Positions 1 through 64,000 of a stretch of 64,000 bases of DNA are shown here, one piece after another. The position numbers were made by a program, and so were the translations under genes. The stretch spans positions 7,950 through 71,949 of the forward strand of contig DAHXLH010000029.1 of the NCBI GenBank assembly GCA_027366115.1, written 5' to 3'. The first letter of the stretch is position 1, and the number at the start of each line of letters is the position of its first letter. Below the pieces are notes generated by a model. It worked only from the letters and a program-made list of their open reading frames with translations, did not search any database and was not told the origin of the DNA. The DNA comes from Phycisphaerales bacterium. GTDB lineage: Bacteria > Planctomycetota > Phycisphaerae > WQYP01.

Positions 1-95
1 AATTATGGGCTGCAACGTGGCGATACATTACGCCACTTCCGATAATGCAAAACATTGGATTATGCCGATACGTATGGGTTAGACGCAGTGCCGTC

Positions 96-166
96 ATGGA
101 GCACCGTGGTGATAACCCGGTGGTTGGTTCATGGCATTGAATCAACCACCGGATTACCATCCGGTG
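96..166. repeat. Structured ~71-nt REP/MITE-like element, copy 1 (upstream of sucA)
   Basis: Sequence atggagcaccgtggtgataacccggtggttggttcatggcattgaatcaaccaccggattaccatccggtg recurs at 3227..3297 at about 92% identity. It has an internal near-perfect inverted repeat ccggtggttggttca / tgaatcaaccaccgg (stem of ~14 bp) and is intergenic. Confidence 0.6.
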
Positions 167-331
167 ATCTCGGAGCGCGGTGCGGGATTGGCCAGTTTTG
201 AGGATAGATAAATTCGCGTTTACGGTTATTTTTATTGGATTTTCCCTTGGACATTTGCCTCTGCGGGCTGAACTATGTAGAACAGAGGATGTGCGGGCGA
301 TAAAAACGCCCTGATTTTCGGAGAAAAAAAC

Positions 332-3196
332 GTGGTTACCTCGGATGTTGCCGGTAGCGATTCTCAAGCATCGCTGGAGGGATTGAGTCCCGAATTTTTG
401 CAAAATCTTTATGAACAATGGAAACTCAAGCCGGAAGCGGTTGATCCGCAATGGCAATGGTTTTTCAGAGGCTTTGACTTGGCGGCTGATCGGCCTGCAT
501 CGCAAGTCGGTGCAGCGGTCACGGCCGCCCCGGCTGCGGAAGGCGAGCCGGATTTGCAGATCTCGGACTTGGTGCATAGCTATAGGGAACTGGGCCATTT
601 AATTGCCGATTTAGACCCGCTGGGGCATAACGCCACAGACCATCCATTATTGAGCCTCAATGAGTTTGGCTTAAGCGAAGCGGATTTAGATCGGACCGTC
701 AATGCGGGAATTTTTGGGGGCGGCGGCCGCGTGCCATTGCGGCAACTGATTGCCATGTTGCGCGCCACGTATTGCGGCACCCTGGCTGTGGAATATATGG
801 ACATACGTGATCCCCAGCAGCGGCAATTTCTACAAGATATCATGGAGCCGACACTCAATAAGCCGGAGCTTTCCGATGCGGATCGCGCCTTTATGATGTC
901 GCGACTGGCGGCATCGGAAGATTTTGAATTATTCCTGCCGCGCCGGCACCCCACCACCAAGCGATTCAGTATTGAAGGCGCGGAATCGCTGATTAATCTG
1001 CTGGATGAGGTGGTGGAAAAAGCGGCCGAAAATGGGGTGGACGAAATTGTCATGGGCATGCCGCACCGCGGCCGGCTTAATGTGCTGGCCCATACCATGC
1101 ACAAGCCCTACGAAATGATTATGGCGGAAGTGTTGGATCGCCCGCAGAAATCCATGGGGGATGGCGATGTGAAATATCACCTGGGCTATGCCCATGATTC
1201 CACCACACGCTGCGGCCGGTCCATGCACTTATCGCTTTCGGCCAATCCGAGTCATCTGGAAATTGTTGACCCCGTGGTGGAAGGCATAGTCCGCGCCAAG
1301 CAAAACCGCAAAGGTGATGTAACGCGGCAGCGTGTCATGCCGGTGTTGATGCATGGGGATGCCGCGTTTACCGGGCAGGGCATTGTGGCCGAGACGCTAT
1401 ATCTTTCGGAACTTGAAGCGTATCGCACGGGCGGTACCGTTCATATTATTGTAAATAATCAGATTGGCTTTACGACCAATCCAAATGATGGGCGTTTTAC
1501 CCGCTATCCCAGCGATGTGGCCAAGGCGATTCAGTCCCCGGTGTTTCATGTCAATGGCGATGATCCGGAAGCGGTGGTGCAGGCCGCTCGTCTGGCGATT
1601 GCCTTTCGTCAGCGTTTCAAGGCGGATGTGATTATTGACCTGGTCTGTTATCGCCGGCGCGGTCACAATGAATTAGATGACCCTGGCGTAACGCAGCCCG
1701 TGATGTATCGGGAAATTTCCAAACACCCCACCACCCGGCAACTTTATGCTAAACGTCTTCTGGAATCCGGGCACATGACACAAGTCCAGCTTGATGACAT
1801 GGCGCGGGAGATTCATGACCGCCTGGATAAGGCGCATGAATACGCGCAAACCTTCAAACCCACCGAAGCCGCACCACCCGTACACGGCCCGTGGAAAGAT
1901 TTGCTGAAAGTCCCGCGCGATATTCGCGATTGGCGCGTGGATACATCCGTAAGCTCCCAGGAACTCCTGAGCATTGCTGAAAAAGTCTGTAAGTTCCCCG
2001 ATACGTTTTCGCCGCATCCGAAAGTGGCACAAATGTACAAGCAGCGGCTGGATGCCGTGCGCAAGGGCGAAGGCATCGACTGGGGCAACGGGGAAATGCT
2101 GGCCATCGGCTCGCTGCTGGATGAAGGCATTTGGGTACGTCTGACCGGGCAGGATGTGTGCCGGGGAACTTTCAGCCATCGCAACGCCGTTATTTTTGAT
2201 TCGGAAACCGGCAATCCATACAATCCCTTGGCGGCCTTCAGCGAAGCCAAGGCACGCTTTACGATTATCAATACCATGCTTTCCGAGTTGGCGGTGGTGG
2301 GTTTTGAATATGGCTTTTCATCCGCGGATCCCCATGCGCTGGTCATGTGGGAGGCGCAATTCGGTGATTTTATCAATATGGCTCAGCCGATCATTGATCA
2401 GTTTCTGGTAAGCGCCGAGACCAAGTGGAGCAAACACAACGGTATGGTCATGCTGTTGCCGCACGGTTATGAAGGGCAGGGGCCGGAACATTCCCATGCC
2501 CGGCTCGAACGATTCCTGCAGTTGGCCGCGGAAGATAATATTCAGGTGTGCAATCCCACCACGCCGGCGCAATATTTTCATCTACTGCGCCGGCAGATGC
2601 ACCGCAGTTTCCGCAAGCCGCTGATTGTCATGGCACCCAAAAGTCTGCTTAGAAACAAAATGGCGGTGTCGCGGCTGGAGGAATTCAGCGGCGGGCAATT
2701 TGAAGAAATCATCGACGAGACCTCCAAGCTCGATCGCTCACGCGTGCGGCGTGTGCTGGTTTGCAGCGGGAAAATTTATTATGAACTTCTGGCGGAGCGT
2801 GATAAAAATCATATTACCGATATCGCCATTCTTCGCCTGGAACAAATTTATCCCTTTTATGCGGATCGCCTTACCGAAATCGCGCGCACGTATCCCAAAG
2901 GTGTGGAAATGGTATGGGTTCAGGAAGAACCGCGCAACAATGGGGTGTATCCATTTATCGGGGCGAAATTGCATTATCATTGGCCGGGCATGCAAAAATT
3001 GACGTATATCGGGCGCAAGCCGTCGAGTTCGCCGGCGGCCGGTTCGCATGAACGCCACGTGAATGAACAGGCGGAAATATTGGCCCGAGCGCTGAATTTG
3101 TCGGTTGCGGATGTGGTGGGCAAGGAACATGCCCCAGCAGGCCAATCCCGCCCCAGCGAAGTGGAAGTGCGGGAAGGCGCTCCGATGGCGAAATAA
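332..3196 (+). CDS. sucA: 2-oxoglutarate dehydrogenase E1 component
   Basis: 954-aa ORF. The N-terminal 2-oxoglutarate dehydrogenase region (...LYEQWKLKPEAVDPQW...), the ThDP-binding region and the transketolase-like C-terminal domain look like SucA over the full length. GTG start with GGAG 9 nt upstream. The E2 gene follows. Confidence 0.93.
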   Translation: MVTSDVAGSDSQASLEGLSPEFLQNLYEQWKLKPEAVDPQWQWFFRGFDLAADRPASQVGAAVTAAPAAEGEPDLQISDLVHSYRELGHLIADLDPLGHNATDHPLLSLNEFGLSEADLDRTVNAGIFGGGGRVPLRQLIAMLRATYCGTLAVEYMDIRDPQQRQFLQDIMEPTLNKPELSDADRAFMMSRLAASEDFELFLPRRHPTTKRFSIEGAESLINLLDEVVEKAAENGVDEIVMGMPHRGRLNVLAHTMHKPYEMIMAEVLDRPQKSMGDGDVKYHLGYAHDSTTRCGRSMHLSLSANPSHLEIVDPVVEGIVRAKQNRKGDVTRQRVMPVLMHGDAAFTGQGIVAETLYLSELEAYRTGGTVHIIVNNQIGFTTNPNDGRFTRYPSDVAKAIQSPVFHVNGDDPEAVVQAARLAIAFRQRFKADVIIDLVCYRRRGHNELDDPGVTQPVMYREISKHPTTRQLYAKRLLESGHMTQVQLDDMAREIHDRLDKAHEYAQTFKPTEAAPPVHGPWKDLLKVPRDIRDWRVDTSVSSQELLSIAEKVCKFPDTFSPHPKVAQMYKQRLDAVRKGEGIDWGNGEMLAIGSLLDEGIWVRLTGQDVCRGTFSHRNAVIFDSETGNPYNPLAAFSEAKARFTIINTMLSELAVVGFEYGFSSADPHALVMWEAQFGDFINMAQPIIDQFLVSAETKWSKHNGMVMLLPHGYEGQGPEHSHARLERFLQLAAEDNIQVCNPTTPAQYFHLLRRQMHRSFRKPLIVMAPKSLLRNKMAVSRLEEFSGGQFEEIIDETSKLDRSRVRRVLVCSGKIYYELLAERDKNHITDIAILRLEQIYPFYADRLTEIARTYPKGVEMVWVQEEPRNNGVYPFIGAKLHYHWPGMQKLTYIGRKPSSSPAAGSHERHVNEQAEILARALNLSVADVVGKEHAPAGQSRPSEVEVREGAPMAK

Positions 3197-3226
3197 AGGC
3201 GGAGCGGATCCGCGGCGCAACGTGTG

Positions 3227-3297
3227 ATGGAGCACCGTGGTGATAACCCGGTGGTTGGTTCGTGGCACCAGATCAACCACCGGATTACCATCCGGTG
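3227..3297. repeat. Structured ~71-nt REP/MITE-like element, copy 2 (between sucA and sucB)
   Basis: Near-identical to 96..166 (differences cat to cgt and cattgaat to accagat). Same hairpin-forming inverted repeat. Lies in the sucA-sucB intergenic spacer. Confidence 0.6.
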
Positions 3298-3404
3298 CTC
3301 GGCGGGACGCTTTTCGGTTGCGCACCGGCGCGTTATAAGAGACGGCCGGTTAGGAAATATGCCGCGAGGCTAGGTCACAAAAATCATGAAAGAATCTATA
3401 CATT

Positions 3405-4661
3405 ATGAGTAACACACTTGTAGATTTGTTTGTTCCGGGACTGGGGGAATCTGTTACCGAGGCCCGCATTGCCAGTTGGGTAAAAGCCGATGGCGATGCC
3501 GTGCTCGCTGATGACGTGGTGGCGGAATTAGAAACTGATAAAGCCACGGTTGAATTGCCCGCCGGCGCGCAGGGAGTGCTACGTATCGTCAAAGCCGCCG
3601 GCCAGACGGTTAATGTCGGTGACGTGGTTGCGCGCGTTGAACCGGGAGCCAAGCCAGCCGCTAAAAGTCCCACGGCCGCTCCGGCGACGGCTGGACCAAA
3701 AGCCGTTGGCGGTGACAAGGCCGCGGGTAAAACGCTTTCACCCGCGGTGGAGCGCATGGTGAAGGAAAACAATATTGACCCCGCAACGGTTTCTCCCACG
3801 GGTCCTGGCAATCGCATTACCAAAGGGGATGTGGTGCAGTTTTTGGAGGCACGTGGTAGTGCGCCGGCTCCAGGGGTCGCTGCGCCGCCGGCTTCGGCAG
3901 CGCGGCCAACGCCGGTTAAGCCGGGGGTCGCGGCCCGGGCCCCGGCCATTCAAGCCGATGGCCCGGAAGAAACACGCGTGGAGATGTCCAAATTACGTGA
4001 AACCATTGCCCGCCGCCTGGTTGAAGCGCAGCACAGCGCGGCCATCCTGACCACCTTCAATGAAATTGACATGTCCGCCGTCATGGCCTTGCGTGAGAAA
4101 TATAAAGAGAAATTTGAAAAAACGCACAGTGTGGGCCTGGGTTTCCTCTCCTTTTTCGCCCGGGCCGTCTGCGCCGCGGCCAAGGCTGTCCCCATTGTTA
4201 ATGCCCAACTGCAAAATCGGATTGTTATTTATAAAAACAATGTGCACCTGGGCGTGGCGGTGGCTACGGAAAAAGGCTTGGTGGTGCCGGTGGTGCGCTA
4301 TGCCAATAAACTGTCCATGGCCCAGATTGAAGCGGAAATTAAACGCCTGGCCCAACGCGCCCGCGAAGGAAAAATTACGCTCGATGAACTGGGCGGCGGC
4401 ACGTTTACGATCACCAACGGCGGCGTATTCGGCTCGCTGTTGTCCACGCCGATTCTCAATCCGCCGCAGAGCGCCATTCTGGGCCTGCATAAAATTGAAA
4501 AACGTGCCGTCGTGGTGAACGATCAAATTGTCATCCGGCCGATGATGTATGCGGCACTTTCTTACGATCATCGCATCATTGACGGGCAGCAGGCGGTGAG
4601 CTTTCTGGTACACATAAAAGAATCGCTGGAAGACCCCACAAGGTTGCTGCTGGAGATTTGA
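3405..4661 (+). CDS. sucB: Dihydrolipoyllysine-residue succinyltransferase (E2) of the 2-oxoglutarate dehydrogenase complex
   Basis: N-terminal lipoyl domain ([13 protein letters not shown]), Ala/Pro linker, E3-binding domain (ITKGDV) and catalytic domain ending in the DHRIIDG motif. Immediately downstream of sucA. Confidence 0.92.
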
Positions 4662-4772
4662 TAAAATCTGTCACGCGCTTGTATGGCGGCCCTACGTCAT
4701 GGCACTGTTTTGCGCCGTGACACGAGAGGTGATTTACCATATCCCGCCAAGGCGCGATACACTATGGCTCAC

Positions 4773-4846
4773 GCGCTCGTAGCTCAATTGGATAGAGCAT
4801 CCGCCTTCTAAGCGGACGGTTGTGGGTTCGATTCCCGCCGGGCGCA
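4773..4846 (+). tRNA. tRNA-Arg (anticodon TCT)
   Basis: Cloverleaf folded by hand: acceptor GCGCTCG/CGGGCGC, D-arm GCTC..GAGC, anticodon stem TCCGC/GCGGA with loop CTTCTAA (anticodon TCT), T-arm GTGGG-TTCGATT-CCCGC, discriminator A. CCA is not encoded. Confidence 0.85.
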
Positions 4847-5155
4847 TTTTTGCCAAAGGCAAAAATAGAGCAGGAGTTCGGAGAGAGTAGATAGTAGAGC
4901 ACATTCGGCTGGCGCATAAGAGGCTGCCGCCGAGACACGTGGCTCCTCCTGCGGTCTACTGCTCTACTCTCTACTGCTCAAGCCCCGATAGAGCAGGCGA
5001 GAGTAGAGCAAATCCGGCTGGGGCCAACGAGCGGCTGTCGCCGAGACAACGCCGTCCCTCCTGCGATCACCTGTTCACCTGGTCAGATTTTTTTGCCATC
5101 AGGAAAAAAATAGAGCAGATGTTTTTTAGAACAGTTGAGCAGTAGCGCAAATAAG
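4847..5155. repeat. Composite direct/inverted repeat cluster built around (A/G)TAGAGCA motifs, immediately 3' of tRNA-Arg
   Basis: Motif TAGAGCA(G) occurs at least 7 times in both orientations, near 4866, 4895, 4959(-), 4990, 5005, 5111 and 5138. Direct repeat ttttgcca..aaaatagagcag at ~4848 and ~5089. A ~65-nt imperfect direct repeat gagagtaga..tagagca-N-ccgagaca-N-cctcctgcg at 4881..4952 and 4999..5065. Inverted copy tctactgctctactctctactgctc at 4955..4980. Confidence 0.6.
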
Positions 5156-5243
5156 GTTGGGAGTAATAGTAAGTGAAATACATTTGTATCCCATCTTCCC
5201 GGCGCAGCCGCCGCCTCTCCATGCCAAGGCGGTATTCGTGGCG

Positions 5244-7046
5244 TCATTTTTGGACCCCGTTCCGGGCAACACTTGCCTTGCGACTCCTCCGCAAGGAGGA
5301 TATTGGATAGACCCAGACGCCGGCAGTGTGCAGCGGATGGTGCGAGACGTTTTTAAGCACCGCAGCGTATTGAGGCTTGTCAACATCCGGAACAACAATT
5401 GCGCCAACGTGGAAGCGCCTGGCAAACGCGGCCAGTTCCGCATGATAATGTACGGGAGCCGTGGCTGCATAGAACGCTTGGGGGATCGTCTGCTGCGCGT
5501 AAGGACCGGTGAGGGCCAGATAGCCGCCGGCCAGACGAAAATAAAATCCCGTCTCCGCCTGCCAAATCATGCTGTCTCCATTAATTCCGTAGGGCAGCGC
5601 GACAATATTTTCTCCCGGCATAAGGCTGGCTCTAACTGCAGGCCCTGTAAAAAAAGAAGGGTTTGGCGGGCGCACCGCCCATAAACCGGCAGCTATATTG
5701 GGGAACATGGTGGCCGCGACCAGAAGGCCAAGCGCCGCACGGAAAGCCGGACGCCGTCGCGATTTCGTCAGCCACCACGCGGCAATCAAGGCCGTTACCA
5801 GACTGACATACAGGCTCAATCGTGCAGGAAGCGCCTTTTGCAGCACGGGGATATGCCCAAGCAGGCTCCACGGCAAGGCAATGGGAAGGTTCCATCCGGC
5901 GACGGTCAGATACGGCCCCAGACTCAGGAGCACCATTCCCAGTAGCAGCAACAGCAGGAAGCACGCGGCCGGCTTTTTACGGAACTCCCAGCCGTACAAT
6001 CCCACCAGCACCAGCAGCGGCAATCCGATGTACGCAGATTGCTCGGGAAGGAAGCCGGAAAAGCGGCGGGATACAAACGCCATCGTATCACCACCCGCCC
6101 AGAGAGTCCGGGTAGGAATCAGGAGGTTGGCGGCATCGGCGCTAAAATCCCGTGCCGGATGGATTAGCTCCGGCTGTCGGCCCAATTCGGTGAACATCAC
6201 GTAGAGAATGGGGGAGAGCATAACCCCAATGACCACCATGCTGGTCAACGTGCAGGCGAAAAGGCGGTAAAGCCTCTTCCGCGTCTCGCTATCTCTCCAG
6301 CATATTATCGCGGCGATGGCGGCGATGATCCCGGTGAGCACCGTTGTGGCAAAGAGTTCCGTGGAAGTCAGAAACAGCACTATTCCGGCAGCGGAGAACC
6401 AGCCGGTAAAGCGCCGGGGCGATATTGTATTTTTCATGTAGCGAATTACCAGCAGCGTCATCAGGGGAATCATCCAGACACAATAAAGGTTCGGCCGCCC
6501 CATCAGCTCCGCCATGACATAGGGAGAAAATCCGAACAGCCATCCGCCCAGTGCCGCAGCCGGCAACTTGGCCCCAATCTGTCGGCATGTCATCAGTGCG
6601 GAAAAGGAATTGAGGACAGGGGCGGCAACCGCCAGCAGGTTGTAGCTGATTATTGGTCCCAACGTCAGCGTAACGGGGGCCAACAAAAGTGCCAACACGG
6701 GCGCGGATTGTGTCCAAGCCAGACTTTGTCCCGTGGGTGCCCAGACTTGGCTGGTGAATAGAGGGTTCAGACCATGACTTAGTGCAAAGGGCCACCAGGC
6801 GTAAAACCACATTGCCTGGGAGGCATCAGCAATCTGATGGGCGACAAGCATGGTGGAAAAATTGAAGTTGATGGGGATCAGGAGGCCGGCCGCACAGAGA
6901 ATATAAACAACCAACACGGCCGCAGGCTGCAGGCAGTACGGGAAAGTCGAGAGAAACGATATCAAGCCTCGCTTTTCTTGCGAAGTGGTTTGAGGGCGCG
7001 TTTCCTCGTGTCGCTTTGCATCCATGCTGTCCGCTTGTTTGTTCAT
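5244..7046 (-). CDS. Polytopic integral membrane protein with C-terminal soluble domain (possible GT-C-type glycosyltransferase-like; function unassigned)
   Basis: 600-aa ORF with 10 or more predicted hydrophobic helices in the first ~430 aa (WFYAWWPFALSHGLNPL, LLLLLLGMVLLSLGPYL...) and a ~170-aa hydrophilic C-terminus. No motif I can name with confidence. Confidence 0.55.
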   Translation of the reverse strand: MNKQADSMDAKRHEETRPQTTSQEKRGLISFLSTFPYCLQPAAVLVVYILCAAGLLIPINFNFSTMLVAHQIADASQAMWFYAWWPFALSHGLNPLFTSQVWAPTGQSLAWTQSAPVLALLLAPVTLTLGPIISYNLLAVAAPVLNSFSALMTCRQIGAKLPAAALGGWLFGFSPYVMAELMGRPNLYCVWMIPLMTLLVIRYMKNTISPRRFTGWFSAAGIVLFLTSTELFATTVLTGIIAAIAAIICWRDSETRKRLYRLFACTLTSMVVIGVMLSPILYVMFTELGRQPELIHPARDFSADAANLLIPTRTLWAGGDTMAFVSRRFSGFLPEQSAYIGLPLLVLVGLYGWEFRKKPAACFLLLLLLGMVLLSLGPYLTVAGWNLPIALPWSLLGHIPVLQKALPARLSLYVSLVTALIAAWWLTKSRRRPAFRAALGLLVAATMFPNIAAGLWAVRPPNPSFFTGPAVRASLMPGENIVALPYGINGDSMIWQAETGFYFRLAGGYLALTGPYAQQTIPQAFYAATAPVHYHAELAAFARRFHVGAIVVPDVDKPQYAAVLKNVSHHPLHTAGVWVYPISSLRRSRKASVARNGVQK

Positions 7047-7542
7047 GTCCTGCTACCTCAGGTGAACAGCCTGGGCGAGAGAACTGCCCTGCCCCCGAAT
7101 GGCGGCGTGCCTCGGCCACTGCCCAACTGATCCCGCGACGTGCCGCTGCCTCAGTTGCGCCGAGAATGGGTTAATCATTTCGAGCCAGCCGGGGCGGACC
7201 CGCATTGGCCAATCCGCCGAGCCGCGGCGCTCCAGCGGATGCACCCTGCAAAACATTTTACGGCTAATCGTCCGGTGGGGTGCAATAGAGCGGAATTTAG
7301 CAAGGTGAACGGAGCCTATTCCGCTGGAACCGGCTGAGTGGCTCGTGCTGACGCGAGAAAGCTCGTCCTGCAGGCGGATGGAGCAAGGGACAGGCTCCTC
7401 TCGCAAACCAACCTGAAACTAGAATCGCGACAGTCACCGGAACCTGCCGGTGGCCTTCATTTCCAGCTCATTATCCTCCGCCTGCTATCGGCGAAGCACG
7501 AACCCCGCGGCACGCCGGTTGGGCCGCTTTGGGGTGCCACGG

Positions 7543-8178
7543 TTATTTCGCGGCCTGATAAATTTCGGCAACTTTGGCCCAGTTGACCACTTCCCACCAA
7601 TTGGTGATGTACTCAGGCCGGCGGTTTTGATATTTGAGGTAATAGGCGTGTTCCCATACATCCAGGCCCATGATCGGCTTGCCCGACAGGCCGCAAACCG
7701 CGTCGCCCATCAGCGGATTATCTTGATTGGCGGTTGAACCAATGGCCAGTTTGCCATTCTTCAGAACCAGCCAGGACCAACCGGAGCCAAAGCGTTTGGT
7801 CGCGGCTTCGCCGAAACGGGTCTTGAAGTCAGCAAAGGATCCAAAGGAGGAGTTAATCGCGGCCGCCAGGTCGCCGGTCGGCTCGCCGCCGCCACCCTTG
7901 CCCTTGGGGGCCATGATTTGCCAGAACATGCTGTGATTGGCATGACCGCCACCGTTGTTGCGTACGGCGGTACGAATATCTTCAGGCACGGAAGCGAGGT
8001 CGGCGATCAGCGCTTCCACGCTTTTGCTTTCCAACGCGGACTTACCGGCGACGGCATTGTTCAGATTGGTAACATAGGCACCGTGATGTTTGCCGTGGTG
8101 AATCTGCATGGTTTGCGTATCAATGACTGGTTCCAATGCGCTAAAGTCATAGGGTAAAGAAGGAAGTTGAAAAGCCAT
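7543..8178 (-). CDS. sodB: Superoxide dismutase (Fe/Mn family; DVWEHAYY favours Fe-type)
   Basis: 211 aa. Canonical Fe/Mn-SOD metal ligands and motifs [25 protein letters not shown] and AIGSTANQD. Confidence 0.92.
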
Positions 8179-8294
8179 AAGGGTACTCCTGAAAACAATT
8201 TACTCATCCAACCAGCCACTTACGTGCGGCAGTATTTTCACTCTCATAATTGTAGCACAATTCCGCACACGTCAAGGCCGTAATGCGGGGGAAA

Positions 8295-9932
8295 TTATTG
8301 CGTTATTGAATAATTGACGATTTTATCGCCCGATGAAATTTGTACACTGGCCTTGCCGCCCTCATGCACAGTAACGGTTTTAAGCCAGACACGCATTTGT
8401 GCGGCGGAGTGCGTCCAGATCAGTACATCATATTCGGCTGGTCCAAGCTTAATGGGCTTATTCATCGAACCTTGTGCGTTAAGCGTTGCCGCCGCCACGC
8501 GCTGACCAGCCAGTAACGGTTCAATGGTACCGCGGAAGTAACTGCGTATGCGTGTCAATGAACTATTGGTATTGGTGCCCACTTGAGACGCAAATAATAC
8601 CGGTAATAGCTGCGACCATGGGGCATCATGATGCAATCTGAGATTCAAGGCATTTTGATGGTACATCGTGGTCATGGACGTATTGGGCGTTCCGCTGATA
8701 TTGGCGGATGACCATGGCGGCTTGCCGGCTATAATGGCACGATGAATTCGTCCGAGTCTGGCCGATGCGGCCTGCATGGCAAACCGTACAGCGGCCATGC
8801 GCGTGCCGGCGGGGATTATCCACATATTGACCGGGGCTGATGAAAGATTCTTCGCGGCTAACTGCACCGTCAGAGAGGAATTATTGTAAGGCAGTTGCGG
8901 ATAAGCCGAAGCCCGCAGGGGTTCAAGTTTTTCAGTGGACAGGCTCGCGAGGTCCACACTGGCTGTCTGTTTCATGTGCAAGGCTAAGGGCTTTTCATTG
9001 GAGGGAATAAGGAATATCCAATCCTGTATCACGCGCCGATGGCCATGCACGGTTCGGTAATCGTCGACCATGGCATTGTTAAGTTTCACCGGCGTATATT
9101 GGCGGCCGTCCTTAAGATATCCGCTGGGAAAGTACATTTTGCCGCCGGTGGTGACCATTTGCACTTCTGCCGGTGTCAATCGAAAATAGCCCTGATCCGA
9201 GCTGACATTGGGCTGGGCGCTGCCATGGTTTACTTCCGTGCGGACCAAAATAGCCTGTTTTCCAGCCGCGGGAATCCCGTACTGCTTAAGTACGGCCACC
9301 GGCAGCGGTGCGGCAAAGGGAACATGCAACAGACTTGGTGGAAGGGCTTTAGCCCCAGCATATTGGACGGTGTAGCGGTCGGCATACCATTGCCGGAGGG
9401 GCTGGGGATTGTACTTGCTGAAGGGTTGCCCGCCTACGCTTCGGCCGCTGACCATGCCCCAGAGGCTGGTAACAAAACCATCCGGATCCAGCCACAGGCC
9501 GGTGGGTGAGTTACTGGCCAAATCCGCCGCCGTGCTGTACCGGGAATATCCCAAAATACTGCTGGGCAGCGGCAGCATTTGCACGCCCACCATTACCGAG
9601 CCGATTAAAATCATGGCGGTAAAAAAGCCAAAGGCCCCTCCAACGATGCGTCCCGGCCAGAGCGGGAGTTCCACATCGCCGCGAATCAGGTAGTCAAAGG
9701 CCGTGCGAATGAGGGAAAAAGCCAGGAAAAATACCAGTAAAAACGTAACGCCGTACGCAAAATCAGGACGATGATTCAGAATGGGATTGGCCCACGCCTG
9801 ATAGACCCCCATCGCCAACGTAGAGGCAAAGAAGCTGGCACACAACAGGAGTAATGCTGACAACGGCCCCTCATTGGCCATATATAGCGCAAAGAGGATA
9901 ATGAACAATAGTACGATGAATTGAAGAATCAT
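8295..9932 (-). CDS. CvpA-family membrane protein with a ~380-aa C-terminal extension of unknown function
   Basis: The first ~160 aa have the CvpA (colicin V production) architecture of four TM helices (MILQFIVLLFIILFALY..., GVTFLLVFFLAFSLIRTAFDYLIRG, GGAFGFFTAMILIGSVMVG). The rest is a large hydrophilic Ser/Thr/Asn-rich domain with no recognisable motif. Begins 68 bp after the stop of the GspE-like gene. Confidence 0.65.
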   Translation of the reverse strand: MILQFIVLLFIILFALYMANEGPLSALLLLCASFFASTLAMGVYQAWANPILNHRPDFAYGVTFLLVFFLAFSLIRTAFDYLIRGDVELPLWPGRIVGGAFGFFTAMILIGSVMVGVQMLPLPSSILGYSRYSTAADLASNSPTGLWLDPDGFVTSLWGMVSGRSVGGQPFSKYNPQPLRQWYADRYTVQYAGAKALPPSLLHVPFAAPLPVAVLKQYGIPAAGKQAILVRTEVNHGSAQPNVSSDQGYFRLTPAEVQMVTTGGKMYFPSGYLKDGRQYTPVKLNNAMVDDYRTVHGHRRVIQDWIFLIPSNEKPLALHMKQTASVDLASLSTEKLEPLRASAYPQLPYNNSSLTVQLAAKNLSSAPVNMWIIPAGTRMAAVRFAMQAASARLGRIHRAIIAGKPPWSSANISGTPNTSMTTMYHQNALNLRLHHDAPWSQLLPVLFASQVGTNTNSSLTRIRSYFRGTIEPLLAGQRVAAATLNAQGSMNKPIKLGPAEYDVLIWTHSAAQMRVWLKTVTVHEGGKASVQISSGDKIVNYSITQ

Positions 9933-9960
9933 TGATGATCTTCCAATGCGCTGCGGCGTG

Positions 9961-9986
9961 TGAATCGCAATCCGGCAAGCGATTCA
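9961..9986 (-). other. Intercistronic hairpin (8-bp stem tgaatcgc/gcgattca, 10-nt loop) between the GspE-like gene and the CvpA-like gene
   Basis: Perfect inverted repeat seen directly. Sits between the stop (10001) and the next start (9932) on the minus strand. No U-tract follows, so it is not a canonical terminator. Confidence 0.35.
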
Positions 9987-10000
9987 GAAGCCTGTGTCAC

Positions 10001-11770
10001 TTAACTGTTTCCAGCGGACGATCCGCCGGCCTGAGAGCTACCGGCACCCGTGGCACCAGCCTGAGTTTGCCCCGGTATCTTCCCGGTCTTGTCCGTATCT
10101 GCCTTGGGGGGTCCGGAAGGCGCGGCTTTCGGTTTGGAGGCCGACTTTTTGTCCGGAGTGCACACGCGAATCACTTCCTGGATTGAAGTAATTCCCAGGG
10201 CAAATTTTCTAAAACCGTGTTCCACCATGAACATCATATTATTTTTCCGCGACAGGGTGCGGATTTCTTCCGCCGGCCGTCCGGTGGCAATAGCCCGGCG
10301 AATTTCGTCATTGATCACCAGGATTTCAAATATTCCGGTCTGTCCGCGGTAACCCAGACTGGCGCAATCCGGACACTTTATTAAATTCCCCTTTGGATCA
10401 CGGGACGGTTGTGTGTTGGCCTTAAAGGCTGAGAGATCGCGGCCGACGGGTAAATTCAACTTGGCCAGCATCGCCTCATCGGGCTGATAAGCGATTTTGC
10501 ATGTCGGGCAGAGCAGGCGCACCAGCCGCTGGGATATGATGGCGCGCAGCGGCGTGGCAGCCACTTGGTTATCGGGCAAAACTTTACGCCACAGTTCCAG
10601 GGCGGTAATGGCATCATTAGCTCGCAAACCAACATAAACACGATGCTCTTCACGAGAGTATTTGGCAATCGCTTCTGCCGTTGCCGCGTCGGGGCATTGC
10701 GCCACCATCAGAATATGCGGGTCTTTTAGCATAAGACTTTGCAAGGCTTTAGAGTGGCTGGCGTTGGCTGCGGAGGGGTCGAAGCGGGTTAAGGAGATGG
10801 ATTCAAAATCGGCCCGCGGGTTAATTTCAAAAGTGTTGATGCTGGTCGTGTAAGCGTCATGATTAGCCAGCAGGGAATAGAGCGTGGTTGTGCGGCCCAT
10901 GTGCGGGGGAGATGATACGATCACCAGCCCTTCATTGCCCTGAAGCACCTCGCGCAGGGCCGTGAGTTGTTCGGACGACATGCCTAGGTGATCCAGCGGC
11001 ATTTTCCAGTTATCTTTGGCGTTTATCTGGAGCCATAGCCGTTCACCAGCTGTTGTGCCACTGGTATTGGCGGTCCAGTGGACCGGATTGTTGTCCGCAT
11101 CGCGGGTGGTAAATGTTGCCGATTGCGGGCGCCGCCGCTCTTCCAGCGAAAGGCCGGTAAGCTGTTTGACGGATTGGATCAGCGGTTCGGCGTTGGTGCG
11201 CTGCATCCCGGATTGGGGGTAGGCCACCCCGTCTGTACTGAAGGACATTTCATAAGCCTGAGCCGCCGGCATAAGATCGATACGCTGCGCCCGGTTTTCC
11301 AAGCCTTGTATCAGCAACTGATCCAGCAGCACCACGCCGTTGTAACCGGGGTCTTCCACCGCCGGCAGGTGCAGCGGCTTTCCGCCCTTTCCTTCATACC
11401 GCAAGCCCAGTTGGGAAACGGACTTTTTTGCCCGCCGCCCGGCGGAAAACTGCTCCATGTGCCCGGATATCACACCCAGCAGATCGCCGGAAGATCCCAG
11501 CACCTGCACGCGTGTGCGCCAGTAATAACCCAGTAAAGCTCCGGGAATGAATATATTCAGTAGCAGTGCAAACCAGAAGTTTGGAATCAGCAGCCAGATC
11601 AGCAGGAGAATGGCCACGGATCCCAGCAAAGCGCCTTTCCATATCAGGGCGGGCTGTTCGGGCATGTTAGGAAGGTCATTGTCAATCCAGACAAGAAAGC
11701 GTCCCCAGAGCACAAGAACGGCAACCGCCACCGCAACATAAATGACATTTACATACATCAAAGCAATCAT
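10001..11770 (-). CDS. GspE/PilB-family secretion-ATPase homologue with N-terminal transmembrane anchor and degenerate catalytic motifs (predicted pseudo-ATPase)
   Basis: 589 aa. N-terminus has 2-3 hydrophobic helices (MIALMYVNVIYVAVAVAVLVLWG..., ALLGSVAILLLIWLLIPNFWFALLLNIFIPGALLGYYW). The core aligns to T2SS/T4P ATPases. The C-terminal tetracysteine motif CPTCK...CPDC is retained. Walker A is SSPPHMGRTT (canonical GPTGSGKT/ST), the Asp box is INTFEINP (canonical IEDPIEY), Walker B is HILMVAQCPD (canonical D..L.GEMRD) and the His box is EHRVYVGLRAN (canonical TGHLV.STLH). Confidence 0.75.
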   Translation of the reverse strand: MIALMYVNVIYVAVAVAVLVLWGRFLVWIDNDLPNMPEQPALIWKGALLGSVAILLLIWLLIPNFWFALLLNIFIPGALLGYYWRTRVQVLGSSGDLLGVISGHMEQFSAGRRAKKSVSQLGLRYEGKGGKPLHLPAVEDPGYNGVVLLDQLLIQGLENRAQRIDLMPAAQAYEMSFSTDGVAYPQSGMQRTNAEPLIQSVKQLTGLSLEERRRPQSATFTTRDADNNPVHWTANTSGTTAGERLWLQINAKDNWKMPLDHLGMSSEQLTALREVLQGNEGLVIVSSPPHMGRTTTLYSLLANHDAYTTSINTFEINPRADFESISLTRFDPSAANASHSKALQSLMLKDPHILMVAQCPDAATAEAIAKYSREEHRVYVGLRANDAITALELWRKVLPDNQVAATPLRAIISQRLVRLLCPTCKIAYQPDEAMLAKLNLPVGRDLSAFKANTQPSRDPKGNLIKCPDCASLGYRGQTGIFEILVINDEIRRAIATGRPAEEIRTLSRKNNMMFMVEHGFRKFALGITSIQEVIRVCTPDKKSASKPKAAPSGPPKADTDKTGKIPGQTQAGATGAGSSQAGGSSAGNS

Positions 11771-11917
11771 TCCTGCCTTCGCGTGTAGCCTCAGGCACCA
11801 TGCTACGCGCCGCCAAATGCAAAACTTACCATGATCCGGCTAATTAAGCCAGAGATTTAATCGGAATCATCCTTGACGCCACTTAGCGCTTCTGCGCTAT
11901 TTCGCCTCCCGCAGGGG

Positions 11918-13051
11918 TTAATTCGTACGAATGCCCTTCATGCGCATGCGCAATTCATCCGGATTGGGCGACGCAATATAGGCCTCTTTGTGTGTAATGG
12001 TCTCGCTGGCCACAAGTTCACACAGCATGTCATTAAAGTCAATCATCCCGGCTCCGCGCTCGGACCGGATCACCTGCGTCAATTCATTTTCCCGGCCTTC
12101 AAGAATGTATTTCCTGACCGAGGGTGAATTCAACATGACTTCGACCACCGGGACTCGGCCAATGGCTGGATCGATGGCCGGCACCAGTTTCTGAAAAATA
12201 ATGGCCTTCATATTGTTGGCAATGGCTTGACGCATGTTCATGTGCATATCCGGAGGGAACAATTCCAGAACGCGTGTGATGGCTCCCGGAGCACTGGCGG
12301 CATGAATGGTGGAAAACACCATGTGCCCGGTTTCTGTGGCCTGTACGGCAGCCTGAAATGTCAGGCGGTCACGCATTTCCCCGATCAAAATAACATCAGG
12401 GTCTTCACGCATCATGTAGCGGATGGCCATTTCAAAGCTTTCAACATCCAGACCCACTTCGCGCTGGTTGATAAAGGCTTTCTGATCCACATAGGTGTAT
12501 TCAATAGGATCTTCTATGGTGATAATGTGGCATGACCGCCGATCGTTCACTTGCTGGAGCATCGCAGCGATGGTGGTGCTTTTGCCGCTGCCCGTGATGC
12601 CCGCGAGCATGACCAGTCCCTGTTCGTTGTCCGCAATTTTTTCAAAAACTTCAGGCAGGTGCAACTGGGCGAAATTCGGAATTTTCGGATTAATGCGCCG
12701 CGCCGCCAAGCTGACCATGCCGCGCTGGCGAAAAATATTGACGCGGAATCGCTCGGTGGGGCCTATGGCGTAGGCGATATCCAGTGATCCGCGATGCAGG
12801 AAATCATGCCACTGCTCTTCGGTGAGCATTTCCTTGACCATGGCTTCGATTTCCGCATTGGTCAGCGGTGTGCCGGTAGTCGGAACCAGCCGACCGGATT
12901 TACGCACGCGCGGCAATACCTCGGCCTTGATGTGCAAATCGCTGCCTTCCACCTTGGTGACAACTTCAAAATATTTATGAATCTTCGGCGTTGCTCCGCG
13001 CTTGGCGGATTCGGCGACTTCAACTTTTGTACCCTGCGATTCTTTAGTCAT
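11918..13051 (-). CDS. pilT: Type IV pilus retraction ATPase PilT/PilU family
   Basis: 377 aa with intact Walker A (GITGSGKSTT), Asp box (ITIEDPIEY), Walker B (DVILIGEMRD) and His box (TGHMVFSTIHA). Typical PilT length. Confidence 0.88.
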   Translation of the reverse strand: MTKESQGTKVEVAESAKRGATPKIHKYFEVVTKVEGSDLHIKAEVLPRVRKSGRLVPTTGTPLTNAEIEAMVKEMLTEEQWHDFLHRGSLDIAYAIGPTERFRVNIFRQRGMVSLAARRINPKIPNFAQLHLPEVFEKIADNEQGLVMLAGITGSGKSTTIAAMLQQVNDRRSCHIITIEDPIEYTYVDQKAFINQREVGLDVESFEMAIRYMMREDPDVILIGEMRDRLTFQAAVQATETGHMVFSTIHAASAPGAITRVLELFPPDMHMNMRQAIANNMKAIIFQKLVPAIDPAIGRVPVVEVMLNSPSVRKYILEGRENELTQVIRSERGAGMIDFNDMLCELVASETITHKEAYIASPNPDELRMRMKGIRTN

Positions 13052-13099
13052 GCGACCATTATCCTTCTTACTAAAAACTAAAACTTACAACACACGCGC

Positions 13100-13789
13100 T
13101 TAAAAAGCCAGTCCATCCAGGGATTTTAGCCCCAGTGTTTCCTGCACGAAAAAGGGTTCCGCGAATCGACGGCGAATGGTCCCGCCGAAATATCCGTTGA
13201 TATTCTCAATGTAGGGGAGGATTTCCCACTGCGATTCCGCCGGCCGCCCCGTACTGAACTGCGATTCATAACACCGCACCGCCTGACGTTTAGCATCCAT
13301 GGCATCTGTAACATCCACACAGAAAGAGGCCGGAAAATTAAACCGCAGATGGGAGCAGAAATAGTAGATCAACCGCGGCGGATAAAATGGTTCACCGGGG
13401 ATTTCGGATTTTGTCAGCTTGGCGTCAAACCGGGCATCTTCAGCGATTTTGGTCACTTGCCGATGGTCCGGGTGGGCGTCCTGGGGATAGGGAAGAAATA
13501 CAATATCAGGGCGAAGCCGGCGAAACACGGCGGCCGTGGCATGGCGCGCGGCAAGACTCCATGTCACTTCCCGATTTTTCAGCCCCAGTGACAGGCGGGT
13601 GGCTCCCAGAATCTTGGCGGCAGCGGCTGATTCGGCCGCCCGCGTTTCGGGTGTGCCGAAGGGCGTCGGTTCGCCATTGGTCATGTCCAGAAGTGTCACA
13701 GCGTGCTTCTGTCGCGTGAGCAGGGCAATCGTTGCGCCCATAGCGAGTTCCTGATCGTCGGGGTGGGGTCCAATTACCAGAATGTTCAT
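13100..13789 (-). CDS. PIG-L/LmbE-family N-acetylglucosaminyl deacetylase
   Basis: 229 aa. N-terminal VIGPHPDDQELAMGATIA and a downstream DAHPDH motif, typical of LmbE-like zinc deacetylases such as BshB or MshB. Confidence 0.78.
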   Translation of the reverse strand: MNILVIGPHPDDQELAMGATIALLTRQKHAVTLLDMTNGEPTPFGTPETRAAESAAAAKILGATRLSLGLKNREVTWSLAARHATAAVFRRLRPDIVFLPYPQDAHPDHRQVTKIAEDARFDAKLTKSEIPGEPFYPPRLIYYFCSHLRFNFPASFCVDVTDAMDAKRQAVRCYESQFSTGRPAESQWEILPYIENINGYFGGTIRRRFAEPFFVQETLGLKSLDGLAF

Positions 13790-13851
13790 AGCATCAAGCC
13801 CGATTAAGCATGGCGGGGTTTCATTTCCAAAACGCCTTGAGAAAAAATACG

Positions 13852-14991
13852 TCAGCGGGATTCAAACGATTTCCAATGCTGATTGCGCGGTCCGATATAT
13901 TCCGCGCGGGGCCGGATCAGCTTGTTGTTTGAATATTGCTCCAGAATGTGGGCAATCCATCCGCTGGTGCGGCTGATGGCGAAAATCGGAGTAAAAAGAT
14001 CAGCGGGTATATGCAGATAGTGATACACTGATGCGCTGTAAAAATCGACATTCGGTTTCAAATTTTTTGTTCGTACCACCAAGTCTTCGATGCGCACAGA
14101 CATTTCATACCAGCGCTGCTGCCCGGTCAGGGTGCCGAGCTGGCGCGACATTTCCTTGAGATGCCGCGCGCGCGGATCGCCGTTTTTATAAACCGCGTGT
14201 CCAAAACCCATTATTTTTTCGTGGTTGTCCAGCTTCGCCCGGATATAGGCATCCACGGTGTCCGGGTTGCCGATTTCATTAAGCATCCGCATGACCTGTT
14301 CATTGGCTCCGCCATGCAGGGGGCCTTTTAAGGCACAGATGGCGGCTACGAGCGCGGAGTGCATATCGGTCAGCGTGCCTGCCGCCACGCGTGCGGCAAA
14401 TGTGCTGGCATTTAATTCATGATCCGCGTGAAGAATATAAGCTTTGTCCAGGGCGCGTGTGGCCAAAGGTTCGGGCGATCGGCCGGTGAGCATGTATAAA
14501 AAATTTGCCGCCAGGTTCAAATCACGTCGGGGTGCCAGAGGTTCGCGGTCGTTGCGGATGCGATCATACGCCGCTACGACGCTGGCCATTTGACCCAGAA
14601 TCCGCAGGGATTTTCGCTGATTGGCCGCGGCGGACATGTCTTCGGATTCAGCGTCAAACATGGCCATAGCGCTGGCGGCGGTGCGCAGAGCTTCCATCGG
14701 CGTGCTGCGCCGGGGAAAGGATTTCATCATGGCCAGCAGCCCTTCCGGCAATTGTGCCTGCTCGGCAATGGATTGGCGCAGATCGTCCAGTTCTCCGCGC
14801 GTAGGAAGTCGCCCGTTCCAAAGCAGAAATACCACTTCTTCAAATGTGGAATTTTCCGCCAGTTCATCGATGGAAATGCCGCGATAGGTCAACACGCCGT
14901 TTTCAATGGAGCAAATGGAAGAGCTTAACGCCACGATGTCGCGCAGGCCTCCGCTGGTTGCGCCGACGGTAGTCATGGGGGTCTGGGTCAT
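13852..14991 (-). CDS. Citrate synthase, short (~380 aa) type (citrate or 2-methylcitrate synthase)
   Basis: 379 aa. Citrate synthase signature GFGHAVYKNGDPRA and catalytic His/Asp context. No prpB or prpD nearby, so a 2-methylcitrate role is not supported. A second, long-type citrate synthase lies at 52281..53567. Confidence 0.85.
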   Translation of the reverse strand: MTQTPMTTVGATSGGLRDIVALSSSICSIENGVLTYRGISIDELAENSTFEEVVFLLWNGRLPTRGELDDLRQSIAEQAQLPEGLLAMMKSFPRRSTPMEALRTAASAMAMFDAESEDMSAAANQRKSLRILGQMASVVAAYDRIRNDREPLAPRRDLNLAANFLYMLTGRSPEPLATRALDKAYILHADHELNASTFAARVAAGTLTDMHSALVAAICALKGPLHGGANEQVMRMLNEIGNPDTVDAYIRAKLDNHEKIMGFGHAVYKNGDPRARHLKEMSRQLGTLTGQQRWYEMSVRIEDLVVRTKNLKPNVDFYSASVYHYLHIPADLFTPIFAISRTSGWIAHILEQYSNNKLIRPRAEYIGPRNQHWKSFESR

Positions 14992-15713
14992 ACGATTACT
15001 CCTGAACGCACATCAGAGATACTAATAATACACACTGGAGATGGAATCGTATAGTTTTGGGCGCAATAAAAAAGCCGTGTGGAGGAGGGTAGGTCCACAC
15101 GGCTTGGCGGAGGAGGAAACGAGTTTAGGTGATAGTGTATGGTGCAGATCACACCCGCACAGACCTCCAGGTTGTGCTTGGGAAGCGGTGGCCCTGCGCC
15201 ATACACGATCCATATTCACTTGTCATATTCGAGCACCGTCCCGTTCTTTCGGTCCCGAATTTCTTGCATTCTCTGTCACTCCCGCGGTCCTTGCCGCACG
15301 TTAGATATATTGCAACTCTCATGCCAGTTCGACATGCGGCGGAATTTTTTTTGCGAATCCCTACACGACGTCGCACTTTGATTTAAGGAACAGGATTTTT
15401 ATTGAAAAAAAGCCGGGCCTTTTGCCTTATTATTGGACAGACCTGTTTTAAAAAGCCAAATGGGGCCTTGAAAATGGGCGGGTGCCGGAGCCGGACACCC
15501 CACAACCCAATGCCTAAAGTTAGTGCAGCACGCCCCAGAGATGCTTATACGCCATGCAAGGCGCTACTCCGGCATGCCTAACACGTCAGGACAATCCTAA
15601 GATTTGCGGGAATTGCTCCGGCAAGCTAAAACTGTTGCCGCACACCCGCTCTGCGCCGGGGAACCTTGCCGGATTTTCAGGAGTGACCGGCGCAACCAAG
15701 ATGAGGATCCGTT

Positions 15714-17072
15714 GTGAACACGACCAGCACCACCAAGATTGGCCCTTTTGACCCGTTGACCAAAATTGAACGATGGGGCCTGATCGCGTTGCTGATCGGC
15801 GTTTTTGCCTTCGGCTGCGTGACGGAAGTTCGATCCGCCTTTCTTAAACGGCGGATGACCGATGTGGATACTTATTTTCGCGCCGCATGGGCGGTGCGCG
15901 TGCATAAAGATCCCTACAATGTCACAGATACCAATGGATGGCATTACAATTATCCGCCTCTGCTGGCAACCCTTTTGTACCCTCTGGCTGATGCCCCGGC
16001 CAAATTCAGCCGCGCGGGCTTATTGCCCTATCCCGTTTCCGTGGCGATCTGGTTTCTCATCAGCATTGGCTGTATCTGGTGGGGGAGTCATGCGCTGGCG
16101 GAGGCTCTGGAAAAAACTTCCACCGATCCGGCTGTGCGCAACATGCCGCGTTTTTGCCGCCGGTGGTGGGCGCTTCGCATTATTCCAATTTTGGTCTGCC
16201 TGCCGGCCATTGGCCGCGCGGTGGTGCGCGGACAGGTCAATAGTGTTCTTTTAATGCTGTTTTGTTTTGCCGGGGCGGCTTTGGCCACGCGCAAACGCTT
16301 TTGGGCCGGGTTTGCCAATGGCTTGGCGGCGGCGCTAAAGGTTTTCCCGGGCTTTTTAATTCTTTATGGAATATCGCGGCTGCGGTGGACGTATCTTGTC
16401 GGTATGGCGGCGGCGTTAGCGGTGGGCTTGTTGGTTATCCCGGGGATCATCATGGGGCCGCAACACATGATGGCTGCGTATCACCGCTTTGCCCAAGTGG
16501 TTTTGGAGCCTGCCCTGGGATTGAATCATAATACCTCGCGTGATAAGGAACTTCTGGATATTAATAAGACTGATTCGACCAGTTTTGAAGCGATGATAGA
16601 CCATACGGTTTACCTCGGGCGCCACGCTCCAGCCCCGGCAAAATGGATGAAATTGGCGCATTGGGGAATTTCCTGCGTGCTTGTGGCGATTACGCTGCTG
16701 GTGGAATTTCTACGCCGAAAGGATGATCCGATATTTCGCAATCTGTTTCTTGGCGTGCTGATTACCATCATGATGCCCATTATCCCCATTTGTCATCCCC
16801 ATTATTTCTGTATGGTGCTGCCGCTGATTACAGCGCTACTGGCGGCGCGTTGGGAACATGACCGGATGCTTCCTCTGGGCGGCGCATTGGGTTGGGTGTT
16901 CATCTTTTTTGCCGCATCCCATATTATGACGGTGCTCCCGCCGCCATTTTATATTCTGCGTGGCCTGGGGCTGGTTACCTATTCGGCTTTGGCGCTCTGG
17001 GGTCTGGGATTATTTGTGATGTGGCATTGGGAAACCCCGCGCGAATGGCTGCCCGCTGCGGCTGGAACATAA
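15714..17072 (+). CDS. Polytopic membrane protein, DUF2029/GT87-like (possible polyprenol-phosphate-dependent glycosyltransferase)
   Basis: 452 aa, about 10 TM helices. First periplasmic loop carries DVDTYFRAAWAV...NGWHYNYPPLLATLLYPLA (the Y-x-YPP motif of the GT87/DUF2029 family as I remember it). Assignment is tentative. Confidence 0.5.
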   Translation: MNTTSTTKIGPFDPLTKIERWGLIALLIGVFAFGCVTEVRSAFLKRRMTDVDTYFRAAWAVRVHKDPYNVTDTNGWHYNYPPLLATLLYPLADAPAKFSRAGLLPYPVSVAIWFLISIGCIWWGSHALAEALEKTSTDPAVRNMPRFCRRWWALRIIPILVCLPAIGRAVVRGQVNSVLLMLFCFAGAALATRKRFWAGFANGLAAALKVFPGFLILYGISRLRWTYLVGMAAALAVGLLVIPGIIMGPQHMMAAYHRFAQVVLEPALGLNHNTSRDKELLDINKTDSTSFEAMIDHTVYLGRHAPAPAKWMKLAHWGISCVLVAITLLVEFLRRKDDPIFRNLFLGVLITIMMPIIPICHPHYFCMVLPLITALLAARWEHDRMLPLGGALGWVFIFFAASHIMTVLPPPFYILRGLGLVTYSALALWGLGLFVMWHWETPREWLPAAAGT

Positions 17073-17209
17073 ACCACATCGTGAAGAAATCGAATGCATC
17101 GAATGGTGCATAGAACTTCCCAAACCGGTCATGAGCGGATAAATTCATCAGGATCGCGGAGCCTGCGGGCCACACGCAGCGGCCCCTACGAAAATGTTTT
17201 GGAGTATTT

Positions 17210-18211
17210 ATGCAAATGAATCCCTGGGTGCCGGCTTCGAACCGCTACGACACTATGGTCTATAACCGCTGCGGCAAATCCGGACTTAAGCTGCCGGCAA
17301 TTTCTTTGGGATTGTGGCATAACTTCGGGGGAGTCGATCTGCTTGAAAATCAGCGGGCCATGCTGCGTTGTGCGTTTGACCTGGGCATCACGCATTTTGA
17401 TCTCGCCAATAACTATGGGCCGCCGCCCGGATCAGCGGAGGAAAACTTCGGACGCCTCTTGCAACAGGACCTGCATCCGTGGCGCGATGAACTGATTATT
17501 TCCACCAAAGCCGGCTACACCATGTGGTCCGGGCCGTATGGTGATTGGGGATCGCGTAAGTATCTGCTGGCAAGCCTTGATCAAAGCCTGCAACGCATGG
17601 GCTTGGATTATGTCGATATTTTCTATTCCCATCGCCCCGATCCCCAAACCCCACTGGAAGAAACTATGGGCGCTTTGGATGCGGCCGTGCGACAAGGTAA
17701 AGCGCTTTATGTGGCCGTGTCTAACTACAAGCCCGCCGAGGCCCGACAGGCATTTGCCATTTTAAAATCACTGGGTACGCCGTGTCTGATTCATCAGCCC
17801 CGCTATTCCATGCTGGAACGCTGGGTTGAAAGCGAATTGCTGGATGTGCTGGGTGAACATGGGGTCGGAGCCATTGCATTCTGCCCGTTGGCCCAAGGCT
17901 TATTAACCAATAAATATCTTAAGGAAATTCCCGAAGACTCGCGCGCCGCGAAATCCTACAGCTTCCTCAAGGCGGACAAAATTACCCCGCAATTGCAAAG
18001 TCGTATCAGAAAACTTAATGATATTGCTTTAGCGCGTGGCCAGAGTCTGGCCCAGATGTCTCTGGTCTGGGTGCTCCGCGACGCGCGCGTAACCTCCGCA
18101 CTGATTGGAGCCAGCCGGGTGTCGCAAATTCAGGAGAATGTCCAGGCTCTTAGCAATCGCAATTTTACAGCCGGTGAACTCAAAGCCATTGATAGTGCCT
18201 TGGAAAGTTAG
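17210..18211 (+). CDS. Aldo/keto reductase (YghZ/Tas-like)
   Basis: 333 aa. AKR family motifs LGLWHNFG, DLANNYG and IFYSHRPD. Length typical of AKR14/YghZ-type reductases. Confidence 0.88.
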   Translation: MQMNPWVPASNRYDTMVYNRCGKSGLKLPAISLGLWHNFGGVDLLENQRAMLRCAFDLGITHFDLANNYGPPPGSAEENFGRLLQQDLHPWRDELIISTKAGYTMWSGPYGDWGSRKYLLASLDQSLQRMGLDYVDIFYSHRPDPQTPLEETMGALDAAVRQGKALYVAVSNYKPAEARQAFAILKSLGTPCLIHQPRYSMLERWVESELLDVLGEHGVGAIAFCPLAQGLLTNKYLKEIPEDSRAAKSYSFLKADKITPQLQSRIRKLNDIALARGQSLAQMSLVWVLRDARVTSALIGASRVSQIQENVQALSNRNFTAGELKAIDSALES

Positions 18212-18247
18212 GCGCTGCCCGCGTTAGAAAATCCGGAATTTATAAAC

Positions 18248-19204
18248 ATGGTACATAACAATTTGGCAACAGATCAGTTTAATGAAAGGGGCGCAGCACC
18301 GGCAACACCGGCCGGCGATGTATTGACATTTCGCGCCCCGGCAAAATTGAATCTGGGCTTGCGGATATTTCCCCGTCGGCCTGATGGATTTCATGATATT
18401 GAATCCTGGTTTGTGCCCATTTCCCTTTACGATACGCTGACCTTCCACAAAGCGCAAACGCTGACCCTGCAACTCTCCGGACTGGCGGCGGAGCTTTCCA
18501 ATGAGCCGGAAAAAAATCTCGTGGGTCGCGCCGCGCTGGCGTTGGCCCGAGCCGCTGGCGTGGCCGCCCATGCACAGATTTGTCTTCATAAACTGATTCC
18601 CGCCGGTGGGGGTTTAGGCGGCGGAAGTTCTGATGCCGCAACCACCTTGCTGGCCCTGAAACAATTGTGGAATATTCCCATTTCCACGGCAGAATTGTCA
18701 AAGCTTGCGGCCGCGCTGGGCAGTGATGTGCCGTTTTTTATTTACGGGCAATCCGCGGTGTGCCGCGGGCGCGGCGAAATTATCGAACCGCTGCCATTTC
18801 GCCGCCTCTTGTTTGCTGTGTTAATCATTCCGCCCTATGGCACAAGCACCAAAGATGTTTATCAGGAATTTGATAATCAACCGGCGGCCGTGGATAGTAA
18901 GACGATCCTCTGGCAGGAAATATCGCAGTTAAGTGCCGCGGAGATTAGTGCTGTAATTCGCAATGATCTCGAAGCCCCCGCATTTTCCGTTACGCCCGCT
19001 CTGCGCGCCTTACGCGATAAAATCACAGCGTTAGTTGGTCGCCCCGTACACCTCAGCGGCAGCGGCTCAACACTCTTTATCCTCACCGATCAACCCGCCC
19101 AAGCCGACGGCTTAGCAGAAACCCTTGAAAATAATCTGCCCGAAAACATACGCGTTCTGCCGGTGGGGCTATTGGCCCGAAATCCAGTGGCGGATCAGCG
19201 GTAG
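18248..19204 (+). CDS. ispE: 4-diphosphocytidyl-2-C-methyl-D-erythritol kinase
   Basis: 318 aa. GHMP-kinase motifs APAKLNLGLRI and PAGGGLGGGSSDAATTLLAL. IspE-like length. Confidence 0.88.
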   Translation: MVHNNLATDQFNERGAAPATPAGDVLTFRAPAKLNLGLRIFPRRPDGFHDIESWFVPISLYDTLTFHKAQTLTLQLSGLAAELSNEPEKNLVGRAALALARAAGVAAHAQICLHKLIPAGGGLGGGSSDAATTLLALKQLWNIPISTAELSKLAAALGSDVPFFIYGQSAVCRGRGEIIEPLPFRRLLFAVLIIPPYGTSTKDVYQEFDNQPAAVDSKTILWQEISQLSAAEISAVIRNDLEAPAFSVTPALRALRDKITALVGRPVHLSGSGSTLFILTDQPAQADGLAETLENNLPENIRVLPVGLLARNPVADQR

Positions 19205-20254
19205 TACGGGTTCGCCTTGTGGTGAATAGGCTCCGTAGTCGGTTGGTTTACAGCCGGGAAGCCATTCCCAGATAAAGGCACCCACAAAAGAGCTTGCGGG
19301 TAATTTCCGCCAGACTCGTATAAACGCCTGATAAGCAATGACCTGATTGTGCGGATTTATCAGGCCCGTGCCAACATAATCCCATGGCTTAGCCAATGTG
19401 TTGTTGAGATTATCCCAACCGATTTCGGTAAACAGCACCGGCTTTCGTTCCCGTGCGGCGAATGTCAAAATGCGATGTTTAATGCGCTGCCAGTGGGCCA
19501 CCACTTCAGCAATGGAAGGATCCTTGGAATCGGAAAGATCGTAATAGGAATTCATGCCGATGTAATTAAGCTGGGGCCAGAAATGGACATATTGATAATG
19601 GTCCCAATTCGCGCTGTACGTAAGTTTTCCAGAAAAGCGCTGCCGCACCAGGCGAATAATGCGGAGCCATTGTGTGTTAAAGGGTTCTGTGGAAAGTAAC
19701 TCACTGCCGACGCAGAAAATTGTCACGTGGGCCTGCTGGGCCCATGTGGCGGCAGCCAGAATGTAGGCGCGATAGCGGGCAAACCAGAGATTCCAGCTTT
19801 TGGGTTTTATGACGCCGCGCCAATCGTTGCCGGTGGCATGATTCAAAAGAACTATGGGCATGAGCATGGTATGGATACCCAGATGATGGGCCGCCAGAAG
19901 TACCTCATGGATCTGCAGGGGTGTCAATGAAACTTTCGGATCGATATGAATATTATCCGCATGAACATCATGCTGCCGGGCGTTAATAACAAAATTAATC
20001 CAGGTGCAGCCCATGGACCGCAGCTTCGCGATGGCGTGCAAATATCCGGACAGCCCGTGGGGATTATTCAACTGCATTGAAAACCCGCGAATGGGGGGCA
20101 GGGCGGAAATGGGATAACGCAGCGGCGGCAAGGGCGGTAATCGGCGCGTGACAGGCCGCTGGGGTCGGCCCATGCCCCTGACGTCCAGCATAAGCATCAT
20201 CGCACTCAATACGATTGTGCCGACCAGCATGATTGCGGCGAATCTTCGGATCAA
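19169..20254 (-). CDS. Secreted or membrane-anchored TIM-barrel glycoside-hydrolase-like protein (family not assigned)
   Basis: 361 aa. N-terminal hydrophobic anchor/signal (IMLVGTIVLSAMMLML). Body resembles GH5/GH26/GH113-type (beta/alpha)8 hydrolases (GCTWINF, VGSELLSTE, NSYYD) but no family diagnostic could be confirmed by eye. The 3' end overlaps the convergent ispE by ~36 nt. Confidence 0.45.
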   Translation of the reverse strand: MIRRFAAIMLVGTIVLSAMMLMLDVRGMGRPQRPVTRRLPPLPPLRYPISALPPIRGFSMQLNNPHGLSGYLHAIAKLRSMGCTWINFVINARQHDVHADNIHIDPKVSLTPLQIHEVLLAAHHLGIHTMLMPIVLLNHATGNDWRGVIKPKSWNLWFARYRAYILAAATWAQQAHVTIFCVGSELLSTEPFNTQWLRIIRLVRQRFSGKLTYSANWDHYQYVHFWPQLNYIGMNSYYDLSDSKDPSIAEVVAHWQRIKHRILTFAARERKPVLFTEIGWDNLNNTLAKPWDYVGTGLINPHNQVIAYQAFIRVWRKLPASSFVGAFIWEWLPGCKPTDYGAYSPQGEPVLPLIRHWISGQ

Positions 20255-20511
20255 ATTGTGATCTCCGAGTTAAAATAATAGCGAGCATCCTGCATCGCAA
20301 GGCTTCGAAGCACCGCCTAGTCCGCAGTCGGATGGGGCGCTGATTGCAAATAGAAATCCACGAAAAATTCAATGGGCACGGGCACGCCCGGCGTGAAGGG
20401 CGAATATTCCTTGGCCATGTGAAACTCCTGTTCGCAGCGCCGATCAGCGAGCCGTAGCCGGCGATTACTCGGACACGCTCCTCGTTCATTATGCCCGTGC
20501 CAGGAAATTGG

Positions 20512-21042
20512 TCAAACGCTGGGCTTCTGGGCAGGCGTGACGCTGTTGCGCAGCGGGATATTCCCAATACGATAATACGTCAAAAAGTCTACCCCCTTTG
20601 ATTCGCGCCGTTCGGCTACTCGCCATTCATCTTCATTCCATTTCGGAAACCAAGTATCGCCGATCGCCGGCGTATCGAGTTTTATGATGCTGATGTACAT
20701 GCGATCGGCCAAAGGGATCGCCAAGGCATATATTTCCGCACCGCCGACAACGAATAATTCCTGTTCACCGGAATCCTCGGCTGCGGCAAGGGCCTCTGGA
20801 AGTTGAGTAAACCATTGCGTGCCCGCCGGAATCGGGGATGGAATATTCCGGCTAAGTATCAGATTGCGGCGCTTGGGCAGCGGCCTGCCGAGGGAGTCAA
20901 AGGTTTTGCGACCCATTAAAACAGTGTGGCCGGTGGTAAGGCGTTTGAAGTGCTGAAGATCTTCCGGCACATGCCACGGAAGTTGTCCTTTCCACCCAAT
21001 CACATGATCCGGCGTCATCGCAGAAATAAGGCTGACAAGCAT
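20512..21042 (-). CDS. folA: Dihydrofolate reductase
   Basis: DHFR motifs MLVSLISAM..VIG..G.LPW..P.D...F...T.G..V.MGRKTF.S.G.PLP.R.N.ILSR and VGG..IY. The track ORF starts 54 codons upstream (21204). The internal ATG at 21042 has an AGGAG SD and gives a normal 177-aa DHFR. Confidence 0.85.
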   Translation of the reverse strand: MLVSLISAMTPDHVIGWKGQLPWHVPEDLQHFKRLTTGHTVLMGRKTFDSLGRPLPKRRNLILSRNIPSPIPAGTQWFTQLPEALAAAEDSGEQELFVVGGAEIYALAIPLADRMYISIIKLDTPAIGDTWFPKWNEDEWRVAERRESKGVDFLTYYRIGNIPLRNSVTPAQKPSV

Positions 21043-21509
21043 CAAGCACCCGTTGTAAAAATCGCGCCAGGAATGAACCTCCACTCCGGATCGCATATAC
21101 AAACCGCACCGACCATCAATCGACACACCAGTCGCGGTTGGAATTCTCACAATTTTACGCCAAAATTCCGCTGCGTCCATAAAAGTGGTCAAGTGTTCTG
21201 CCACTGAAGTACACTAGGATGCGTAACAAGAACGCGCGGCAAGGAGGCGGTGCGGATTGAGGGGGATCCAGTCTTAAATTTTGGCACGCTGTATGCGGCC
21301 CAAACAGGTTGTAAAAAAAAGACCGCGGATTACGCGGATAAACACTGGCCCTCTGTGTTCCGGGACCTCGATACGCGTCACTCACAGCGCCGTTTGATAA
21401 TTGTAATGGTAATCAGAACTACTTTTCTCCGCCGCCCATACCGCAGCGACCCCAAACCAATCCTGCTCGTATCCGCGTGACCCGCGAAATCCGCGGTTCT
21501 CTCCCGTAA

Positions 21510-21723
21510 TGTTCACTTTACGTGGACGATCTGGTTACCGATGAACACCGGAGATCACAAGGTGTCGGAAAACTGCTGCTGGATTGGCTGGTCGCGGAGG
21601 CACGCCGACAAAAAGTGCAAACACGTCGCTCTGGATTCCGGCGTGCAGCGGTTTGCGTCGCATCGCTTTTATCTGCGGCACGGTATGAACATTACCGCTC
21701 ATCATTTCGCGATGGAGTTGTGA
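21510..21723 (+). pseudogene. GNAT-family N-acetyltransferase remnant (N-terminally truncated, +1 frameshift in an A5 run near 21610-21614)
   Basis: Frame A: LYVDDLVTDEHRRSQGVGKLLLDWLVAEARRQ (GNAT motif A, R/Q-x-x-G-x-G/A). The continuation, CKHVALDSGVQRFASHRFYLRHGMNITAHHFAMEL* (motif B), is in the +1 frame. Only ~75 residues of a ~160-aa fold are present. A stop lies just upstream at 21507-21509. Confidence 0.55.
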
Positions 21724-21777
21724 TTCCGGGTTTCGTGCAGCGGAGAGCTTTCATATAATCAATCTGACTCTTGGAGC

Positions 21778-22326
21778 GTGGCAATGTCAATGGTGATGTT
21801 TACGGTTTTGTACCCAGACCTCGGTGCCGCTGAGACACGATGTATTATCGTGCAATCCGGCGGTCGTTGGCACCGGCGCGAGGAAGAGGCGGAAGAATTT
21901 GCATTGTTCGAATTATATTGCGCCGAGCCGGGATGCAACTGCCGACGGGTGTTGTTCAACGTGGTATCCAAGCGCTTGGATCGGCATGTCGCGACCATCA
22001 ACCACGCCTTTGAGGCCCCCGGAGAAAAATCCGCAGTTTCGGAACAGACATTTCTTGATCCACTGAATCGGCAGTCTGATTTATCCGAAGACCTGTTGGC
22101 TATTCTTACGCGGCGGGTCCTGATGGATTCCGAATATTGCAGGCGACTGGAGCGGCATTACGCCATGTTTAAGGAAGTAGTGAATAATCCGCAACACCCG
22201 TTGCATGGAAAAATTCTCCCATATTTTGATGAACCAAGGGAGGAAAACCGCAGGGATATTTCAGACATCACCTCATGGCGTGTCCGCAGGCGGATGAGGG
22301 AAAACCGCCGAAAGCGCGGAAGGTAG
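21778..22326 (+). CDS. Hypothetical protein (Cys-containing, no recognised domain)
   Basis: 182-aa ORF. A perfect TATAAT at 21754-21759 and GGAG at 21773-21776 favour the ATG at 21784 over the GTG at 21778. Product unassignable from sequence. Confidence 0.45.
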   Translation: MAMSMVMFTVLYPDLGAAETRCIIVQSGGRWHRREEEAEEFALFELYCAEPGCNCRRVLFNVVSKRLDRHVATINHAFEAPGEKSAVSEQTFLDPLNRQSDLSEDLLAILTRRVLMDSEYCRRLERHYAMFKEVVNNPQHPLHGKILPYFDEPREENRRDISDITSWRVRRRMRENRRKRGR

Positions 22327-22362
22327 CCGGGCTATTTTTATGATGCCATCAAAGAAACCAGT

Positions 22363-24318
22363 TTATTCCTGGTCTTCGCGCAACTTGGCTAAAACCGAAT
22401 AGTCTTCCAGCGTGCTGGTGTCGCCCACGGCTTGTTTCCCGGCGGCGATGTCCCGCAGCAGGCGTCGCATGATCTTGCCGGAGCGAGTTTTTGGCAAGGC
22501 CTCGGTGAAACGCACTTCATCGGGACGGGCAATAGCACCAATTTCCTTGGCCACCCAGGCTTTTAATTCCTGTTTCAGGGCGTCATCGGTGGCAATTCCC
22601 GCCTTGACGGTGACAAACGCACACAGGGCCTGCCCCTTCAGTTCATCGGGGCGGCCAACCACGGCCGCTTCAGCCACTTTGCTGTGGGCCACCAGCGCGC
22701 TTTCAACTTCCATGGTGCCTAACCGATGTCCCGCAACATTGACGACATCATCCACGCGGCCCATGACCCAGAAGTACCCGTCTTTATCCCGCCGCGCGCC
22801 ATCACCGGTGAAATAATAGGGGGGAATATCACTGTAATACTGTTTCTTAAAACGCTCATCATCCCTATACACCGTGCGCAACATGCTCGGCACGGGTTTA
22901 CGGATCACCAGATATCCTCCGGTGTCCGGCGGCACTTCCTGCCCGTCCCGATCCACGACAGCCAGATCCACCCCAAAAACTGGGATCGCACAACTCCCCG
23001 GCCTGCCCGGCGTGATTCCCGGCAATGGTGTGCACATAATGGATCCGGTTTCCGTCTGCCACCAGGTATCGACAATGGGGCATTTTTCACCACCGATGAC
23101 GCGGTGATACCACATCCACGCCTCCGGGTTGATTGGCTCGCCGACCGTTCCCAACAGTCGGAGGCTGGATAGATCATGGCGCTGCGGGAATTGGTCACCC
23201 CATTTTACAAAGGCTCGTATGGCTGTAGGCGCGGTGTAAAACACATTGACGCGGTATTTTTCAATGATACTCCAGAATCGGTCCATATCCGGTTGATTGG
23301 GCGCGCCTTCATACATAACCACACTGGCGCCGCAGGCCAGCGGGCCGTAAACCATATAGGTATGGCCCGTCACCCAGCCAATATCCGCGGTGCACCAGTA
23401 GATATCTTCTTTTCTTAAATCAAATACATATTTACATGTCATATAGGCACCCAGCAGGTAGCCGGCCGTGGTATGCACCACGCCCTTGGGCTTGCCGGTG
23501 GTGCCGCTGGTGTACAAAATAAAGAGCATCTGTTCGCTGTCCAGGGCGGCGGAGGGGCAATGGTCGGAACTGCCGGAGATAAAGTCGTCGTACCACACAT
23601 CTCTTCCCGGCTGCATGGTAATATTCTGGCCCGTGCGCTTCACCACAATACAACGTTGCACGCATGGGGCTTTGGCCAGCGCCGCATCGGCATTCGTTTT
23701 TAATTCGACAATTTTTCCGCGCCGCCATCCCCCGTCGGCGGTGATTAACGCCACCGCCTGCGCATCATTCATACGATCTCCCAGGGATTCAGCGGCAAAA
23801 CCACCGAAAATCACGGTATGTACCGCTCCAATCCGGGCACACGCCAGCATCGCCACGGCGGCTTCAGGAATCATGGGCATATAAATCGCCACGCGATCGC
23901 CCGGCTGTACGCCATGAGATTTCAGGGCGTTGGCTAAGCGGCAGACTTCTGTGAGTAATTCGCGATAAGTTAATGTTTTACTGTCACCGGGTTCGCCCTC
24001 CCAGAGAATAGCGGGTTTGTCGCCCCGGCCCGCATCCACATGTCGGTCCAGACAATTTTGCGCAATATTGATTTTTCCGCCGGTGAACCATTTAACAAAA
24101 GGGGACTTGCTGTCATCAAGAACATGGGTGTAAGGGGTCAGCCAAGCCAAGTCGCCGGCCATCTCCGCCCAGAATTCCTGAGGATGGTCAATGGACCGGC
24201 GGTACATGCGTTCATATTGTTCCTGAGAACTGATGTGCGCTTTGGCGGTAAAGGATGCGGCCGGTGCAAAGGTGCGATTTTCACGCATAAGAGATTCAAT
24301 ATTTGCGCCAACGGACAT
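22363..24318 (-). CDS. acs: Acetyl-coenzyme A synthetase (AMP-forming)
   Basis: 651 aa with full-length similarity to Acs. AMP-binding motifs [11 protein letters not shown] and TGD, and a conserved C-terminus (...[12 protein letters not shown]...). Confidence 0.93.
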
Positions 24319-24777
24319 AACGGCTCCTCATGAATTCCGGCGATTTCCGCCTAAATGATGTCACAGTATTCCATGATAGCGAACGCCGGAATAAAAAGCA
24401 CGGGTTGACAGCCAGTGGACAGAACGTGCGGTCATTTGGTGGTCATTATCTTCCTCCACTTTCACGGCACTCATGACCTCTCCTGGCCCCGACACCCGGG
24501 AATAAAACCAGATCCAGCAGACTATCCCGGGACCTTGAGTCGGCCAAACGCAAACAGCGGCAGGAAATTTTCGCAGCGGAAGATCAGATTATGGAAAAGC
24601 GTGATCGGCTTATCGAAGCCCTTCATCGCCGCATGAGTCAAAAAACCAGCCGGACACGGCTGTTTATGATCCGGTGGGAAGTGGTGTGAAACGGTTGCGC
24701 AGGCGGGAACAGCACCAGTTGCTCCATATGGGGCTGCCGAACAGAGTTTCCCGCAGCCCTTTCATGCGATCGGGCGA

Positions 24778-25248
24778 TCAAGTCCCTTGCGGCCTGATCA
24801 GTCTTGAACAGTTGCGCAATGCCAGTGCCCATTCTTCCATCTTTTGTTCTTTCTCTGTGTCGCGGCGATCCAAGCTGTTAAGCTCCGGTATAACGGCGTG
24901 GCTAGGATCCTTTGGAAGTGGAGCACCGCGGACGCTCAACCCGATGCGATAAACATCCGACGCCGCAAATTCCGCCAGTGGAACACGCTCGCCGGTATCC
25001 GGACGGCGGGACGCCGTGACGGCATCCGTCAGCAATGCGCAATTAATGGAAATGCCGTCTGAGTCGCCGAGGCGCTCATCAGATTGCCACGGCCGCGGCA
25101 TAAAATACCTCTGTGGAATGACGAGCGTCGGGGCACGAGACCAGGCACCCGGCAGCAGTCGTCGGTAAAGCAGCTCTGCACCTGGAACGCCCGTGGCACT
25201 GGCAGGCCCGGATGGCACTGCGGGAATTTTTGTGTCGGGCATGCGCAA
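24778..25248 (-). CDS. Hypothetical protein (third gene of a coupled three-gene operon)
   Basis: 156-aa ORF whose start codon abuts the stop of the upstream gene (25249). No recognisable motif. Confidence 0.5.
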   Translation of the reverse strand: MRMPDTKIPAVPSGPASATGVPGAELLYRRLLPGAWSRAPTLVIPQRYFMPRPWQSDERLGDSDGISINCALLTDAVTASRRPDTGERVPLAEFAASDVYRIGLSVRGAPLPKDPSHAVIPELNSLDRRDTEKEQKMEEWALALRNCSRLIRPQGT

Positions 25249-25704
25249 CTATCCTTGAAGTTGCAATCGTCGGCTTTGCGGATTCCGCCGCAGGGTATCC
25301 CGCGCGGCAACCTTGCCCGCGCTGTCAAAACGGATATACGAGGCGGTGCCCAAGCCTATAAATTCTACGATGATCGTTTCAGACGGCGTATTCCACTCCA
25401 TGGCAATCCGACCGCCGCCCGACGGTACAATGCTGTCCGGGGCACTTGTTCCAGTGTCGCTTTGGTCTACCGCAAAATCAATCGCAGTATCGGCAACATC
25501 CTGCGCCGGGTAATCCTCGCAATTCTCCACGATTCTTGTTTTTTTCCACGCCAGCATCTGGTCGATCGCCTGTTTCCAGAGGGCCGCCTCCCTATTGGGC
25601 GGCCGCGTTAGCGCGATTCCTGCGGCATATGCGGTGCCCCCAGCGGGGATAATGCGATCACGCGCAATTCCGTTATCCTGGATTAGCATCATCGAGCCTT
25701 TCAT
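25249..25704 (-). CDS. Hypothetical protein (second gene of the coupled operon)
   Basis: Track ORF 25249..25719. The Met at residue 6 (MKGSMML...) has a GGGAG SD and overlaps the upstream stop as ATGA. About 151 aa, no recognisable motif. Confidence 0.5.
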   Translation of the reverse strand: MKGSMMLIQDNGIARDRIIPAGGTAYAAGIALTRPPNREAALWKQAIDQMLAWKKTRIVENCEDYPAQDVADTAIDFAVDQSDTGTSAPDSIVPSGGGRIAMEWNTPSETIIVEFIGLGTASYIRFDSAGKVAARDTLRRNPQSRRLQLQG

Positions 25705-26522
25705 GTTGTACGCTCCCATTTCCAGTGGGCTTCATGTCCCGTCAAATCACAAAACGCACGGACAACGGCCTGATGGCCAAGTTCCAATCCATTATACGCC
25801 TGCTGCATGTTCCCTTCCCGCACACCACCGCGCGCGGCAATCTGCAATGCCAGAATCTCTGACGCCGCGGGATCTAGGCTATTGAAGCCATGGAGCAATT
25901 CGACATAGACTCTTCCTGCATTATCGGGCATCAGGGACTGCGTTCTGCAGGATAAGGATTCCAGTGTGCCGACCGAAAGACCGTTTCCCTCGGCAACCAA
26001 CCCGGGTAGCATCGCGGGCCAATCTTTCGGGCTGTTCCAGTCTCGCCCTCGCATCAGGTGGTTGACATACACCACCTCCCACTGATTAGGTAATATCGGC
26101 CCTAAATTTTCCGCCGCCAAGGCCTCGTTAAATGTTTTTACCGCCTCACGAAATTTTGGCAGCAGTCCTTTCCAGTGGGGATAGTCCGCGTTTTCTCCCT
26201 TTCGCCAATTAAAAATGATGCGGCCATTCTGCACCTGCGCCACCGTGCAATTATCAGAGGACGTCATTTCCAGCCGTGCGGCCGCACTAGCCGGCGCAAT
26301 TTGGAAACTTGGCATGAGACGGGGACGCAGCGCCTGCTCACCAAAGACTTCGGTTTGCTCAGGAAGTGGTTGGGCGTCTGAAACCTTTGGAAAATCCGCC
26401 CGCATGGCCTGCCAAAAAATCGCCAGATGGACGTTTTTCAAATTCTTTATCGCATTAAACTGAAGCGCGACCGCAGTCTCCACCAATGGCGGCTTTCTGA
26501 AGGATGGCAGTGGTGTTTCCAT
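25701..26522 (-). CDS. Uncharacterised protein, TIGR04255-like conserved hypothetical family (tentative)
   Basis: Track ORF 25701..26729 (342 aa). The internal Met70 (METPLPSFRKPPLVETAVALQF...) is preceded by GAGGTG and gives ~273 aa, the size I recall for TIGR04255 proteins, whose N-terminus is also P-L-(V/I)-E-rich. Family assignment is from memory. Confidence 0.5.
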   Translation of the reverse strand: METPLPSFRKPPLVETAVALQFNAIKNLKNVHLAIFWQAMRADFPKVSDAQPLPEQTEVFGEQALRPRLMPSFQIAPASAAARLEMTSSDNCTVAQVQNGRIIFNWRKGENADYPHWKGLLPKFREAVKTFNEALAAENLGPILPNQWEVVYVNHLMRGRDWNSPKDWPAMLPGLVAEGNGLSVGTLESLSCRTQSLMPDNAGRVYVELLHGFNSLDPAASEILALQIAARGGVREGNMQQAYNGLELGHQAVVRAFCDLTGHEAHWKWERTT

Positions 26523-26792
26523 ATCACCTCGACGGATTCCGCACGCAACTGTACAAAGCCCCCGGCCCAGAAGCTCTGTACGCTCCGATGCCCACCGCAG
26601 CATCAGTATGGAAACATTTTCACTCCAGGCGAGGAAACCGTCAACCCGATTCTCTGTGCCGTTGGCTTGGGGCGAGGAGTCGGTCCGGCCAATCGTCGCT
26701 TTGGGAGCGTGATTTTTGACTGCTATCAAGCACGATCCGTGGAGTATTGATTGATCAATGTAAAAAATCAGTCGGTTTTAGCGTCTGAGTAA

Positions 26793-27461
26793 TCACCCCT
26801 TTCGCAGTATGTTTTCTTTTTTATCATTGGGCTCTAGCCGTCGGAAGCAATCCCCCTGGGGACCCACCGCCATGACGGGGCATTCACTTTCCCGCACCAC
26901 GGTTTCCACGGTAGAGCCGAGAAAAAATTTGCCCGCGGTCGTGCGCCCGTGGCTACCGATGATAATTAAGTCCGCGTGCCACTGCTGCGCCACCGCCAAA
27001 ATTTCTCCGCCGGGATTTCCGCACCGCACAAAGTGTTCGGTCGCCGCCAGTTGGGCTTCTTCCACCACCGACCGGCACAGGGATTCCCCCTCCCGCTTAA
27101 GCCTGTCCAGCGCCGGGGGCGTTAAATGTTCGCCGCCGGAAATCGACACGGGCGACACATCGACCACATGCACCACCGCAACTTCCGCGGCCAGATCGTG
27201 GGCCAAAGTTATGGCCGTTTCAACGGCCCGCACCGCCGAGGGGCTGAAATCAACCGCCACAAGAATGCGACGAGCCTTGCAGGGACGATGCGAAGGCTGC
27301 GGGATTGCAAGCTCCTGGGAAATATTCATGATCAGTTCATCGGCACGCCATGAGGGCATACCGGCCGCCATCAGCACTTTTCGTGCTTCGGGAAGGAAGT
27401 TTTTTATATCCAATGCCGGGGTATTTCCGGACATTACAAATCTCCAGTTGCGACCGACCAT
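26793..27461 (-). CDS. Universal stress protein (UspA domain) with ~70-aa N-terminal extension
   Basis: Usp motifs ILVAVDFSPSAVRAVETA...VVHVVD and ADLIIIGSHGRT..GKFFLGSTVETVVRESECPVMAV. Confidence 0.75.
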   Translation of the reverse strand: MVGRNWRFVMSGNTPALDIKNFLPEARKVLMAAGMPSWRADELIMNISQELAIPQPSHRPCKARRILVAVDFSPSAVRAVETAITLAHDLAAEVAVVHVVDVSPVSISGGEHLTPPALDRLKREGESLCRSVVEEAQLAATEHFVRCGNPGGEILAVAQQWHADLIIIGSHGRTTAGKFFLGSTVETVVRESECPVMAVGPQGDCFRRLEPNDKKENILRKG

Positions 27462-27682
27462 ACGGCGTTGCGCCCATGGTCAAGTATCGCGTGATGGAAC
27501 TACAAAATCCATCGGTGAACGCCGGTGTCCGGCCATCAGAATAAGTCGTAATTCGCCGTAGGATTTTGACCTATACCTGGCGAAAGGGTGCAGCCATTGC
27601 CGGCGGAAGCTTTTTGTAAGCAACTGTGAATAATTCCCGAAGAGTTCAGTTCCCGCCCGCTCTGCCATGGTCAATGTCAGTG

Positions 27683-27709
27683 CGGCGACATGTCGCGGAG
27701 TTTTTATTT
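27683..27709 (+). terminator. Palindromic hairpin (cggcgacatgtcgcgg) followed by TTTTTATTT; possible terminator, orientation ambiguous
   Basis: Seen directly in the usp - CPA2 intergenic region. The T-tract is on the plus strand, but the nearest upstream coding gene is on the minus strand, so the role is uncertain. Confidence 0.3.
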
Positions 27710-27717
27710 CTCAGATT

Positions 27718-29889
27718 TTATGGAGTCTTCACGGCCTCGCCTCCGCCTGCGGAGACGGAGGGTTTATCGGCGGCGGACTTCTCCGGCGTGGCCGCATGGA
27801 CGATCAAAACCGAGCACGTGCTAAGCACCGCAACAGAGCTTTGATTACTGCCCAGCAGATGCTGTCGCAATCGCCATAACGGTGACATGCCCAGAATCAT
27901 GAGATCGTAATCGCGGGAGCACTCGCTGACGGCGGAAACTGGCGTATCGGTTTCAATGACGGTCATGCGGATTTGATTGCCGCCATCGGTTCCGGGCAAA
28001 AATCGATCCACCAGCTCCTTGACCCCTAAAGGTTCCGCGTCATTAGGGCGTTTGGGTTTCACAACATGCAGGATGGTGATTTCCACATCGGCATTTTTAC
28101 TGATTCTCTGCGCTGCCAGCAGGGCACCGGCATCCTGCGCTTCACCGAGATAAGGTACGAGCACCCGGCGAAGGGTGGTCAGGCGTTTGTTGATGAGAAT
28201 GGCCACATTCTTGCTGCTGTGTTTCAGCACATGGTCCACCACGCCGCCGAGCACGGACGTATTGACGATTCCCTGATGGGCACCCAGCACGGTCCAATCC
28301 ACCTGTTGATGTTCAATAACTTTGCAGATATCCCGTGCAATGTGCATGCTGGGCGGCGAAAGGGTTGTGAGTTCAAAATTCAGAGTTTTCGCTTCCGCAG
28401 CGGCAAGGGTAATAGGATCGAACTCGTCGGCCTTCGCGGTATCACTAACGATAGATGATTCCGCAGGCTGGCGCAGCAAAAGTGCGGTAATGCGCCCCGG
28501 TTCGCCCCCCAATAGAGCGTGCGATACGTGTATTAACCCTCTCACTGTGCCGGTTTGGGAAAGTGATGCCAGAATATGGAGTTTCGGGGCTTCATCTTTT
28601 GGCGTTTCGGTAGCGGCGATGTCGGCCTGCGATCGGCGACGCATGGGCAGTCGTGCCACGCGCAGCAAAATTGAGGCTATGGTGGTAATAGCCAGAAACG
28701 CCAGCACCAGCACCGTTAAGGTTCTTGAACTGATCGCCCCCATTTGCCACGCCAGACTCAGCACCACAAGTTCCACCACGCCGTGGGTATTCATCAGCAG
28801 ACCGGTTAAGCCTGCGGCGCTCCAGCTTGAACCGGTGATTTTGGCCGTTACGCTGCTGAAGAAAAATTTCGCCAGCATCAGAACTGCGATCAGATATCCC
28901 CAGCTTTTCCAGACGGCCAGCGAATGCAGTTGTGTGATATTGATGTGCATGCCGACGCTGGCAAAAAATATCGGAAGCAGCAGCAGCAAAGTAATATCTT
29001 CAAGCTTGCTGGAAATATGGCGCACGAAATTTTCGCTCGAAGGAAACACCAGCCCCAGCATGAAGGCCCCGAATATGCCGTTGATACCCAGCGCCGTTGT
29101 CACCAGGCTGCTGACCAGGAGAAGAAAAAATGTCAGCGCCAGCACATCGCGGGTCACATGACCGCGAAGTTCAAAGTGCGACTCAAAACGCCAGAGAAAT
29201 CGGCGCACAAAAAACATCATCACAACAATATAGGCCCCGGCGAGAACCGCCGTTTTTATTCCCAATCCCACCGAGGATAATATATCGCCGTTGCCGGAAA
29301 GTTGCACTTTCGCCAGATCATACACGACCGCCAGCAGGCACCATCCGGATACATCCAGCACGGCCCCCGTGGTGATAACAAATGCCCCGACCTCGGTGTC
29401 TTTCAGATTCTGCTCATTGATGATTCGGGCCAAAACCGGAAACGCGGTCATCCCCATCGCCAGTGCGGCCATCAGGATAAAGGCCGCCGGCGATTTTACA
29501 TGTCCCACCAGAGCGGGGTGCTTGAGCATCAGCCACGCAATAAGCAATCCTGCCGCAAAAGGACCCAGGAGACTGACTAAACCGGTGGCAACGACACTGG
29601 CCCCTTTGCCCCGCACGCGAGCCAGGTCCAGTTCCAAGCCCACGATAAACATAAAAAACATGACGCCCAGTTGGGCAAGCAGGTTCAGAAACTGCATTCC
29701 TTTAGCCGGAAACAGCCAATGAAAATAGGCTCCGTGGGCCAGCAGCCCCAGCGCGGAAGGCCCAATAATCAGGCCGCCGATCATTTCTCCAATGACTTCC
29801 GGTTGCCCCAACAGCCGCAATAGCGCACCGCAAAAACGTGCCGCCAACAGGATCACGGCAATTTGCATAATCAGATGTTCAATGGTCAA
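27718..29889 (-). CDS. Monovalent cation:proton antiporter-2 (CPA2, KefB/NhaP-like) fused to C-terminal tandem universal-stress-protein domains
   Basis: 723 aa. N-terminal ~400 aa with about 12 TM helices and the CPA2-like start MTIEHLIMQIAVILLAARFCGALLRLLGQPEVIGEMIGGLIIGPS. C-terminal ~290 aa with two Usp-like alpha/beta units (VLVPYLG..ITILHVV and MILGMSPLWRLRQHLLGSNQSSVAVLSTCSVLIVH). Confidence 0.85.
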   Translation of the reverse strand: MTIEHLIMQIAVILLAARFCGALLRLLGQPEVIGEMIGGLIIGPSALGLLAHGAYFHWLFPAKGMQFLNLLAQLGVMFFMFIVGLELDLARVRGKGASVVATGLVSLLGPFAAGLLIAWLMLKHPALVGHVKSPAAFILMAALAMGMTAFPVLARIINEQNLKDTEVGAFVITTGAVLDVSGWCLLAVVYDLAKVQLSGNGDILSSVGLGIKTAVLAGAYIVVMMFFVRRFLWRFESHFELRGHVTRDVLALTFFLLLVSSLVTTALGINGIFGAFMLGLVFPSSENFVRHISSKLEDITLLLLLPIFFASVGMHINITQLHSLAVWKSWGYLIAVLMLAKFFFSSVTAKITGSSWSAAGLTGLLMNTHGVVELVVLSLAWQMGAISSRTLTVLVLAFLAITTIASILLRVARLPMRRRSQADIAATETPKDEAPKLHILASLSQTGTVRGLIHVSHALLGGEPGRITALLLRQPAESSIVSDTAKADEFDPITLAAAEAKTLNFELTTLSPPSMHIARDICKVIEHQQVDWTVLGAHQGIVNTSVLGGVVDHVLKHSSKNVAILINKRLTTLRRVLVPYLGEAQDAGALLAAQRISKNADVEITILHVVKPKRPNDAEPLGVKELVDRFLPGTDGGNQIRMTVIETDTPVSAVSECSRDYDLMILGMSPLWRLRQHLLGSNQSSVAVLSTCSVLIVHAATPEKSAADKPSVSAGGGEAVKTP

Positions 29890-30057
29890 GCGGTACGTAA
29901 GCTCCAGCAGGAATTTCCCGTATTCTACAGTACCATGTCCTTGCGATGACGGCTAATGCACGAGGTCGATTATGTAAGGGTATATCAGCGCGGCAACTAA
30001 TACGATATAATGCCCGATTCGGGCCGCTGGGTGCCCGGCTGAGGAACGCAGTGAGTC

Positions 30058-31074
30058 ATGAAACAGATTCGTGTTGCCATTATAGGCGCTACCGGTTACA
30101 CATCCTTGGAGACCATACGCTGGTTGCTTAAGCACCCGGTTGCGAAAATCACGTACCTTGCCAGCCGGCAGCAGGAACAACCGATCAGTGAACTATTTCC
30201 GGAACTCCTGGGCCGCATCCATCTGCCCATAGCGCCGTTTGACGCGGACGCCATTAAACAGGCTGCGGATGTGGCGTTTTTGTGCTTACCACATGTCGCG
30301 GCCATGCAGCACGTTCCGCCGCTGCTGGACGCTGGCCTGAAGGTCATTGATTTATCAGCGGATTATCGGCTTAAAGATGCCGCGTTATATGAAAAGTGGT
30401 ACAAGCACGCCCATATTGATGCAAAAAATCTGGGGGCGGCGGTTTATGGCTTGCCGGAGTTTTTTTCCGCGGAAATTAAAACAGCGTCCTTCGTCAGTAA
30501 TCCGGGATGTTACCCCACCGCGGCTGCCCTGGGCATTGCGCCCTTGTTGCAAGCCGGGCTGGTAGAACCAACAGATATTATTATTAATGCGGCCTCCGGC
30601 ATTTCCGGGGCTGGCCGTACGCCATCGCAGTCGCATCATTTTCCTGAACGCAACGAAACCTTTGAACCCTACGGCATTGCCTCGCATCGTCATGCACCGG
30701 AAATTCAGCAGACACTTGAAGCCATTTCGGGCCACGCTGTACACATGCTGTTTGTGCCGCACTTGATTCCCATAGATCGCGGAATCTTGGAAACCATCTA
30801 TCTCAAAGCCAAGCCCGGCGCGAAGCTCGATGACGCGCTGGCCGCGTATGACCATGCTTATCGTGGCAAGCCGTTCGTGCGGATGCGGATGAATAATCTG
30901 CCGAGCACAAAATATGTCGCCCATACCAATTTCGCCGATATTTCTGTGAAATTTTACAACGGGCGGTTTGTGGTGCTGTGTGCCATTGACAATATGGTCA
31001 AAGGGGCCGCGGGACAGGCCATTGAAAATATGAATCTGATGTTTGGAATCGATGAAACCGCCGGACTGCTCTAA
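30058..31074 (+). CDS. argC: N-acetyl-gamma-glutamyl-phosphate reductase
   Basis: 338 aa. Motifs VAIIGATGYTS and GCYPTAA with the catalytic Cys. ArgC-like length. Confidence 0.9.
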   Translation: MKQIRVAIIGATGYTSLETIRWLLKHPVAKITYLASRQQEQPISELFPELLGRIHLPIAPFDADAIKQAADVAFLCLPHVAAMQHVPPLLDAGLKVIDLSADYRLKDAALYEKWYKHAHIDAKNLGAAVYGLPEFFSAEIKTASFVSNPGCYPTAAALGIAPLLQAGLVEPTDIIINAASGISGAGRTPSQSHHFPERNETFEPYGIASHRHAPEIQQTLEAISGHAVHMLFVPHLIPIDRGILETIYLKAKPGAKLDDALAAYDHAYRGKPFVRMRMNNLPSTKYVAHTNFADISVKFYNGRFVVLCAIDNMVKGAAGQAIENMNLMFGIDETAGLL

Positions 31075-31248
31075 TGGCCAGGTTGCCGCCCCGGTGCGAT
31101 GTGCTCGAGGCGCTGGACCAGCGGTTCAACTAACGGCCTGCTGCCGCAACTTGGTTGCAAAAATCCAGGGGACACTTTTTAATTTTATTAATTCTCCGGC
31201 ACGGCTCGGAACGGTCTGTACACCGGTAAGCTCAAACAGGAGTGCTTC

Positions 31249-32232
31249 ATGAAATTTTCCGCTGGATCGTACCGGCACGCGAGTTGGAGCCTTGCTATCC
31301 TGCTTGCGGCGGCCGCAACGGGAATATGTCAGGCCGGCGATACGCAATATCTGGCACAGCAGTCCTGGCTGCCTGGAGAAAATATGCAGTCCTTGAATGA
31401 AGGATTCATAGAAAATAAGTCGTGGATACGTAATGACTCTTCGCCTGCACAAATCAGCATGCTAAATTTTTCCGGCCGATTGCGACTTGCCGACACCGGT
31501 CGCTACAGCCCCACGGTGGCCTATGATTCAACGTATATCGGCCTGGGCACGAGCACGGCACTGTTGCCGCGGCAACTCAATGATGAGTCTGTATCCGTAG
31601 GAACGCCCATCGGGCAATTTGGCCAGTGGGGGGTGGGCGTCGCGCTGGGTGCGGGATACGCGGGCAATGCGCCGTTTAATGACCCGAGTGCGATTTACGG
31701 CATGGCACGTGTTACGGTGCAGCATAAGTTGTCGAAAAATACCGAACTGGATCTGGCTTTGGATTACAGCGGCAATCGGCAGTTCATGCCCGATGTTCCC
31801 TTGCCTTCGGTGGAAGTGCAGCACCATCAGAAGGGCCTGGAGTATGCCTTTGGATTTCCCTACGAATCCATAAACTGGAACGTCCTGCCCCGGCTGTGGC
31901 TGAAAATAAATTACTTCCCGATTGACACCGGCACGGCCGAAGTGGACTACACGATCCTGCATGGGCTTGCGGCGTACACCGAATTTGAAAGTGACTCCTG
32001 GGCGTTTCATGTCAGTAGCTATCAATCAGATCAGCGCTTGTTTTTCACGCAGTGTCGGCTGCAAGCCGGCCTCAAACTCTTTACGCTGCATCGCGATGTG
32101 AATGTTAATTGTGGTGCCGGGTACGCCTTTAATCAGGCCTTCAGCCAGGGCTTTGATGCGCGGGACGAACAGGCGGTGGCGCAAATTGCCAATGCGGCGT
32201 ATGTCATGGTCAGCCTCGACGCGCGATTCTAA
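31249..32232 (+). CDS. Putative outer-membrane beta-barrel protein
   Basis: 327 aa. N-terminal signal peptide (SWSLAILLAAAATGICQA), alternating amphipathic beta-strand pattern, C-terminal ...VSLDARF with terminal Phe. Confidence 0.5.
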   Translation: MKFSAGSYRHASWSLAILLAAAATGICQAGDTQYLAQQSWLPGENMQSLNEGFIENKSWIRNDSSPAQISMLNFSGRLRLADTGRYSPTVAYDSTYIGLGTSTALLPRQLNDESVSVGTPIGQFGQWGVGVALGAGYAGNAPFNDPSAIYGMARVTVQHKLSKNTELDLALDYSGNRQFMPDVPLPSVEVQHHQKGLEYAFGFPYESINWNVLPRLWLKINYFPIDTGTAEVDYTILHGLAAYTEFESDSWAFHVSSYQSDQRLFFTQCRLQAGLKLFTLHRDVNVNCGAGYAFNQAFSQGFDARDEQAVAQIANAAYVMVSLDARF

Positions 32233-32236
32233 TTAC

Positions 32237-35200
32237 TTACACCACGGGCCGGCCTACTTTTACGCGGTGTACAATTCCCAATAACGCTGGCAGAATCACC
32301 AGCGTCAGCGGCAGTTGCACACACAAGCCGGTGATAATCGCGATAGCCAGCGGCTGTTGCATTTGTGATCCCTGGCCCATGCCCAAGGCCAGGGGCAAAA
32401 GAGCCAGGATCGCGGCAATCGTGGTCATGGCGATCGGTCTCATGCGGTTCTTACCGGCGTCAATCAGGCGTTTAAGCACCGCCGTGTCATCGCTCATATC
32501 GTTGTATTCCGAGTAATAAAATATTCCGACTTCCGTCACAATTCCCACCACCATGGTCATGCCCATCATGGAAGAAACATTAAGCTCTGTATGCGTAATC
32601 CATAGGCCGACAAATACGCAGCATAGCGCCAAGATCGGAATCGACAGCATGGCCAGAGCCACGCGGAAATGTTCATAAAGAAATAGCAGCACCAGGAAGA
32701 CCAGCAAAACCGCCGCGACCATCACCACCAACAGGCCCCTAAATGCGATTTGCTGTTGTTTGTACAATCCACCCATCGCATAATACATACCGTGGGGAAA
32801 CATGCCGGGTTTATTGAGCACCTGTTGCACCGCTGCAACTGTCGAACCCATATCACGGCCGTTGATGCGGGCGGTAACGGCGATCATGCGTTTGAGATTA
32901 TCGCTGAAAATCTCCTGCTGCCCGGTAAGCGTTTCAATCGACGCCACATCTTTTAGCGGAAATAAATGTCCATCGGGCGCTCGCAACAGCAGATCGTCGA
33001 TATCCTGTTCTGTGGCGCGGTCGGCCTGGGGAACCCACACACGCACGCCAATCATCTGCGGCCCGCGTTGAATTCGTGTGGTCACCGTGCCGGAAAGATA
33101 CTGATTTAATGCGGTGGTAATAGCGCCGGCGGTCATCCCCTGCAGGGCGGCCTTTATGCGATTCACACGGATCTGCAGCGCATCGCCCGCGATCTGAATA
33201 CCGCTGCGTACTTCCACCACGCCCGCAATCGAGGATATGGCCCGTTTCACTTTCAGGGCTTGTGCATCGAGCAGGGGGCCGCTGTCCGAGAAAATTTTTA
33301 TTTCAATGGGCTGCGGTACCGCGGTCAGATCCCCGATGAGGTCCTGCATCATCTGGGCGGTGTCAATTTTCAGCCCCGGCACCCGCTGGCGGATTCGTCG
33401 GCGAATAGCGGTCATAATCTGCTCAATGGGTGGTCTGGGGAATCCCTTCAGGCGGATAAAAAAATCACCGGTGTAGGATCGTGTGGTGCCGCCGCCGAGT
33501 TGTAATCCGGTTCGGCGGGAAAATGTATCGACATATTTATTAGCGAGAATTATTTTCTCAACTTCCAGCAGCAGCCGATTGGTTTCGGTGGGGGATGTGC
33601 CTGGATTAGCTACGTAGTTGAGAATAAAACCCCCTTCATCCATGTGGGGCATAAAACCACTTCCGACGTTCTTATAGGCGACAAACCCCAAGACCAGAAT
33701 GGGAATAAGCACGACCAGCACCAATGCCGGTGCTCGCAGAATCCGTACCATGATCCAACCATAAAGGCGATGAAGATAGGCGGTGATTCGCCCGCCTTCG
33801 GGTTGATTGGCATCCCGTTGATTGAGAAAACCCGCGGCCAGCACCGGAACCGCCAGCCAGGCCATAAAAAAAGAAATCAGCAGGCTCGCCGCCATGGTCA
33901 ACGACAATGCTTTAAAAAACGCCCCCGTGACGCCGGAAAGAAAGGCCAGCGGCGCGAAAATAATCATCGTAGACGTAGATGATCCGGCCAGCGGGCCGGT
34001 AAATTCCCGTGTCGCTTTGATGACCCGCCCGCGCATCTCGCCAGTGGCTCCGCGGGTGCGCCGCACAATGTGTTCCACCATCACAATGGCGTCATCAATA
34101 ATCAACCCCACCGCCGCCGCCATACCGCCCAGCGTCATGATGTTGAACGTCATGTGGAACAGATACAAAAGAAGAATGGTGGAACTTAACACCGCCGGTA
34201 CCACCAGCGCGGCGATCAACGTAATTTTCCAGTTGCGCAAAAATAGCAGCAGTACCACAACCGCAAGAATGATTCCAATGATGACCGCATCCCGCACAGA
34301 TGCCGCAGACGCCAGAATAAGCTGACTTTGATTGTACCAGGTGGCCATCGTGATGCCTGCTGGAAGATTCTTCTTAAAACTGTCGATTTTGCTTTTGATA
34401 TCCGCGGCAATTCGCACTGTATTGCCGCCCGGTTGCTGAAAAACCTGTAAGAGCACGGCCGGGTGTCCGTCGGCGTCCACACGCGTCCACTGAGGCTTTG
34501 TGGAAAGCTTAACGGTGGCGACGTCACCCAGTCGAACCAGCCCGTTGGCACCCGTGCGCAGCACCACCTGTTGAATCTGGCGGATGCTGCGATAGCTGGT
34601 GTTGGAAATAATCAGATAAAGTTTGTCATGATCTTCAAATTTCCCCACCGCACTTAATACGTTGGCCGCGCCAAGGGCTTGGGAAACATCCGCCAGCGTC
34701 ATGTTAAATGCCTGCAGGCGAGCCGGATCAACAATGACGTGATATTCCGGCGTCGCGCCGCCCTGTACCTGCACCCGCGCTACGCCGCGCACCGTGGAAA
34801 TCACCGGTTCAATCTGATATTTAGCAATCGTACGCAGGCGGCTGGGCGATACCGTGGAGGAGGTCAGGCTGTATCCCAATACTGGAAAGTTGGTGGTGTC
34901 CATGCGTTTGGCGCGAAAGCTCGTTTCGGCGGGCAGTCTGGGCAGGATGCCGTTAATCTGCGAGTCCACTTCCAGCAATGCCTGAGCCATGTTGGAACCC
35001 CAGGCGAAGCCGATTTTCAGTTCACATGAGCCGCGGCCGGTACGGGCTTGAACCGCTAGCACGCCGGGGATGGACCGCACCGCTTGTTCCACCGGATAAG
35101 TTACAGACACGGCCATCCGTTGGGCCGGTTGTTCGCCGGAATCCACCGAGACTTCAATGCGCGGAAAGCTTACCCGCGGAAATAGCGACACCGGCAGCCC

Positions 35201-35290
35201 CAGAGCGGCCAACGCACCGCCCAATGCCAAAACCAGCATGATAAACAGCACCGATCGTGTGTGCTTATGGATCCATTGATTAAAATTCAT
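32237..35290 (-). CDS. RND efflux permease, heavy-metal-efflux (CzcA/CusA-like) type
   Basis: 1017 aa, 12-TM RND architecture with two large periplasmic loops. N-terminal MNFNQWIHKHTRSVLFIMLVLALGG...FPRVSFPRIEV is typical of HME-RND. Overlaps the adaptor gene by 4 nt. Confidence 0.9.
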   Translation of the reverse strand: MNFNQWIHKHTRSVLFIMLVLALGGALAALGLPVSLFPRVSFPRIEVSVDSGEQPAQRMAVSVTYPVEQAVRSIPGVLAVQARTGRGSCELKIGFAWGSNMAQALLEVDSQINGILPRLPAETSFRAKRMDTTNFPVLGYSLTSSTVSPSRLRTIAKYQIEPVISTVRGVARVQVQGGATPEYHVIVDPARLQAFNMTLADVSQALGAANVLSAVGKFEDHDKLYLIISNTSYRSIRQIQQVVLRTGANGLVRLGDVATVKLSTKPQWTRVDADGHPAVLLQVFQQPGGNTVRIAADIKSKIDSFKKNLPAGITMATWYNQSQLILASAASVRDAVIIGIILAVVVLLLFLRNWKITLIAALVVPAVLSSTILLLYLFHMTFNIMTLGGMAAAVGLIIDDAIVMVEHIVRRTRGATGEMRGRVIKATREFTGPLAGSSTSTMIIFAPLAFLSGVTGAFFKALSLTMAASLLISFFMAWLAVPVLAAGFLNQRDANQPEGGRITAYLHRLYGWIMVRILRAPALVLVVLIPILVLGFVAYKNVGSGFMPHMDEGGFILNYVANPGTSPTETNRLLLEVEKIILANKYVDTFSRRTGLQLGGGTTRSYTGDFFIRLKGFPRPPIEQIMTAIRRRIRQRVPGLKIDTAQMMQDLIGDLTAVPQPIEIKIFSDSGPLLDAQALKVKRAISSIAGVVEVRSGIQIAGDALQIRVNRIKAALQGMTAGAITTALNQYLSGTVTTRIQRGPQMIGVRVWVPQADRATEQDIDDLLLRAPDGHLFPLKDVASIETLTGQQEIFSDNLKRMIAVTARINGRDMGSTVAAVQQVLNKPGMFPHGMYYAMGGLYKQQQIAFRGLLVVMVAAVLLVFLVLLFLYEHFRVALAMLSIPILALCCVFVGLWITHTELNVSSMMGMTMVVGIVTEVGIFYYSEYNDMSDDTAVLKRLIDAGKNRMRPIAMTTIAAILALLPLALGMGQGSQMQQPLAIAIITGLCVQLPLTLVILPALLGIVHRVKVGRPVV

Positions 35291-36390
35291 GGCTTAAAAG
35301 TCCCTGTAACGGCCATCCCGTTGGTTAATTCCGCATTCCCCACAATCACCGCCTGATCCCCTGCCATCACATTGCTGTTGAGCAGTTGCACATAGCGCGT
35401 ATTGGTTAAACCAATATGCACCAGATGCAATACCGCCCGGCCATTGTGCACGGTGAATAATTCCTGCGCATTCCCCGCCGGCAGCACCGCCGCGCGTGGA
35501 ACCACCAGTCCCGTAGCCTTTGCGATAATCAATTTTCCTTCCACATATTGCCCCAGCAGCAGCCCCGAGTGCATACGAGGCGTGACAAACACATCCACCA
35601 GCCGAGTCAGCGGATTGACGCGCTGCGTAATTAAGGAAATACTGCCCAGAATCTGGCGCGTTGCCGGTTCGCCTACCGGCGTCAGCGCTACAGCTTGCCC
35701 GCGCCGCACTTTTATGGAGTCCTCCGGTTCCAAGCCTAACTGGACTTCAATATTGCGGGAGGACACCAGTTGTAAAAGGGGCGCGCCGGGTAAAACAATC
35801 TGTCCCGGTCCTGAAAGTATCTTCGCTACCACGCCACGGGCGGGGGCTTTTATTAAACGCGGGCCGCCGATCCCCAGCGTTTTCAGATTTGTCAAATTCA
35901 GTTGCGCCAGTTTCAGTGCCTGCCGGGCCGCCAGCAGGCTTTGCCGGGTAGCCAGATGCAGGGCAAATTTTTGTTTTACTTCCGATAGTTGCTCCTCCGC
36001 GGAAAGCGCCGAACTCTGGGCCTGCGCCAGCCGCAGCAGTTCGGAATTCGTTGATTCCAGTTGCAGCAGAGGTTCGTTTTTTCTGACGTACTGCCCCCCG
36101 GCAACCAGAATGCGGAGCACCTGCGCATTAAATGGAACCGCCACATTGCGAATTGAACTGGCCCGCGCCACGACTGTGCCATAAGCCACGACCGAAGCGG
36201 AAATGCTTTGCCTGCGGACCGGCACGGTTTTGACATAGGCAGTCACCGGTGGAACGGCCTGGCCGGTGCCGGCGACCGCGGTACTTGCCGCAGTCGCCCT
36301 CGGGCCTGTCTGGTGCCAGACGGCAACGCTGGTCCCCAGTGCCGAAAGCAGCACCACTGCCCAAGTTATCCGTTTCATGCTTCGAGTCAT
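35287..36390 (-). CDS. RND efflux periplasmic adaptor (membrane fusion protein)
   Basis: 367 aa. Signal/anchor, coiled-coil hairpin region (LSAEEQLSEVKQKFALHLATRQSLLAARQALKLAQLNLTNLK) and beta-barrel/lipoyl-like segments. Overlaps flanking genes by 4 nt. Confidence 0.85.
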   Translation of the reverse strand: MTRSMKRITWAVVLLSALGTSVAVWHQTGPRATAASTAVAGTGQAVPPVTAYVKTVPVRRQSISASVVAYGTVVARASSIRNVAVPFNAQVLRILVAGGQYVRKNEPLLQLESTNSELLRLAQAQSSALSAEEQLSEVKQKFALHLATRQSLLAARQALKLAQLNLTNLKTLGIGGPRLIKAPARGVVAKILSGPGQIVLPGAPLLQLVSSRNIEVQLGLEPEDSIKVRRGQAVALTPVGEPATRQILGSISLITQRVNPLTRLVDVFVTPRMHSGLLLGQYVEGKLIIAKATGLVVPRAAVLPAGNAQELFTVHNGRAVLHLVHIGLTNTRYVQLLNSNVMAGDQAVIVGNAELTNGMAVTGTFKP

Positions 36391-37817
36391 GGTGTGGTCG
36401 CTCCTTGTTGCACAGGTATCCGCTTGGATCGCATTTCCGGCACATACGTGCCGGCGGCCAGAGCCAGTGCAATGCGATTACGTTCAAGCTGGTTTTTAAG
36501 CTGAATCACATTGATGCGTTTTTGAATTAACTGATCCACTTCCGTGTAGTAGCTGACAATATCAACATTGCCGAACTTCAGCGCCTGTTGATAGGTTTGC
36601 ACAAGCTTCGCCAGACTTTTTACCGCCGCATCGCTGGCCGCAATTTGTGCCCCTAACGCATGAATATCGGAATAGGCCAGGGCCACCGCGGAACGGGCGG
36701 TAAATTCGCGGGCAATATAGCTGTCATAGAGGAGCTTGCGCGTCGCTTTGTCAATGGCAATATTCCCCTGATTGCGATCGAAGATCGGCAGGTCAATCGT
36801 GACGCCGAAGCCGGTGGTATGCACATTGGTGGTGTCGCTGGCCTGCTGAAACCCCAGACTTAACCGCGGAAATTGCCGCAGCACCGCCGCCCGCAGCGTC
36901 TCCTGCTGGCTTTGATATCCCAGTTTTAACGCCACCAGATCCAGCCGTAGTCGCGGCAAATCTTTTAAAATGGCCCGCTCCGATGGTAAGGCAATGCGTG
37001 CGGGAAACCGAATCGTGCGGCTTAATCGAATGGGTGCATCAATCGGCAGGCCCATAACCATCCGCAGGCGATTGAGATTTTGGTCACGTTTTTGTGTTAA
37101 AGATTCCACCAGTGCTTGCGCCTGTTGGCTTGCGGCACGAGCCGCGCTTAAATCCAAGATGGTATTAAGGCTTGCATTGTACGCTTTCTGGACTACGTGT
37201 TCATTGGTTTGCAACTCGCTTTGCGCCAGGTGGGCCTGATGCAATTGTGCCTCGGTCGCCGCGAGATTATAAACCGCCAGCCGGGCCGCCTGCGCCGTTT
37301 GCCATTCCTGCCAGGCCACATCCAGATCCACTTGGCCACGGTGATATCGGGCTGAGGCAACGCGGGCATCATGATCAATTAATCGTGTGACATCCCAACT
37401 CACACCAAGACCATAACCTGTAAATGTCCCGGTACGATACCCCCCGGTCACCAGCGCCGTTGATTCCGACACTTGCGGGTTCGGTAAAATGCCGGCCTGA
37501 ATAACCTGCGCTGCCGCTTCATGCCGCTGATCCCGCGTTGCACGCAACGATGGATTGAGTATCACGGCTATGACCGCCGCCTCATTGGGCGTGATGCCAC
37601 CAGTCGGCCGCAGCGGCAGCGGCGGCAGGCCGATGCCGCGAATGCGTTGGGCGGAAATGCGCAACTGCTTCCATACCGGAACTTTCAATGCCTGATTGAC
37701 CCGCGCCTCCGTCAGCGGCATAGAATGATAACTTTGACAGCCCGCCAACAGTAGAAAGCCCGAAAGAACCAGCTCGCTGAAGCCCCTTATCTCCCGCTTC
37801 CGCCGGGCGGAAACCAT
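36387..37817 (-). CDS. Outer-membrane efflux lipoprotein (OMF/NodT/TolC-like)
   Basis: Track ORF extends to 37997 and overlaps the kinase gene. The internal start MVSARRKREIRGFSELVLSGFLLLAGC carries a lipobox (LLAGC). Body has the two OEP repeat halves typical of OMF proteins. Confidence 0.85.
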   Translation of the reverse strand: MVSARRKREIRGFSELVLSGFLLLAGCQSYHSMPLTEARVNQALKVPVWKQLRISAQRIRGIGLPPLPLRPTGGITPNEAAVIAVILNPSLRATRDQRHEAAAQVIQAGILPNPQVSESTALVTGGYRTGTFTGYGLGVSWDVTRLIDHDARVASARYHRGQVDLDVAWQEWQTAQAARLAVYNLAATEAQLHQAHLAQSELQTNEHVVQKAYNASLNTILDLSAARAASQQAQALVESLTQKRDQNLNRLRMVMGLPIDAPIRLSRTIRFPARIALPSERAILKDLPRLRLDLVALKLGYQSQQETLRAAVLRQFPRLSLGFQQASDTTNVHTTGFGVTIDLPIFDRNQGNIAIDKATRKLLYDSYIAREFTARSAVALAYSDIHALGAQIAASDAAVKSLAKLVQTYQQALKFGNVDIVSYYTEVDQLIQKRINVIQLKNQLERNRIALALAAGTYVPEMRSKRIPVQQGATTP

Positions 37818-37899
37818 CCGCCTGAAAACCTCGCGCACGGTGCATTTGCCGATACACGCGGTACGGATTTTTTGATTCAGCCGGTGTGGCCGTGCCTGT

Positions 37900-39426
37900 C
37901 TATAGGCATTCATACCTCGGAATATCATGCGATCCATCGCCTCCATGCTTTGGAAATAACAACACAATCGTAAACCACTCGCCGACGGAGGATTCAACGA
38001 TCACCCTGCCGCCGATTTGCCGCATGATATTCTGCACAATGGATAATCCCAATCCGCTGTGCCGCCCCTGATCCGTGCGGGAATCATCACCGCGCCAAAA
38101 CCGTTCAAATATCTGCCGCGACTGCCGCACGGAAATCGCGCTGCCGGTGTTAGCCACCGTTAATATTACTGCATCAGAGTCACTTTTCAGCCCCACGCGA
38201 ATCGTGCCCCCGTCATTGACATAACTGACCGCATTGTCCAGCACATTGCGGAGCACCAGCAGCAGTAACTCCGGCGGAGCTGAAACCACCTCCGGAGAAA
38301 TACCACTACTATCTAACGTCACGGCACGCGAATTAATTCGCGCTGTACAGCTCTGCAACTGCTGCTGAGTTATTTGATCCAGCCGACAATTTGCCGACAC
38401 CTGCGCCCAAGCCCCCGCTTCCAGCCGGGCCAGGGTCAGCAGGTTTTCCACCATCTCCTGCATCTGAATGCTGATATCCAGCGACTGCCGCAAGGTTCGC
38501 TGATACTCTTCGCTGCTGCGCAAGCGGGTTAAAGCCAGTTCTGCACCGGTGCGCAGGGCCGCCAGGGGCGTGCGCAGCTCATGGGCCATATCAGCCGTGA
38601 GCGCCTTTTCACGGATCACCGCCGCTTCCACACGCTCCAGCAACTTATTTAGACGATCCACAATGGGAATCAGTTCGCGCGGAATATTTTCCGAGCTGAT
38701 GCGATCTTTCAGGTGCGCGGCACCAACGCCCGCAATCTGCTGGGCAATCGTATTCACCGGACGCAATCCACGGTTTAAAAGCCACGCAATGAGAGCCGCC
38801 GAACACAACGTGGCCAGAGAACAGTAAACCGCCAGCGACCAGGCGATGCTGGAAAGTGCAGTGTCCAGTTCATCGGTGGGGCGGGCAACGGCGAGAATAT
38901 AATCTTGTCCAATATGTTCGGCCTGTGCGGTGTCGGCAGTTCGGTTGTTGCGGCTATCGCCCGTGTGGCCGGGGCCGTCATGGTGATGCCCCTGCTCCTG
39001 ATCATCACTATTTCCCTCGCGAAAGCGGATCACCAATTCTCTTCCGGCGTGATTATCCGGCAAGGTAATAGATGCCAACCGCCCCGTATCCCCGGGTGAC
39101 GTCAGGAATTTTAAATCACGTCTGCCCAGGGAGGCCGGATGGAGCACCGATTTTCCCCGCAGGCTCCAAATCTGAAAATAGCGGGGGGTACCCTGGACGC
39201 TACCGTCGGAGACGGGGGTAAAATCGGAAGTGACATGGAATCCGCGGTGTGGGTCCCAATCCAGCGTATCCACCAGCAACGTGGCGCGGGCCGCAAGGGA
39301 GGCGTTGAAATGGGATTCCAAGGAATGTTGCAGCGTTAGATACAAACTTACGCCCAGCACCGCCAGCATTAGCGCGATGGCCGCTCCGCACCAGAGCGTT
39401 AATTGTAATCGGATAGACCGCATCAA
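37900..39426 (-). CDS. Two-component sensor histidine kinase with His-rich periplasmic segment (metal-sensing CusS/CzcS-like)
   Basis: 508 aa. Two TM helices flank a periplasmic domain containing EGNSDDQEQGHHHDGPGHTGD, then HAMP, the HisKA H-box (HELRTPLAAL) and HATPase_c (DNAVSY, GLGLSIV). Its start overlaps the response-regulator stop by 4 nt. Confidence 0.88.
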   Translation of the reverse strand: MMRSIRLQLTLWCGAAIALMLAVLGVSLYLTLQHSLESHFNASLAARATLLVDTLDWDPHRGFHVTSDFTPVSDGSVQGTPRYFQIWSLRGKSVLHPASLGRRDLKFLTSPGDTGRLASITLPDNHAGRELVIRFREGNSDDQEQGHHHDGPGHTGDSRNNRTADTAQAEHIGQDYILAVARPTDELDTALSSIAWSLAVYCSLATLCSAALIAWLLNRGLRPVNTIAQQIAGVGAAHLKDRISSENIPRELIPIVDRLNKLLERVEAAVIREKALTADMAHELRTPLAALRTGAELALTRLRSSEEYQRTLRQSLDISIQMQEMVENLLTLARLEAGAWAQVSANCRLDQITQQQLQSCTARINSRAVTLDSSGISPEVVSAPPELLLLVLRNVLDNAVSYVNDGGTIRVGLKSDSDAVILTVANTGSAISVRQSRQIFERFWRGDDSRTDQGRHSGLGLSIVQNIMRQIGGRVIVESSVGEWFTIVLLFPKHGGDGSHDIPRYECL

Positions 39427-40097
39427 GCTCCCGGCCCAAGCATATAGCCCTGTCCGCGCCGCGTGTGAATCAGTCGTTGAAGCGAATCCGCGTCAATTTT
39501 TTTGCGCAGCAGGCTTACAAATACGTCTACGACATTACTTTCCGGCGGCGAATCATCGCAATGCACATGCTCCCAGATTTCACTGCGTGAGACAATTTCT
39601 CCCTGCCGCATGGCCAGATACTCCAATATGGCATATTCCCGGGCGCTTAATTCAATTTCCGTCCCGGCCCGAAAAACCCGCCGGGCGTTAAGGTCGATCG
39701 CCAAGGTTCCGATCGTTAGCCGCGATGAGGCAACTTTATAGCGCCGTCGCGTTAATGCTCGGACCCGGGCCAGCATTTCCTCCAGGGCAAACGGCTTGGT
39801 GAGATAATCATCCGCGCCCGCGTCCAGCCCTTTTACCCGGTCATCCACGGTATCGCGAGCTGTGAGAATCAATGCCGCAGGTCGGGCTTTCATGCGTTCC
39901 ATGGCCTTGAGCACCTGGAAGCCATCGACGCCCGGCATCATTAAATCCAAAATGACCACATCAATATGGCCGCTCTGCAAGTGCCATAATGCCAGCCGCC
40001 CGTCGCCGGCTTCATTGACCACGTAGTTCTGCTCGCGCAGAGCCTGTGCGATGGATTCCCGCAGCGTCTTAAAATCTTCAACCACCAATACCCGCAT
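39423..40097 (-). CDS. OmpR-family response regulator
   Basis: Receiver domain (MRVLVVEDF...DVVILDLMMPGVDG) plus winged-helix trans_reg_C (RLLRKKID...RGQGY). AGGTG SD precedes the ATG at 40097. The track's earlier start at 40115 adds a non-conserved MLAGAF. Confidence 0.9.
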   Translation of the reverse strand: MRVLVVEDFKTLRESIAQALREQNYVVNEAGDGRLALWHLQSGHIDVVILDLMMPGVDGFQVLKAMERMKARPAALILTARDTVDDRVKGLDAGADDYLTKPFALEEMLARVRALTRRRYKVASSRLTIGTLAIDLNARRVFRAGTEIELSAREYAILEYLAMRQGEIVSRSEIWEHVHCDDSPPESNVVDVFVSLLRKKIDADSLQRLIHTRRGQGYMLGPGA

Positions 40098-40237
40098 GAA
40101 CGCACCTGCCAACACTACCCGGGAAGCCTACGCCGGAAAAAGCCAGTATAAAGTATGGAATCGATCCAAGATAACAACTCTTCACGACGATGCCGACCAT
40201 CCGGCCCCACTAAACACCCCATGTTGATGCCCCTGAA

Positions 40238-40283
40238 ATAAAAAAACAGGCGGGGCCGGTCCATAGCGCCACGGACCGGCCCC
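40238..40283 (-). terminator. Rho-independent terminator (11-bp GC stem ggggccggtcc/ggaccggcccc followed on the minus strand by a T-run)
   Basis: Perfect inverted repeat at 40252-40262 and 40273-40283. Minus-strand RNA reads stem-loop then gccUGUUUUUUUAUUU. Downstream of the 40433..41038 gene and upstream of the RR/HK/efflux operon. Confidence 0.6.
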
Positions 40284-40432
40284 GCTTCGGGAGGGGAGGA
40301 TGCTTTGGCAATCGGCGGTATACTGTTGTCGCCGTGATTACCGCAGTGTCAGCCCCGATGGACCAACTTATGCCCTTCGCCCTCCGGCCGGCTGCCAGAA
40401 GCGTAAGCCGTTGAAATACCCGGCCGCCCGCG

Positions 40433-41038
40433 TTACCGGTACCCGTTCCCGGGAAGGCCTGCTTCGCCCTCGCTTACCGGCGTTCGTGGAAAGTTGCTTG
40501 AGAAATTGTCGATATTCCTGCCCCCTGTCGCGCCCCCCAGGGACTTTCCACTGAACACGCCGCAAGCCTTACAGAAAATGAATAGGAGAATAACTGCGGT
40601 AATAATGCTAAGCCACCTGACCGCGACCCCTATCTCGTAAAAGAGTTGCTCACCAATATCAGAAGCGCTGCCATTTCTCATCACCTGCTTAATCGTGCCC
40701 TGCGCGGGGGCGGACGACTGGTTCATGGTCGAGTTCAGGTAATCCACGTGTTTTTCCAGCCGCGTGCCGTCCAGGGCGATTTTAATTTCGTAAGGCATTT
40801 TGTTAATCACCACGTTGGCTTCATACGCGGCTTGATTGTCGCCGGGGGTTATATCAATTTGCTCCACTTGCCCACCTGCGGCTTCCTGCGTCGGCGTCTT
40901 GGCAACGGCTGTAGGCAATTGGGCCCTCGTAACTTCGGATGCCCCACCGTCCGTCGCATTAGCCCGCGCCGGCAGCGAACCAGTGGCCATTAAACTCAAG
41001 CCAACAATCCCGAAGATAAGAAACATTTTGCGATGCAT
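40433..41038 (-). CDS. Secreted small protein with C-terminal TM helix (hypothetical)
   Basis: Internal start MHRKMFLIFGIVGLSLMATGSLPARA (signal peptide, AGGAG SD). A C-terminal hydrophobic helix WLSIITAVILLFIF. The track ORF extends 31 codons upstream to 41131. Confidence 0.5.
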   Translation of the reverse strand: MHRKMFLIFGIVGLSLMATGSLPARANATDGGASEVTRAQLPTAVAKTPTQEAAGGQVEQIDITPGDNQAAYEANVVINKMPYEIKIALDGTRLEKHVDYLNSTMNQSSAPAQGTIKQVMRNGSASDIGEQLFYEIGVAVRWLSIITAVILLFIFCKACGVFSGKSLGGATGGRNIDNFSSNFPRTPVSEGEAGLPGNGYR

Positions 41039-41587
41039 AATGACGCTCCTGAAACGATCGCAGATCGAACCATTCATTCTGCATAGACTCAAAGTAACAT
41101 TCCTGCATGAAAGGAACGTGAAGCGCTGCATAACCCGATATTTTTTTCCGCGGATACACGCAACAACGCCTTGAGGCGGACCCCCAGCCGTCCCCGCCCT
41201 GATTTTGACGTTATGTAACGCGAATCATGCGGATCGGACATAATCCGGAGTTCCACGAGACTGCCCGGGTAGTCCCAATCCGGGCCATTACTCCGCCAGG
41301 CTCTTCGAATATTTTCCGCATTTTTTCTCAAGGCCCATAACCGGTATGCCGATAACGTGAGAGTTGCGGCGTTATTGTTGTTTTTAGCGTCACTGGTATA
41401 GGTTACTGCGCGCGGTGATTGTGGAATTTCATTTTTCACCCGTTTTTTGTAGAATCCGGTTGAACTTGCGAGCCGGTGCCTGCGTACTAGACCTATGGGT
41501 CATGGTGGCCTTAGAGCAAGATCGTGTAAATACAGAATAAAAGCAGCTTTTTGAACGGGAAATGGAATTTCCTGCTGTTAAGACGGA

Positions 41588-42478
41588 GTGCTAACCATGG
41601 ACCTGAACAACTTACCCCCGGTATTATTTCCCGATTTTCCCCCCAAGCTATCCCGGCGACGCTTGCTGGCTGGTGTGGTCGGCACGGCCGCCGCCGCAAC
41701 ATTAGCTGGTTGTGCTGCCACGCCGCCGAAATCCAGTAGCAGCATCAGTTACCTGCCCAGCGGCGTCCTGCCACCAGATGCGAATATGGTCCCCGGCCGC
41801 ATGGATACGGGATATGCTCCGCCTGCTAATTTTAAGCCAACCGTGGTTTATCATCCGCCGGTGCCGGCCCATAAAATTGTGCCAGTGGGCGCGTTTGGCA
41901 TTATCCCGCGTAGCGCCTGGACCACCGCGGGACCCAATATGCGAACCATTCAGCCGATGGCCGGCGTGCATCTGATTACCTTTCATCACACCGGGGATCC
42001 GCACCCGATTTTTTTTGACTCGTTAGAACAGACCGCCCAGTACTGGGAACTCATACGCGAGTACGAGCGCCGTGTCGGATTTGAAGATATTGCCTACCAT
42101 TTTGGCATCGACCGGATGGGGCGGGTGTGGCAGTTGCGTGATTTGCAATATCGTGGCGAACATGTCCGCGACGGTTTTGCGCCGCCCCATTGGCTCATGG
42201 AGTATGTACAATATCGCAATTCCCCCACGCGACCGGTGCACGGGCGGTATATCTGGAATGCGCATAACATCGGCGTAGCCTCCATCGGTAATTTCATGCT
42301 GCAGGAACCCACGGTGCAACAACGTCAGACCATTCTGCGTTTTGGTGCCCTGTTGCGCCGGCTTTACAGCATTCCCATTTATCATTGCTATACCCACCGA
42401 GAACTGGTCGCCACGGAGTGTCCCGGTCATCATTTGCAGCCTTATATGGTTTACATCCGGAAAAATAATATTCTGTGA
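41588..42478 (+). CDS. N-acetylmuramoyl-L-alanine amidase (amidase_2/PGRP domain, AmiD-like) with Tat signal and lipobox
   Basis: 296 aa. SRRRLLAGVVGTAAAATLAGCAA (twin-arginine plus lipobox). Amidase_2 zinc-ligand context ITFHHTGD ... IAYHFGIDRMGRVWQLRD ... CPGHHL. Confidence 0.82.
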   Translation: MLTMDLNNLPPVLFPDFPPKLSRRRLLAGVVGTAAAATLAGCAATPPKSSSSISYLPSGVLPPDANMVPGRMDTGYAPPANFKPTVVYHPPVPAHKIVPVGAFGIIPRSAWTTAGPNMRTIQPMAGVHLITFHHTGDPHPIFFDSLEQTAQYWELIREYERRVGFEDIAYHFGIDRMGRVWQLRDLQYRGEHVRDGFAPPHWLMEYVQYRNSPTRPVHGRYIWNAHNIGVASIGNFMLQEPTVQQRQTILRFGALLRRLYSIPIYHCYTHRELVATECPGHHLQPYMVYIRKNNIL

Positions 42479-42577
42479 TGCAATTTCGGCTGGTCGGCCG
42501 GCCAGCAAACCAAGCTGCGGCCGTTATCCGCGACTTTTTGTAGAGTTCCTGCGCGACTTCGTATACACTTCCTACCC

Positions 42578-43480
42578 ATGCAGGAACCGCAATTTCAATG
42601 TGCTACTATCCTCGGCGTAGGTTTGCTGGGCGCTTCATTGGGCTTGGCGATTAAACGCCATGGGTTGGCCGCTCGCGTGTATGGGGTGGGTAGAGTCGGG
42701 TCGCCGTCCAATCAAAAAGCTTTGGAAATGGGTGCCATCGATCAGGCGTTTACCGATCCGGAAGCGGCGGTACCCGAAAGCGATCTGGTTATTCTGGCGT
42801 CCAATGTGGGACAGTTTCCGGCTCTGCTGGCGGCCATAGCGCCGGTGTTAAAACCCGGGACCTTAGTGACGGATGTCGGCTCAACCAAGCAACAGGTGAT
42901 GAAGTGGGCTGGGAAATTACTGCCCGGCGCGGTTGATTTCATTGGTTCTCACCCCATGACAGGTTCCGAAAAGCGCGGCCCGGAAAATGCCCGTGCGGAT
43001 TTATATCGCGATGCCCTCTGTCTGATCTGCCCGCCGAAACTGCGCGGTCGCGGCGCGTTTACCGGCAGCCGGGTGTCCGCAGCCACGAAAAAAATTGAGC
43101 AGTTCTGGCAGGCCATGGCAATGCGGACGCACCAATTGGATGCCCAGCAGCATGATCAATGGGTGGCCCTGATCAGTCACATTCCCCACGCCGCGGCATG
43201 TATGGCCGCACTGGTGGCCGGGCGCAATGAGGATGCGGGTTTGGCCATTGCCGGCGGGTTTGTAGATACCACGCGCGTGGCGTCCGGTGATCCGGCCATG
43301 TGGACTGATATATTTTTGACCAATCGTGTGGAAGTCAATAGAAATTTAAATGTGGCTATACAATCGCTGCGGAAACTTCAATTGGCTATTCGCCGCGAGG
43401 ATCAGCAGGCGGTTCTGGAATTTCTGCAACTGGCAAAACAACGGCATGAATCGCTGCTTTCCCGCCGTGACCAGCGATGA
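42578..43480 (+). CDS. tyrA: Prephenate/arogenate dehydrogenase
   Basis: 300 aa. Rossmann motif ILGVGLLGASLG, a conserved His/Ser catalytic region (GSHPMTG) and a TyrA-like C-terminal domain. Confidence 0.82.
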   Translation: MQEPQFQCATILGVGLLGASLGLAIKRHGLAARVYGVGRVGSPSNQKALEMGAIDQAFTDPEAAVPESDLVILASNVGQFPALLAAIAPVLKPGTLVTDVGSTKQQVMKWAGKLLPGAVDFIGSHPMTGSEKRGPENARADLYRDALCLICPPKLRGRGAFTGSRVSAATKKIEQFWQAMAMRTHQLDAQQHDQWVALISHIPHAAACMAALVAGRNEDAGLAIAGGFVDTTRVASGDPAMWTDIFLTNRVEVNRNLNVAIQSLRKLQLAIRREDQQAVLEFLQLAKQRHESLLSRRDQR

Positions 43481-43481
43481 A

Positions 43482-43892
43482 TTACATCGCCTTTGCCAGG
43501 AGTTCCTCAGGGCTTTTAGAGCAGTTGGTCTCGTCGGTAAACAGGCCGGGCACAAAATGATATTCCGGGTTAGCCTTGGGATGAAATACCAGCAGATGCA
43601 GCCGCCCCAGGCCGGTATTATATAGGCAATGCGGCTTGCCCGGCGGCACGACCACGGTAGTTCCGGCCGCTACGCTCCGTGGGTCCTGGCCAATAAAAAC
43701 AATGCCCTCACCTTCTAAAAATACGAGGATTTCCTCACAGTCATGGTAATGCGGGGGAACATGGCCACGGGGATCATACGTCTCTTCCAGCACCAGAGCA
43801 TTGCGCGTTCCGCTTTCCGGACACGCCAGAACTTCAATTACGCCGTTTCGCACGACTTCGCGCACCAGTTCCATTTGTGAAACAGTATCCAT
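43482..43892 (-). CDS. Cupin-domain protein
   Basis: 136 aa. Cupin motifs G(X)5HxH-like (PHYHDCEEILVFLEGEG) and G(X)5PxG-like (PPGKPHCLYNTG). Confidence 0.65.
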   Translation of the reverse strand: MDTVSQMELVREVVRNGVIEVLACPESGTRNALVLEETYDPRGHVPPHYHDCEEILVFLEGEGIVFIGQDPRSVAAGTTVVVPPGKPHCLYNTGLGRLHLLVFHPKANPEYHFVPGLFTDETNCSKSPEELLAKAM

Positions 43893-44370
43893 TGTACATC
43901 TCCTGATGAATCAACTATCGGCCAATTTTCAAAGCGTACTGGCTCCGGAAACATTTTGCGGCCCACTGAACAGGGACTGAATCGGCGTCCGGACAGTTCA
44001 ATGATCCACCATAATTTTCGGCTCAATGCGGACTAAAGTTGAGCGAATCGCCAATGCACGCGCGATTTATATGCTTCTGTTTTTACGGGGCCTTTTTATG
44101 GGATGCAGTTTCCCCTCTGGCAAATCCTACCGCCAGCAGTTATCTGCCCCGTCGTCCCGCCAGTTTGTTTTAGCGGGCAATTCGAATTGTGCGCACAGAT
44201 AGGCCGCTGCCATTGAAAAAAGCTTTAGAATTTTTATTTTTTGTGCGCTTCCCGTGGGCCACGCGGCTGGTTATTATTGTCCCCCGTCCTGGCGCGATGG
44301 CGCGCGTGGAAATACCGTCTGCACACGTTTAGGCGGTGGAAGGTTGTACGCAAAAATTACGGAGGACACG

Positions 44371-45693
44371 ATGTCTGATTCACAAGCACCTCTGCCGGAT
44401 TTAAGGCAAGCCGGAGGCTTTCACTGGCGCGGTTACCGCTGGGCGATCTGCGTGGGGCTTTTTCTAATTACCACGATCAACTATATGGATCGGTTCATGA
44501 TTTCGCTTATGGAGCCGAATCTGATCCATAATCTGCACTTCACGCAGGTGGATTACGGCAACATCATGGCGGTCTTCAGCGCAACCTACGCCATCGGTTA
44601 CGCTTTGTGCGGCTGGTTCATGGACGCGGCGGGGGTTTGGCTGGGCTTCGCGCTGACGGTGGTTATCTTCAGCGGCGCGGAAATGGGCATGGCCTTTGCC
44701 ACAACTGTCGCGGGCTACATGGTGATACAAGGAATCATGGGTGTAGCGCAGGGCGCCAATTTTCCCGGCGCAATCAAGGCTGTGGGCCAATGGTTTCCCA
44801 AAAAGGAGCGGGCGCTGACCACCGGTATTTTTAATGCCGGCACGAGTCTGGGCGTGGTAGCGGCTCCTATTATTGTGGGACTGACCGCCAAAACATTTGG
44901 ATGGCGCGCGGGTTTTATCACGGCGGGGCTGGTGGGTATTGTGTGGGTCGTCTGGTGGCTTTTGCGGTACAAGGAACCGGATAGGAATCCGAAATTATCC
45001 GCTGAAGAACTGGCGTATATCCGAAGTGATCCTCCGGAACGGCAGCACCGCATCCGTTGGAGCACGCTGCTGGGATATAAACAGTCTTGGGCGTTTATCA
45101 TCGCCACCACATTAACCAGCCCGGTGTGGTGGTTCTGGCTTTTCTGGATTCCCGATTTTTTTAATACCAAACATCATCTGAATATCAAAAACATGATTTT
45201 GCCCATGATCCTCATATACGGCATGGCGGATTTGGGCAGCATCGGCGGCGGCTGGTTGTCGAGCTGGTTTTTGGCACAAGGCTGGTCGCTGAACAAGGCT
45301 CGCAAGACCGCCATGCTCATTTGTGCCTTGCTGGTGGTGCCCGTATTTGCCGCGGCATCGGTGGGTAACTATCTCGTGGCGTCGCTGCTGATTGGGCTGG
45401 CCTGCGCGGGTCACCAAGGCTTTTCCGCCAACTTGTTTACCATGGCCTCGGACACCATGCCGGGGAAAGTAGTTGGATCACTGGTCGGCCTCGGTGGCTT
45501 TGTGGCCTCCGGCATCAGTATGTTTGTCTCCGCCGGTGTAGGTTGGTTTCTGCACTCCACCCACGATAACTACATCATGTTGTTTGCGATCGCCAGTTCG
45601 GCGTACCTTGTGGCATTACTGCTAATTCAGCTCATTAACCCGCGATGGGAATCTGCCCATGAAGTCGCCGATAACATCGTCGCATCGGCGTGA
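44371..45693 (+). CDS. MFS transporter (anion:cation symporter/hexuronate-transporter-like)
   Basis: Start chosen at the ATG with GGAGG SD at 44361. The track ORF begins at 44254. 12 TM helices. N-terminal WRGYRWAICVGLFLITTINYMDR is typical of the ACS/ExuT-type MFS. Confidence 0.82.
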   Translation: MSDSQAPLPDLRQAGGFHWRGYRWAICVGLFLITTINYMDRFMISLMEPNLIHNLHFTQVDYGNIMAVFSATYAIGYALCGWFMDAAGVWLGFALTVVIFSGAEMGMAFATTVAGYMVIQGIMGVAQGANFPGAIKAVGQWFPKKERALTTGIFNAGTSLGVVAAPIIVGLTAKTFGWRAGFITAGLVGIVWVVWWLLRYKEPDRNPKLSAEELAYIRSDPPERQHRIRWSTLLGYKQSWAFIIATTLTSPVWWFWLFWIPDFFNTKHHLNIKNMILPMILIYGMADLGSIGGGWLSSWFLAQGWSLNKARKTAMLICALLVVPVFAAASVGNYLVASLLIGLACAGHQGFSANLFTMASDTMPGKVVGSLVGLGGFVASGISMFVSAGVGWFLHSTHDNYIMLFAIASSAYLVALLLIQLINPRWESAHEVADNIVASA

Positions 45694-45797
45694 GGTGGCG
45701 GGCGATATTTGCCGATAACCATTTGCACGCAACGCTGGAATGGTTTACAACACTAGCTTTATAGTTATTTATGTGTAAATCAAAACGGAGTTGAAAA

Positions 45798-46733
45798 ATG
45801 AAACGTGCAAAAATCAGCATCATCGGAGCAGGGAATGTGGGAGCCACCGCGGCGCATTGGGCGGCCGCGAAAGAACTGGGCGACGTGGTGCTGGTGGATG
45901 TGCCGCAAATTGACGGCGTGCCGCAGGGCAAGTCGCTGGATTTGTCACAGGCCGCCCCCATTGAAGGCTATGATGCCCGCCTCACCGGCGCAACAAGTTA
46001 TGAAGCCACTGCCAACAGCGACGTGGTCATCATCACCGCCGGTCTGGCCCGCAAGCCGGGTATGAGCCGCGATGACCTGCTGATTAAAAATACGGAAATT
46101 GTAAAATCCGTGACGCAGCAAGTCGTAAAATATTCGCCCAAAAGCATTCTGCTGGTGGTATCGAATCCGTTGGATGCCATGGTGTATGTCGCGTATAAAG
46201 CCAGCGGTTTTGAACCGCAGCGAGTCATTGGCATGGCCGGCGTCCTGGACACCGCCCGTTATCGTTGCTTTATCGCCGCGGAACTCGATGTCAGCGTGGA
46301 AGATATTCAGGCGCTGCTGTTAGGCGGCCACGGAGATGACATGGTGCCGCTGCCGCGCTATACCAGCGTCGCGGGCATTCCCTTGCCTGAACTGCTTTCC
46401 GAGGAAAAAATTCAGGCCATAGTAAAGCGTACGCGCTCCGGCGGCGCGGAAATTGTCAATCTTCTGAAAACCGGCTCCGCTTATTACGCCCCATCCGCCG
46501 CCGTGGTGCAGATGGCCGAGTCCATCATTAAAGATAAAAAACGGGTGCTACCGTGTGCGGCCTATTGTGATAAGCAGTACGGCGTGGGCGGCTATTTTGT
46601 CGGTGTCCCCGTGAAGCTTGGCAGCCAGGGTGTTGAACAGATTATCGAAGTGCCGCTGACCACCGATGAGAAAAAACTTATGGATGCCTCTGTGGATCAT
46701 GTGCGGCAACTTGTGGCGACAATCCAGATATGA
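45798..46733 (+). CDS. mdh: Malate dehydrogenase (LDH-like MDH type)
   Basis: 311 aa. Motif [11 protein letters not shown], an Arg residue consistent with MDH substrate specificity in the loop and the catalytic His context. Typical LDH-like MDH length. Confidence 0.9.
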
Positions 46734-46765
46734 TTACCGCTGCGGCGGCCTGATGGAATTACACC

Positions 46766-48334
46766 ATGATGCAATTGCAGAACCCGGTATTGCGGGGTTT
46801 TAACCCGGATCCCAGTTTTTTGCGGGTGGGCGAAGACTATTATCTCGCCACCAGCACGTTTGAATGGTTCCCCGGGGTGGCGCTTTATCATTCCCGTGAT
46901 CTGGTAAACTGGCGGATGCTGGGCCACGGTTTAACACGCAAAAGTCAGCTGGATATGACCGGCATCCCGGACTCCGGCGGAATCTGGGCGCCGGCGCTAA
47001 GCATGCACGACGGGGTATACTATCTTGTATACACCATTGTGCGGAATCGGGTGGGGGTATTTAGAGATGTCCATAATTATCTGGTCACCGCACCGGAAAT
47101 TACCGGCCCATGGTCCGAACCGATTTTTCTGAATTCCAGCGGTTTTGATCCTTCGCTATTTCATGATGATGACGGCCGCAAGTGGGTGGTCAATGTGCAA
47201 TGGAACCACCGGCCGGACCGTTCGCGATTTGCCGGTATTGTTCTGCAGGAATATTCCCCAACCGAACAGCGTCTCATCGGCCCGATTGTCAACATCTTTC
47301 GCAAGGTACCTCTGATTGAGGGACCCAATATTTATAAGGCCAACGGTTTCTATTACCTCATGCTTGCCGAGGGTGGCACCGATTGGAACCACGGCATTTC
47401 CATGGCACGGTCGCGATCGATCGCAGGTCCCTATGAGCTTGACCCGCAACCCCTGGTACTTACAAGCCGAAAAAGTCCCGGAGTCGCTTTGCAAAAAGCC
47501 GGGCATGGCGAACTGGTGCAGACGCAGGCAGGACGCTGGTATCTGGCTCATTTGTGCAGCCGCCCCTTATACCCGTATCGGCGATGCCCTTTGGGCCGGG
47601 AAACGGCTATTCAAGAAGTGATCTGGTCAGTCGACTATTGGCTACGCTTAAAATCCGGTGGAACCGATCCGCAGAATCAGTGCGATGTGCCTGATGAAAT
47701 AAATCCCCATCCCTGGCCCACGGAACCGGATCACGATGATTTTGATTCCCCGGACCTAAGCCCGCGTTGGCAATCACTGCGCGAGCCGACGGCACCGGAT
47801 TGGATAAGCACCACCGAGCGCCCCGGATTTCTTCGTATGCGCGGCCGCGAATCCCCGCATAGCCTGTTTCAACAAAGTGTGCTGGCACAGCGGGTGCAAA
47901 GTTTCCACGTGACAGCGCAATGTGTGCTGGAATTTGAACCGGAGCATTATTCCCAGTGTGCGGGGCTGATCATTTATTACGATACCCGCCATCACTATTA
48001 TTTGCGGGTAACACATGATGAAAAATTGGGAAAAGTTGTCGGCATCGTGCAGACGGATGCGGGCGTATATCGTGAATATACCGAATGCCAAATCGCGATT
48101 TCCGATTGGTCGAGAGTATTTCTAAAGGCGATCATTCGTGATGAGATCCTTATATTCCATGCCTCCGGGGAGGGCCGGATATGGCACGCTTTCCCCCTAA
48201 TCTGCGAATTTGACAAACTTTCCGCAGATTATGCCGGCGGCTTTACCGGCGCCTTCGCCGGCATGTGCGTTCAAGACCTGCGTGGCACGCGTATCAACGC
48301 GGACTTCGATTCTTTTCAAATGCAGAACCACTAA
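46766..48334 (+). CDS. Glycoside hydrolase family 43 (beta-xylosidase/alpha-L-arabinofuranosidase-like) with C-terminal beta-sandwich domain
   Basis: 522 aa. GH43 five-bladed propeller signature GFNPDPSFLRVGEDYYLATSTFEWFPGV...SRDLVNW and the catalytic Asp/Glu context. C-terminal ~200 aa concanavalin-like domain. Confidence 0.85.
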   Translation: MMQLQNPVLRGFNPDPSFLRVGEDYYLATSTFEWFPGVALYHSRDLVNWRMLGHGLTRKSQLDMTGIPDSGGIWAPALSMHDGVYYLVYTIVRNRVGVFRDVHNYLVTAPEITGPWSEPIFLNSSGFDPSLFHDDDGRKWVVNVQWNHRPDRSRFAGIVLQEYSPTEQRLIGPIVNIFRKVPLIEGPNIYKANGFYYLMLAEGGTDWNHGISMARSRSIAGPYELDPQPLVLTSRKSPGVALQKAGHGELVQTQAGRWYLAHLCSRPLYPYRRCPLGRETAIQEVIWSVDYWLRLKSGGTDPQNQCDVPDEINPHPWPTEPDHDDFDSPDLSPRWQSLREPTAPDWISTTERPGFLRMRGRESPHSLFQQSVLAQRVQSFHVTAQCVLEFEPEHYSQCAGLIIYYDTRHHYYLRVTHDEKLGKVVGIVQTDAGVYREYTECQIAISDWSRVFLKAIIRDEILIFHASGEGRIWHAFPLICEFDKLSADYAGGFTGAFAGMCVQDLRGTRINADFDSFQMQNH

Positions 48335-48514
48335 GTATGTTCTGTGCCCGAGGATGCCTTAGGTCGTTAAGGTGTCGGGTACGAAGGTGCTTCCTGAAGC
48401 GTTCGGGCTCCTGCCGCGCAAGGGCGAAGGTTTTGCCGACAAGCCGCATGTTTTCAGACGTAAAATCCGCTGTAACCGGCCCGATGCAGTCGATTATTGG
48501 ATGTGCAAAATGAA

Positions 48515-49429
48515 TCAGGCGGGGATGGTTCGGGCCGCTTGTTCATCGGCGTGGTAGCTGGAGCGCACCAGCGGGCCGGATTCCACGACGGAAAATCCGA
48601 GCTTAAGCCCTACTGATTTCCAATAGGCAAACTGGTCCGGCGTTACCCAGCGATCAATGGGCAGATGTTCACGTGTGGGTTGGAGATATTGCCCCAGGGT
48701 GAGGATGTCCACATTTACTGCACGAATTTCTTTAAGTGTTTGCTCGAGTTCCTCATCGGTTTCGCCGATGCCCAGCATGAGTCCTGTTTTGGTCGTAAAG
48801 CCGCGAGCTTTGGCGCGGTGCAGCAGTTCCAGGGACCGCGGGTATTTGGCCTGCGGGCGCACGCGAAAATATTGGCTGGGAACGGTTTCAATATTATGGT
48901 TAAGAATATCCGGATTGGCGTCCAGGACTCTGTCCAGATCATCCCAGTGGCCGCAAAAATCTGGTATCAGCACTTCAATGGTGGTGCTCGGCGATGCTTG
49001 GCGCACGCCGGTGATGCTTTGCGCCCATATTGTGGACCCGCCGTCTTTAAGTTCATCGCGATTAACCGATGTAATGACAATATGCCGAAGTTTCATAATC
49101 GCCGCCGACTCGGCGACCCGGCGGGGTTCATCAAGGTCCAGTATGGGAGGGCGACCGGTTTTAATGTGACAAAATCCACAACTACGGGTGCAGACATCTC
49201 CTAAAATCATGATCGTGGCGGTTCCGCGGCCCCAGCATTCACCCATGTTGGGGCACTTGGCTGATTCGCACACGGTATGCAGCCGATGTTCATCCATAAT
49301 TCCGCGCACACGGGTGTAACCGGGGCCGGCTGGAAGTTTCACTTTCAGCCAAGAGGGCTTGCGGCCCGGCTGCATGTAATCCGGGCGGTTTTCCGCATTG
49401 GCTAACGGTAAGGAAATTGGAGCAGTCAC
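48515..49429 (-). CDS. lipA: Lipoyl synthase
   Basis: 304 aa. Two Cys clusters, [12 protein letters not shown] and radical-SAM CTRSCGFC. Full-length LipA-like. Confidence 0.92.
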
Positions 49430-49496
49430 AAGCCTATCCTGTTAAAACCCATCCGGCAGCGGCCACTGGCTGAACGGATATAAGCCAGAAATTATA

Positions 49497-50183
49497 TCAC
49501 AGTTGGACGGCCCTGATAAATGCCCGCATTTTGGCATGATCTTTTATACCGGGTTGCCCTGCAACTTCCACGCCGCTTGAAACATCCACTGCCGCAGGAT
49601 GCACGGCGTTTATCGCGTGGGCGACATTTTCGGCGGTCAGGCCGCCGGCGAGTATGATGGGGGGCAAAGTACGCAATTCATCGGCCTTTTGTGCGTCGGA
49701 GAGCCAGGATAGATCAATCTGTTCGCCAGTGCCGCCATGGCCCCGCGCGGAATAGGCATCCAGCACTATGCTGCTGGCCGAAAAGGGAAGTTGCGCTAGG
49801 GCGCCGGTAAGTAGCCGCAAATCATCGCGATGGGCAATGCGAAATACGGGCCAGTAGCGGGCATCTTTGGCCGACAGCAATTTTACGGCTGCCGGTTCGC
49901 CATAGACTTGGAAGTTTCGCACGCCAAATTCCTCGGCCAACTGATGGGCGCCGGCAAGACCTTCAGGGCTGCTTAAGTTCACCAGCGCGACAATCTGATG
50001 CATATTATTTATGGCGGGGAAAATTTCTGCCCGTTGTTGGATTGTGAGCTTCCGCGGACCGGCAAAGAAGTTCAGGCCGATAAAATCTGCGCCATACTCC
50101 AACGCCGCCAGCGCGTCTTCGCGGCGCGTAATGCCGCATATTTTTATTTTTGTCTTTGTCACCTGAGTCAACAAATCCATCAC
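49497..50183 (-). CDS. trpF: N-(5'-phosphoribosyl)anthranilate isomerase
   Basis: 228 aa. Motifs KICGIT, LAGGL..NV..A and DVSSGVE..PG.KD of PRAI. Confidence 0.8.
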   Translation of the reverse strand: MMDLLTQVTKTKIKICGITRREDALAALEYGADFIGLNFFAGPRKLTIQQRAEIFPAINNMHQIVALVNLSSPEGLAGAHQLAEEFGVRNFQVYGEPAAVKLLSAKDARYWPVFRIAHRDDLRLLTGALAQLPFSASSIVLDAYSARGHGGTGEQIDLSWLSDAQKADELRTLPPIILAGGLTAENVAHAINAVHPAAVDVSSGVEVAGQPGIKDHAKMRAFIRAVQL

Positions 50184-50290
50184 CGGGATTTGATCATACA
50201 GCCCGGTGCGTTGGGATTCAACGCCGGCATCGCGGTATAATAGGCGTAACGGAGTACTGTTGAAGCGTTTAAGCGAAAGGATGGATTACG

Positions 50291-50791
50291 ATGTGGGCTA
50301 AACAGATAAAACGGGTTTTTCCGTTATTGGTCATGGGGATTGGAAGCATGATGCTTGCCGGCTGTGGGAGCTATTGGCAGGGCGGGTACTGGCGAGGTGG
50401 AGTTGTGGTGCAACAGCCCGGTCCGTATGCCTATGAATATTATTACGATCCCGGACTCCAGGCGTATTATTGTTATTACCCCAGTTACGGATGGCGCTAT
50501 TGTCCTTCGCCACCACCGCCCGGAGCCGTATTCTGGCGGGGTCCGGCACCGATGTATCTGCCCCAGCCGGCACCGGCTATAGGATTCAATTATTATTTTG
50601 ATCCTGATCGGCATGTGTATTATTACCGGGGGCCGGATAATCATTGGCGCTATTATCCGGGACATCCACCGCAGCAGGCGCGATTCTGGCATGGTGGGCG
50701 TCCCGGTGGGCTGCCGCACCCGCCACGGGGCGCTCCCGAACGGCGCGGCCCCGGGGGTGATCGCGGGCGGCGCGGGCATGATCAGCATTGA
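50291..50791 (+). CDS. Tyr/Pro/Trp-rich lipoprotein with internal tandem duplication (unknown function)
   Basis: 166 aa. Signal peptide plus lipobox (MLAGC). Two repeats, YYYDPGLQAYYCYYPSYGWRYCPSPPPPGAVFWRGP and YYFDPDRHVYYYRGPDNHWRYYPGHPPQQARFWHGG, then an Arg/Gly/Pro-rich tail. Confidence 0.55.
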   Translation: MWAKQIKRVFPLLVMGIGSMMLAGCGSYWQGGYWRGGVVVQQPGPYAYEYYYDPGLQAYYCYYPSYGWRYCPSPPPPGAVFWRGPAPMYLPQPAPAIGFNYYFDPDRHVYYYRGPDNHWRYYPGHPPQQARFWHGGRPGGLPHPPRGAPERRGPGGDRGRRGHDQH

Positions 50792-50825
50792 TTCGCATTG
50801 ATCCGGGGATCCGATTTAACGCATT

Positions 50826-52052
50826 GTGAGGGCTTTGATGGCGGATTATGCACCTATGCTCGCCTGGATTGACGCCCAGCAGCCGCGCATGGAAATGTTG
50901 GTCTCCCAATGGGCGGCCATCAATTCCGGCAGTAGCAACATCGCCGGTCTTAACCGCATGGCCGAAGTGCTGGCTGATGCCTTTGGCGTTTTGGGCCAAC
51001 CGGTTAATCGTATCGCACTGCCGCCGCGACAAATCGTTGGGGCCGATGGTTGCATGACCGCAGATCCGCTGGGGCCGGTGTTGTCCATTCAGGCTCGCCC
51101 GCAATCGCCGTTGCAGGTGTTGCTGGGCATTCATTTTGACACGGTGTATCCGGCGGACAGCCCATTTCAACAGGTAGCAAAGTCGGACCCACAGACCCTC
51201 TGCGGACCGGGTGTGGCGGACGCTAAAGGGGGTTTGGCCATACTGCTTATCGCGTTGCAGGCGTTGGAGCAGTCGCCCTCGGCGGGCAACATCGGCTGGG
51301 AAGTGTTGTTGAATCCGGATGAGGAAATTGGCTCTCCCGGCTCGGCTTCGCTGTTTCTGGATGCAGCCAAGGGGAAAACACTGGCGTTGCTTTTTGAGCC
51401 TGCGTTGCCCGATGGCAGCCTGGTGGGGGCACGGAAAGGTTCAGGCAATTTTGTTTTTGTCGTAAGAGGTAAAGCGGCCCATGCCGGCCGAGATTTCTCC
51501 GCCGGCCGCAGCGCGACCGTCGCTTTGTCGCACATTATTCTGGCGTTAAATAGGCTCAATGACTGGCAGCCCGGCATAACTGTGAATATTGGCCGCATCG
51601 AGGGCGGCGGGGCCTTGAACATCGTACCGGACTTGGCGACTGCCCGAGTCAACATCCGTTGTCGATTACCGCAACAGCAGCAGGAAATCCGCCGGCAGCT
51701 TGATGCCATTATCCAACAGGCCGCCCAGATGGATGGTATCACCGTGGGCCTGCACGGTGAATTTCATGCGCCGCCGAGAATTCTTGATGAGGCGCATGCA
51801 CAGTGGTTTAATCGCGTGGCCGAATGCTCAAGGCAACTTGGTGTCCCCGTGGCCTGGCATGAAAGCGGCGGTGCCTGCGATGGCAACCGATTGTCTGCTG
51901 CGGGGCTGCCGACTATTGATACATTGGGGCCGGTAGGGGATGGGATCCATAGTGCTGCCGAGCAGATCACGATTTCAACATTGGCGCAACGGGCGAAACT
52001 GACGGCGCTGTTGCTGTTGAAGCTGGCGCATGGGGAGTTTGGAATACCTTAA
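50826..52052 (+). CDS. M20-family metallopeptidase/deacylase (ArgE/DapE/CPG2-like)
   Basis: 408 aa. M20 motifs HFDTV, GVADAKGG, NPDEEIGS and a dimerisation-domain insert. Confidence 0.8.
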   Translation: MRALMADYAPMLAWIDAQQPRMEMLVSQWAAINSGSSNIAGLNRMAEVLADAFGVLGQPVNRIALPPRQIVGADGCMTADPLGPVLSIQARPQSPLQVLLGIHFDTVYPADSPFQQVAKSDPQTLCGPGVADAKGGLAILLIALQALEQSPSAGNIGWEVLLNPDEEIGSPGSASLFLDAAKGKTLALLFEPALPDGSLVGARKGSGNFVFVVRGKAAHAGRDFSAGRSATVALSHIILALNRLNDWQPGITVNIGRIEGGGALNIVPDLATARVNIRCRLPQQQQEIRRQLDAIIQQAAQMDGITVGLHGEFHAPPRILDEAHAQWFNRVAECSRQLGVPVAWHESGGACDGNRLSAAGLPTIDTLGPVGDGIHSAAEQITISTLAQRAKLTALLLLKLAHGEFGIP

Positions 52053-52280
52053 TTAGCGGGGATAGCGCGTTGCCATTTGAACGGGCGGACACGCACCGCG
52101 CCAACAAACCCCATTCCGTGAAAAAAAAGCAATGCTGCCGCATTGAGCTAAGATGTGGGGTGACTGGATATGGACAGGCCAGGCGGGAAACGAAAAACGA
52201 TGCGGTGTTCGCCAAATGGGAAAAAATTGTGTAATATTCCCTGCGGGCAGGAGTGACAGGATGAGGTAAAAGGACTTCCC

Positions 52281-53567
52281 ATGGCAGATTCAATTCAACT
52301 TTCCCTTGATGGAAAAACCTACCAATATCCCCTGGTCACCGGAACCGAGCAGGAACGCGGTATTGATATCAGTCGCCTGCGATCGGATACGGGCCTGATC
52401 ACCTTGGATCCCGGCTACGGCAACACCGGGTCGTGTCAAAGTGCGATTACCTATATTGATGGGGACAAGGGTATTTTGCGGTATCGCGGTATTCCCATTG
52501 AGGAATTCGCCAATCATCCCAATTTTATTGAAGTGGCGTGGCTGCTGATCTTCGGCCGCCTGCCCAATAAAGGGGAAAAAGACCGATTCAGCGATCGTCT
52601 CACGGCCAATGCGCATCTGCATGAAGCGATGAAGCATACGTTTGAAGGATTCCCCATTACCGCACCGCCCATGGCGATTACTTCCGCCATGATTAACACG
52701 CTGGGATGTTTTCACTCGGAACTTTATTCACTGGATGATGAAGTATTGCTGGAAGAGGCGGCCGCGCGGCTGATCAGTAAAATAAGAACCATCGCGGCCT
52801 TTACCTATCGGCGTGTTAACGGCCTGCCCTACATTTATGCCGATCCCAAATTGCGCTATTGCGCCAATTTTCTGCACATGATGTTTTCCATGCCTTATGA
52901 ACAGCATCTGGTGGATCCGGAAATTGAAAATGCGCTGAATCTAATTTTTATTCTCCACGCGGATCATGAGCAAAACTGCTCCACCAGTACCGTGCGTATG
53001 GTGGGCAGCAGCAAGGCTAACTTGTTTGCCAGTTGTGCGGCGGGCGTGTGCGCCTTGTGGGGACCGCTGCACGGCGGAGCTAATGTCGAAGTGCTGGATA
53101 TGCTGGAAAAAATTCATGCCGGGGGCATGACCGCGGAAAAATATATTGAGTTATCTAAAAAGAAGGATAACAACATCCGCCTGATGGGTTTTGGCCATCG
53201 CGTGTATAAAAATTATGACCCACGGGCCAAAATGCTGCAAAGCGTTTGTGAACGCGTGCTGAAAAAACTTAATGTCAAAGATCCGCTTCTGGACATTGCC
53301 CGGAAACTTGAAGAGCTGGCTCTTAAGGATGACTATTTTGTCGCCCGAAAACTGTATCCCAATGTCGATTTTTACAGTGGCATGATTATGCGGGCCATGG
53401 GCATTCCAACGAATATGTTTACGGTGCTCTTCGCCATCGGGCGGCTGCCGGGATGGATCGCCCATTGGAAGGAACAGCATGATGATCCGGCATCTAAAAT
53501 TGCCCGGCCCCGGCAGATATATACCGGCCCGGTGGATCGCCATTATGTGCCGCTGGATCAGCGTTAA
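52281..53567 (+). CDS. gltA: Citrate synthase (long, Gram-negative GltA type)
   Basis: 428 aa. Signature GFGHRVYKNYDPRA. N-terminal beta-domain typical of the hexameric type II enzyme. Confidence 0.92.
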   Translation: MADSIQLSLDGKTYQYPLVTGTEQERGIDISRLRSDTGLITLDPGYGNTGSCQSAITYIDGDKGILRYRGIPIEEFANHPNFIEVAWLLIFGRLPNKGEKDRFSDRLTANAHLHEAMKHTFEGFPITAPPMAITSAMINTLGCFHSELYSLDDEVLLEEAAARLISKIRTIAAFTYRRVNGLPYIYADPKLRYCANFLHMMFSMPYEQHLVDPEIENALNLIFILHADHEQNCSTSTVRMVGSSKANLFASCAAGVCALWGPLHGGANVEVLDMLEKIHAGGMTAEKYIELSKKKDNNIRLMGFGHRVYKNYDPRAKMLQSVCERVLKKLNVKDPLLDIARKLEELALKDDYFVARKLYPNVDFYSGMIMRAMGIPTNMFTVLFAIGRLPGWIAHWKEQHDDPASKIARPRQIYTGPVDRHYVPLDQR

Positions 53568-53613
53568 TTCAGGCCGGCTCCCGGGGTAACATTTTCATAG
53601 GCGTGCAGCGCGT

Positions 53614-54561
53614 ATGACCAGCATTGAATTACCCAGTACGCACCGCCTTATCGCCCCGCCACGTTCGCCGCTGCACATGGCTGTGGACCGCTTTCTGGCC
53701 AATCGCCTGGCGGTTGTGGGACTTATCGGCTTGTGCTTTTTTGTGCTGGCCTGCTACGGATCATTGCCTTGGACACTGCATACATTTAATCACCAGGATC
53801 TCCGGCAGGCGCTGGAGCCGCCGTCGTGGCAGCATTGGATGGGCACCGATACGCTGGGGCGGGATTTGCTTTCGCGGTTTTTGCTGGGCGGGGCCATTTC
53901 TCTGCTCATTGGGATATTTTCGGCGCTGGTTGCGGTGGGAATTGGTTTAACCGTCGGTTTGATTTCCGGCTATGTGGGCGGCCGGCTGGATGCGCTGCTG
54001 ATGCGCGGCGTGGATGTGCTGTATGGCTTGCCATATATACTGCTGGTGATTCTGCTGCGGGTGGCGCTGGTAGACCGGATATCGCATTTTTTCAATGCCA
54101 TGGCGTTGCCGCACGCACAAGGCCTGGCGGGAATTGTAGTGCTGCTGGTTGGTATCGGCGGCGTGAGCTGGCTGACCATGGCCCGCGTGATTCGCAGCCA
54201 GACGATGAGCCTGGTCAATCAACCGTATGTGGAAGCGGCGCGCGCTACCGGTGCCAGACCATCGCGCATTTTACTGCGGCACATTCTGCCCAATCTTATC
54301 GGTTCAGTCGCGGTGTATGCCGCTTTGACCGTACCCAATGCGATTTTGGCAGAATCATTTTTGAGTTTTCTGGGATTAGGCGTCCAGCCACCGGTGCCGA
54401 CATGGGGAAACTTGGCGGCGTCGGGCGTGGAGGCGATTAACCCGATTCATACGCAATGGTGGCTAATTACATGGCCATGCGTGGGCTTGACGCTGGCGCT
54501 GTTATGCTTAAATTTTCTGGGTGACGCCCTGCGCGATGCATTGGACGTGCGAACGCGATAG
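53614..54561 (+). CDS. ABC transporter permease (DppC/OppC-like), first of two OppC-type permeases in the operon
   Basis: 315 aa. Six TM helices. EAA-loop motif YVEAARATGA. Confidence 0.82.
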   Translation: MTSIELPSTHRLIAPPRSPLHMAVDRFLANRLAVVGLIGLCFFVLACYGSLPWTLHTFNHQDLRQALEPPSWQHWMGTDTLGRDLLSRFLLGGAISLLIGIFSALVAVGIGLTVGLISGYVGGRLDALLMRGVDVLYGLPYILLVILLRVALVDRISHFFNAMALPHAQGLAGIVVLLVGIGGVSWLTMARVIRSQTMSLVNQPYVEAARATGARPSRILLRHILPNLIGSVAVYAALTVPNAILAESFLSFLGLGVQPPVPTWGNLAASGVEAINPIHTQWWLITWPCVGLTLALLCLNFLGDALRDALDVRTR

Positions 54562-54626
54562 AATTCACGGCGTATAAATGGTGTGATCGGCCCGTTCCCG
54601 CCGGCACCGTGTAAACAGGTGAATAA

Positions 54627-56483
54627 ATGGATAATCGCTTTACGCTCAAAGATTTCATTTTCACTGCTTTATTGTTGCTGATTATTGGCGCTGCGTTCCT
54701 GGCGATGGGGCAATTCAATTATGTCAACAAGCAGGTCATCGCCTTATCCAGTCAGATAAAAACTCTCAATGAACAACAGTTGGCTCAGACGCAACTGCTG
54801 CAACAAATTGTGCGCCATGGCCTGCGGATACAATCCGGAACCGGCCAAACGGCAAAGGCCACGCAAAAAGACATTCGGGAAACACTGCCCGACGGAACAC
54901 GTTATGTCTGCTATCCCAATCCGCCATTGCTGCCGCACAATCCCTATTCGCTTTCGGATTACGCCCGCGGCGATTGGCTGGTGGAAAACTTGGGTGAAAA
55001 TCCCCGCACCTTAACGCCCTTTGTCGCACGTGATGTAGGTGCTACGGTCGTACAGGGCTGGGTGCAAGAATCGCTGCTTTCGCGTGATCCAGTGACACTC
55101 AAATGGGAGCCGTGGCTGGCCCGGAGCTACCGCGTTTCCCCCAATGGCCTCAAGATCACGTTCAAAATTCGCCGCCGGGCGTGTTTCAGCAATGGACACC
55201 CCGTCACCGCGCAGGATGTGCTGTTCAGCTATAACACGATGATGAATCCGGGCGTGGACGACGCACCCCAACGGGTTTACTTAAATGATGTGAAATCCTG
55301 CCGGGCGGTGGGCAAACATACCGTCATTTTTACGTTTAAACATCCGTATTTTAAGTCGCTGGAAGTGGTGGGGGGGATCAGCGTATTGCCGGAAAGCGTG
55401 TATAAATTTAAAAAAGCCGGTGACTTTAACAAACGCGGTCGTCTGCTGGTGGGCAGCGGACCGTACATGTTTGACAAATGGACCAGCGGTGAAATTGTGC
55501 TGGTGCGTAACCCGCGTTACTGGGGGCCTTTGCCGACATTTAATCGCATTATTTATCGGTTTATTCAGAATCCGCAGGCGGCCTTGCAGGCATTTCTCGG
55601 CGGGCAGTTGGATACCGATCCTCCGGAGCCGTCGCAGTGGGTTAAATACATCAAGCAACCGAAATTTACGCAAAGCCACCACTGCTACAAATTCCTGACT
55701 CCGGCGGCGGGTTATGAGTTTGTGTGCTGGAATCTCAAAAAGCCGGAATTTAAGGATCGTCTTACCCGCACCGCGCTATGTATGCTCGTGGATCGCAACG
55801 CCATTATCAAAACCTTTTTGTATGGGCTGGCCCAGCCGATCACCGGTCCGTTTAATCCACTTTCTCCGCAGAATAATCCAAAGATTAAACCCATTGCCTA
55901 TGACCCGGCGAAGGCCCGGGTGCTTTTGCGGCGGGCCGGCTGGAAAATGGGAAGTGACGGCATCCTCCATCGGGACGGCAAAGCTTTTAAGTTTCAGATA
56001 CTGCTGCCCTCGCGTGATCCGCTGATTCAGAAGATCTGCGTCTATATGAAACAGCAATTTGCCAAAGCCGGCATTGATATGAGCGTGCAGCCGCTGGAAT
56101 TTTCCGTGATGATTGAAAAAATTGATAACCGCCAGTTCTCTTCGTTTTTTCTCGGGTGGAGCGGCGGCATTGAAAATGATCCCTATCAGATTTGGGATTC
56201 CGCCTGTTACGCGGACAAGGGCAGTAACGCCGGGGATTTTGACAATGCGCAGGCGGATAAACTCATTTCCGAAGGCCGGCGCGAAATGAACACGGCCAAA
56301 CGCATGGCCATCTGGCATAAATTTCAGGCCATTGTTTACCGTGAACAGCCTTATATGTTTTTATTTACCTCCGATGCCTTGATGTTTATCAACCAGCGCT
56401 TCCACAACACCGCCCCGGTGGGCAAGTTCGGACCGCTGGAGGCGAACTGGTTTGTACCGTTAAAACTTCAGAAGTATCAGTGA
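54627..56483 (+). CDS. ABC transporter substrate-binding protein, family 5 (Opp/Dpp-like), with uncleaved N-terminal TM anchor and coiled-coil linker
   Basis: 618 aa. N-terminal FIFTALLLLIIGAAFLAMG with no signal-peptidase or lipobox site. A Gln-rich heptad stretch (SSQIKTLNEQQLAQTQLLQQIV). Then an SBP_bac_5 body. Confidence 0.82.
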   Translation: MDNRFTLKDFIFTALLLLIIGAAFLAMGQFNYVNKQVIALSSQIKTLNEQQLAQTQLLQQIVRHGLRIQSGTGQTAKATQKDIRETLPDGTRYVCYPNPPLLPHNPYSLSDYARGDWLVENLGENPRTLTPFVARDVGATVVQGWVQESLLSRDPVTLKWEPWLARSYRVSPNGLKITFKIRRRACFSNGHPVTAQDVLFSYNTMMNPGVDDAPQRVYLNDVKSCRAVGKHTVIFTFKHPYFKSLEVVGGISVLPESVYKFKKAGDFNKRGRLLVGSGPYMFDKWTSGEIVLVRNPRYWGPLPTFNRIIYRFIQNPQAALQAFLGGQLDTDPPEPSQWVKYIKQPKFTQSHHCYKFLTPAAGYEFVCWNLKKPEFKDRLTRTALCMLVDRNAIIKTFLYGLAQPITGPFNPLSPQNNPKIKPIAYDPAKARVLLRRAGWKMGSDGILHRDGKAFKFQILLPSRDPLIQKICVYMKQQFAKAGIDMSVQPLEFSVMIEKIDNRQFSSFFLGWSGGIENDPYQIWDSACYADKGSNAGDFDNAQADKLISEGRREMNTAKRMAIWHKFQAIVYREQPYMFLFTSDALMFINQRFHNTAPVGKFGPLEANWFVPLKLQKYQ

Positions 56484-56535
56484 GTGTCACCGCAGCCGGG
56501 CAGACGCGGTCGAAGCAACAAGATGGAATTCAGGC

Positions 56536-57546
56536 ATGACAACATATATTATCCGCCGCCTCCTGCTGATGATTCCAACGCTGCTGGGCATGACCTTCAT
56601 GCTGTTTGCCGTGGTGCGGTTTGCCCCGGGCCTGACCACAGGGGGCGGGCAATTTTCCGCGGGCATTATGCAATCCCGGCAGGCACAGAAGCAGGAGCAG
56701 CAGATCATGGAGCGCCGGCTGCATCTGGTGGATAAAAACGGCCACCCGATCAATCTGGCGATGCAATATTTTCTCTGGCTTAAAAGCACCTGTGAGGGAC
56801 ACCTGGGCACATCCATTGTATACCAGGAACCGGTCCTGACGCTCATTGAACAACGCCTGCCCGTGACACTGACCATCAATGCGATCGCCATGGCGGTTAT
56901 TTATCTGGTATCTCTTCCCGGGGGGCTGATAACGGCACTGAATCAGGGGCGATTGATCGATCGAGGATACGGCTTTTTTTCGCTGGCGCTGTATTCGCTG
57001 CCGGTTATCTGGCTGGGATCAACGGTGCTGGGGTTTTTTGCCAATCCCCAATATTTCAACTGGTTTCCCTCAGCGGGACTGCATTCCACCAATACCCAGA
57101 ACATGACATTTTTCCGGTATATCGCCGATTATCTTTATCATATCGTCCTGCCGATTGTCTGTTCGGTTTACGGCGGATTCGCAATTTTAAGCAAACAGAT
57201 TCGCGGTTCAATTCTGGAGAATCTGCAACAGGATTACGTGCGTACCGCCCGCGCCAAGGGGCTGCCGGAATCGACCGTATTAATGCGGCACGTCTTTCGC
57301 AACAGTCTGTTGAATCTCATTACGCTCACCGGAATGTCACTGCCGGGATTGCTGGGCGGGTCGGTAATTATCGAGCAGATTTTTTCCATCAACGGCATGG
57401 GCCGCCTGGCCTATACATCAACATTGTCGCGTGATCTGCCGGTGATTCAGGATCTGGCGCTGGTGGGGTCGGTGTTGACGCTGTTATCTTATCTTGCTGT
57501 AGATATATGTTATCATCTGGCCGATCCGCGGGTGATCTATGACTGA
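56536..57546 (+). CDS. ABC transporter permease (DppB/OppB-like)
   Basis: 336 aa. Six TM helices. Begins MTTYIIRRLLLMIPTLLGMTFMLF (OppB-type start). EAA-loop region ARAKGLPESTVLMRH. Confidence 0.85.
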   Translation: MTTYIIRRLLLMIPTLLGMTFMLFAVVRFAPGLTTGGGQFSAGIMQSRQAQKQEQQIMERRLHLVDKNGHPINLAMQYFLWLKSTCEGHLGTSIVYQEPVLTLIEQRLPVTLTINAIAMAVIYLVSLPGGLITALNQGRLIDRGYGFFSLALYSLPVIWLGSTVLGFFANPQYFNWFPSAGLHSTNTQNMTFFRYIADYLYHIVLPIVCSVYGGFAILSKQIRGSILENLQQDYVRTARAKGLPESTVLMRHVFRNSLLNLITLTGMSLPGLLGGSVIIEQIFSINGMGRLAYTSTLSRDLPVIQDLALVGSVLTLLSYLAVDICYHLADPRVIYD

Positions 57547-58780
57547 TCTGACGCTTTCGCCGACGGACCAGCCGTTGCTCCCCGCACCGCGCCCCTATTG
57601 GGGCTGGGTGGCGGTACGATTGTTTCGTCCATTGCTGGTGCGGCTGTGCGCAGTATATATAGCCGTGTTGGTGCTGATCGCACTGTTGGTCCCGTTGATT
57701 GCCAACGGACAACCTTACACCTGCATCGTTCCGGCAACCGCCGGCCATGCTGCCGTACGGGAATACCCGTTGTTCCGTGACCTAAGCGCCGTGAGCTGGA
57801 TTTTACTGGTTGTAGCGGCGGCCTTGGCCGCGCAGGGCGTTGTGATGGGCCTGTCCCACCGACTCCCCAGGGCGCAACGCATGATGCGCCGCCGCATCGG
57901 AGCGGTTGTCATCACAGGTGTCACCATTATCGCGGGATCGTTGATTGCCGCATTGCACCATAATCGTCTCGATGCCGTCAATTACCGCAGCCTTGCGCGG
58001 CATGGTCTGATTACGCACGCCATATTTCCACCCGTGCGATGGGGTTATGCGGAAATGGAACCGTTGAGCAAGGGGTTAATTAACCAGTATCCATCCCATC
58101 GCCATTGGCTGGGCACCGATGGCGACGGGCGCGATGAACTTTCCCGCTTGCTCTGGGGTGCGCGTATCGCCATGGGGGTAGGATTTGTCAGCCAGATCAT
58201 TGCCTTGGCCATGGGAATTGTGGTCGGCGCATTGACGGGTTATTTCGGCGGCATATTTGATATTATTGGTATGAGATTGGTGGAAATGGTTGAATCCATA
58301 CCCACCTTTTTCCTGATCCTCACCTTTGTCGCCGTTTATGGACGCCATATTCTTGATATCATGGTCATTATCGGCGTTACCGGCTGGACAGGATATGCAC
58401 GGCTGCTGCGCGCGGAATTTTTCCGCATTCGTAATTTGGATTATGTACTGGCAGCGCAAGGGACGGGTATGCCATTGTGGAGAGTGCTTTTCAAACACAT
58501 GCTGCCTAACGGCGTAACGCCGGTGTTGGTTTCCGCCGGTTTTGGCCTGGCCGGCGCTGTGACCATTGAAGCGTCTTTAAGTTATCTGGGCGTGGGTGTG
58601 CAGCCGCCGACGGCTTCTTGGGGTTCCATGCTTAATTCCGCGGGAAATCCAGCTACCGTATTTCGCTGGTGGCAGGCATTGGGGCCAGGGATGTTGATTT
58701 TTATTACGGTTCTGGCGTTTAATCTGTTTGCCGAATCCCTGCGCGACGCTATTGATCCCACCACGATGGGGCGGAGGTAA
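57539..58780 (+). CDS. ABC transporter permease (DppC/OppC-like) with ~90-aa N-terminal extension
   Basis: 413 aa. OppC N-terminal domain. EAA loop [10 protein letters not shown]. Overlaps the upstream gene by 8 nt. Confidence 0.85.
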
Positions 58781-58785
58781 ATGCC

Positions 58786-59859
58786 ATGGCACAAGATTCT
58801 CCCGTTGCTACTGCACCCCTGCTGACTGTTCGTAACCTTGTCACGCGGTTTGATACGGCTGCCGGTATATTTAACGCGGTAGACGGAATTTCCTTTTCCA
58901 TTTATCCGGGACAAACGCTGGCCTTGGTGGGAGAAAGCGGCTGCGGGAAAAGTGTCACCGCGTTGTCACTGATGCGGCTGATTACTGAACCGGGGCGCAT
59001 TGTCGGCGGACAGATTATCATGGGGAACCGTGATTTGTTATCCATTACTGAATCACAGATGCGGCGTGTGCGGGGTGGAAAAATCGCGATGATTTTTCAG
59101 GAACCCATGACCAGTCTCAACCCGGTGTTCACCATTGGATTCCAGATTGTTGAAGCTATTCAGTTGCACCAGAAAGTTTCCAATTCTCAGGCGTATGGCA
59201 TCGCTGAAACCGCACTGCGGCGCGTGGGCGTGGCGGACGCGGGCCGGCGGCTGCGGGATTATCCGCATCAGATGTCCGGCGGCATGAAGCAGCGCGTGAT
59301 GATTGCCATGGCTCTGGCGTGCAATCCTTCGCTTTTAATTGCTGATGAACCCACGACCGCATTGGATGTCACCATTCAGGCCCAGATACTGGAATTGCTG
59401 GGCGAAGTGCGGGCCGCGACGAATATGGCCGTTCTGTTAATTACGCATGATCTGGGAATTGTGGCGGAAAATGCGGATGTTGTGGCCATTATGTATGCGG
59501 GAAGAATTGTTGAATTCGCCACCGTTCACGATTTGTTTGCCAACCCTCTGCATCCCTATACCCGAGGGCTGTTAGCCTGTGTGCCCCGCTTAAACCAGGA
59601 ACATCAACGCCTGCCGGCGATTCCCGGCATGGTTCCCAGTCCGCTGGATTGGCCGCCGGGCTGTCGCTTTGAACCGCGTTGTACTAATTGTCAGGGCCAC
59701 GCAAGGGATCGCTGCAAACAGGCCATGCCGCCACTCAATGAGGTTTCCCCAGGCCATTGGGTAGCCACATTTTCCGCGGTTGGCTTTGATGGTGCGCCGG
59801 GGACGGAACCCTCGCTGATGTTTCAACGTTCGAAAAAGTCGCCGGAAGTCGTCGCGTAA
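58786..59859 (+). CDS. ABC transporter ATP-binding protein (DppD/OppD-like)
   Basis: Walker A GESGCGKS, signature MSGGMKQR, Walker [13 protein letters not shown] and a C-terminal oligopeptide-ABC extension with Cys residues. Confidence 0.88.
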
Positions 59860-59907
59860 ATTCGCCGCGTAAATGTAGGGGCCGTTAGCGCGGCGGGCAA
59901 ACTTGTT

Positions 59908-60951
59908 TTGGAGTGCCGGATGAAATCAGAGACCCTTCCAACCCAACGCCTCGATAAGCCCCCGGCAGATAGCGCGCTGCTGGATGTTAAAAATTTGTCC
60001 GTGGCGTTTCCCATCCGCAGCGGCTTACTGCAAAGCGTCAGCGGGCGAATTCAGGCGGTCAACACTATATCGCTGGCGATCAAGCCGCGGGAAACCCTGG
60101 GGCTGGTAGGCGAATCCGGATGCGGAAAAACCACTGCCGGTCGGGCCATTCTTCGCTTAATTCCTAAAGGAACTGCTGTGATTTCCGGGCAGGTGCGTTT
60201 TGAAGGAACGGATATTTACGCCGCCCGCCCCGCGGAACTTCGGGCGCTGCGGCGGCATATTCAGGTCATTTTTCAAGACCCCGTCGGTTCGTTAAACCCG
60301 CGTATGACCGTGGGTGCGATGATCGGTGAACCCCTGTTGGTGCATCGATTGGCACCTAAGCCGGAAATTCCCGCCCGTGTACAGGAGCTATTACAAAAAG
60401 TCGGCTTTTCCGGAGATGTCATCAACCGGTACCCCCATGAATTTTCCGGCGGCCAACGTCAGCGCATCGGCATTGCCCGGGCGCTGGCATTAAACCCCCG
60501 GCTGATTGTATGTGATGAACCGGTGTCGGCATTAGATGTTTCCATTCAGGCCCAGGTGCTTAATTTGTTAAGTGATCTGCAAAGTGAAATGGGGCTGTCC
60601 TATCTATTCATCGCGCATAATTTAGCAGTGGTGGAGCATTTTTCGGATCGCATTGCGGTGATGTATCTGGGCAGAATTGTTGAAACCGCCGCCGCTCGCA
60701 CGCTCACGCGTGCTGCGAAACATCCCTACACCCAGGCGCTGCTTTCGGCAGTGCCTAAGCCGGAGGTGGATCGGAAGGAACACCGCATGGTGCTGCAGGG
60801 CGAAGTGCCCAGCCCGGCCAATCCACCGTCCGGATGCCCGTTTCACCCACGCTGCCCCATCGCAGTGGAACGCTGCAAACGAGAAATGCCGCCCATGGAA
60901 ATCAAGGGTGATGATCCCACGCATCTTGCGGCCTGCTGGGAAACGCGGTAA
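59908..60951 (+). CDS. ABC transporter ATP-binding protein (DppF/OppF-like)
   Basis: Walker A GESGCGKT, signature FSGGQRQR, Walker [13 protein letters not shown] and a C-terminal extension (GCPFHPRCP). Confidence 0.88.
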
Positions 60952-61051
60952 TCCTGCCCGATAAGGCGTCTCAAACCAAGCGCCCGGAGCACTGCCCCTA
61001 CCCTGCAAAAATGCGAACAACGGATGGAACTTCAACTGGGATTAGCGGCGA

Positions 61052-61081
61052 TTGCTTTTGCGACTTGAGGCGTGGTATAAT
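61052..61081 (+). promoter_or_regulatory. Candidate sigma70-type promoter (-35 TTGCTT, 18-nt spacer, -10 TATAAT) upstream of the GT2 gene
   Basis: Read directly: attgcTTGCTTttgcgacttgaggcgtggTATAATcg. Match judged by eye only. Confidence 0.3.
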
Positions 61082-61200
61082 CGCCAACGCCCAACGTGGG
61101 ATGGTGCGACTTAGTTGGTACCGTGTGGCTTCTCGAACGGTGCGCTACGGCGGTTGGTCAAGGGGTGGTTGGTTGTCGGGCGTATTTGCGGGAGTATTCT

Positions 61201-62235
61201 GTGGGACCGCGTATCTCTATTTGTATTCCAACGCATAACCGTGCAGACTTATTGCAGCGGACGCTGGAGAGCCTTGCCTTAGTTGAACCATGCCCGGATA
61301 TGACTTGGGAAATTATTATCGTCGCAAATTGCTGCACGGATGATACGCTGCGCGTGGCCGATGCCCTCAAAGCACAGATTCCTGCTCATGTGGTGATACT
61401 GGAAGAGGCGGAACCTGGGGTCGTGGCAGCGCGAAATCGGGCGTTGCGTCACGCCCGCGGAGACATCATCGCCTTTTTGGATGATGATGTGGTAGTTCAT
61501 CCCCAGTGGCTGTGTGAACTTGTAAAAGCGTTTGATTCCGAACAGCCCGACGTGCTGGTGGGCCGAATCTATCTGGACTGGCATAAGTTGTCCCGGCCGA
61601 AGTGGTTTGACGCCCGTATGGGGCAGTATCTGGCGCAAGTGGATCTCGGCGAAGTTCCCATGCTTTTGCAGAATCCCCTGGGGGCCGGTGCCAATATGGC
61701 CATAACCCGGGACATGCTGCAACGTATTGGAGGATTTTGCTGTCCGCTGAAACGTTGCGGCAAACGCACAGCGGGGGAGGATACCGATATGATCGCGCGG
61801 GCGATGGGTACCAAAGGGCGCGTGCTTTATGCTCCCATGGTGAAGGTAGATCATTACGTGGCACCGGCAAGATTGACTGTGAAGTATCTGCGCGGGGTGG
61901 CGTTTGATGTCGGCATGGCCGAGTATCTCATGTCGCCGCATATCAAGTCCCAGGAACTGGCGGTAAATCTGGTTAAGAAAATTCTGCGTTGGTTGGAACG
62001 TTCCCTGCGCTGGTTGCTGATATTTCCGTTTAATCAGCGGTCGGCGGCACGGTTGCAGGTCAGCTTGGCCAAAACGCGGGGAAACATCGTGGGAATCATA
62101 CTTTGTGCCTGGCGTTGCTTACTGCGGCACTCGGTGAAGCCGCCCGTTTTCCGAAGCTTGCCGGAACTGTCGGCAACCCTTGCTTCAGGTAATTTGGCGG
62201 CACCGCCGGATCAATTAATTGCCGGTCCGCATTGA
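61201..62235 (+). CDS. Family 2 glycosyltransferase
   Basis: GT-A motifs ISICIPTHNRADLL, DxD (FLDDDV) and a second acidic motif (GEDTD). The GTG at 61201 has a GGGAG SD 8 nt upstream. The track's GTG at 61096 adds a non-conserved 35-aa leader. Either start is possible. Confidence 0.78.
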   Translation: MGPRISICIPTHNRADLLQRTLESLALVEPCPDMTWEIIIVANCCTDDTLRVADALKAQIPAHVVILEEAEPGVVAARNRALRHARGDIIAFLDDDVVVHPQWLCELVKAFDSEQPDVLVGRIYLDWHKLSRPKWFDARMGQYLAQVDLGEVPMLLQNPLGAGANMAITRDMLQRIGGFCCPLKRCGKRTAGEDTDMIARAMGTKGRVLYAPMVKVDHYVAPARLTVKYLRGVAFDVGMAEYLMSPHIKSQELAVNLVKKILRWLERSLRWLLIFPFNQRSAARLQVSLAKTRGNIVGIILCAWRCLLRHSVKPPVFRSLPELSATLASGNLAAPPDQLIAGPH

Positions 62236-62294
62236 TGATTTAGACGCAGCTTTCGCCGTATGGTTAGGTGTGACAGAGCACCAGGACGTTCTTT

Positions 62295-64000
62295 ATGACC
62301 TTAGCGAACAGCGACTGCTATTGTACGTTACCTGTCTCTGATGCTGCGGCGGATGGCAAAGCGCGGGTGTGTATCGCATCCCCTGATATTTCCGGCCCGA
62401 TTAAAAATGGTGGGATTGGCAGCGCTTACACCGCGCTGGCAATGGCACTGGCGCGCGGCGGACATGACGTAACCATTTTGTATCCGCATGGCACGCATTC
62501 CGAGGATGGCCCGATTGCCCGTTGGATTGACTTTTATGCCGCGCATGGCATAAAGTTTATCCCGCTTTCTCTCCCCGCCCGTACCACGCTGGAAGGCAGC
62601 AAGGCGATGATCCTGAGTTATATTGTTTTTGAGTATTTTCGCACCTGTGCCACGCACTATGATGTTGTTCATTTTCCGGAATGGCTGGCGTTGGGCTATT
62701 ACAGTATTCTTGGAAAAAAGCAGGCTCTGATTCTGCAAAACAGCACGATTGTCCTGGGGTTGCACAGCCCACACCTATGGAATATGCGCTACAACAACGA
62801 ACCCGTACTGGATGCGGATATTTTAGCCCTGGATTTTATGGAGCGCCAATGCGCCGCACTGGCGGATGTAGTTGTCAGCCCCAGCGCCTACATGATTCGC
62901 TGGTGCCAGAGCCAGGGGTGGACGTTTCCGCGTAACACCTATGTACAACCTTATGTAGTATCTGCGGGGAAGCGGGTGGCGAAGCCCGGCCCCGCGGCCC
63001 AAACCAAAATCACCGAAATCGTATTTTTCGGACGCCTGGATATCCGCAAAGGGTTGTATCTGTTTTGCGACGCGATGGATCAATCCCACCTGCGCAACCG
63101 GCCGGATGTTACCGTTGTTTTTCTGGGCCGGTCGGCGGACATCAACGCATTAAGCTCAGCCGAAATCGTTCGCCGGAGAAGTAAAAACTGGCAGTGCCCC
63201 ACGAAGCTGATAACGGATTTGGGGCGTGATGCGGCGGTGGAATATCTGCGCGGGCCCGGGCGGTTGGCGGTTATCGCCTCATTGGCGGACAACTCTCCCA
63301 ATACCGTTTATGAATGCCTGTCCAACGGCATTGCATTTATCGCCTTGCGTACCGGCGGCATTCCGGAAGTTATTGCAACCCGGGACTGGCCCCACGTGCT
63401 TTGCGATGCGGACGTTTCCGCGTTGGCTACGCACTTGGAACAGACATTGGAAAATCCCCCGGCTCCCGCGCATCCGGCAATGGACTTTGCGGCCAATGAG
63501 GAAACTTGGAATAAGTGGCACTCGCACTTTGCGGAGACAGACACCGCTGGTGAAAAAGCGGTGACAAGCGACTCCGATGCAGCCGTGGTCTCTGCCCGCG
63601 AGAAAAAAGCGCCCTATAAAACCTCCCATGTGAACGCCGGCGCTACCGGTGGAAGAACCCATTGGCCCTCGGCAGGACGCTTGCCATATCATGTCGCGAT
63701 GGATGATGGCGATCCGCTGGTGGACCCATGCGCCCAACCGCCCTTGCTGAGCATTTGTCTGGTGCAGCACAATGGAGGAGACCAGACGCTCTCCGCCATC
63801 CGCAGCCTCCAAGCACAGGATGATGCTTCTACGCAGGTTATTTTGCTGCTTAAATCAACTGGCGGGTCCGACGCGGGCAATCTGGCACCGGAAGAGAAAA
63901 AGCAGCTTCTGGCCCGCGGCTGGAAAATTATTTATTTTATAGAATCGGCTGGCAAATCTCCTTATGACATCGCCGCGCAACATGCCCACGGCACAATGCT
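62295..64000 (+). CDS. Large multidomain glycosyltransferase, 3'-partial (GT4-like N-terminal domain followed by a GT2-like domain); not in the ORF track
   Basis: An open reading frame runs from the ATG at 62295 (after a stop at 62271-62273) to the window end with no stop. Translation MTLANSDCYCTLPVSDAAADGKARVCIASPDISGPIKNGGIGSAYTALAMALARGGHDVTILYP... is the N-terminal half of GT-B/GT4 enzymes. Later ...PPLLSICLVQHNGGDQTLSAIRSLQAQDDASTQVILLL... looks like the start of a GT-A/GT2 domain. Confidence 0.72.
   Translation, partial: MTLANSDCYCTLPVSDAAADGKARVCIASPDISGPIKNGGIGSAYTALAMALARGGHDVTILYPHGTHSEDGPIARWIDFYAAHGIKFIPLSLPARTTLEGSKAMILSYIVFEYFRTCATHYDVVHFPEWLALGYYSILGKKQALILQNSTIVLGLHSPHLWNMRYNNEPVLDADILALDFMERQCAALADVVVSPSAYMIRWCQSQGWTFPRNTYVQPYVVSAGKRVAKPGPAAQTKITEIVFFGRLDIRKGLYLFCDAMDQSHLRNRPDVTVVFLGRSADINALSSAEIVRRRSKNWQCPTKLITDLGRDAAVEYLRGPGRLAVIASLADNSPNTVYECLSNGIAFIALRTGGIPEVIATRDWPHVLCDADVSALATHLEQTLENPPAPAHPAMDFAANEETWNKWHSHFAETDTAGEKAVTSDSDAAVVSAREKKAPYKTSHVNAGATGGRTHWPSAGRLPYHVAMDDGDPLVDPCAQPPLLSICLVQHNGGDQTLSAIRSLQAQDDASTQVILLLKSTGGSDAGNLAPEEKKQLLARGWKIIYFIESAGKSPYDIAAQHAHGTM

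Follow-up and report, generated by a model that had tools for sequence, protein, structure and literature searches.

In the current understanding, motor ATPases of the PilT/GspE family work as soluble hexamers docked to GspL or PilM and to a platform protein. GspL and PilM-PilN tether this cytoplasmic hexamer at the inner membrane and link it with periplasmic components. In the archaellum, ArlH (FlaH), a protein of NTPase fold that hydrolyzes weakly or not at all, is placed between the GspE-family motor ArlI and the platform protein ArlJ. MarP (Rv3671c) of Mycobacterium tuberculosis consists of a four-helix membrane anchor and a periplasmic chymotrypsin-like protease domain; our literature search found no link between Rv3671c and colicin V. 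CvpA proteins (PF02674) have an N-terminal four-helix inner membrane domain, with a nearly invariant aspartate and three glycines, and a predicted periplasmic C terminus of variable length. They occur in dozens of phyla and are required for gut colonization by enteric pathogens, without a known mechanism. Two reports (PMC6762196, PMC6821130) describe PilU as a PilT-dependent retraction ATPase, a member of the motor family that relies on another.

We analyzed a 64,000-nucleotide stretch of DNA from a Phycisphaerales bacterium (the window), in which pilT is followed by the genes for a predicted GspE/PilB paralog, here called psGspE, and for a CvpA-like membrane protein. The original prediction had described three minus-strand genes with spacers of 147 and 68 bp, preceded on the same strand by PIG-L and citrate synthase genes spaced 48 and 62 bp, and both descriptions were borne out by the coordinates of the open reading frames, as follows.

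13852-14991, minus strand: citrate synthase gene, upstream of the PIG-L gene with 62-bp spacing
13100-13789, minus strand: PIG-L gene, 48 bp upstream of pilT
11918-13051, minus strand: pilT, predicted PilT/PilU-family retraction ATPase, 377 aa
11771-11917, minus strand: spacer between pilT and psGspE, 147 bp
10001-11770, minus strand: psGspE, predicted membrane-anchored, catalytically degenerate GspE/PilB paralog, 589 aa
11519-11770, minus strand: predicted N-terminal membrane anchor of psGspE, aa 1-84, TM1 plus TM2/TM3 hairpin
10889-10912, minus strand: degenerate Walker A of psGspE, S287-T294, SPPHMGRT replacing GxxGxGK[ST] in an alignment to PilF
10160-10522, minus strand: predicted Zn-binding C-terminal subdomain of psGspE, aa 417-537, CPTC...CPDC
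10004-10159, minus strand: low-complexity Lys/Pro/Gly/Ser-rich C-terminal tail of psGspE, aa 538-589
9933-10000, minus strand: spacer between psGspE and the CvpA-like gene, 68 bp
8295-9932, minus strand: CvpA-like gene, whole, 545 aa
9573-9932, minus strand: predicted CvpA-type four-helix membrane domain, aa 1-120 of the CvpA-like protein
8295-9572 (stop codon included), minus strand: predicted large extracytoplasmic domain, aa 121-545 of the CvpA-like protein

A minus-strand terminator-like site was not found in the spacer at 11771-11917. Promoter and terminator scans of the cluster and its surroundings scored no better than shuffled sequence and are therefore uninformative on operon structure in the window.

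The pilT product is predicted to be a canonical, motif-intact PilT, whose retraction role is assigned by family. It matched TIGR01420 with 389.7 bits (cutoff, 319.1) over profile positions 2 to 343 of 343, and in the alignment to a solved PilT (5fl3; E = 8e-78) the Walker A (GITGSGKST), Asp box (IEDPIEY), Walker B (GEMRD), and His box (TGHMVFSTIHA) motifs were all present. No transmembrane segment was found in its hydropathy profile.

psGspE matched PF00437 (E = 1.9e-45; residues 148 to 535, profile positions 11 to 370 of 370), and its closest solved relatives are PilF, PilB, and GspE, with E values of about 1e-40 to 1e-36. The equivalog cutoffs were not reached for either TIGR02533 (GspE; 194.7 bits, cutoff of 630.25) or TIGR02538 (PilB; 176.5 bits, cutoff of 675.65). 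The psGspE family is a distinct subfamily, with members scoring at least 246 bits at about 90 to 100% coverage in the family search, whereas canonical GspE/PilB proteins with PF05157 scored at most 158 bits at about 66% coverage. The middle gene had been read as an inactive, membrane-tethered GspE/PilB paralog, and the alignment to PilF agrees with this reading: the Walker A of the window protein is SPPHMGRT where PilF has GPTGSGKS, the GE adjacent to Walker B has become AQ, and the His box H has become R. In the family, the Walker A lysine is absent in all 57 readable copies (GRT in 28, G[VIL]T in 27, GLS in 1, and GRS in 1), and the His box histidine is gone in nearly all homologs (the exception, L012, is the 1 of 44 aligned sequences with H). 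The DGR sequence of the second Arg finger has been lost as well. The catalytic Glu position is variable, and some distant members keep an acidic residue there.

These substitutions bear on the proposal that psGspE is a working ATPase with noncanonical residues, such as Arg for the Walker A Lys, that serves as the membrane-anchored assembly motor of a planctomycete pilus. The GRT sequence in 28 of the 57 copies, the acidic residue kept by some distant members, and the retention of a Zn site typical of assembly ATPases would all suit such a motor, but we regard it as very improbable. In the other half of the family, Val, Ile, or Leu replaces the lysine, and the losses of the His box histidine in nearly all copies and of the DGR arginine finger also count against activity. 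Furthermore, a fully canonical active PilB/GspE is encoded beside psGspE in three loci, showing that the two proteins are not redundant.

The remainder of psGspE is strongly conserved. All four Zn-motif cysteines are invariant in 44 sequences, the Zn subdomain is the most conserved region, with 31 columns at 90% identity or more, and the N2 domain, the core, and the ERRxPQ motif are strongly conserved as well. The C-terminal tail (aa 538 to 589) is poorly conserved and often absent in homologs. With catalytic loss alongside such conservation of the fold and Zn subdomain, psGspE is, judged by its sequence, a maintained noncatalytic protein and not a decaying pseudogene, with fold and Zn site under purifying selection. 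Its current annotations read "GspE/PulE family protein" or even "TadA," and they mislead metabolic and secretion system inference from MAGs.

Hydropathy analysis of the window psGspE gave hydrophobic segments at residues 1 to 31 and 40 to 83, in keeping with the predicted tethering, and W22, W28, D32, W44, P63, F65, Y83, and R87 are conserved positions of the anchor. PF05157 (N1E/T2SSE_N), the domain through which canonical GspE/PilB proteins bind GspL or PilM and are held to the machine, did not match psGspE or the other family members, and about three predicted transmembrane helices appear to replace it. In Planctomycetia homologs, the N terminus resembles a signal peptide and TM1 is followed by a loop rich in K/R, which would fit an N-out/C-in topology.

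For the third gene, a CvpA-type N terminus followed by a large, Ser/Thr/Asn-rich extracytoplasmic domain had been proposed. The architecture held, but the compositional feature was dropped, as the S+T+N content of residues 121 to 545 is only mildly raised (20.5%, versus 15.9% in neighboring proteins). The window protein matched PF02674 over residues 5 to 125 with 23.6 bits, below the cutoff of 29.3; the L026 copy exceeded the cutoff with 31.6 bits, and 35 of 38 diverse family members matched at E <= 0.01 (best, 1.5e-13). No NCBIfam match to the window protein was found. G22, D80, G102, and G111 are invariant in the 38-sequence family alignment and fit the "aspartate and three glycines" hallmark of CvpA, a correspondence that is not mapped residue by residue onto the E. 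coli protein. An AlphaFold2 model built on a 138-sequence alignment (pLDDT, 95.3; pTM, 0.87) superseded an earlier one on 15 sequences, in which residues 85 to 195 had a pLDDT of 66.5. The newer model predicts helices at residues 2 to 21, 23 to 47, 56 to 82, and 91 to 119 with a pLDDT above 94, in agreement with the hydropathy profile. The 425 residues of the extracytoplasmic domain are modeled with confidence as short helices followed by beta-sandwich modules into which a long helical segment is inserted. The predicted cytoplasmic exposure of the protein amounts to one loop of about 20 residues, so it would have to contact psGspE, if at all, mainly inside the membrane.

The extracytoplasmic domain had been singled out for a remote homology search. 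No Pfam or NCBIfam family covering it was found, and Foldseek against the PDB with the model of the CvpA-like protein gave no significant match (best E value, 0.24), so the original prediction was not refuted on this point. Residues 121 to 345 are conserved family-wide, and residues 346 to 545 are variable or, in short forms of 369 to 450 aa, absent; family members are 369 to 694 aa long (median, 550). A word-indexed broad-profile search retrieved close relatives only, and the breadth of the family was therefore taken from an exhaustive profile search, which gave 1,519 clusters at E <= 1e-3 and 1,185 at E <= 1e-10.

We compared 60 loci of Phycisphaerae, Planctomycetia, and other Planctomycetota lineages, and in 58 of them the gene directly preceding the CvpA-like gene encodes psGspE; all named carriers of the pair are MAGs. 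The gap between the two genes ranges from -4 to 139 bp and is 3 to 24 bp in many loci, and the lowest identities among the loci are about 31% for psGspE and about 17 to 25% for the CvpA-like protein. The two exceptions, L035 and L037, have CvpA-like genes without an adjoining psGspE. Of 50 evaluable loci, 37, distributed over all sampled classes, include PilT in the cluster; it is missing in the other 13, where the pair persists. The genes thus do co-occur in other genomes, as the prediction of a conserved cluster had implied, and that idea was not refuted. However, the three-gene unit that it proposed stood only in part: the invariant unit across Planctomycetota is the two-gene pair, and PilT is a frequent but not obligatory member.

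An accidental adjacency of three functionally unrelated genes could be read from the housekeeping genes around the cluster (citrate synthase, SOD, HisF, and PIG-L) and from the uninformative promoter and terminator scans. We consider it extremely improbable, since the pairing is maintained in nearly all loci at the identities given above, often through overlapping or very short junctions, while all other neighbors turn over. The adjacency of the pair is far beyond chance, and for the pair the synteny data effectively refute an accidental arrangement. Adjacency this tight and this old is usually the mark of proteins acting together.

The neighborhoods of 45 loci were compared by clustering of crude gene calls. 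Beyond ATPases, only clade-specific housekeeping genes recurred. The PIG-L/BshB1-like, citrate synthase, and SOD genes were rejected as module members, as they are present only in the Phycisphaerae clade nearest the window, and HisF was rejected as a clade-specific neighbor that takes their place in Planctomycetia. A gene for a DegP-like Trypsin_2+PDZ protease follows directly downstream only in L033 and L039, an ECF-type sigma factor is divergently upstream in L008, and a GGDEF cyclase (L034) and PilZ proteins (L055 and L058) are occasionally nearby. In L028, L039, and L042, a further gene, lying between those for PilT and psGspE, encodes an active FHA-domain PilB/GspE ATPase. With PilT and this inserted ATPase, the only recurrent functional neighbors of the pair are motor ATPases of the PilT/GspE family.

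In the 64-kb window, we found no gene for a platform protein, a pilin or pseudopilin, PilM/N/O, or a secretin, and no filament structural gene cluster (platform, pilins, and secretin) is conserved near the pair in the 45 loci. The Pfam-labeled neighborhoods likewise contained no platform, pilin, or secretin gene adjoining the cluster, and a prepilin-motif scan found a single unrelated prepilin-like open reading frame, about 9 kb away in L003. Since no platform protein, pilin, or secretin is nearby, the layout is unlike T4aP, T2SS, Tad, and Com, in line with the original prediction, and the ATPase neighbors are the sole link of the pair to filaments.

This gene content is relevant to the possibility that the pair is a self-contained envelope module unrelated to filaments, acting in envelope stress sensing, in maintenance of the periplasm or outer envelope, or in transport, which would agree with the little that has been learned about CvpA. 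psGspE would then be a recruited noncatalytic scaffold, and its adjacency to PilT would be inherited gene order without a working link. The lack of associated filament structural genes and the persistence of the pair in the 13 loci without PilT are consistent with such a module, as are the genetic link of E. coli CvpA to the sigma-E extracytoplasmic stress response and the protease and sigma factor genes described above. However, these envelope-type neighbors are sporadic, occurring in one or two loci each, and the only insertion seen in the cluster brings in a further motor ATPase of this family. PilT adjacency is also kept across classes at about 50% PilT identity and about 25 to 31% identity of the pair. 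We think an envelope module somewhat unlikely.

Our preferred reading, which we hold tentatively, is that the pair is an undescribed inner membrane adaptor complex acting alongside PilT in the machinery of type IV filaments. We infer the physical complex, its topology, the link to PilT activity, and the role in pili, and the small membrane machine suggested by the original prediction is likewise an inference. psGspE and the CvpA-like protein would form one complex, with the dead ATPase ring as its cytoplasmic face and the CvpA-like protein, with its large rigid domain, as its periplasmic face. True motor ATPases of the type IV filament family may dock on this complex or use it as an adaptor; the main one would be PilT, whose gene directly precedes the pair in most lineages, joined in some lineages by the FHA-domain PilB/GspE-type ATPase. 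Energy would come from the motor, and psGspE would provide a fixed membrane attachment and a protein-protein interface, taking the role normally filled by the GspE/PilB N1 domain with GspL or PilM/PilN. The CvpA-like domain would connect this assembly with a component of the periplasm or outer envelope. In favor of this reading are the tight and old pairing, the conservation of psGspE despite its catalytic losses, the apparent replacement of its N1 domain by membrane helices, the motor ATPases as recurrent neighbors, and the precedent of PilU. Against it count the lack of filament structural genes near the pair, the 13 loci without PilT, the two CvpA-like genes that lack an adjoining psGspE, the small cytoplasmic loop of the CvpA-like protein, and the uninformative operon signals.

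The synteny of the pair with PilT would also suit a negative regulator or decoy, in which the dead ring holds PilT or an assembly ATPase at the membrane, away from the pilus base or forms mixed inactive hexamers, and the CvpA-like protein is a periplasmic sensor timing release of the motor. The conserved ERRxPQ subunit-interface motif and fold would allow rings or mixed assemblies to form, lineage-specific signals could be sensed by the variable C-terminal half of the periplasmic domain, and the GGDEF and PilZ neighbors point in the same direction. However, these c-di-GMP-related neighbors are sporadic, and a structural part would account equally well for the strict pairing and strong purifying selection. 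The present evidence does not separate activation from inhibition. We judge a decoy to be unlikely. It is more doubtful still that the pair is a phylum-wide, PilT-powered transmembrane machine of its own, so far unrecognized, and not an accessory of an ordinary pilus. ATP-driven motions of PilT would in that case pass via the inert ring and about 18 transmembrane helices to the periplasmic domain, performing mechanical work in the unusually large planctomycete periplasm, for example, on fibers, pores, or uptake structures. If true, this would give a first mechanistic handle on the widespread and enigmatic CvpA fold.

A dead, self-anchored paralog kept phylum-wide and strictly paired with a CvpA-fold protein would be a new kind of component for motors of this family and a natural experiment on motor tethering and exchange, and CvpA would be linked to a defined partner for the first time. 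To our knowledge, the molecular basis of the unusual envelopes, fibers, and uptake behavior of Planctomycetota is largely unknown, and a PilT-associated membrane module specific to the phylum offers a concrete candidate for testing. We found no description of the pair in the literature on CvpA, pili, pseudo-ATPases, and Planctomycetes; the module appears to be previously undescribed and is probably a new accessory part of pilus-like machinery.

Each half of the pair resembles known systems in part. The CvpA-like family shares with CvpA the four-helix N terminus, the conserved aspartate and three glycines, and the PF02674 match in most members. However, canonical CvpA is about 160 aa long with a short tail, whereas the CvpA-like family adds 250 to 530 residues of predicted folded extracytoplasmic domain and, unlike canonical CvpA, is tied to a GspE-type gene. 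MarP is similar in that a four-helix anchor bears a periplasmic functional domain; its appended domain is a protease, whereas that of the CvpA-like protein is modeled as beta-sandwich/helical, without a detectable relative. psGspE has in common with PilB, GspE, and PilF the N2 and C-terminal ATPase-fold domains and the tetracysteine Zn site. In contrast, the Walker A lysine, catalytic Glu, His box His, and DGR arginine of those proteins are missing in the window psGspE, and about three predicted transmembrane helices stand where they have N1/T2SSE_N. PilB/GspE pairs with GspF/PilC or GspL/PilM, whereas psGspE pairs strictly with the CvpA-like gene. The arrangement also recalls PilT and PilU, as a second PilT/GspE-superfamily protein is encoded beside PilT and plausibly acts only together with it. 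However, PilU is a soluble, catalytically active PilT paralog, whereas psGspE is of the PilB/GspE type, with a Zn site, and is predicted to be anchored and dead. The nearest functional analogy to psGspE, as a dead ring used as an adaptor, is ArlH, which differs in being RecA/KaiC-type and not a GspE paralog, soluble, and archaeal. Finally, the tethering job of GspL and PilM-PilN is what the psGspE anchor and the CvpA-like protein would achieve. These proteins have no sequence or fold relationship to the pair, in which the anchor would be fused to the ATPase-fold protein itself and the periplasmic part carried on a polytopic CvpA-fold protein.

Three minus-strand open reading frames were found at exactly the positions given in the original prediction, with spacers of 147 bp between pilT and psGspE (the membrane-anchored, catalytically degenerate GspE/PilB paralogue) and 68 bp between psGspE and the gene for the CvpA-like protein. 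The cluster and other genes of the window are as follows.

332-3196, 2-oxoglutarate dehydrogenase E1 gene
5244-7046, polytopic membrane protein of 600 aa without a Pfam match, flanking the cluster region
7543-8178, Fe/Mn superoxide dismutase (SOD) gene, downstream of the cluster
8295-9932, minus strand, CvpA-like gene, 545 aa
10001-11770, minus strand, psGspE, 589 aa
11918-13051, minus strand, pilT, 377 aa
13100-13789, minus strand, PIG-L-family gene, 48 bp upstream of pilT
13852-14991, minus strand, citrate synthase gene (type II/2-methylcitrate-synthase-like, 379 aa), 62 bp upstream of the PIG-L gene
15714-17072, opposite strand, GT87-family glycosyltransferase of 452 aa, flanking the cluster region
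52281-53567, second, longer citrate synthase gene, 428 aa

Close homologues come from Phycisphaerae/Planctomycetota metagenome-assembled genomes. The PIG-L protein scored 177.6 bits on the BshB1 (bacillithiol deacetylase) model, slightly below the cutoff of 182.5.

The first gene of the cluster encodes an ordinary PilT with intact catalytic motifs. Its product exceeds the cutoff of the curated PilT/PilU model (389.7 bits; cutoff, 319.1) and can be aligned over its whole length to PilT proteins of solved structure (E = 8e-78), and the alignment places the Walker A motif, Asp box, Walker B motif with the catalytic Glu, and His box all in the window protein. No hydrophobic segment was found in it.

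The match of psGspE covers the full length of the Pfam T2SSE domain, and PilF, PilB, and GspE are its closest solved relatives, but on the GspE and PilB equivalog models its scores fall far short of the cutoffs. Aligned to PilF, it has SPPHMGRT rather than GPTGSGKS at Walker A and FEINPR rather than IEDPVE at the Asp box, and VGEIRD has become VAQCPD; the His-box histidine is replaced by Arg, and the DGR arginine past the conserved RPQ is absent. It still has the four cysteines for Zn binding that are typical of assembly ATPases. Judged from these motifs, psGspE belongs to the PilB/GspE type but cannot work as a normal ATPase. The N1/T2SSE_N domain was not found at its N terminus; in its place, residues 1 to 84 are hydrophobic, with segments at 1-31 and 40-83. 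A signal-peptide-like start and a Lys/Arg-rich loop past the first helix in the Planctomycetia homologues suggest an N-out, three-helix, C-in topology, which would place the ATPase fold on the cytoplasmic side. The C terminus carries a 52-residue Lys/Pro/Gly/Ser-rich low-complexity tail (window 10004-10159), which is poorly conserved and seen in close relatives only.

The same losses run through the family. The Walker A lysine is missing from 57/57 readable copies (GRT in 28, G[VIL]T in 27, GLS in 1, and GRS in 1), and the His-box histidine is absent from all aligned copies except one. It is very improbable that psGspE is an unusual ATPase that is still active. Identity across the family reaches 90% or more at ERRxPQ, at all four cysteines, and at numerous positions of N2, the core, and the C-terminal part. 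Conservation peaks in the Zn-binding subdomain (31 columns at this level) and extends to several Trp, Asp, and Pro residues of the membrane interface; W22, W28, D32, W44, P63, and F65 are among the conserved positions. By this comparison, catalysis was lost long ago and the protein has been maintained. No subfamily member scores below 246 bits (approximately 90 to 100% of the query covered), and no canonical GspE/PilB protein with PF05157 scores above 158 bits (approximately 66% covered); on these scores, psGspE is a sharply distinct subfamily. Neither Pfam nor NCBIfam holds a model for it, and public databases annotate it in generic terms ("GspE/PulE family protein," "ATPase, T2SS/T4P/T4SS family," and at times "TadA").

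The window CvpA-like protein scores 23.6 bits against PF02674, below the Pfam cutoff of 29.3, and has no NCBIfam match. Among 38 diverse relatives, 35 match PF02674 (best E-value, 1.5e-13), and at the family level the predicted CvpA assignment of the third protein holds on these profile matches. The AlphaFold2 model, built from a 138-sequence alignment, is a single, very confident body (pLDDT 95.3, pTM 0.87) with four N-terminal helices; G22, D80, G102, and G111 are invariant in the family, one Asp and three Gly, as is characteristic of CvpA. In its membrane domain the protein fits CvpA, but in its size it does not. The remaining 425 residues are without a Pfam family in all 38 members, and this large domain lacks a model in both Pfam and NCBIfam. 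In the AlphaFold2 model, the added part runs from short helices into beta-sandwich modules with a long helical insert, and a Foldseek search with the model against 350,542 PDB chains returned no significant match (best E-value, 0.24). The description of this domain as Ser/Thr/Asn-rich did not stand, as S+T+N is merely mildly raised (20.5% versus 15.9%). An exhaustive profile search gave a family of 1,519 clusters (50% identity) at E <= 1e-3 and 1,185 at E <= 1e-10. The common core spans residues 1 to approximately 275-345; the C-terminal half is variable, and a short form of 369 to 450 aa is without much of it. At locus L054, on a long contig, the CvpA-like gene was called as two open reading frames of 289 and 304 aa (listed coordinates, 7538-8523 and 11666-13418), which may reflect a disrupted copy or a sequencing frameshift; IS110-family transposase genes lie immediately upstream of PilT there.

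Gene order was compared across 60 loci, all metagenomic in origin. One-genome-per-species contigs supplied 45 of them, and a further 15 came from looking up the contigs of diverse members of the family. Gene calling in the 45 was crude; the pair and PilT tallies were based on tblastn instead. The psGspE gene lies directly upstream of the CvpA-like gene on the same strand in 58/60 loci, with a gap of -4 to 139 bp (many 3 to 24 bp), and the adjacency is kept down to approximately 31% identity for psGspE and 17 to 25% for the CvpA-like protein, in loci labelled Phycisphaerae, Planctomycetales, and Planctomycetaceae. PilT is directly upstream of the pair in 37 of the 50 evaluable loci. That the two genes form a conserved unit, in most cases with PilT added, is established; that the adjacency arose by chance is barely conceivable. 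The two exceptions are L035 and L037. These carry Phycisphaerae CvpA-like genes, approximately 25% identical to the window protein, without an adjacent psGspE; L037 is on a complete chromosome (CP070806.1; match, 10001-11800), where the upstream gene encodes an ABC permease. A hydrazine-synthase-domain gene lies near the pair in L048.

In three Planctomycetia loci, an active FHA-domain PilB/GspE-type ATPase with fully canonical motifs (GPTGSGKT, VGEIRD, and TGHLV) is inserted between PilT and psGspE.

L039:6346-8073, FHA-domain ATPase
L042:2890-4791, FHA-domain ATPase
L028, approx. 6450-8135, FHA-domain ATPase

Three ATPases of the family are thus encoded consecutively there: retraction, active FHA-type, and dead. 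Neighbors other than ATPases all turn over between loci. Citrate synthase, PIG-L, and SOD genes accompany the cluster in one clade alone, that of the window within Phycisphaerae, and HisF occupies that place in Planctomycetia. The PIG-L gene is next to PilT across the whole of the nearest Phycisphaerae clade, and further PIG-L genes lie approximately 3 to 5 kb from the cluster in L047 and L052/L053; GT87 accompanies the cluster in the closest relatives only (L001-L007). The HisF-like gene (His_biosynth, ~255 aa) is a recurrent upstream neighbor in Planctomycetia-type loci, just upstream of PilT or psGspE in L026, L031, L040, L044, L049, L058, L059, and L060, and abuts psGspE without an intervening PilT in L040 and L058. 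In loci without PilT, the upstream gene encodes a GGDEF cyclase, a methyltransferase, or an ECF sigma factor. A HAMP-GGDEF cyclase (L034:6238-7701) lies upstream of the cluster, and small PilZ-domain proteins are encoded nearby at L055:14244-14696 and L058:4291-4707; such sporadic cyclic-di-GMP-related genes could hint at regulation.

No platform protein, pilin, PilM/N/O, or secretin gene is conserved near the cluster or present within the 64-kb window. Since these structural genes are missing, the cluster matches no T4aP, T2SS, Tad, or Com layout, as originally predicted. An envelope module unrelated to filaments is rather unlikely for the pair. We classify the cluster as machinery of the type IV filament ATPase family. 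Literature searches on CvpA, pili, pseudo-ATPases, and Planctomycetes did not turn up a description of the pair.

Both products of the pair are predicted inner-membrane proteins. The most economical reading, a tentative one, is that psGspE and the CvpA-like protein would form one complex, in which the dead PilB-type ring, fixed permanently to the membrane, is the cytoplasmic face and the CvpA-like protein the periplasmic face. Such a complex may be a platform on which true motors dock, or an adaptor for them; the motors would be PilT, joined in some lineages by the FHA-domain PilB/GspE. A decoy or regulator of motors is unlikely as the role of psGspE. Dependence of one family member on another has a precedent in PilU, which needs PilT (PMC6762196, PMC6821130). 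There is a minority chance that the genes form an independent PilT-powered machine.

The proposed adaptor complex would replace a known form of tethering. In T2SS and T4aP, this role is played by the N1 domain plus GspL or PilM/PilN; psGspE shares the fold of GspE and PilB but not their catalytic residues or N-domain. A comparable non-motor, NTPase-fold adaptor is ArlH of the archaellum. On the CvpA-like side, two loci have the gene for a DegP/HtrA-like protease (Trypsin_2 and two PDZ domains) immediately downstream of the CvpA-like gene (L033:5425-7053 and L039:11821-13341), an arrangement reminiscent of MarP, in which a four-helix anchor is fused to a protease.

Follow-up and report, generated by a model that had tools for sequence, protein, structure and literature searches.

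In type II toxin-antitoxin (TA) systems most antitoxins autoregulate through a DNA-binding domain (HTH, RHH, AbrB or Phd), and antitoxins usually are the fastest-evolving component. Pairs with toxins that use NAD+ or have the ADP-ribosyltransferase (ART) fold, namely DarT-DarG, ParS-ParT and Xre-RES/MbcA-MbcT, are encoded by neighbouring genes of ~150 aa that are translated together, the neutraliser preceding the enzyme, and their distribution is scattered and mobile. In tripartite TA systems (TAC; PaaR-PaaA-ParE; omega-epsilon-zeta) a third, accessory gene joins a two-gene core. Tandem TBP-like domains tied to a small effector and an inhibitor are found in RnlA-RnlB and LsoA-LsoB. The two TBP-like domains of RnlA, a TA and anti-phage toxin, help to bind the RNA substrate (PMC8266594), and the TBP-like domain of RNase HIII is its substrate-binding part (PMC3710099).

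Similar arrangements are seen in a cassette of three genes, A, B and C, on the minus strand of a 64,000-nt stretch of DNA from a Phycisphaerales bacterium (the window). B and C are an adjacent, co-translated pair of ~150 aa each, with the proposed neutraliser first and the proposed enzyme second, and show the scattered, mobile distribution of the ART-type pairs. A is an accessory third gene with predicted tandem TBP-like domains. We tentatively propose a conflict module of the TA or abortive-infection type, complete in itself and spread horizontally, a reading we regard as quite possible.

Three co-oriented, tightly packed ORFs were described by the sequence-only reading, and the ORF list and the sequence confirmed them at the same coordinates. 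Gene A (25701..26522, 273 aa) belongs to the TIGR04255 family and starts with an ATG preceded by GAGGTG. Gene B (25249..25704, 151 aa) represents an undescribed family, the proposed neutraliser or adaptor of C. Gene C (24778..25242, 154 aa, after choice of the start) represents a second undescribed family, the proposed effector enzyme. Direct reading of the minus strand at the A/B junction (25701..25704) gives ATGA, in which the B start ATG overlaps the A stop TGA, an arrangement of translational coupling that is also present in the relative L020. For B and C an abutting junction at 25248/25249 had been suggested, which needs a TTG start. The ATG at 25242 is likelier, since an AAGGA Shine-Dalgarno sequence lies at 25252-25256 within the end of B and the public assembly, which calls the genes at 273, 151 and 154 aa, uses the same start. 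Thus, the junction on the minus strand (25243..25256) comprises the Shine-Dalgarno sequence, the TAG stop of B (25249-25251) and a 6-nt spacer, and the product of C has 154 aa. B and C lie in one reading frame in the window copy; this frame is shared in 43 of 81 loci. Upstream of A a weak promoter-like site, TTGACG-17-GAAAAT, was found on the minus strand (26616..26644), in a region with 93% identity to L020; the consensus scan gave three sites against 2.3 expected, which is not above chance. Compared with the 87%-identical relative L020, dN/dS was 0.17 for A, 0.23 for B and 0.22 for C (acs, 0.05), and all three genes are under purifying selection. From these values and from the recurrence of the gene order in ~100 independent loci it follows that A, B and C are real genes.

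The resemblance of A to TIGR04255, noted in the earlier reading, was borne out by the NCBIfam model, which A matches over positions 2-251 of 252 with 55.4 bits (cut-off 30, E 7.8e-15). TIGR04255 is described in NCBIfam as a 'sporadically distributed' conserved hypothetical, and relatives of A in public records bear this name. No paper mentioning the family was found in the library searched. No PADLOC-DB v2 model matched A at E <= 1. The AF2 model of A (pLDDT 90.3, pTM 0.88) has the topology S1-H1-S2-S3-S4-S5-H2 twice in succession. Its best Foldseek matches were TBP (E 6.6e-4, probability 0.98, with a TM score of only 0.25-0.34) and McsB. No sequence-level match to the TBP-domain superfamily was obtained. 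The model is of high confidence, and the fold class predicted from it is a tandem TBP-like saddle. The obligatory pairing of A with the B and C families is established here, together with this predicted fold. In RnlA the TBP-like tandem is fused to the effector, whereas in the cassette it is a separate protein, and the HEPN domain of RnlA-RnlB and LsoA-LsoB is absent from the cassette. RnlA was not among the best 50 Foldseek matches of A. Unlike the third components of tripartite TA systems, A belongs neither to the SecB-like chaperones nor to the HTH/RHH regulators by the models tested (no match to SecB, the mark of TAC, or to other chaperone models), and it is the first and largest gene.

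For B and C the sequence-only reading could name no motif, in agreement with our searches: neither protein had a match in Pfam, NCBIfam, PADLOC-DB v2 (E <= 1), PHROGs or PDB sequences. The C family comprises 327 clusters (50% identity) among 1.84e9 representatives, and nearly all members are stand-alone proteins of 130-160 aa. Three longer representatives (P0112, P0210, P0224) were considered as fusion proteins; beside C no A or B domain can be recognised in them, and they resemble miscalls from read-through or a frameshift. R27, G63, S65 and H115 are invariant in C; E23, R28, F47, P49, D60 and R68 are near-invariant. In the AF2 model (pLDDT 84) R27 stands at the end of strand 1 and S65 in strand 2. 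ARTs have a split beta-sheet and a catalytic triad, H-Y-E or R-S-E, in strands 1, 2 and 5. By sequence reading, C is reminiscent of the R-S-E type: its first strand holds an aromatic-Arg motif, and the Ser of its second strand is invariant. It differs in its third invariant residue, which is His115; Glu at position 120 is the majority residue, present in less than 90%. The best PDB matches in Foldseek were Tpt1/KptA and DarT, weak and below significance (E 0.7-2, probability <= 0.28, TM 0.27-0.35). Sequence and profile matches to DarT, RES, KptA or Pfam ART families were lacking. None of the ART Pfam families was found among 122 members of the C family, and hhalign of the family gave a probability of 0.2% against E. 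coli KptA and of 0.1% against a RES toxin. Hence, identification of C as Tpt1/KptA, RES or DarT was rejected for want of profile similarity, leaving a weak lead at the fold level. An HNH nuclease, a Ser-His-Asp hydrolase and a barnase-like RNase, considered from the motifs only, were set aside: no model matched and no such folds appeared in Foldseek.

In B the near-invariant residues are W43, A74, P89, G98 and E103. In contrast to most type II antitoxins, B shows no DNA-binding domain: a comparison of 87 family members with Pfam at E <= 1 gave scattered singletons only. A macrodomain or an MbcA/ParS-like domain was likewise not found in B. Two other assignments were discarded. The window B ends with ...RNPQSRRLQLQG, reminiscent of a ubiquitin-like tail, and close homologues all keep the terminal Gly; in the family as a whole only the Phycisphaerae subclade has this tail, and its last codons overlap the Shine-Dalgarno sequence of C. 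Matches of B to 'Pizza' designer beta-propellers (E ~1e-8) arise from one 30-residue stretch that matches every blade and are an artefact, no stretch being significant on its own.

Wherever a retrieved locus extends far enough beyond B, the gene order A-B-C is kept (96-99 of 100 sources). Most of these ~100 loci are from Planctomycetota and a few from Proteobacteria, Elusimicrobia and Hydrogenedentota; one lies on a Mycobacterium plasmid and one on a viral contig. The B family always lies directly upstream of C, and the adjacency and order of B and C hold in all ~115 loci, including those lacking A. The three genes co-evolve, with correlated pairwise distances (r 0.76-0.79). More distant B-C pairs occur without A. 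Some of them are wedged into housekeeping gene pairs: between gap and pgk, with a tandem of two B-C pairs at one locus, and between a DUF1553 and a DUF1501 gene. From these distant pairs it follows that B-C is the conserved core and A a dispensable add-on.

Among 185,579 species genomes 154 pattern-matched hits were found, mostly in Planctomycetota, with few in Proteobacteria, Elusimicrobia and Hydrogenedentota. The spread is thus sporadic. Almost every genome has other genes beside the cassette, for the most part housekeeping ones. As previously suggested, the cassette is an accessory insertion and not a housekeeping operon; it is horizontally mobile. The earlier assignment to a toxin/immunity, anti-phage or stress-response class agrees with the sporadic spread, the varied neighbours, the gap-pgk insertions and the mobile and defence contexts (an integrase/primase island, a type III R-M system with DrmD, RES-Xre, a plasmid and a viral contig); no PADLOC model matches. 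For a stress link by way of usp or acs no support was found, as these neighbours are common only to one close relative.

Of the type II TA characteristics, small, adjacent, co-oriented and coupled genes kept as a pair, a patchy mobile spread and variable insertion sites were observed. Two indirect hints fit a toxin role of C and an antitoxin role of B. B evolves fastest of the three genes, and disrupted copies affect C (L043 and L116; in L013-15 C is C-terminally shortened to 125 aa) or A (L036), never B; these copies are too few for statistics, and MAG assembly errors could create such cases. No homology-based sign of toxicity was found; the TA and defence models in PADLOC, Pfam, NCBIfam and PHROG match neither B nor C.

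This lack of defence and TA model matches is also compatible with a non-toxic accessory complex, which would unite A, B and C as subunits for the processing of nucleic acids or nucleotides (in repair, modification or salvage, for instance). This small activity would be of use now and then and would spread horizontally, with no toxin-antidote relationship. The purifying selection on all three genes and the mostly housekeeping character of the immediate neighbours fit such a complex. The same applies to the conserved Glu, Arg, Gln and Asn on the concave sheet of the A model (among the conserved residues of this face are E15, R83, Q96, Q98, E149 and R231), and to a further similarity of the model to phosphagen kinases, McsB for example, in their catalytic domain. 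However, all-against-all clustering of 534 neighbour ORFs revealed no recurrent partner gene, so that no functionally related gene recurs beside the cassette. Furthermore, the distribution is very sparse and patchy, B-C pairs break conserved gene pairs and occur in tandem, and copies lie in mobile elements and defence islands. We consider this explanation rather unlikely.

In the window the cassette is flanked by acs (TIGR02188, 1003 bits) and a gene with a Usp domain. The left flank, previously taken as non-coding, in fact carries a 53-aa remnant of a DrmD-like helicase gene and a terminator-like hairpin. The remnant was found by six-frame translation on the plus strand (24528..24686), convergent with the cassette, and corresponds to the C-terminus of a DrmD-like SNF2 helicase. 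It is 68% identical to the terminal part of the full-length helicase adjoining the cassette in L002 and 62% identical to truncated copies in L007-10 and L021. The L002 helicase reached 639 bits with PADLOC DrmD and 638 bits with NCBIfam DISARM_DrmD_b, under the 950-bit cut-off of the latter. Three different contexts, the window among them, have a DrmD-like gene or its 3' stub in convergent orientation to the cassette. The stub is a footprint of an earlier genomic context of the cassette. The cassette adjoins a DrmD-like helicase or its stub, but is no DISARM component: most copies have no DrmD nearby, and neither DrmB nor DrmC was seen. The GC-rich hairpin with a T-run (24647..24662, 115 nt past the C stop) is a candidate terminator; its strand is unassigned, with the T-run on the minus strand, and such hairpins occur at seven sites against 4.7 expected, a count not above chance. 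Recent mobility of the window copy in particular is not supported by the one close relative available, which has the cassette at the same site. Around the cassette no target-site duplications or flanking repeats, no tRNA genes nearby, no Rfam RNAs and no GC-content anomaly were found.

These surroundings bear on a dedicated anti-phage system without a classical antitoxin, in which A would be the sensor of a nucleic acid or nucleotide signal from the phage, B an adaptor and C the effector. In the subclade of the window copy the ancestral neighbours are a DrmD-like helicase and a type III R-M system; one copy lies between these two, and others adjoin RES-Xre and HepT/MNT. That a tandem TBP-like domain can be part of an anti-phage system is seen in RnlA (PMC8266594). 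Nevertheless, no enrichment of defence genes among the immediate neighbours was found across 80 species genomes, PADLOC gave no match, and the A-less B-C pairs demonstrate that the sensor is not obligatory. Such a system appears quite unlikely to us. Highly improbable is a mobile-element function (anti-restriction, establishment or exclusion), brought by plasmids or integrative elements and left in chromosomes, since the copy directly downstream of mobF on the Mycobacterium plasmid, the one within an integrase/Prim-Pol-D5 island and the one on an IMG/VR viral contig are set against detectable homologues on a single plasmid out of 72,556 and in no phage record out of 50,697, and against a majority of copies that are solitary among chromosomal housekeeping genes, without mobility genes nearby.

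In the conflict module as we infer it, C would be toxic and B would neutralise it; the chemistry and the part played by A would be as follows. The gene pair B-C would be the ancestral core. C would be a small enzyme with Arg, Gly, Ser and His, together with the near-invariant Glu and Asp and further Arg residues, as its active site. Its substrate would be phosphate-bearing, either NAD+ or nucleic acid, and its fold may be new or that of a very divergent ADP-ribosyltransferase/Tpt1-like protein. B, translated just ahead of C from one mRNA, would bind C and hold it inactive. The subclade of the window copy, a large one, would have gained A in front, translationally coupled to B. By analogy with the TBP-like domains of RnlA and RNase HIII, the ligand of A may be nucleic acid or resemble a nucleotide, and A may thereby target or trigger the B-C pair. 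A more specific and doubtful reading is that B-C is an undescribed TA family, that the catalytic fold of its toxin, new or else an extremely divergent ART/Tpt1-like one, is built around Arg27, Ser65 and His115, and that TIGR04255 proteins are stand-alone tandem TBP-like sensors or targeting subunits, which would result in a tripartite, nucleic-acid-triggered defence.

In general, a clade of TIGR04255, a curated family without function, is now linked in a fixed unit of three genes with partners from two families not described before. The stub of the helicase gene is a marker for tracing the movement of such cassettes out of defence islands. If the TA reading is true, B-C would bring an effector of new fold and chemistry into the TA and defence repertoire, R27, S65 and H115 of C would be concrete mutational targets, and the cassette would be the second case, after RnlA, of TBP-like domains in bacterial conflict systems. 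If the tripartite defence reading is true, this would be the first function for the TIGR04255 family.

Three minus-strand genes, referred to as A, B and C, are packed between the acs gene (22363-24318; TIGR02188, 1003 bits) and the Usp-domain gene usp (26793-27434). Gene A (25701-26522, minus strand, 273 aa) starts with an ATG four bases after GAGGTG, and the ATG of gene B (25249-25704, minus strand, 151 aa) overlaps the TGA of A as ATGA. For gene C (minus strand) the best-read start is the ATG at 25242, which with the stop at 24778 gives 154 aa. Its Shine-Dalgarno sequence AAGGA lies within the last codons of B, and the B/C spacer is probably 6 nt. This arrangement, the ATGA junction and the lengths of A and B had been recognized in the sequence-only reading. 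Its abutting B/C junction, which needs a TTG at 25248, and its 156 aa for C were not retained. The gene calls of the public assembly, made on the same sequence, likewise give 273, 151 and 154 aa. Compared with L020, a collinear Phycisphaerales MAG with ~87% nucleotide identity to the window, dN/dS was 0.17 (A), 0.23 (B), 0.22 (C) and 0.05 (acs). A, B and C are real genes. The comparison also assigns the window to a Phycisphaerales genome (Planctomycetota).

In the window B and C share one reading frame. A common frame in which one stop codon and a few spacer nucleotides separate the genes (window 25240-25256) was found in 43 of 81 loci, i.e. 53% observed versus 33% expected (p = 3e-4, uncorrected for phylogeny). 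From this arrangement, a B-C fusion by stop-codon read-through is conceivable. A weak promoter-like site (26616-26644) lies on the usp side of the cassette and a hairpin followed by a T-run (24647-24662) on the acs side; neither class was commoner than in shuffled sequence. Between the usp stop and the promoter-like site an imperfect inverted repeat was detected (26710-26770; 23 nt, 74% complementary, 15-nt spacer). The 270-bp upstream region is 93% identical to that of L020, exceeding the conservation of the coding sequences. Searches of the cassette region for Rfam RNAs, tRNA genes, flanking direct repeats and anomalous composition found nothing. The stand-alone usp adjoins a 723-aa CPA2-type cation/proton antiporter fused to Usp domains (27718-29889, minus strand).

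Only A can be assigned to a known family. As suggested in the sequence-only reading, it belongs to TIGR04255 (55.4 bits, cut-off 30); no match was obtained in Pfam, PADLOC, PHROG or PDB sequences, and no mention of TIGR04255 was found in the literature searched. The AlphaFold2 model (65-sequence alignment; pLDDT 90.3, pTM 0.88) shows the order S1-H1-S2-S3-S4-S5-H2 twice, a predicted tandem TBP-like saddle. Foldseek placed A closest to TBP (E 6.6e-4, probability 0.98) and to the catalytic domain of phosphagen kinases, McsB among them. The TM-scores were just 0.25-0.35; thus, A has no close structural relative, and the modelled likeness to the TBP fold is suggestive. The invariant polar residues E15, R83, Q96, Q98, N105, E149, N154 and R231 are located on strands and would give the sheet a binding or active surface. 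In L051 the contig edge holds the C-terminal end of a second TIGR04255-like gene (3-188), and a complete A-B-C cassette lies 2.2 kb downstream of it; the genes that follow this second gene match neither B nor C, which hints at other partners for TIGR04255 proteins.

For B and C, already described as lacking a nameable motif, no match was found in NCBIfam, Pfam, PADLOC, PHROGs or PDB sequences, whether single sequences, family profiles or each member separately were searched. An apparent match of B to the 'Pizza' designer propeller was a repeat artefact. In the Phycisphaerae subclade only, B carries the C-terminal tail RNPxSRxLELxG with invariant terminal Gly (window 25249-25290). Its first-sight resemblance to a ubiquitin-like tail was discarded: the tail overlaps the Shine-Dalgarno sequence of C and is missing from the wider family.

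Among 1.84 billion representatives the C family accounts for 327 clusters (50% identity), almost without exception stand-alone proteins of 130-160 aa; the few longer members contain no recognizable second domain. Among 122 diverse members R27, G63, S65 and H115 are invariant and E23, R28, F47, P49, D60 and R68 nearly so (consensus E-x-LYRR ... AF-x-P ... D-x-DG(L/I)SV-x-R ... PGHA-x-IPELN). For C, AlphaFold2 gave a good model (pLDDT 84, pTM 0.78), to which no structure in PDB or BFVD was significantly similar. The highest-ranking PDB matches, all weak (E 0.7-2, TM about 0.33), were Tpt1/KptA (five of the first seven) and DarT, nucleic-acid-directed members of the ADP-ribosyltransferase (ART) superfamily. 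Judged by its motifs, C would resemble ARTs of the R-S-E type in an aromatic-Arg motif ending strand 1 and an invariant Ser in strand 2. Profile comparisons of C with E. coli KptA and with a RES toxin were negative. The ART fold likeness of the model is suggestive, and 'ART-like' is kept as a doubtful lead. Membership in DarT, Tpt1/KptA, RES, the PADLOC systems and TAC was tested and found for none.

A scan of one genome per GTDB species yielded 154 relatives of A. The best 80 of these belong mainly to Phycisphaerae and Planctomycetia; Gamma- and Betaproteobacteria, Elusimicrobia and Hydrogenedentota contribute a few. With iterated HMMs B was detected in 99 and C in 96 of 100 sources, and the order A, B, C, each directly adjoining, was found in essentially all loci. 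In the four GTDB loci without detected C, at most about 350 nt of sequence follow B. The pairwise distances of the three genes correlate (r 0.76-0.79); thus, they travel and diverge together. B evolves fastest. The surroundings of the trio are quite different: flanked by a type III R-M system and a DrmD-like SNF2 helicase (L002), next to a RES-Xre pair and gcvT/H (L003), within an island with integrase, Prim-Pol/D5 primase and transposase fragment (L007-10), near transposases and HepT/MNT (L013), or adjoining trkAH or thiG (L016-18; A 31-40% identity).

The 460-bp gap between C and acs, formerly regarded as non-coding, holds an in-frame 53-aa C-terminal remnant of a DISARM DrmD-like SNF2 helicase gene (24528-24686, plus strand; ending ...RDLESAKRKQRQEIFAAEDQIMEKRDRLIEALHRRMSQKTSRTRLFMIRWEVV). 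It shares 68% identity with the C-terminal end of the full-length L002 helicase, itself convergent to the cassette, and 62% with truncated copies adjoining the cassette in L007-10 and L021; L020 has kept a 23-aa stub. The L002 helicase scored 639 bits with PADLOC DrmD and 638 bits with NCBIfam DISARM_DrmD_b, under the 950-bit cut-off, and its island includes a type III Mod/Res pair. Thus, the ancestor of the window subclade was a copy located in a defence island beside a DrmD-like gene, part of which the cassette took along when it moved. In L020 the cassette likewise lies between usp and acs; hence, the insertion is older than the split of the two genomes. Between the DHFR gene (20512-21204) and acs, ~1.3 kb (21043-22361) are missing from the otherwise collinear L020. 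They contain a 182-aa plus-strand ORF (21778-22326) without NCBIfam match.

The C alignment also retrieved metagenome loci of lower similarity (28-35% identity), many of which have B-C but no A. Single pairs of this kind separate a PSCyt2/PSD1 (DUF1549/DUF1553) gene from a DUF1501 gene (L103, 2077-3002; L111, 4394-5330; L112), and two tandem pairs separate gap from pgk (L114, 4409-6333), so that conserved housekeeping gene pairs are interrupted. In L108 a pair follows a PMT_2 glycosyltransferase gene, and L011 is a closer example. Therefore, A was added in just one large subclade, and B-C can exist by itself. The unit is co-transcribed, translationally coupled, co-evolving and mobile, with a B-C core. 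In L011 (10001-12375) the A-less pair is followed by a 597-aa dynamin/LeoA-like P-loop protein, and in L018 (9253-11693) C overlaps a DinG-like helicase gene by 4 nt (PADLOC typeIV_DinG, 449 bits). Both proteins may be alternative third components.

We tentatively place the cassette in the toxin-antitoxin or abortive-infection class. Of the degenerate copies, those of L043 and L116 have a split C and that of L036 a split A; in the L013 group C is shortened at the C-terminus to 125 aa, and B is disrupted in none. Such a pattern would be expected if C did harm in the absence of B; the cases are few, and MAG assembly errors are possible. That the genes form a non-toxic accessory enzyme complex seems unlikely.

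Clustering of 534 neighbouring ORFs from 86 loci gave no recurrent partner gene (largest cluster, five loci). A Pfam census of the 149 immediate neighbours showed ordinary housekeeping families (among them urocanase, ThiC, the KsgA-type rRNA dimethylase family RrnaAD, Hsp90, AccA, aconitase, tRNA synthetases). Therefore, the cassette sits by itself as an insertion at scattered genome positions, a pattern typical of toxin-antitoxin loci. Defence or mobility genes were not enriched in this census; a sensor-adaptor-effector defence system without antitoxin relationship is slightly less likely still than the non-toxic enzyme complex. A distant cassette of another planctomycete (L041, 7707-9644; A 35% identity) also adjoins acs, in convergent orientation, which is probably a coincidence.

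A Mycobacterium paragordonae plasmid carries mobF, a TIGR04255 gene, a 180-aa gene and a 142-aa gene in this order, the last being a C homologue (LYR, DDGIS and AHS motifs; E 3e-12 with the iterated model). One IMG/VR contig contains the trio, and the plasmids and phages searched were otherwise without the cassette; an establishment or anti-defence function of a mobile element is very improbable.

As a toxin-antitoxin or abortive-infection cassette, it would have C as effector. The invariant R, G, S and H of C and its several further Arg suggest a substrate that carries phosphate, for example NAD+ or nucleic acid. B would be a stoichiometric inhibitor or adaptor of C, as it is made first, has the highest rate of evolution and has been lost nowhere. 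A may serve as accessory platform binding nucleic acid or a ligand. A precedent for this role is given by the two TBP-like domains of the toxin RnlA, which help RNA binding (PMC8266594), and by the TBP-like domain of RNase HIII, which binds RNA-DNA hybrids (PMC3710099). With its function as we infer it, this conserved and undescribed three-gene module belongs to a familiar general kind, the small mobile conflict cassette, while its components and architecture are new.
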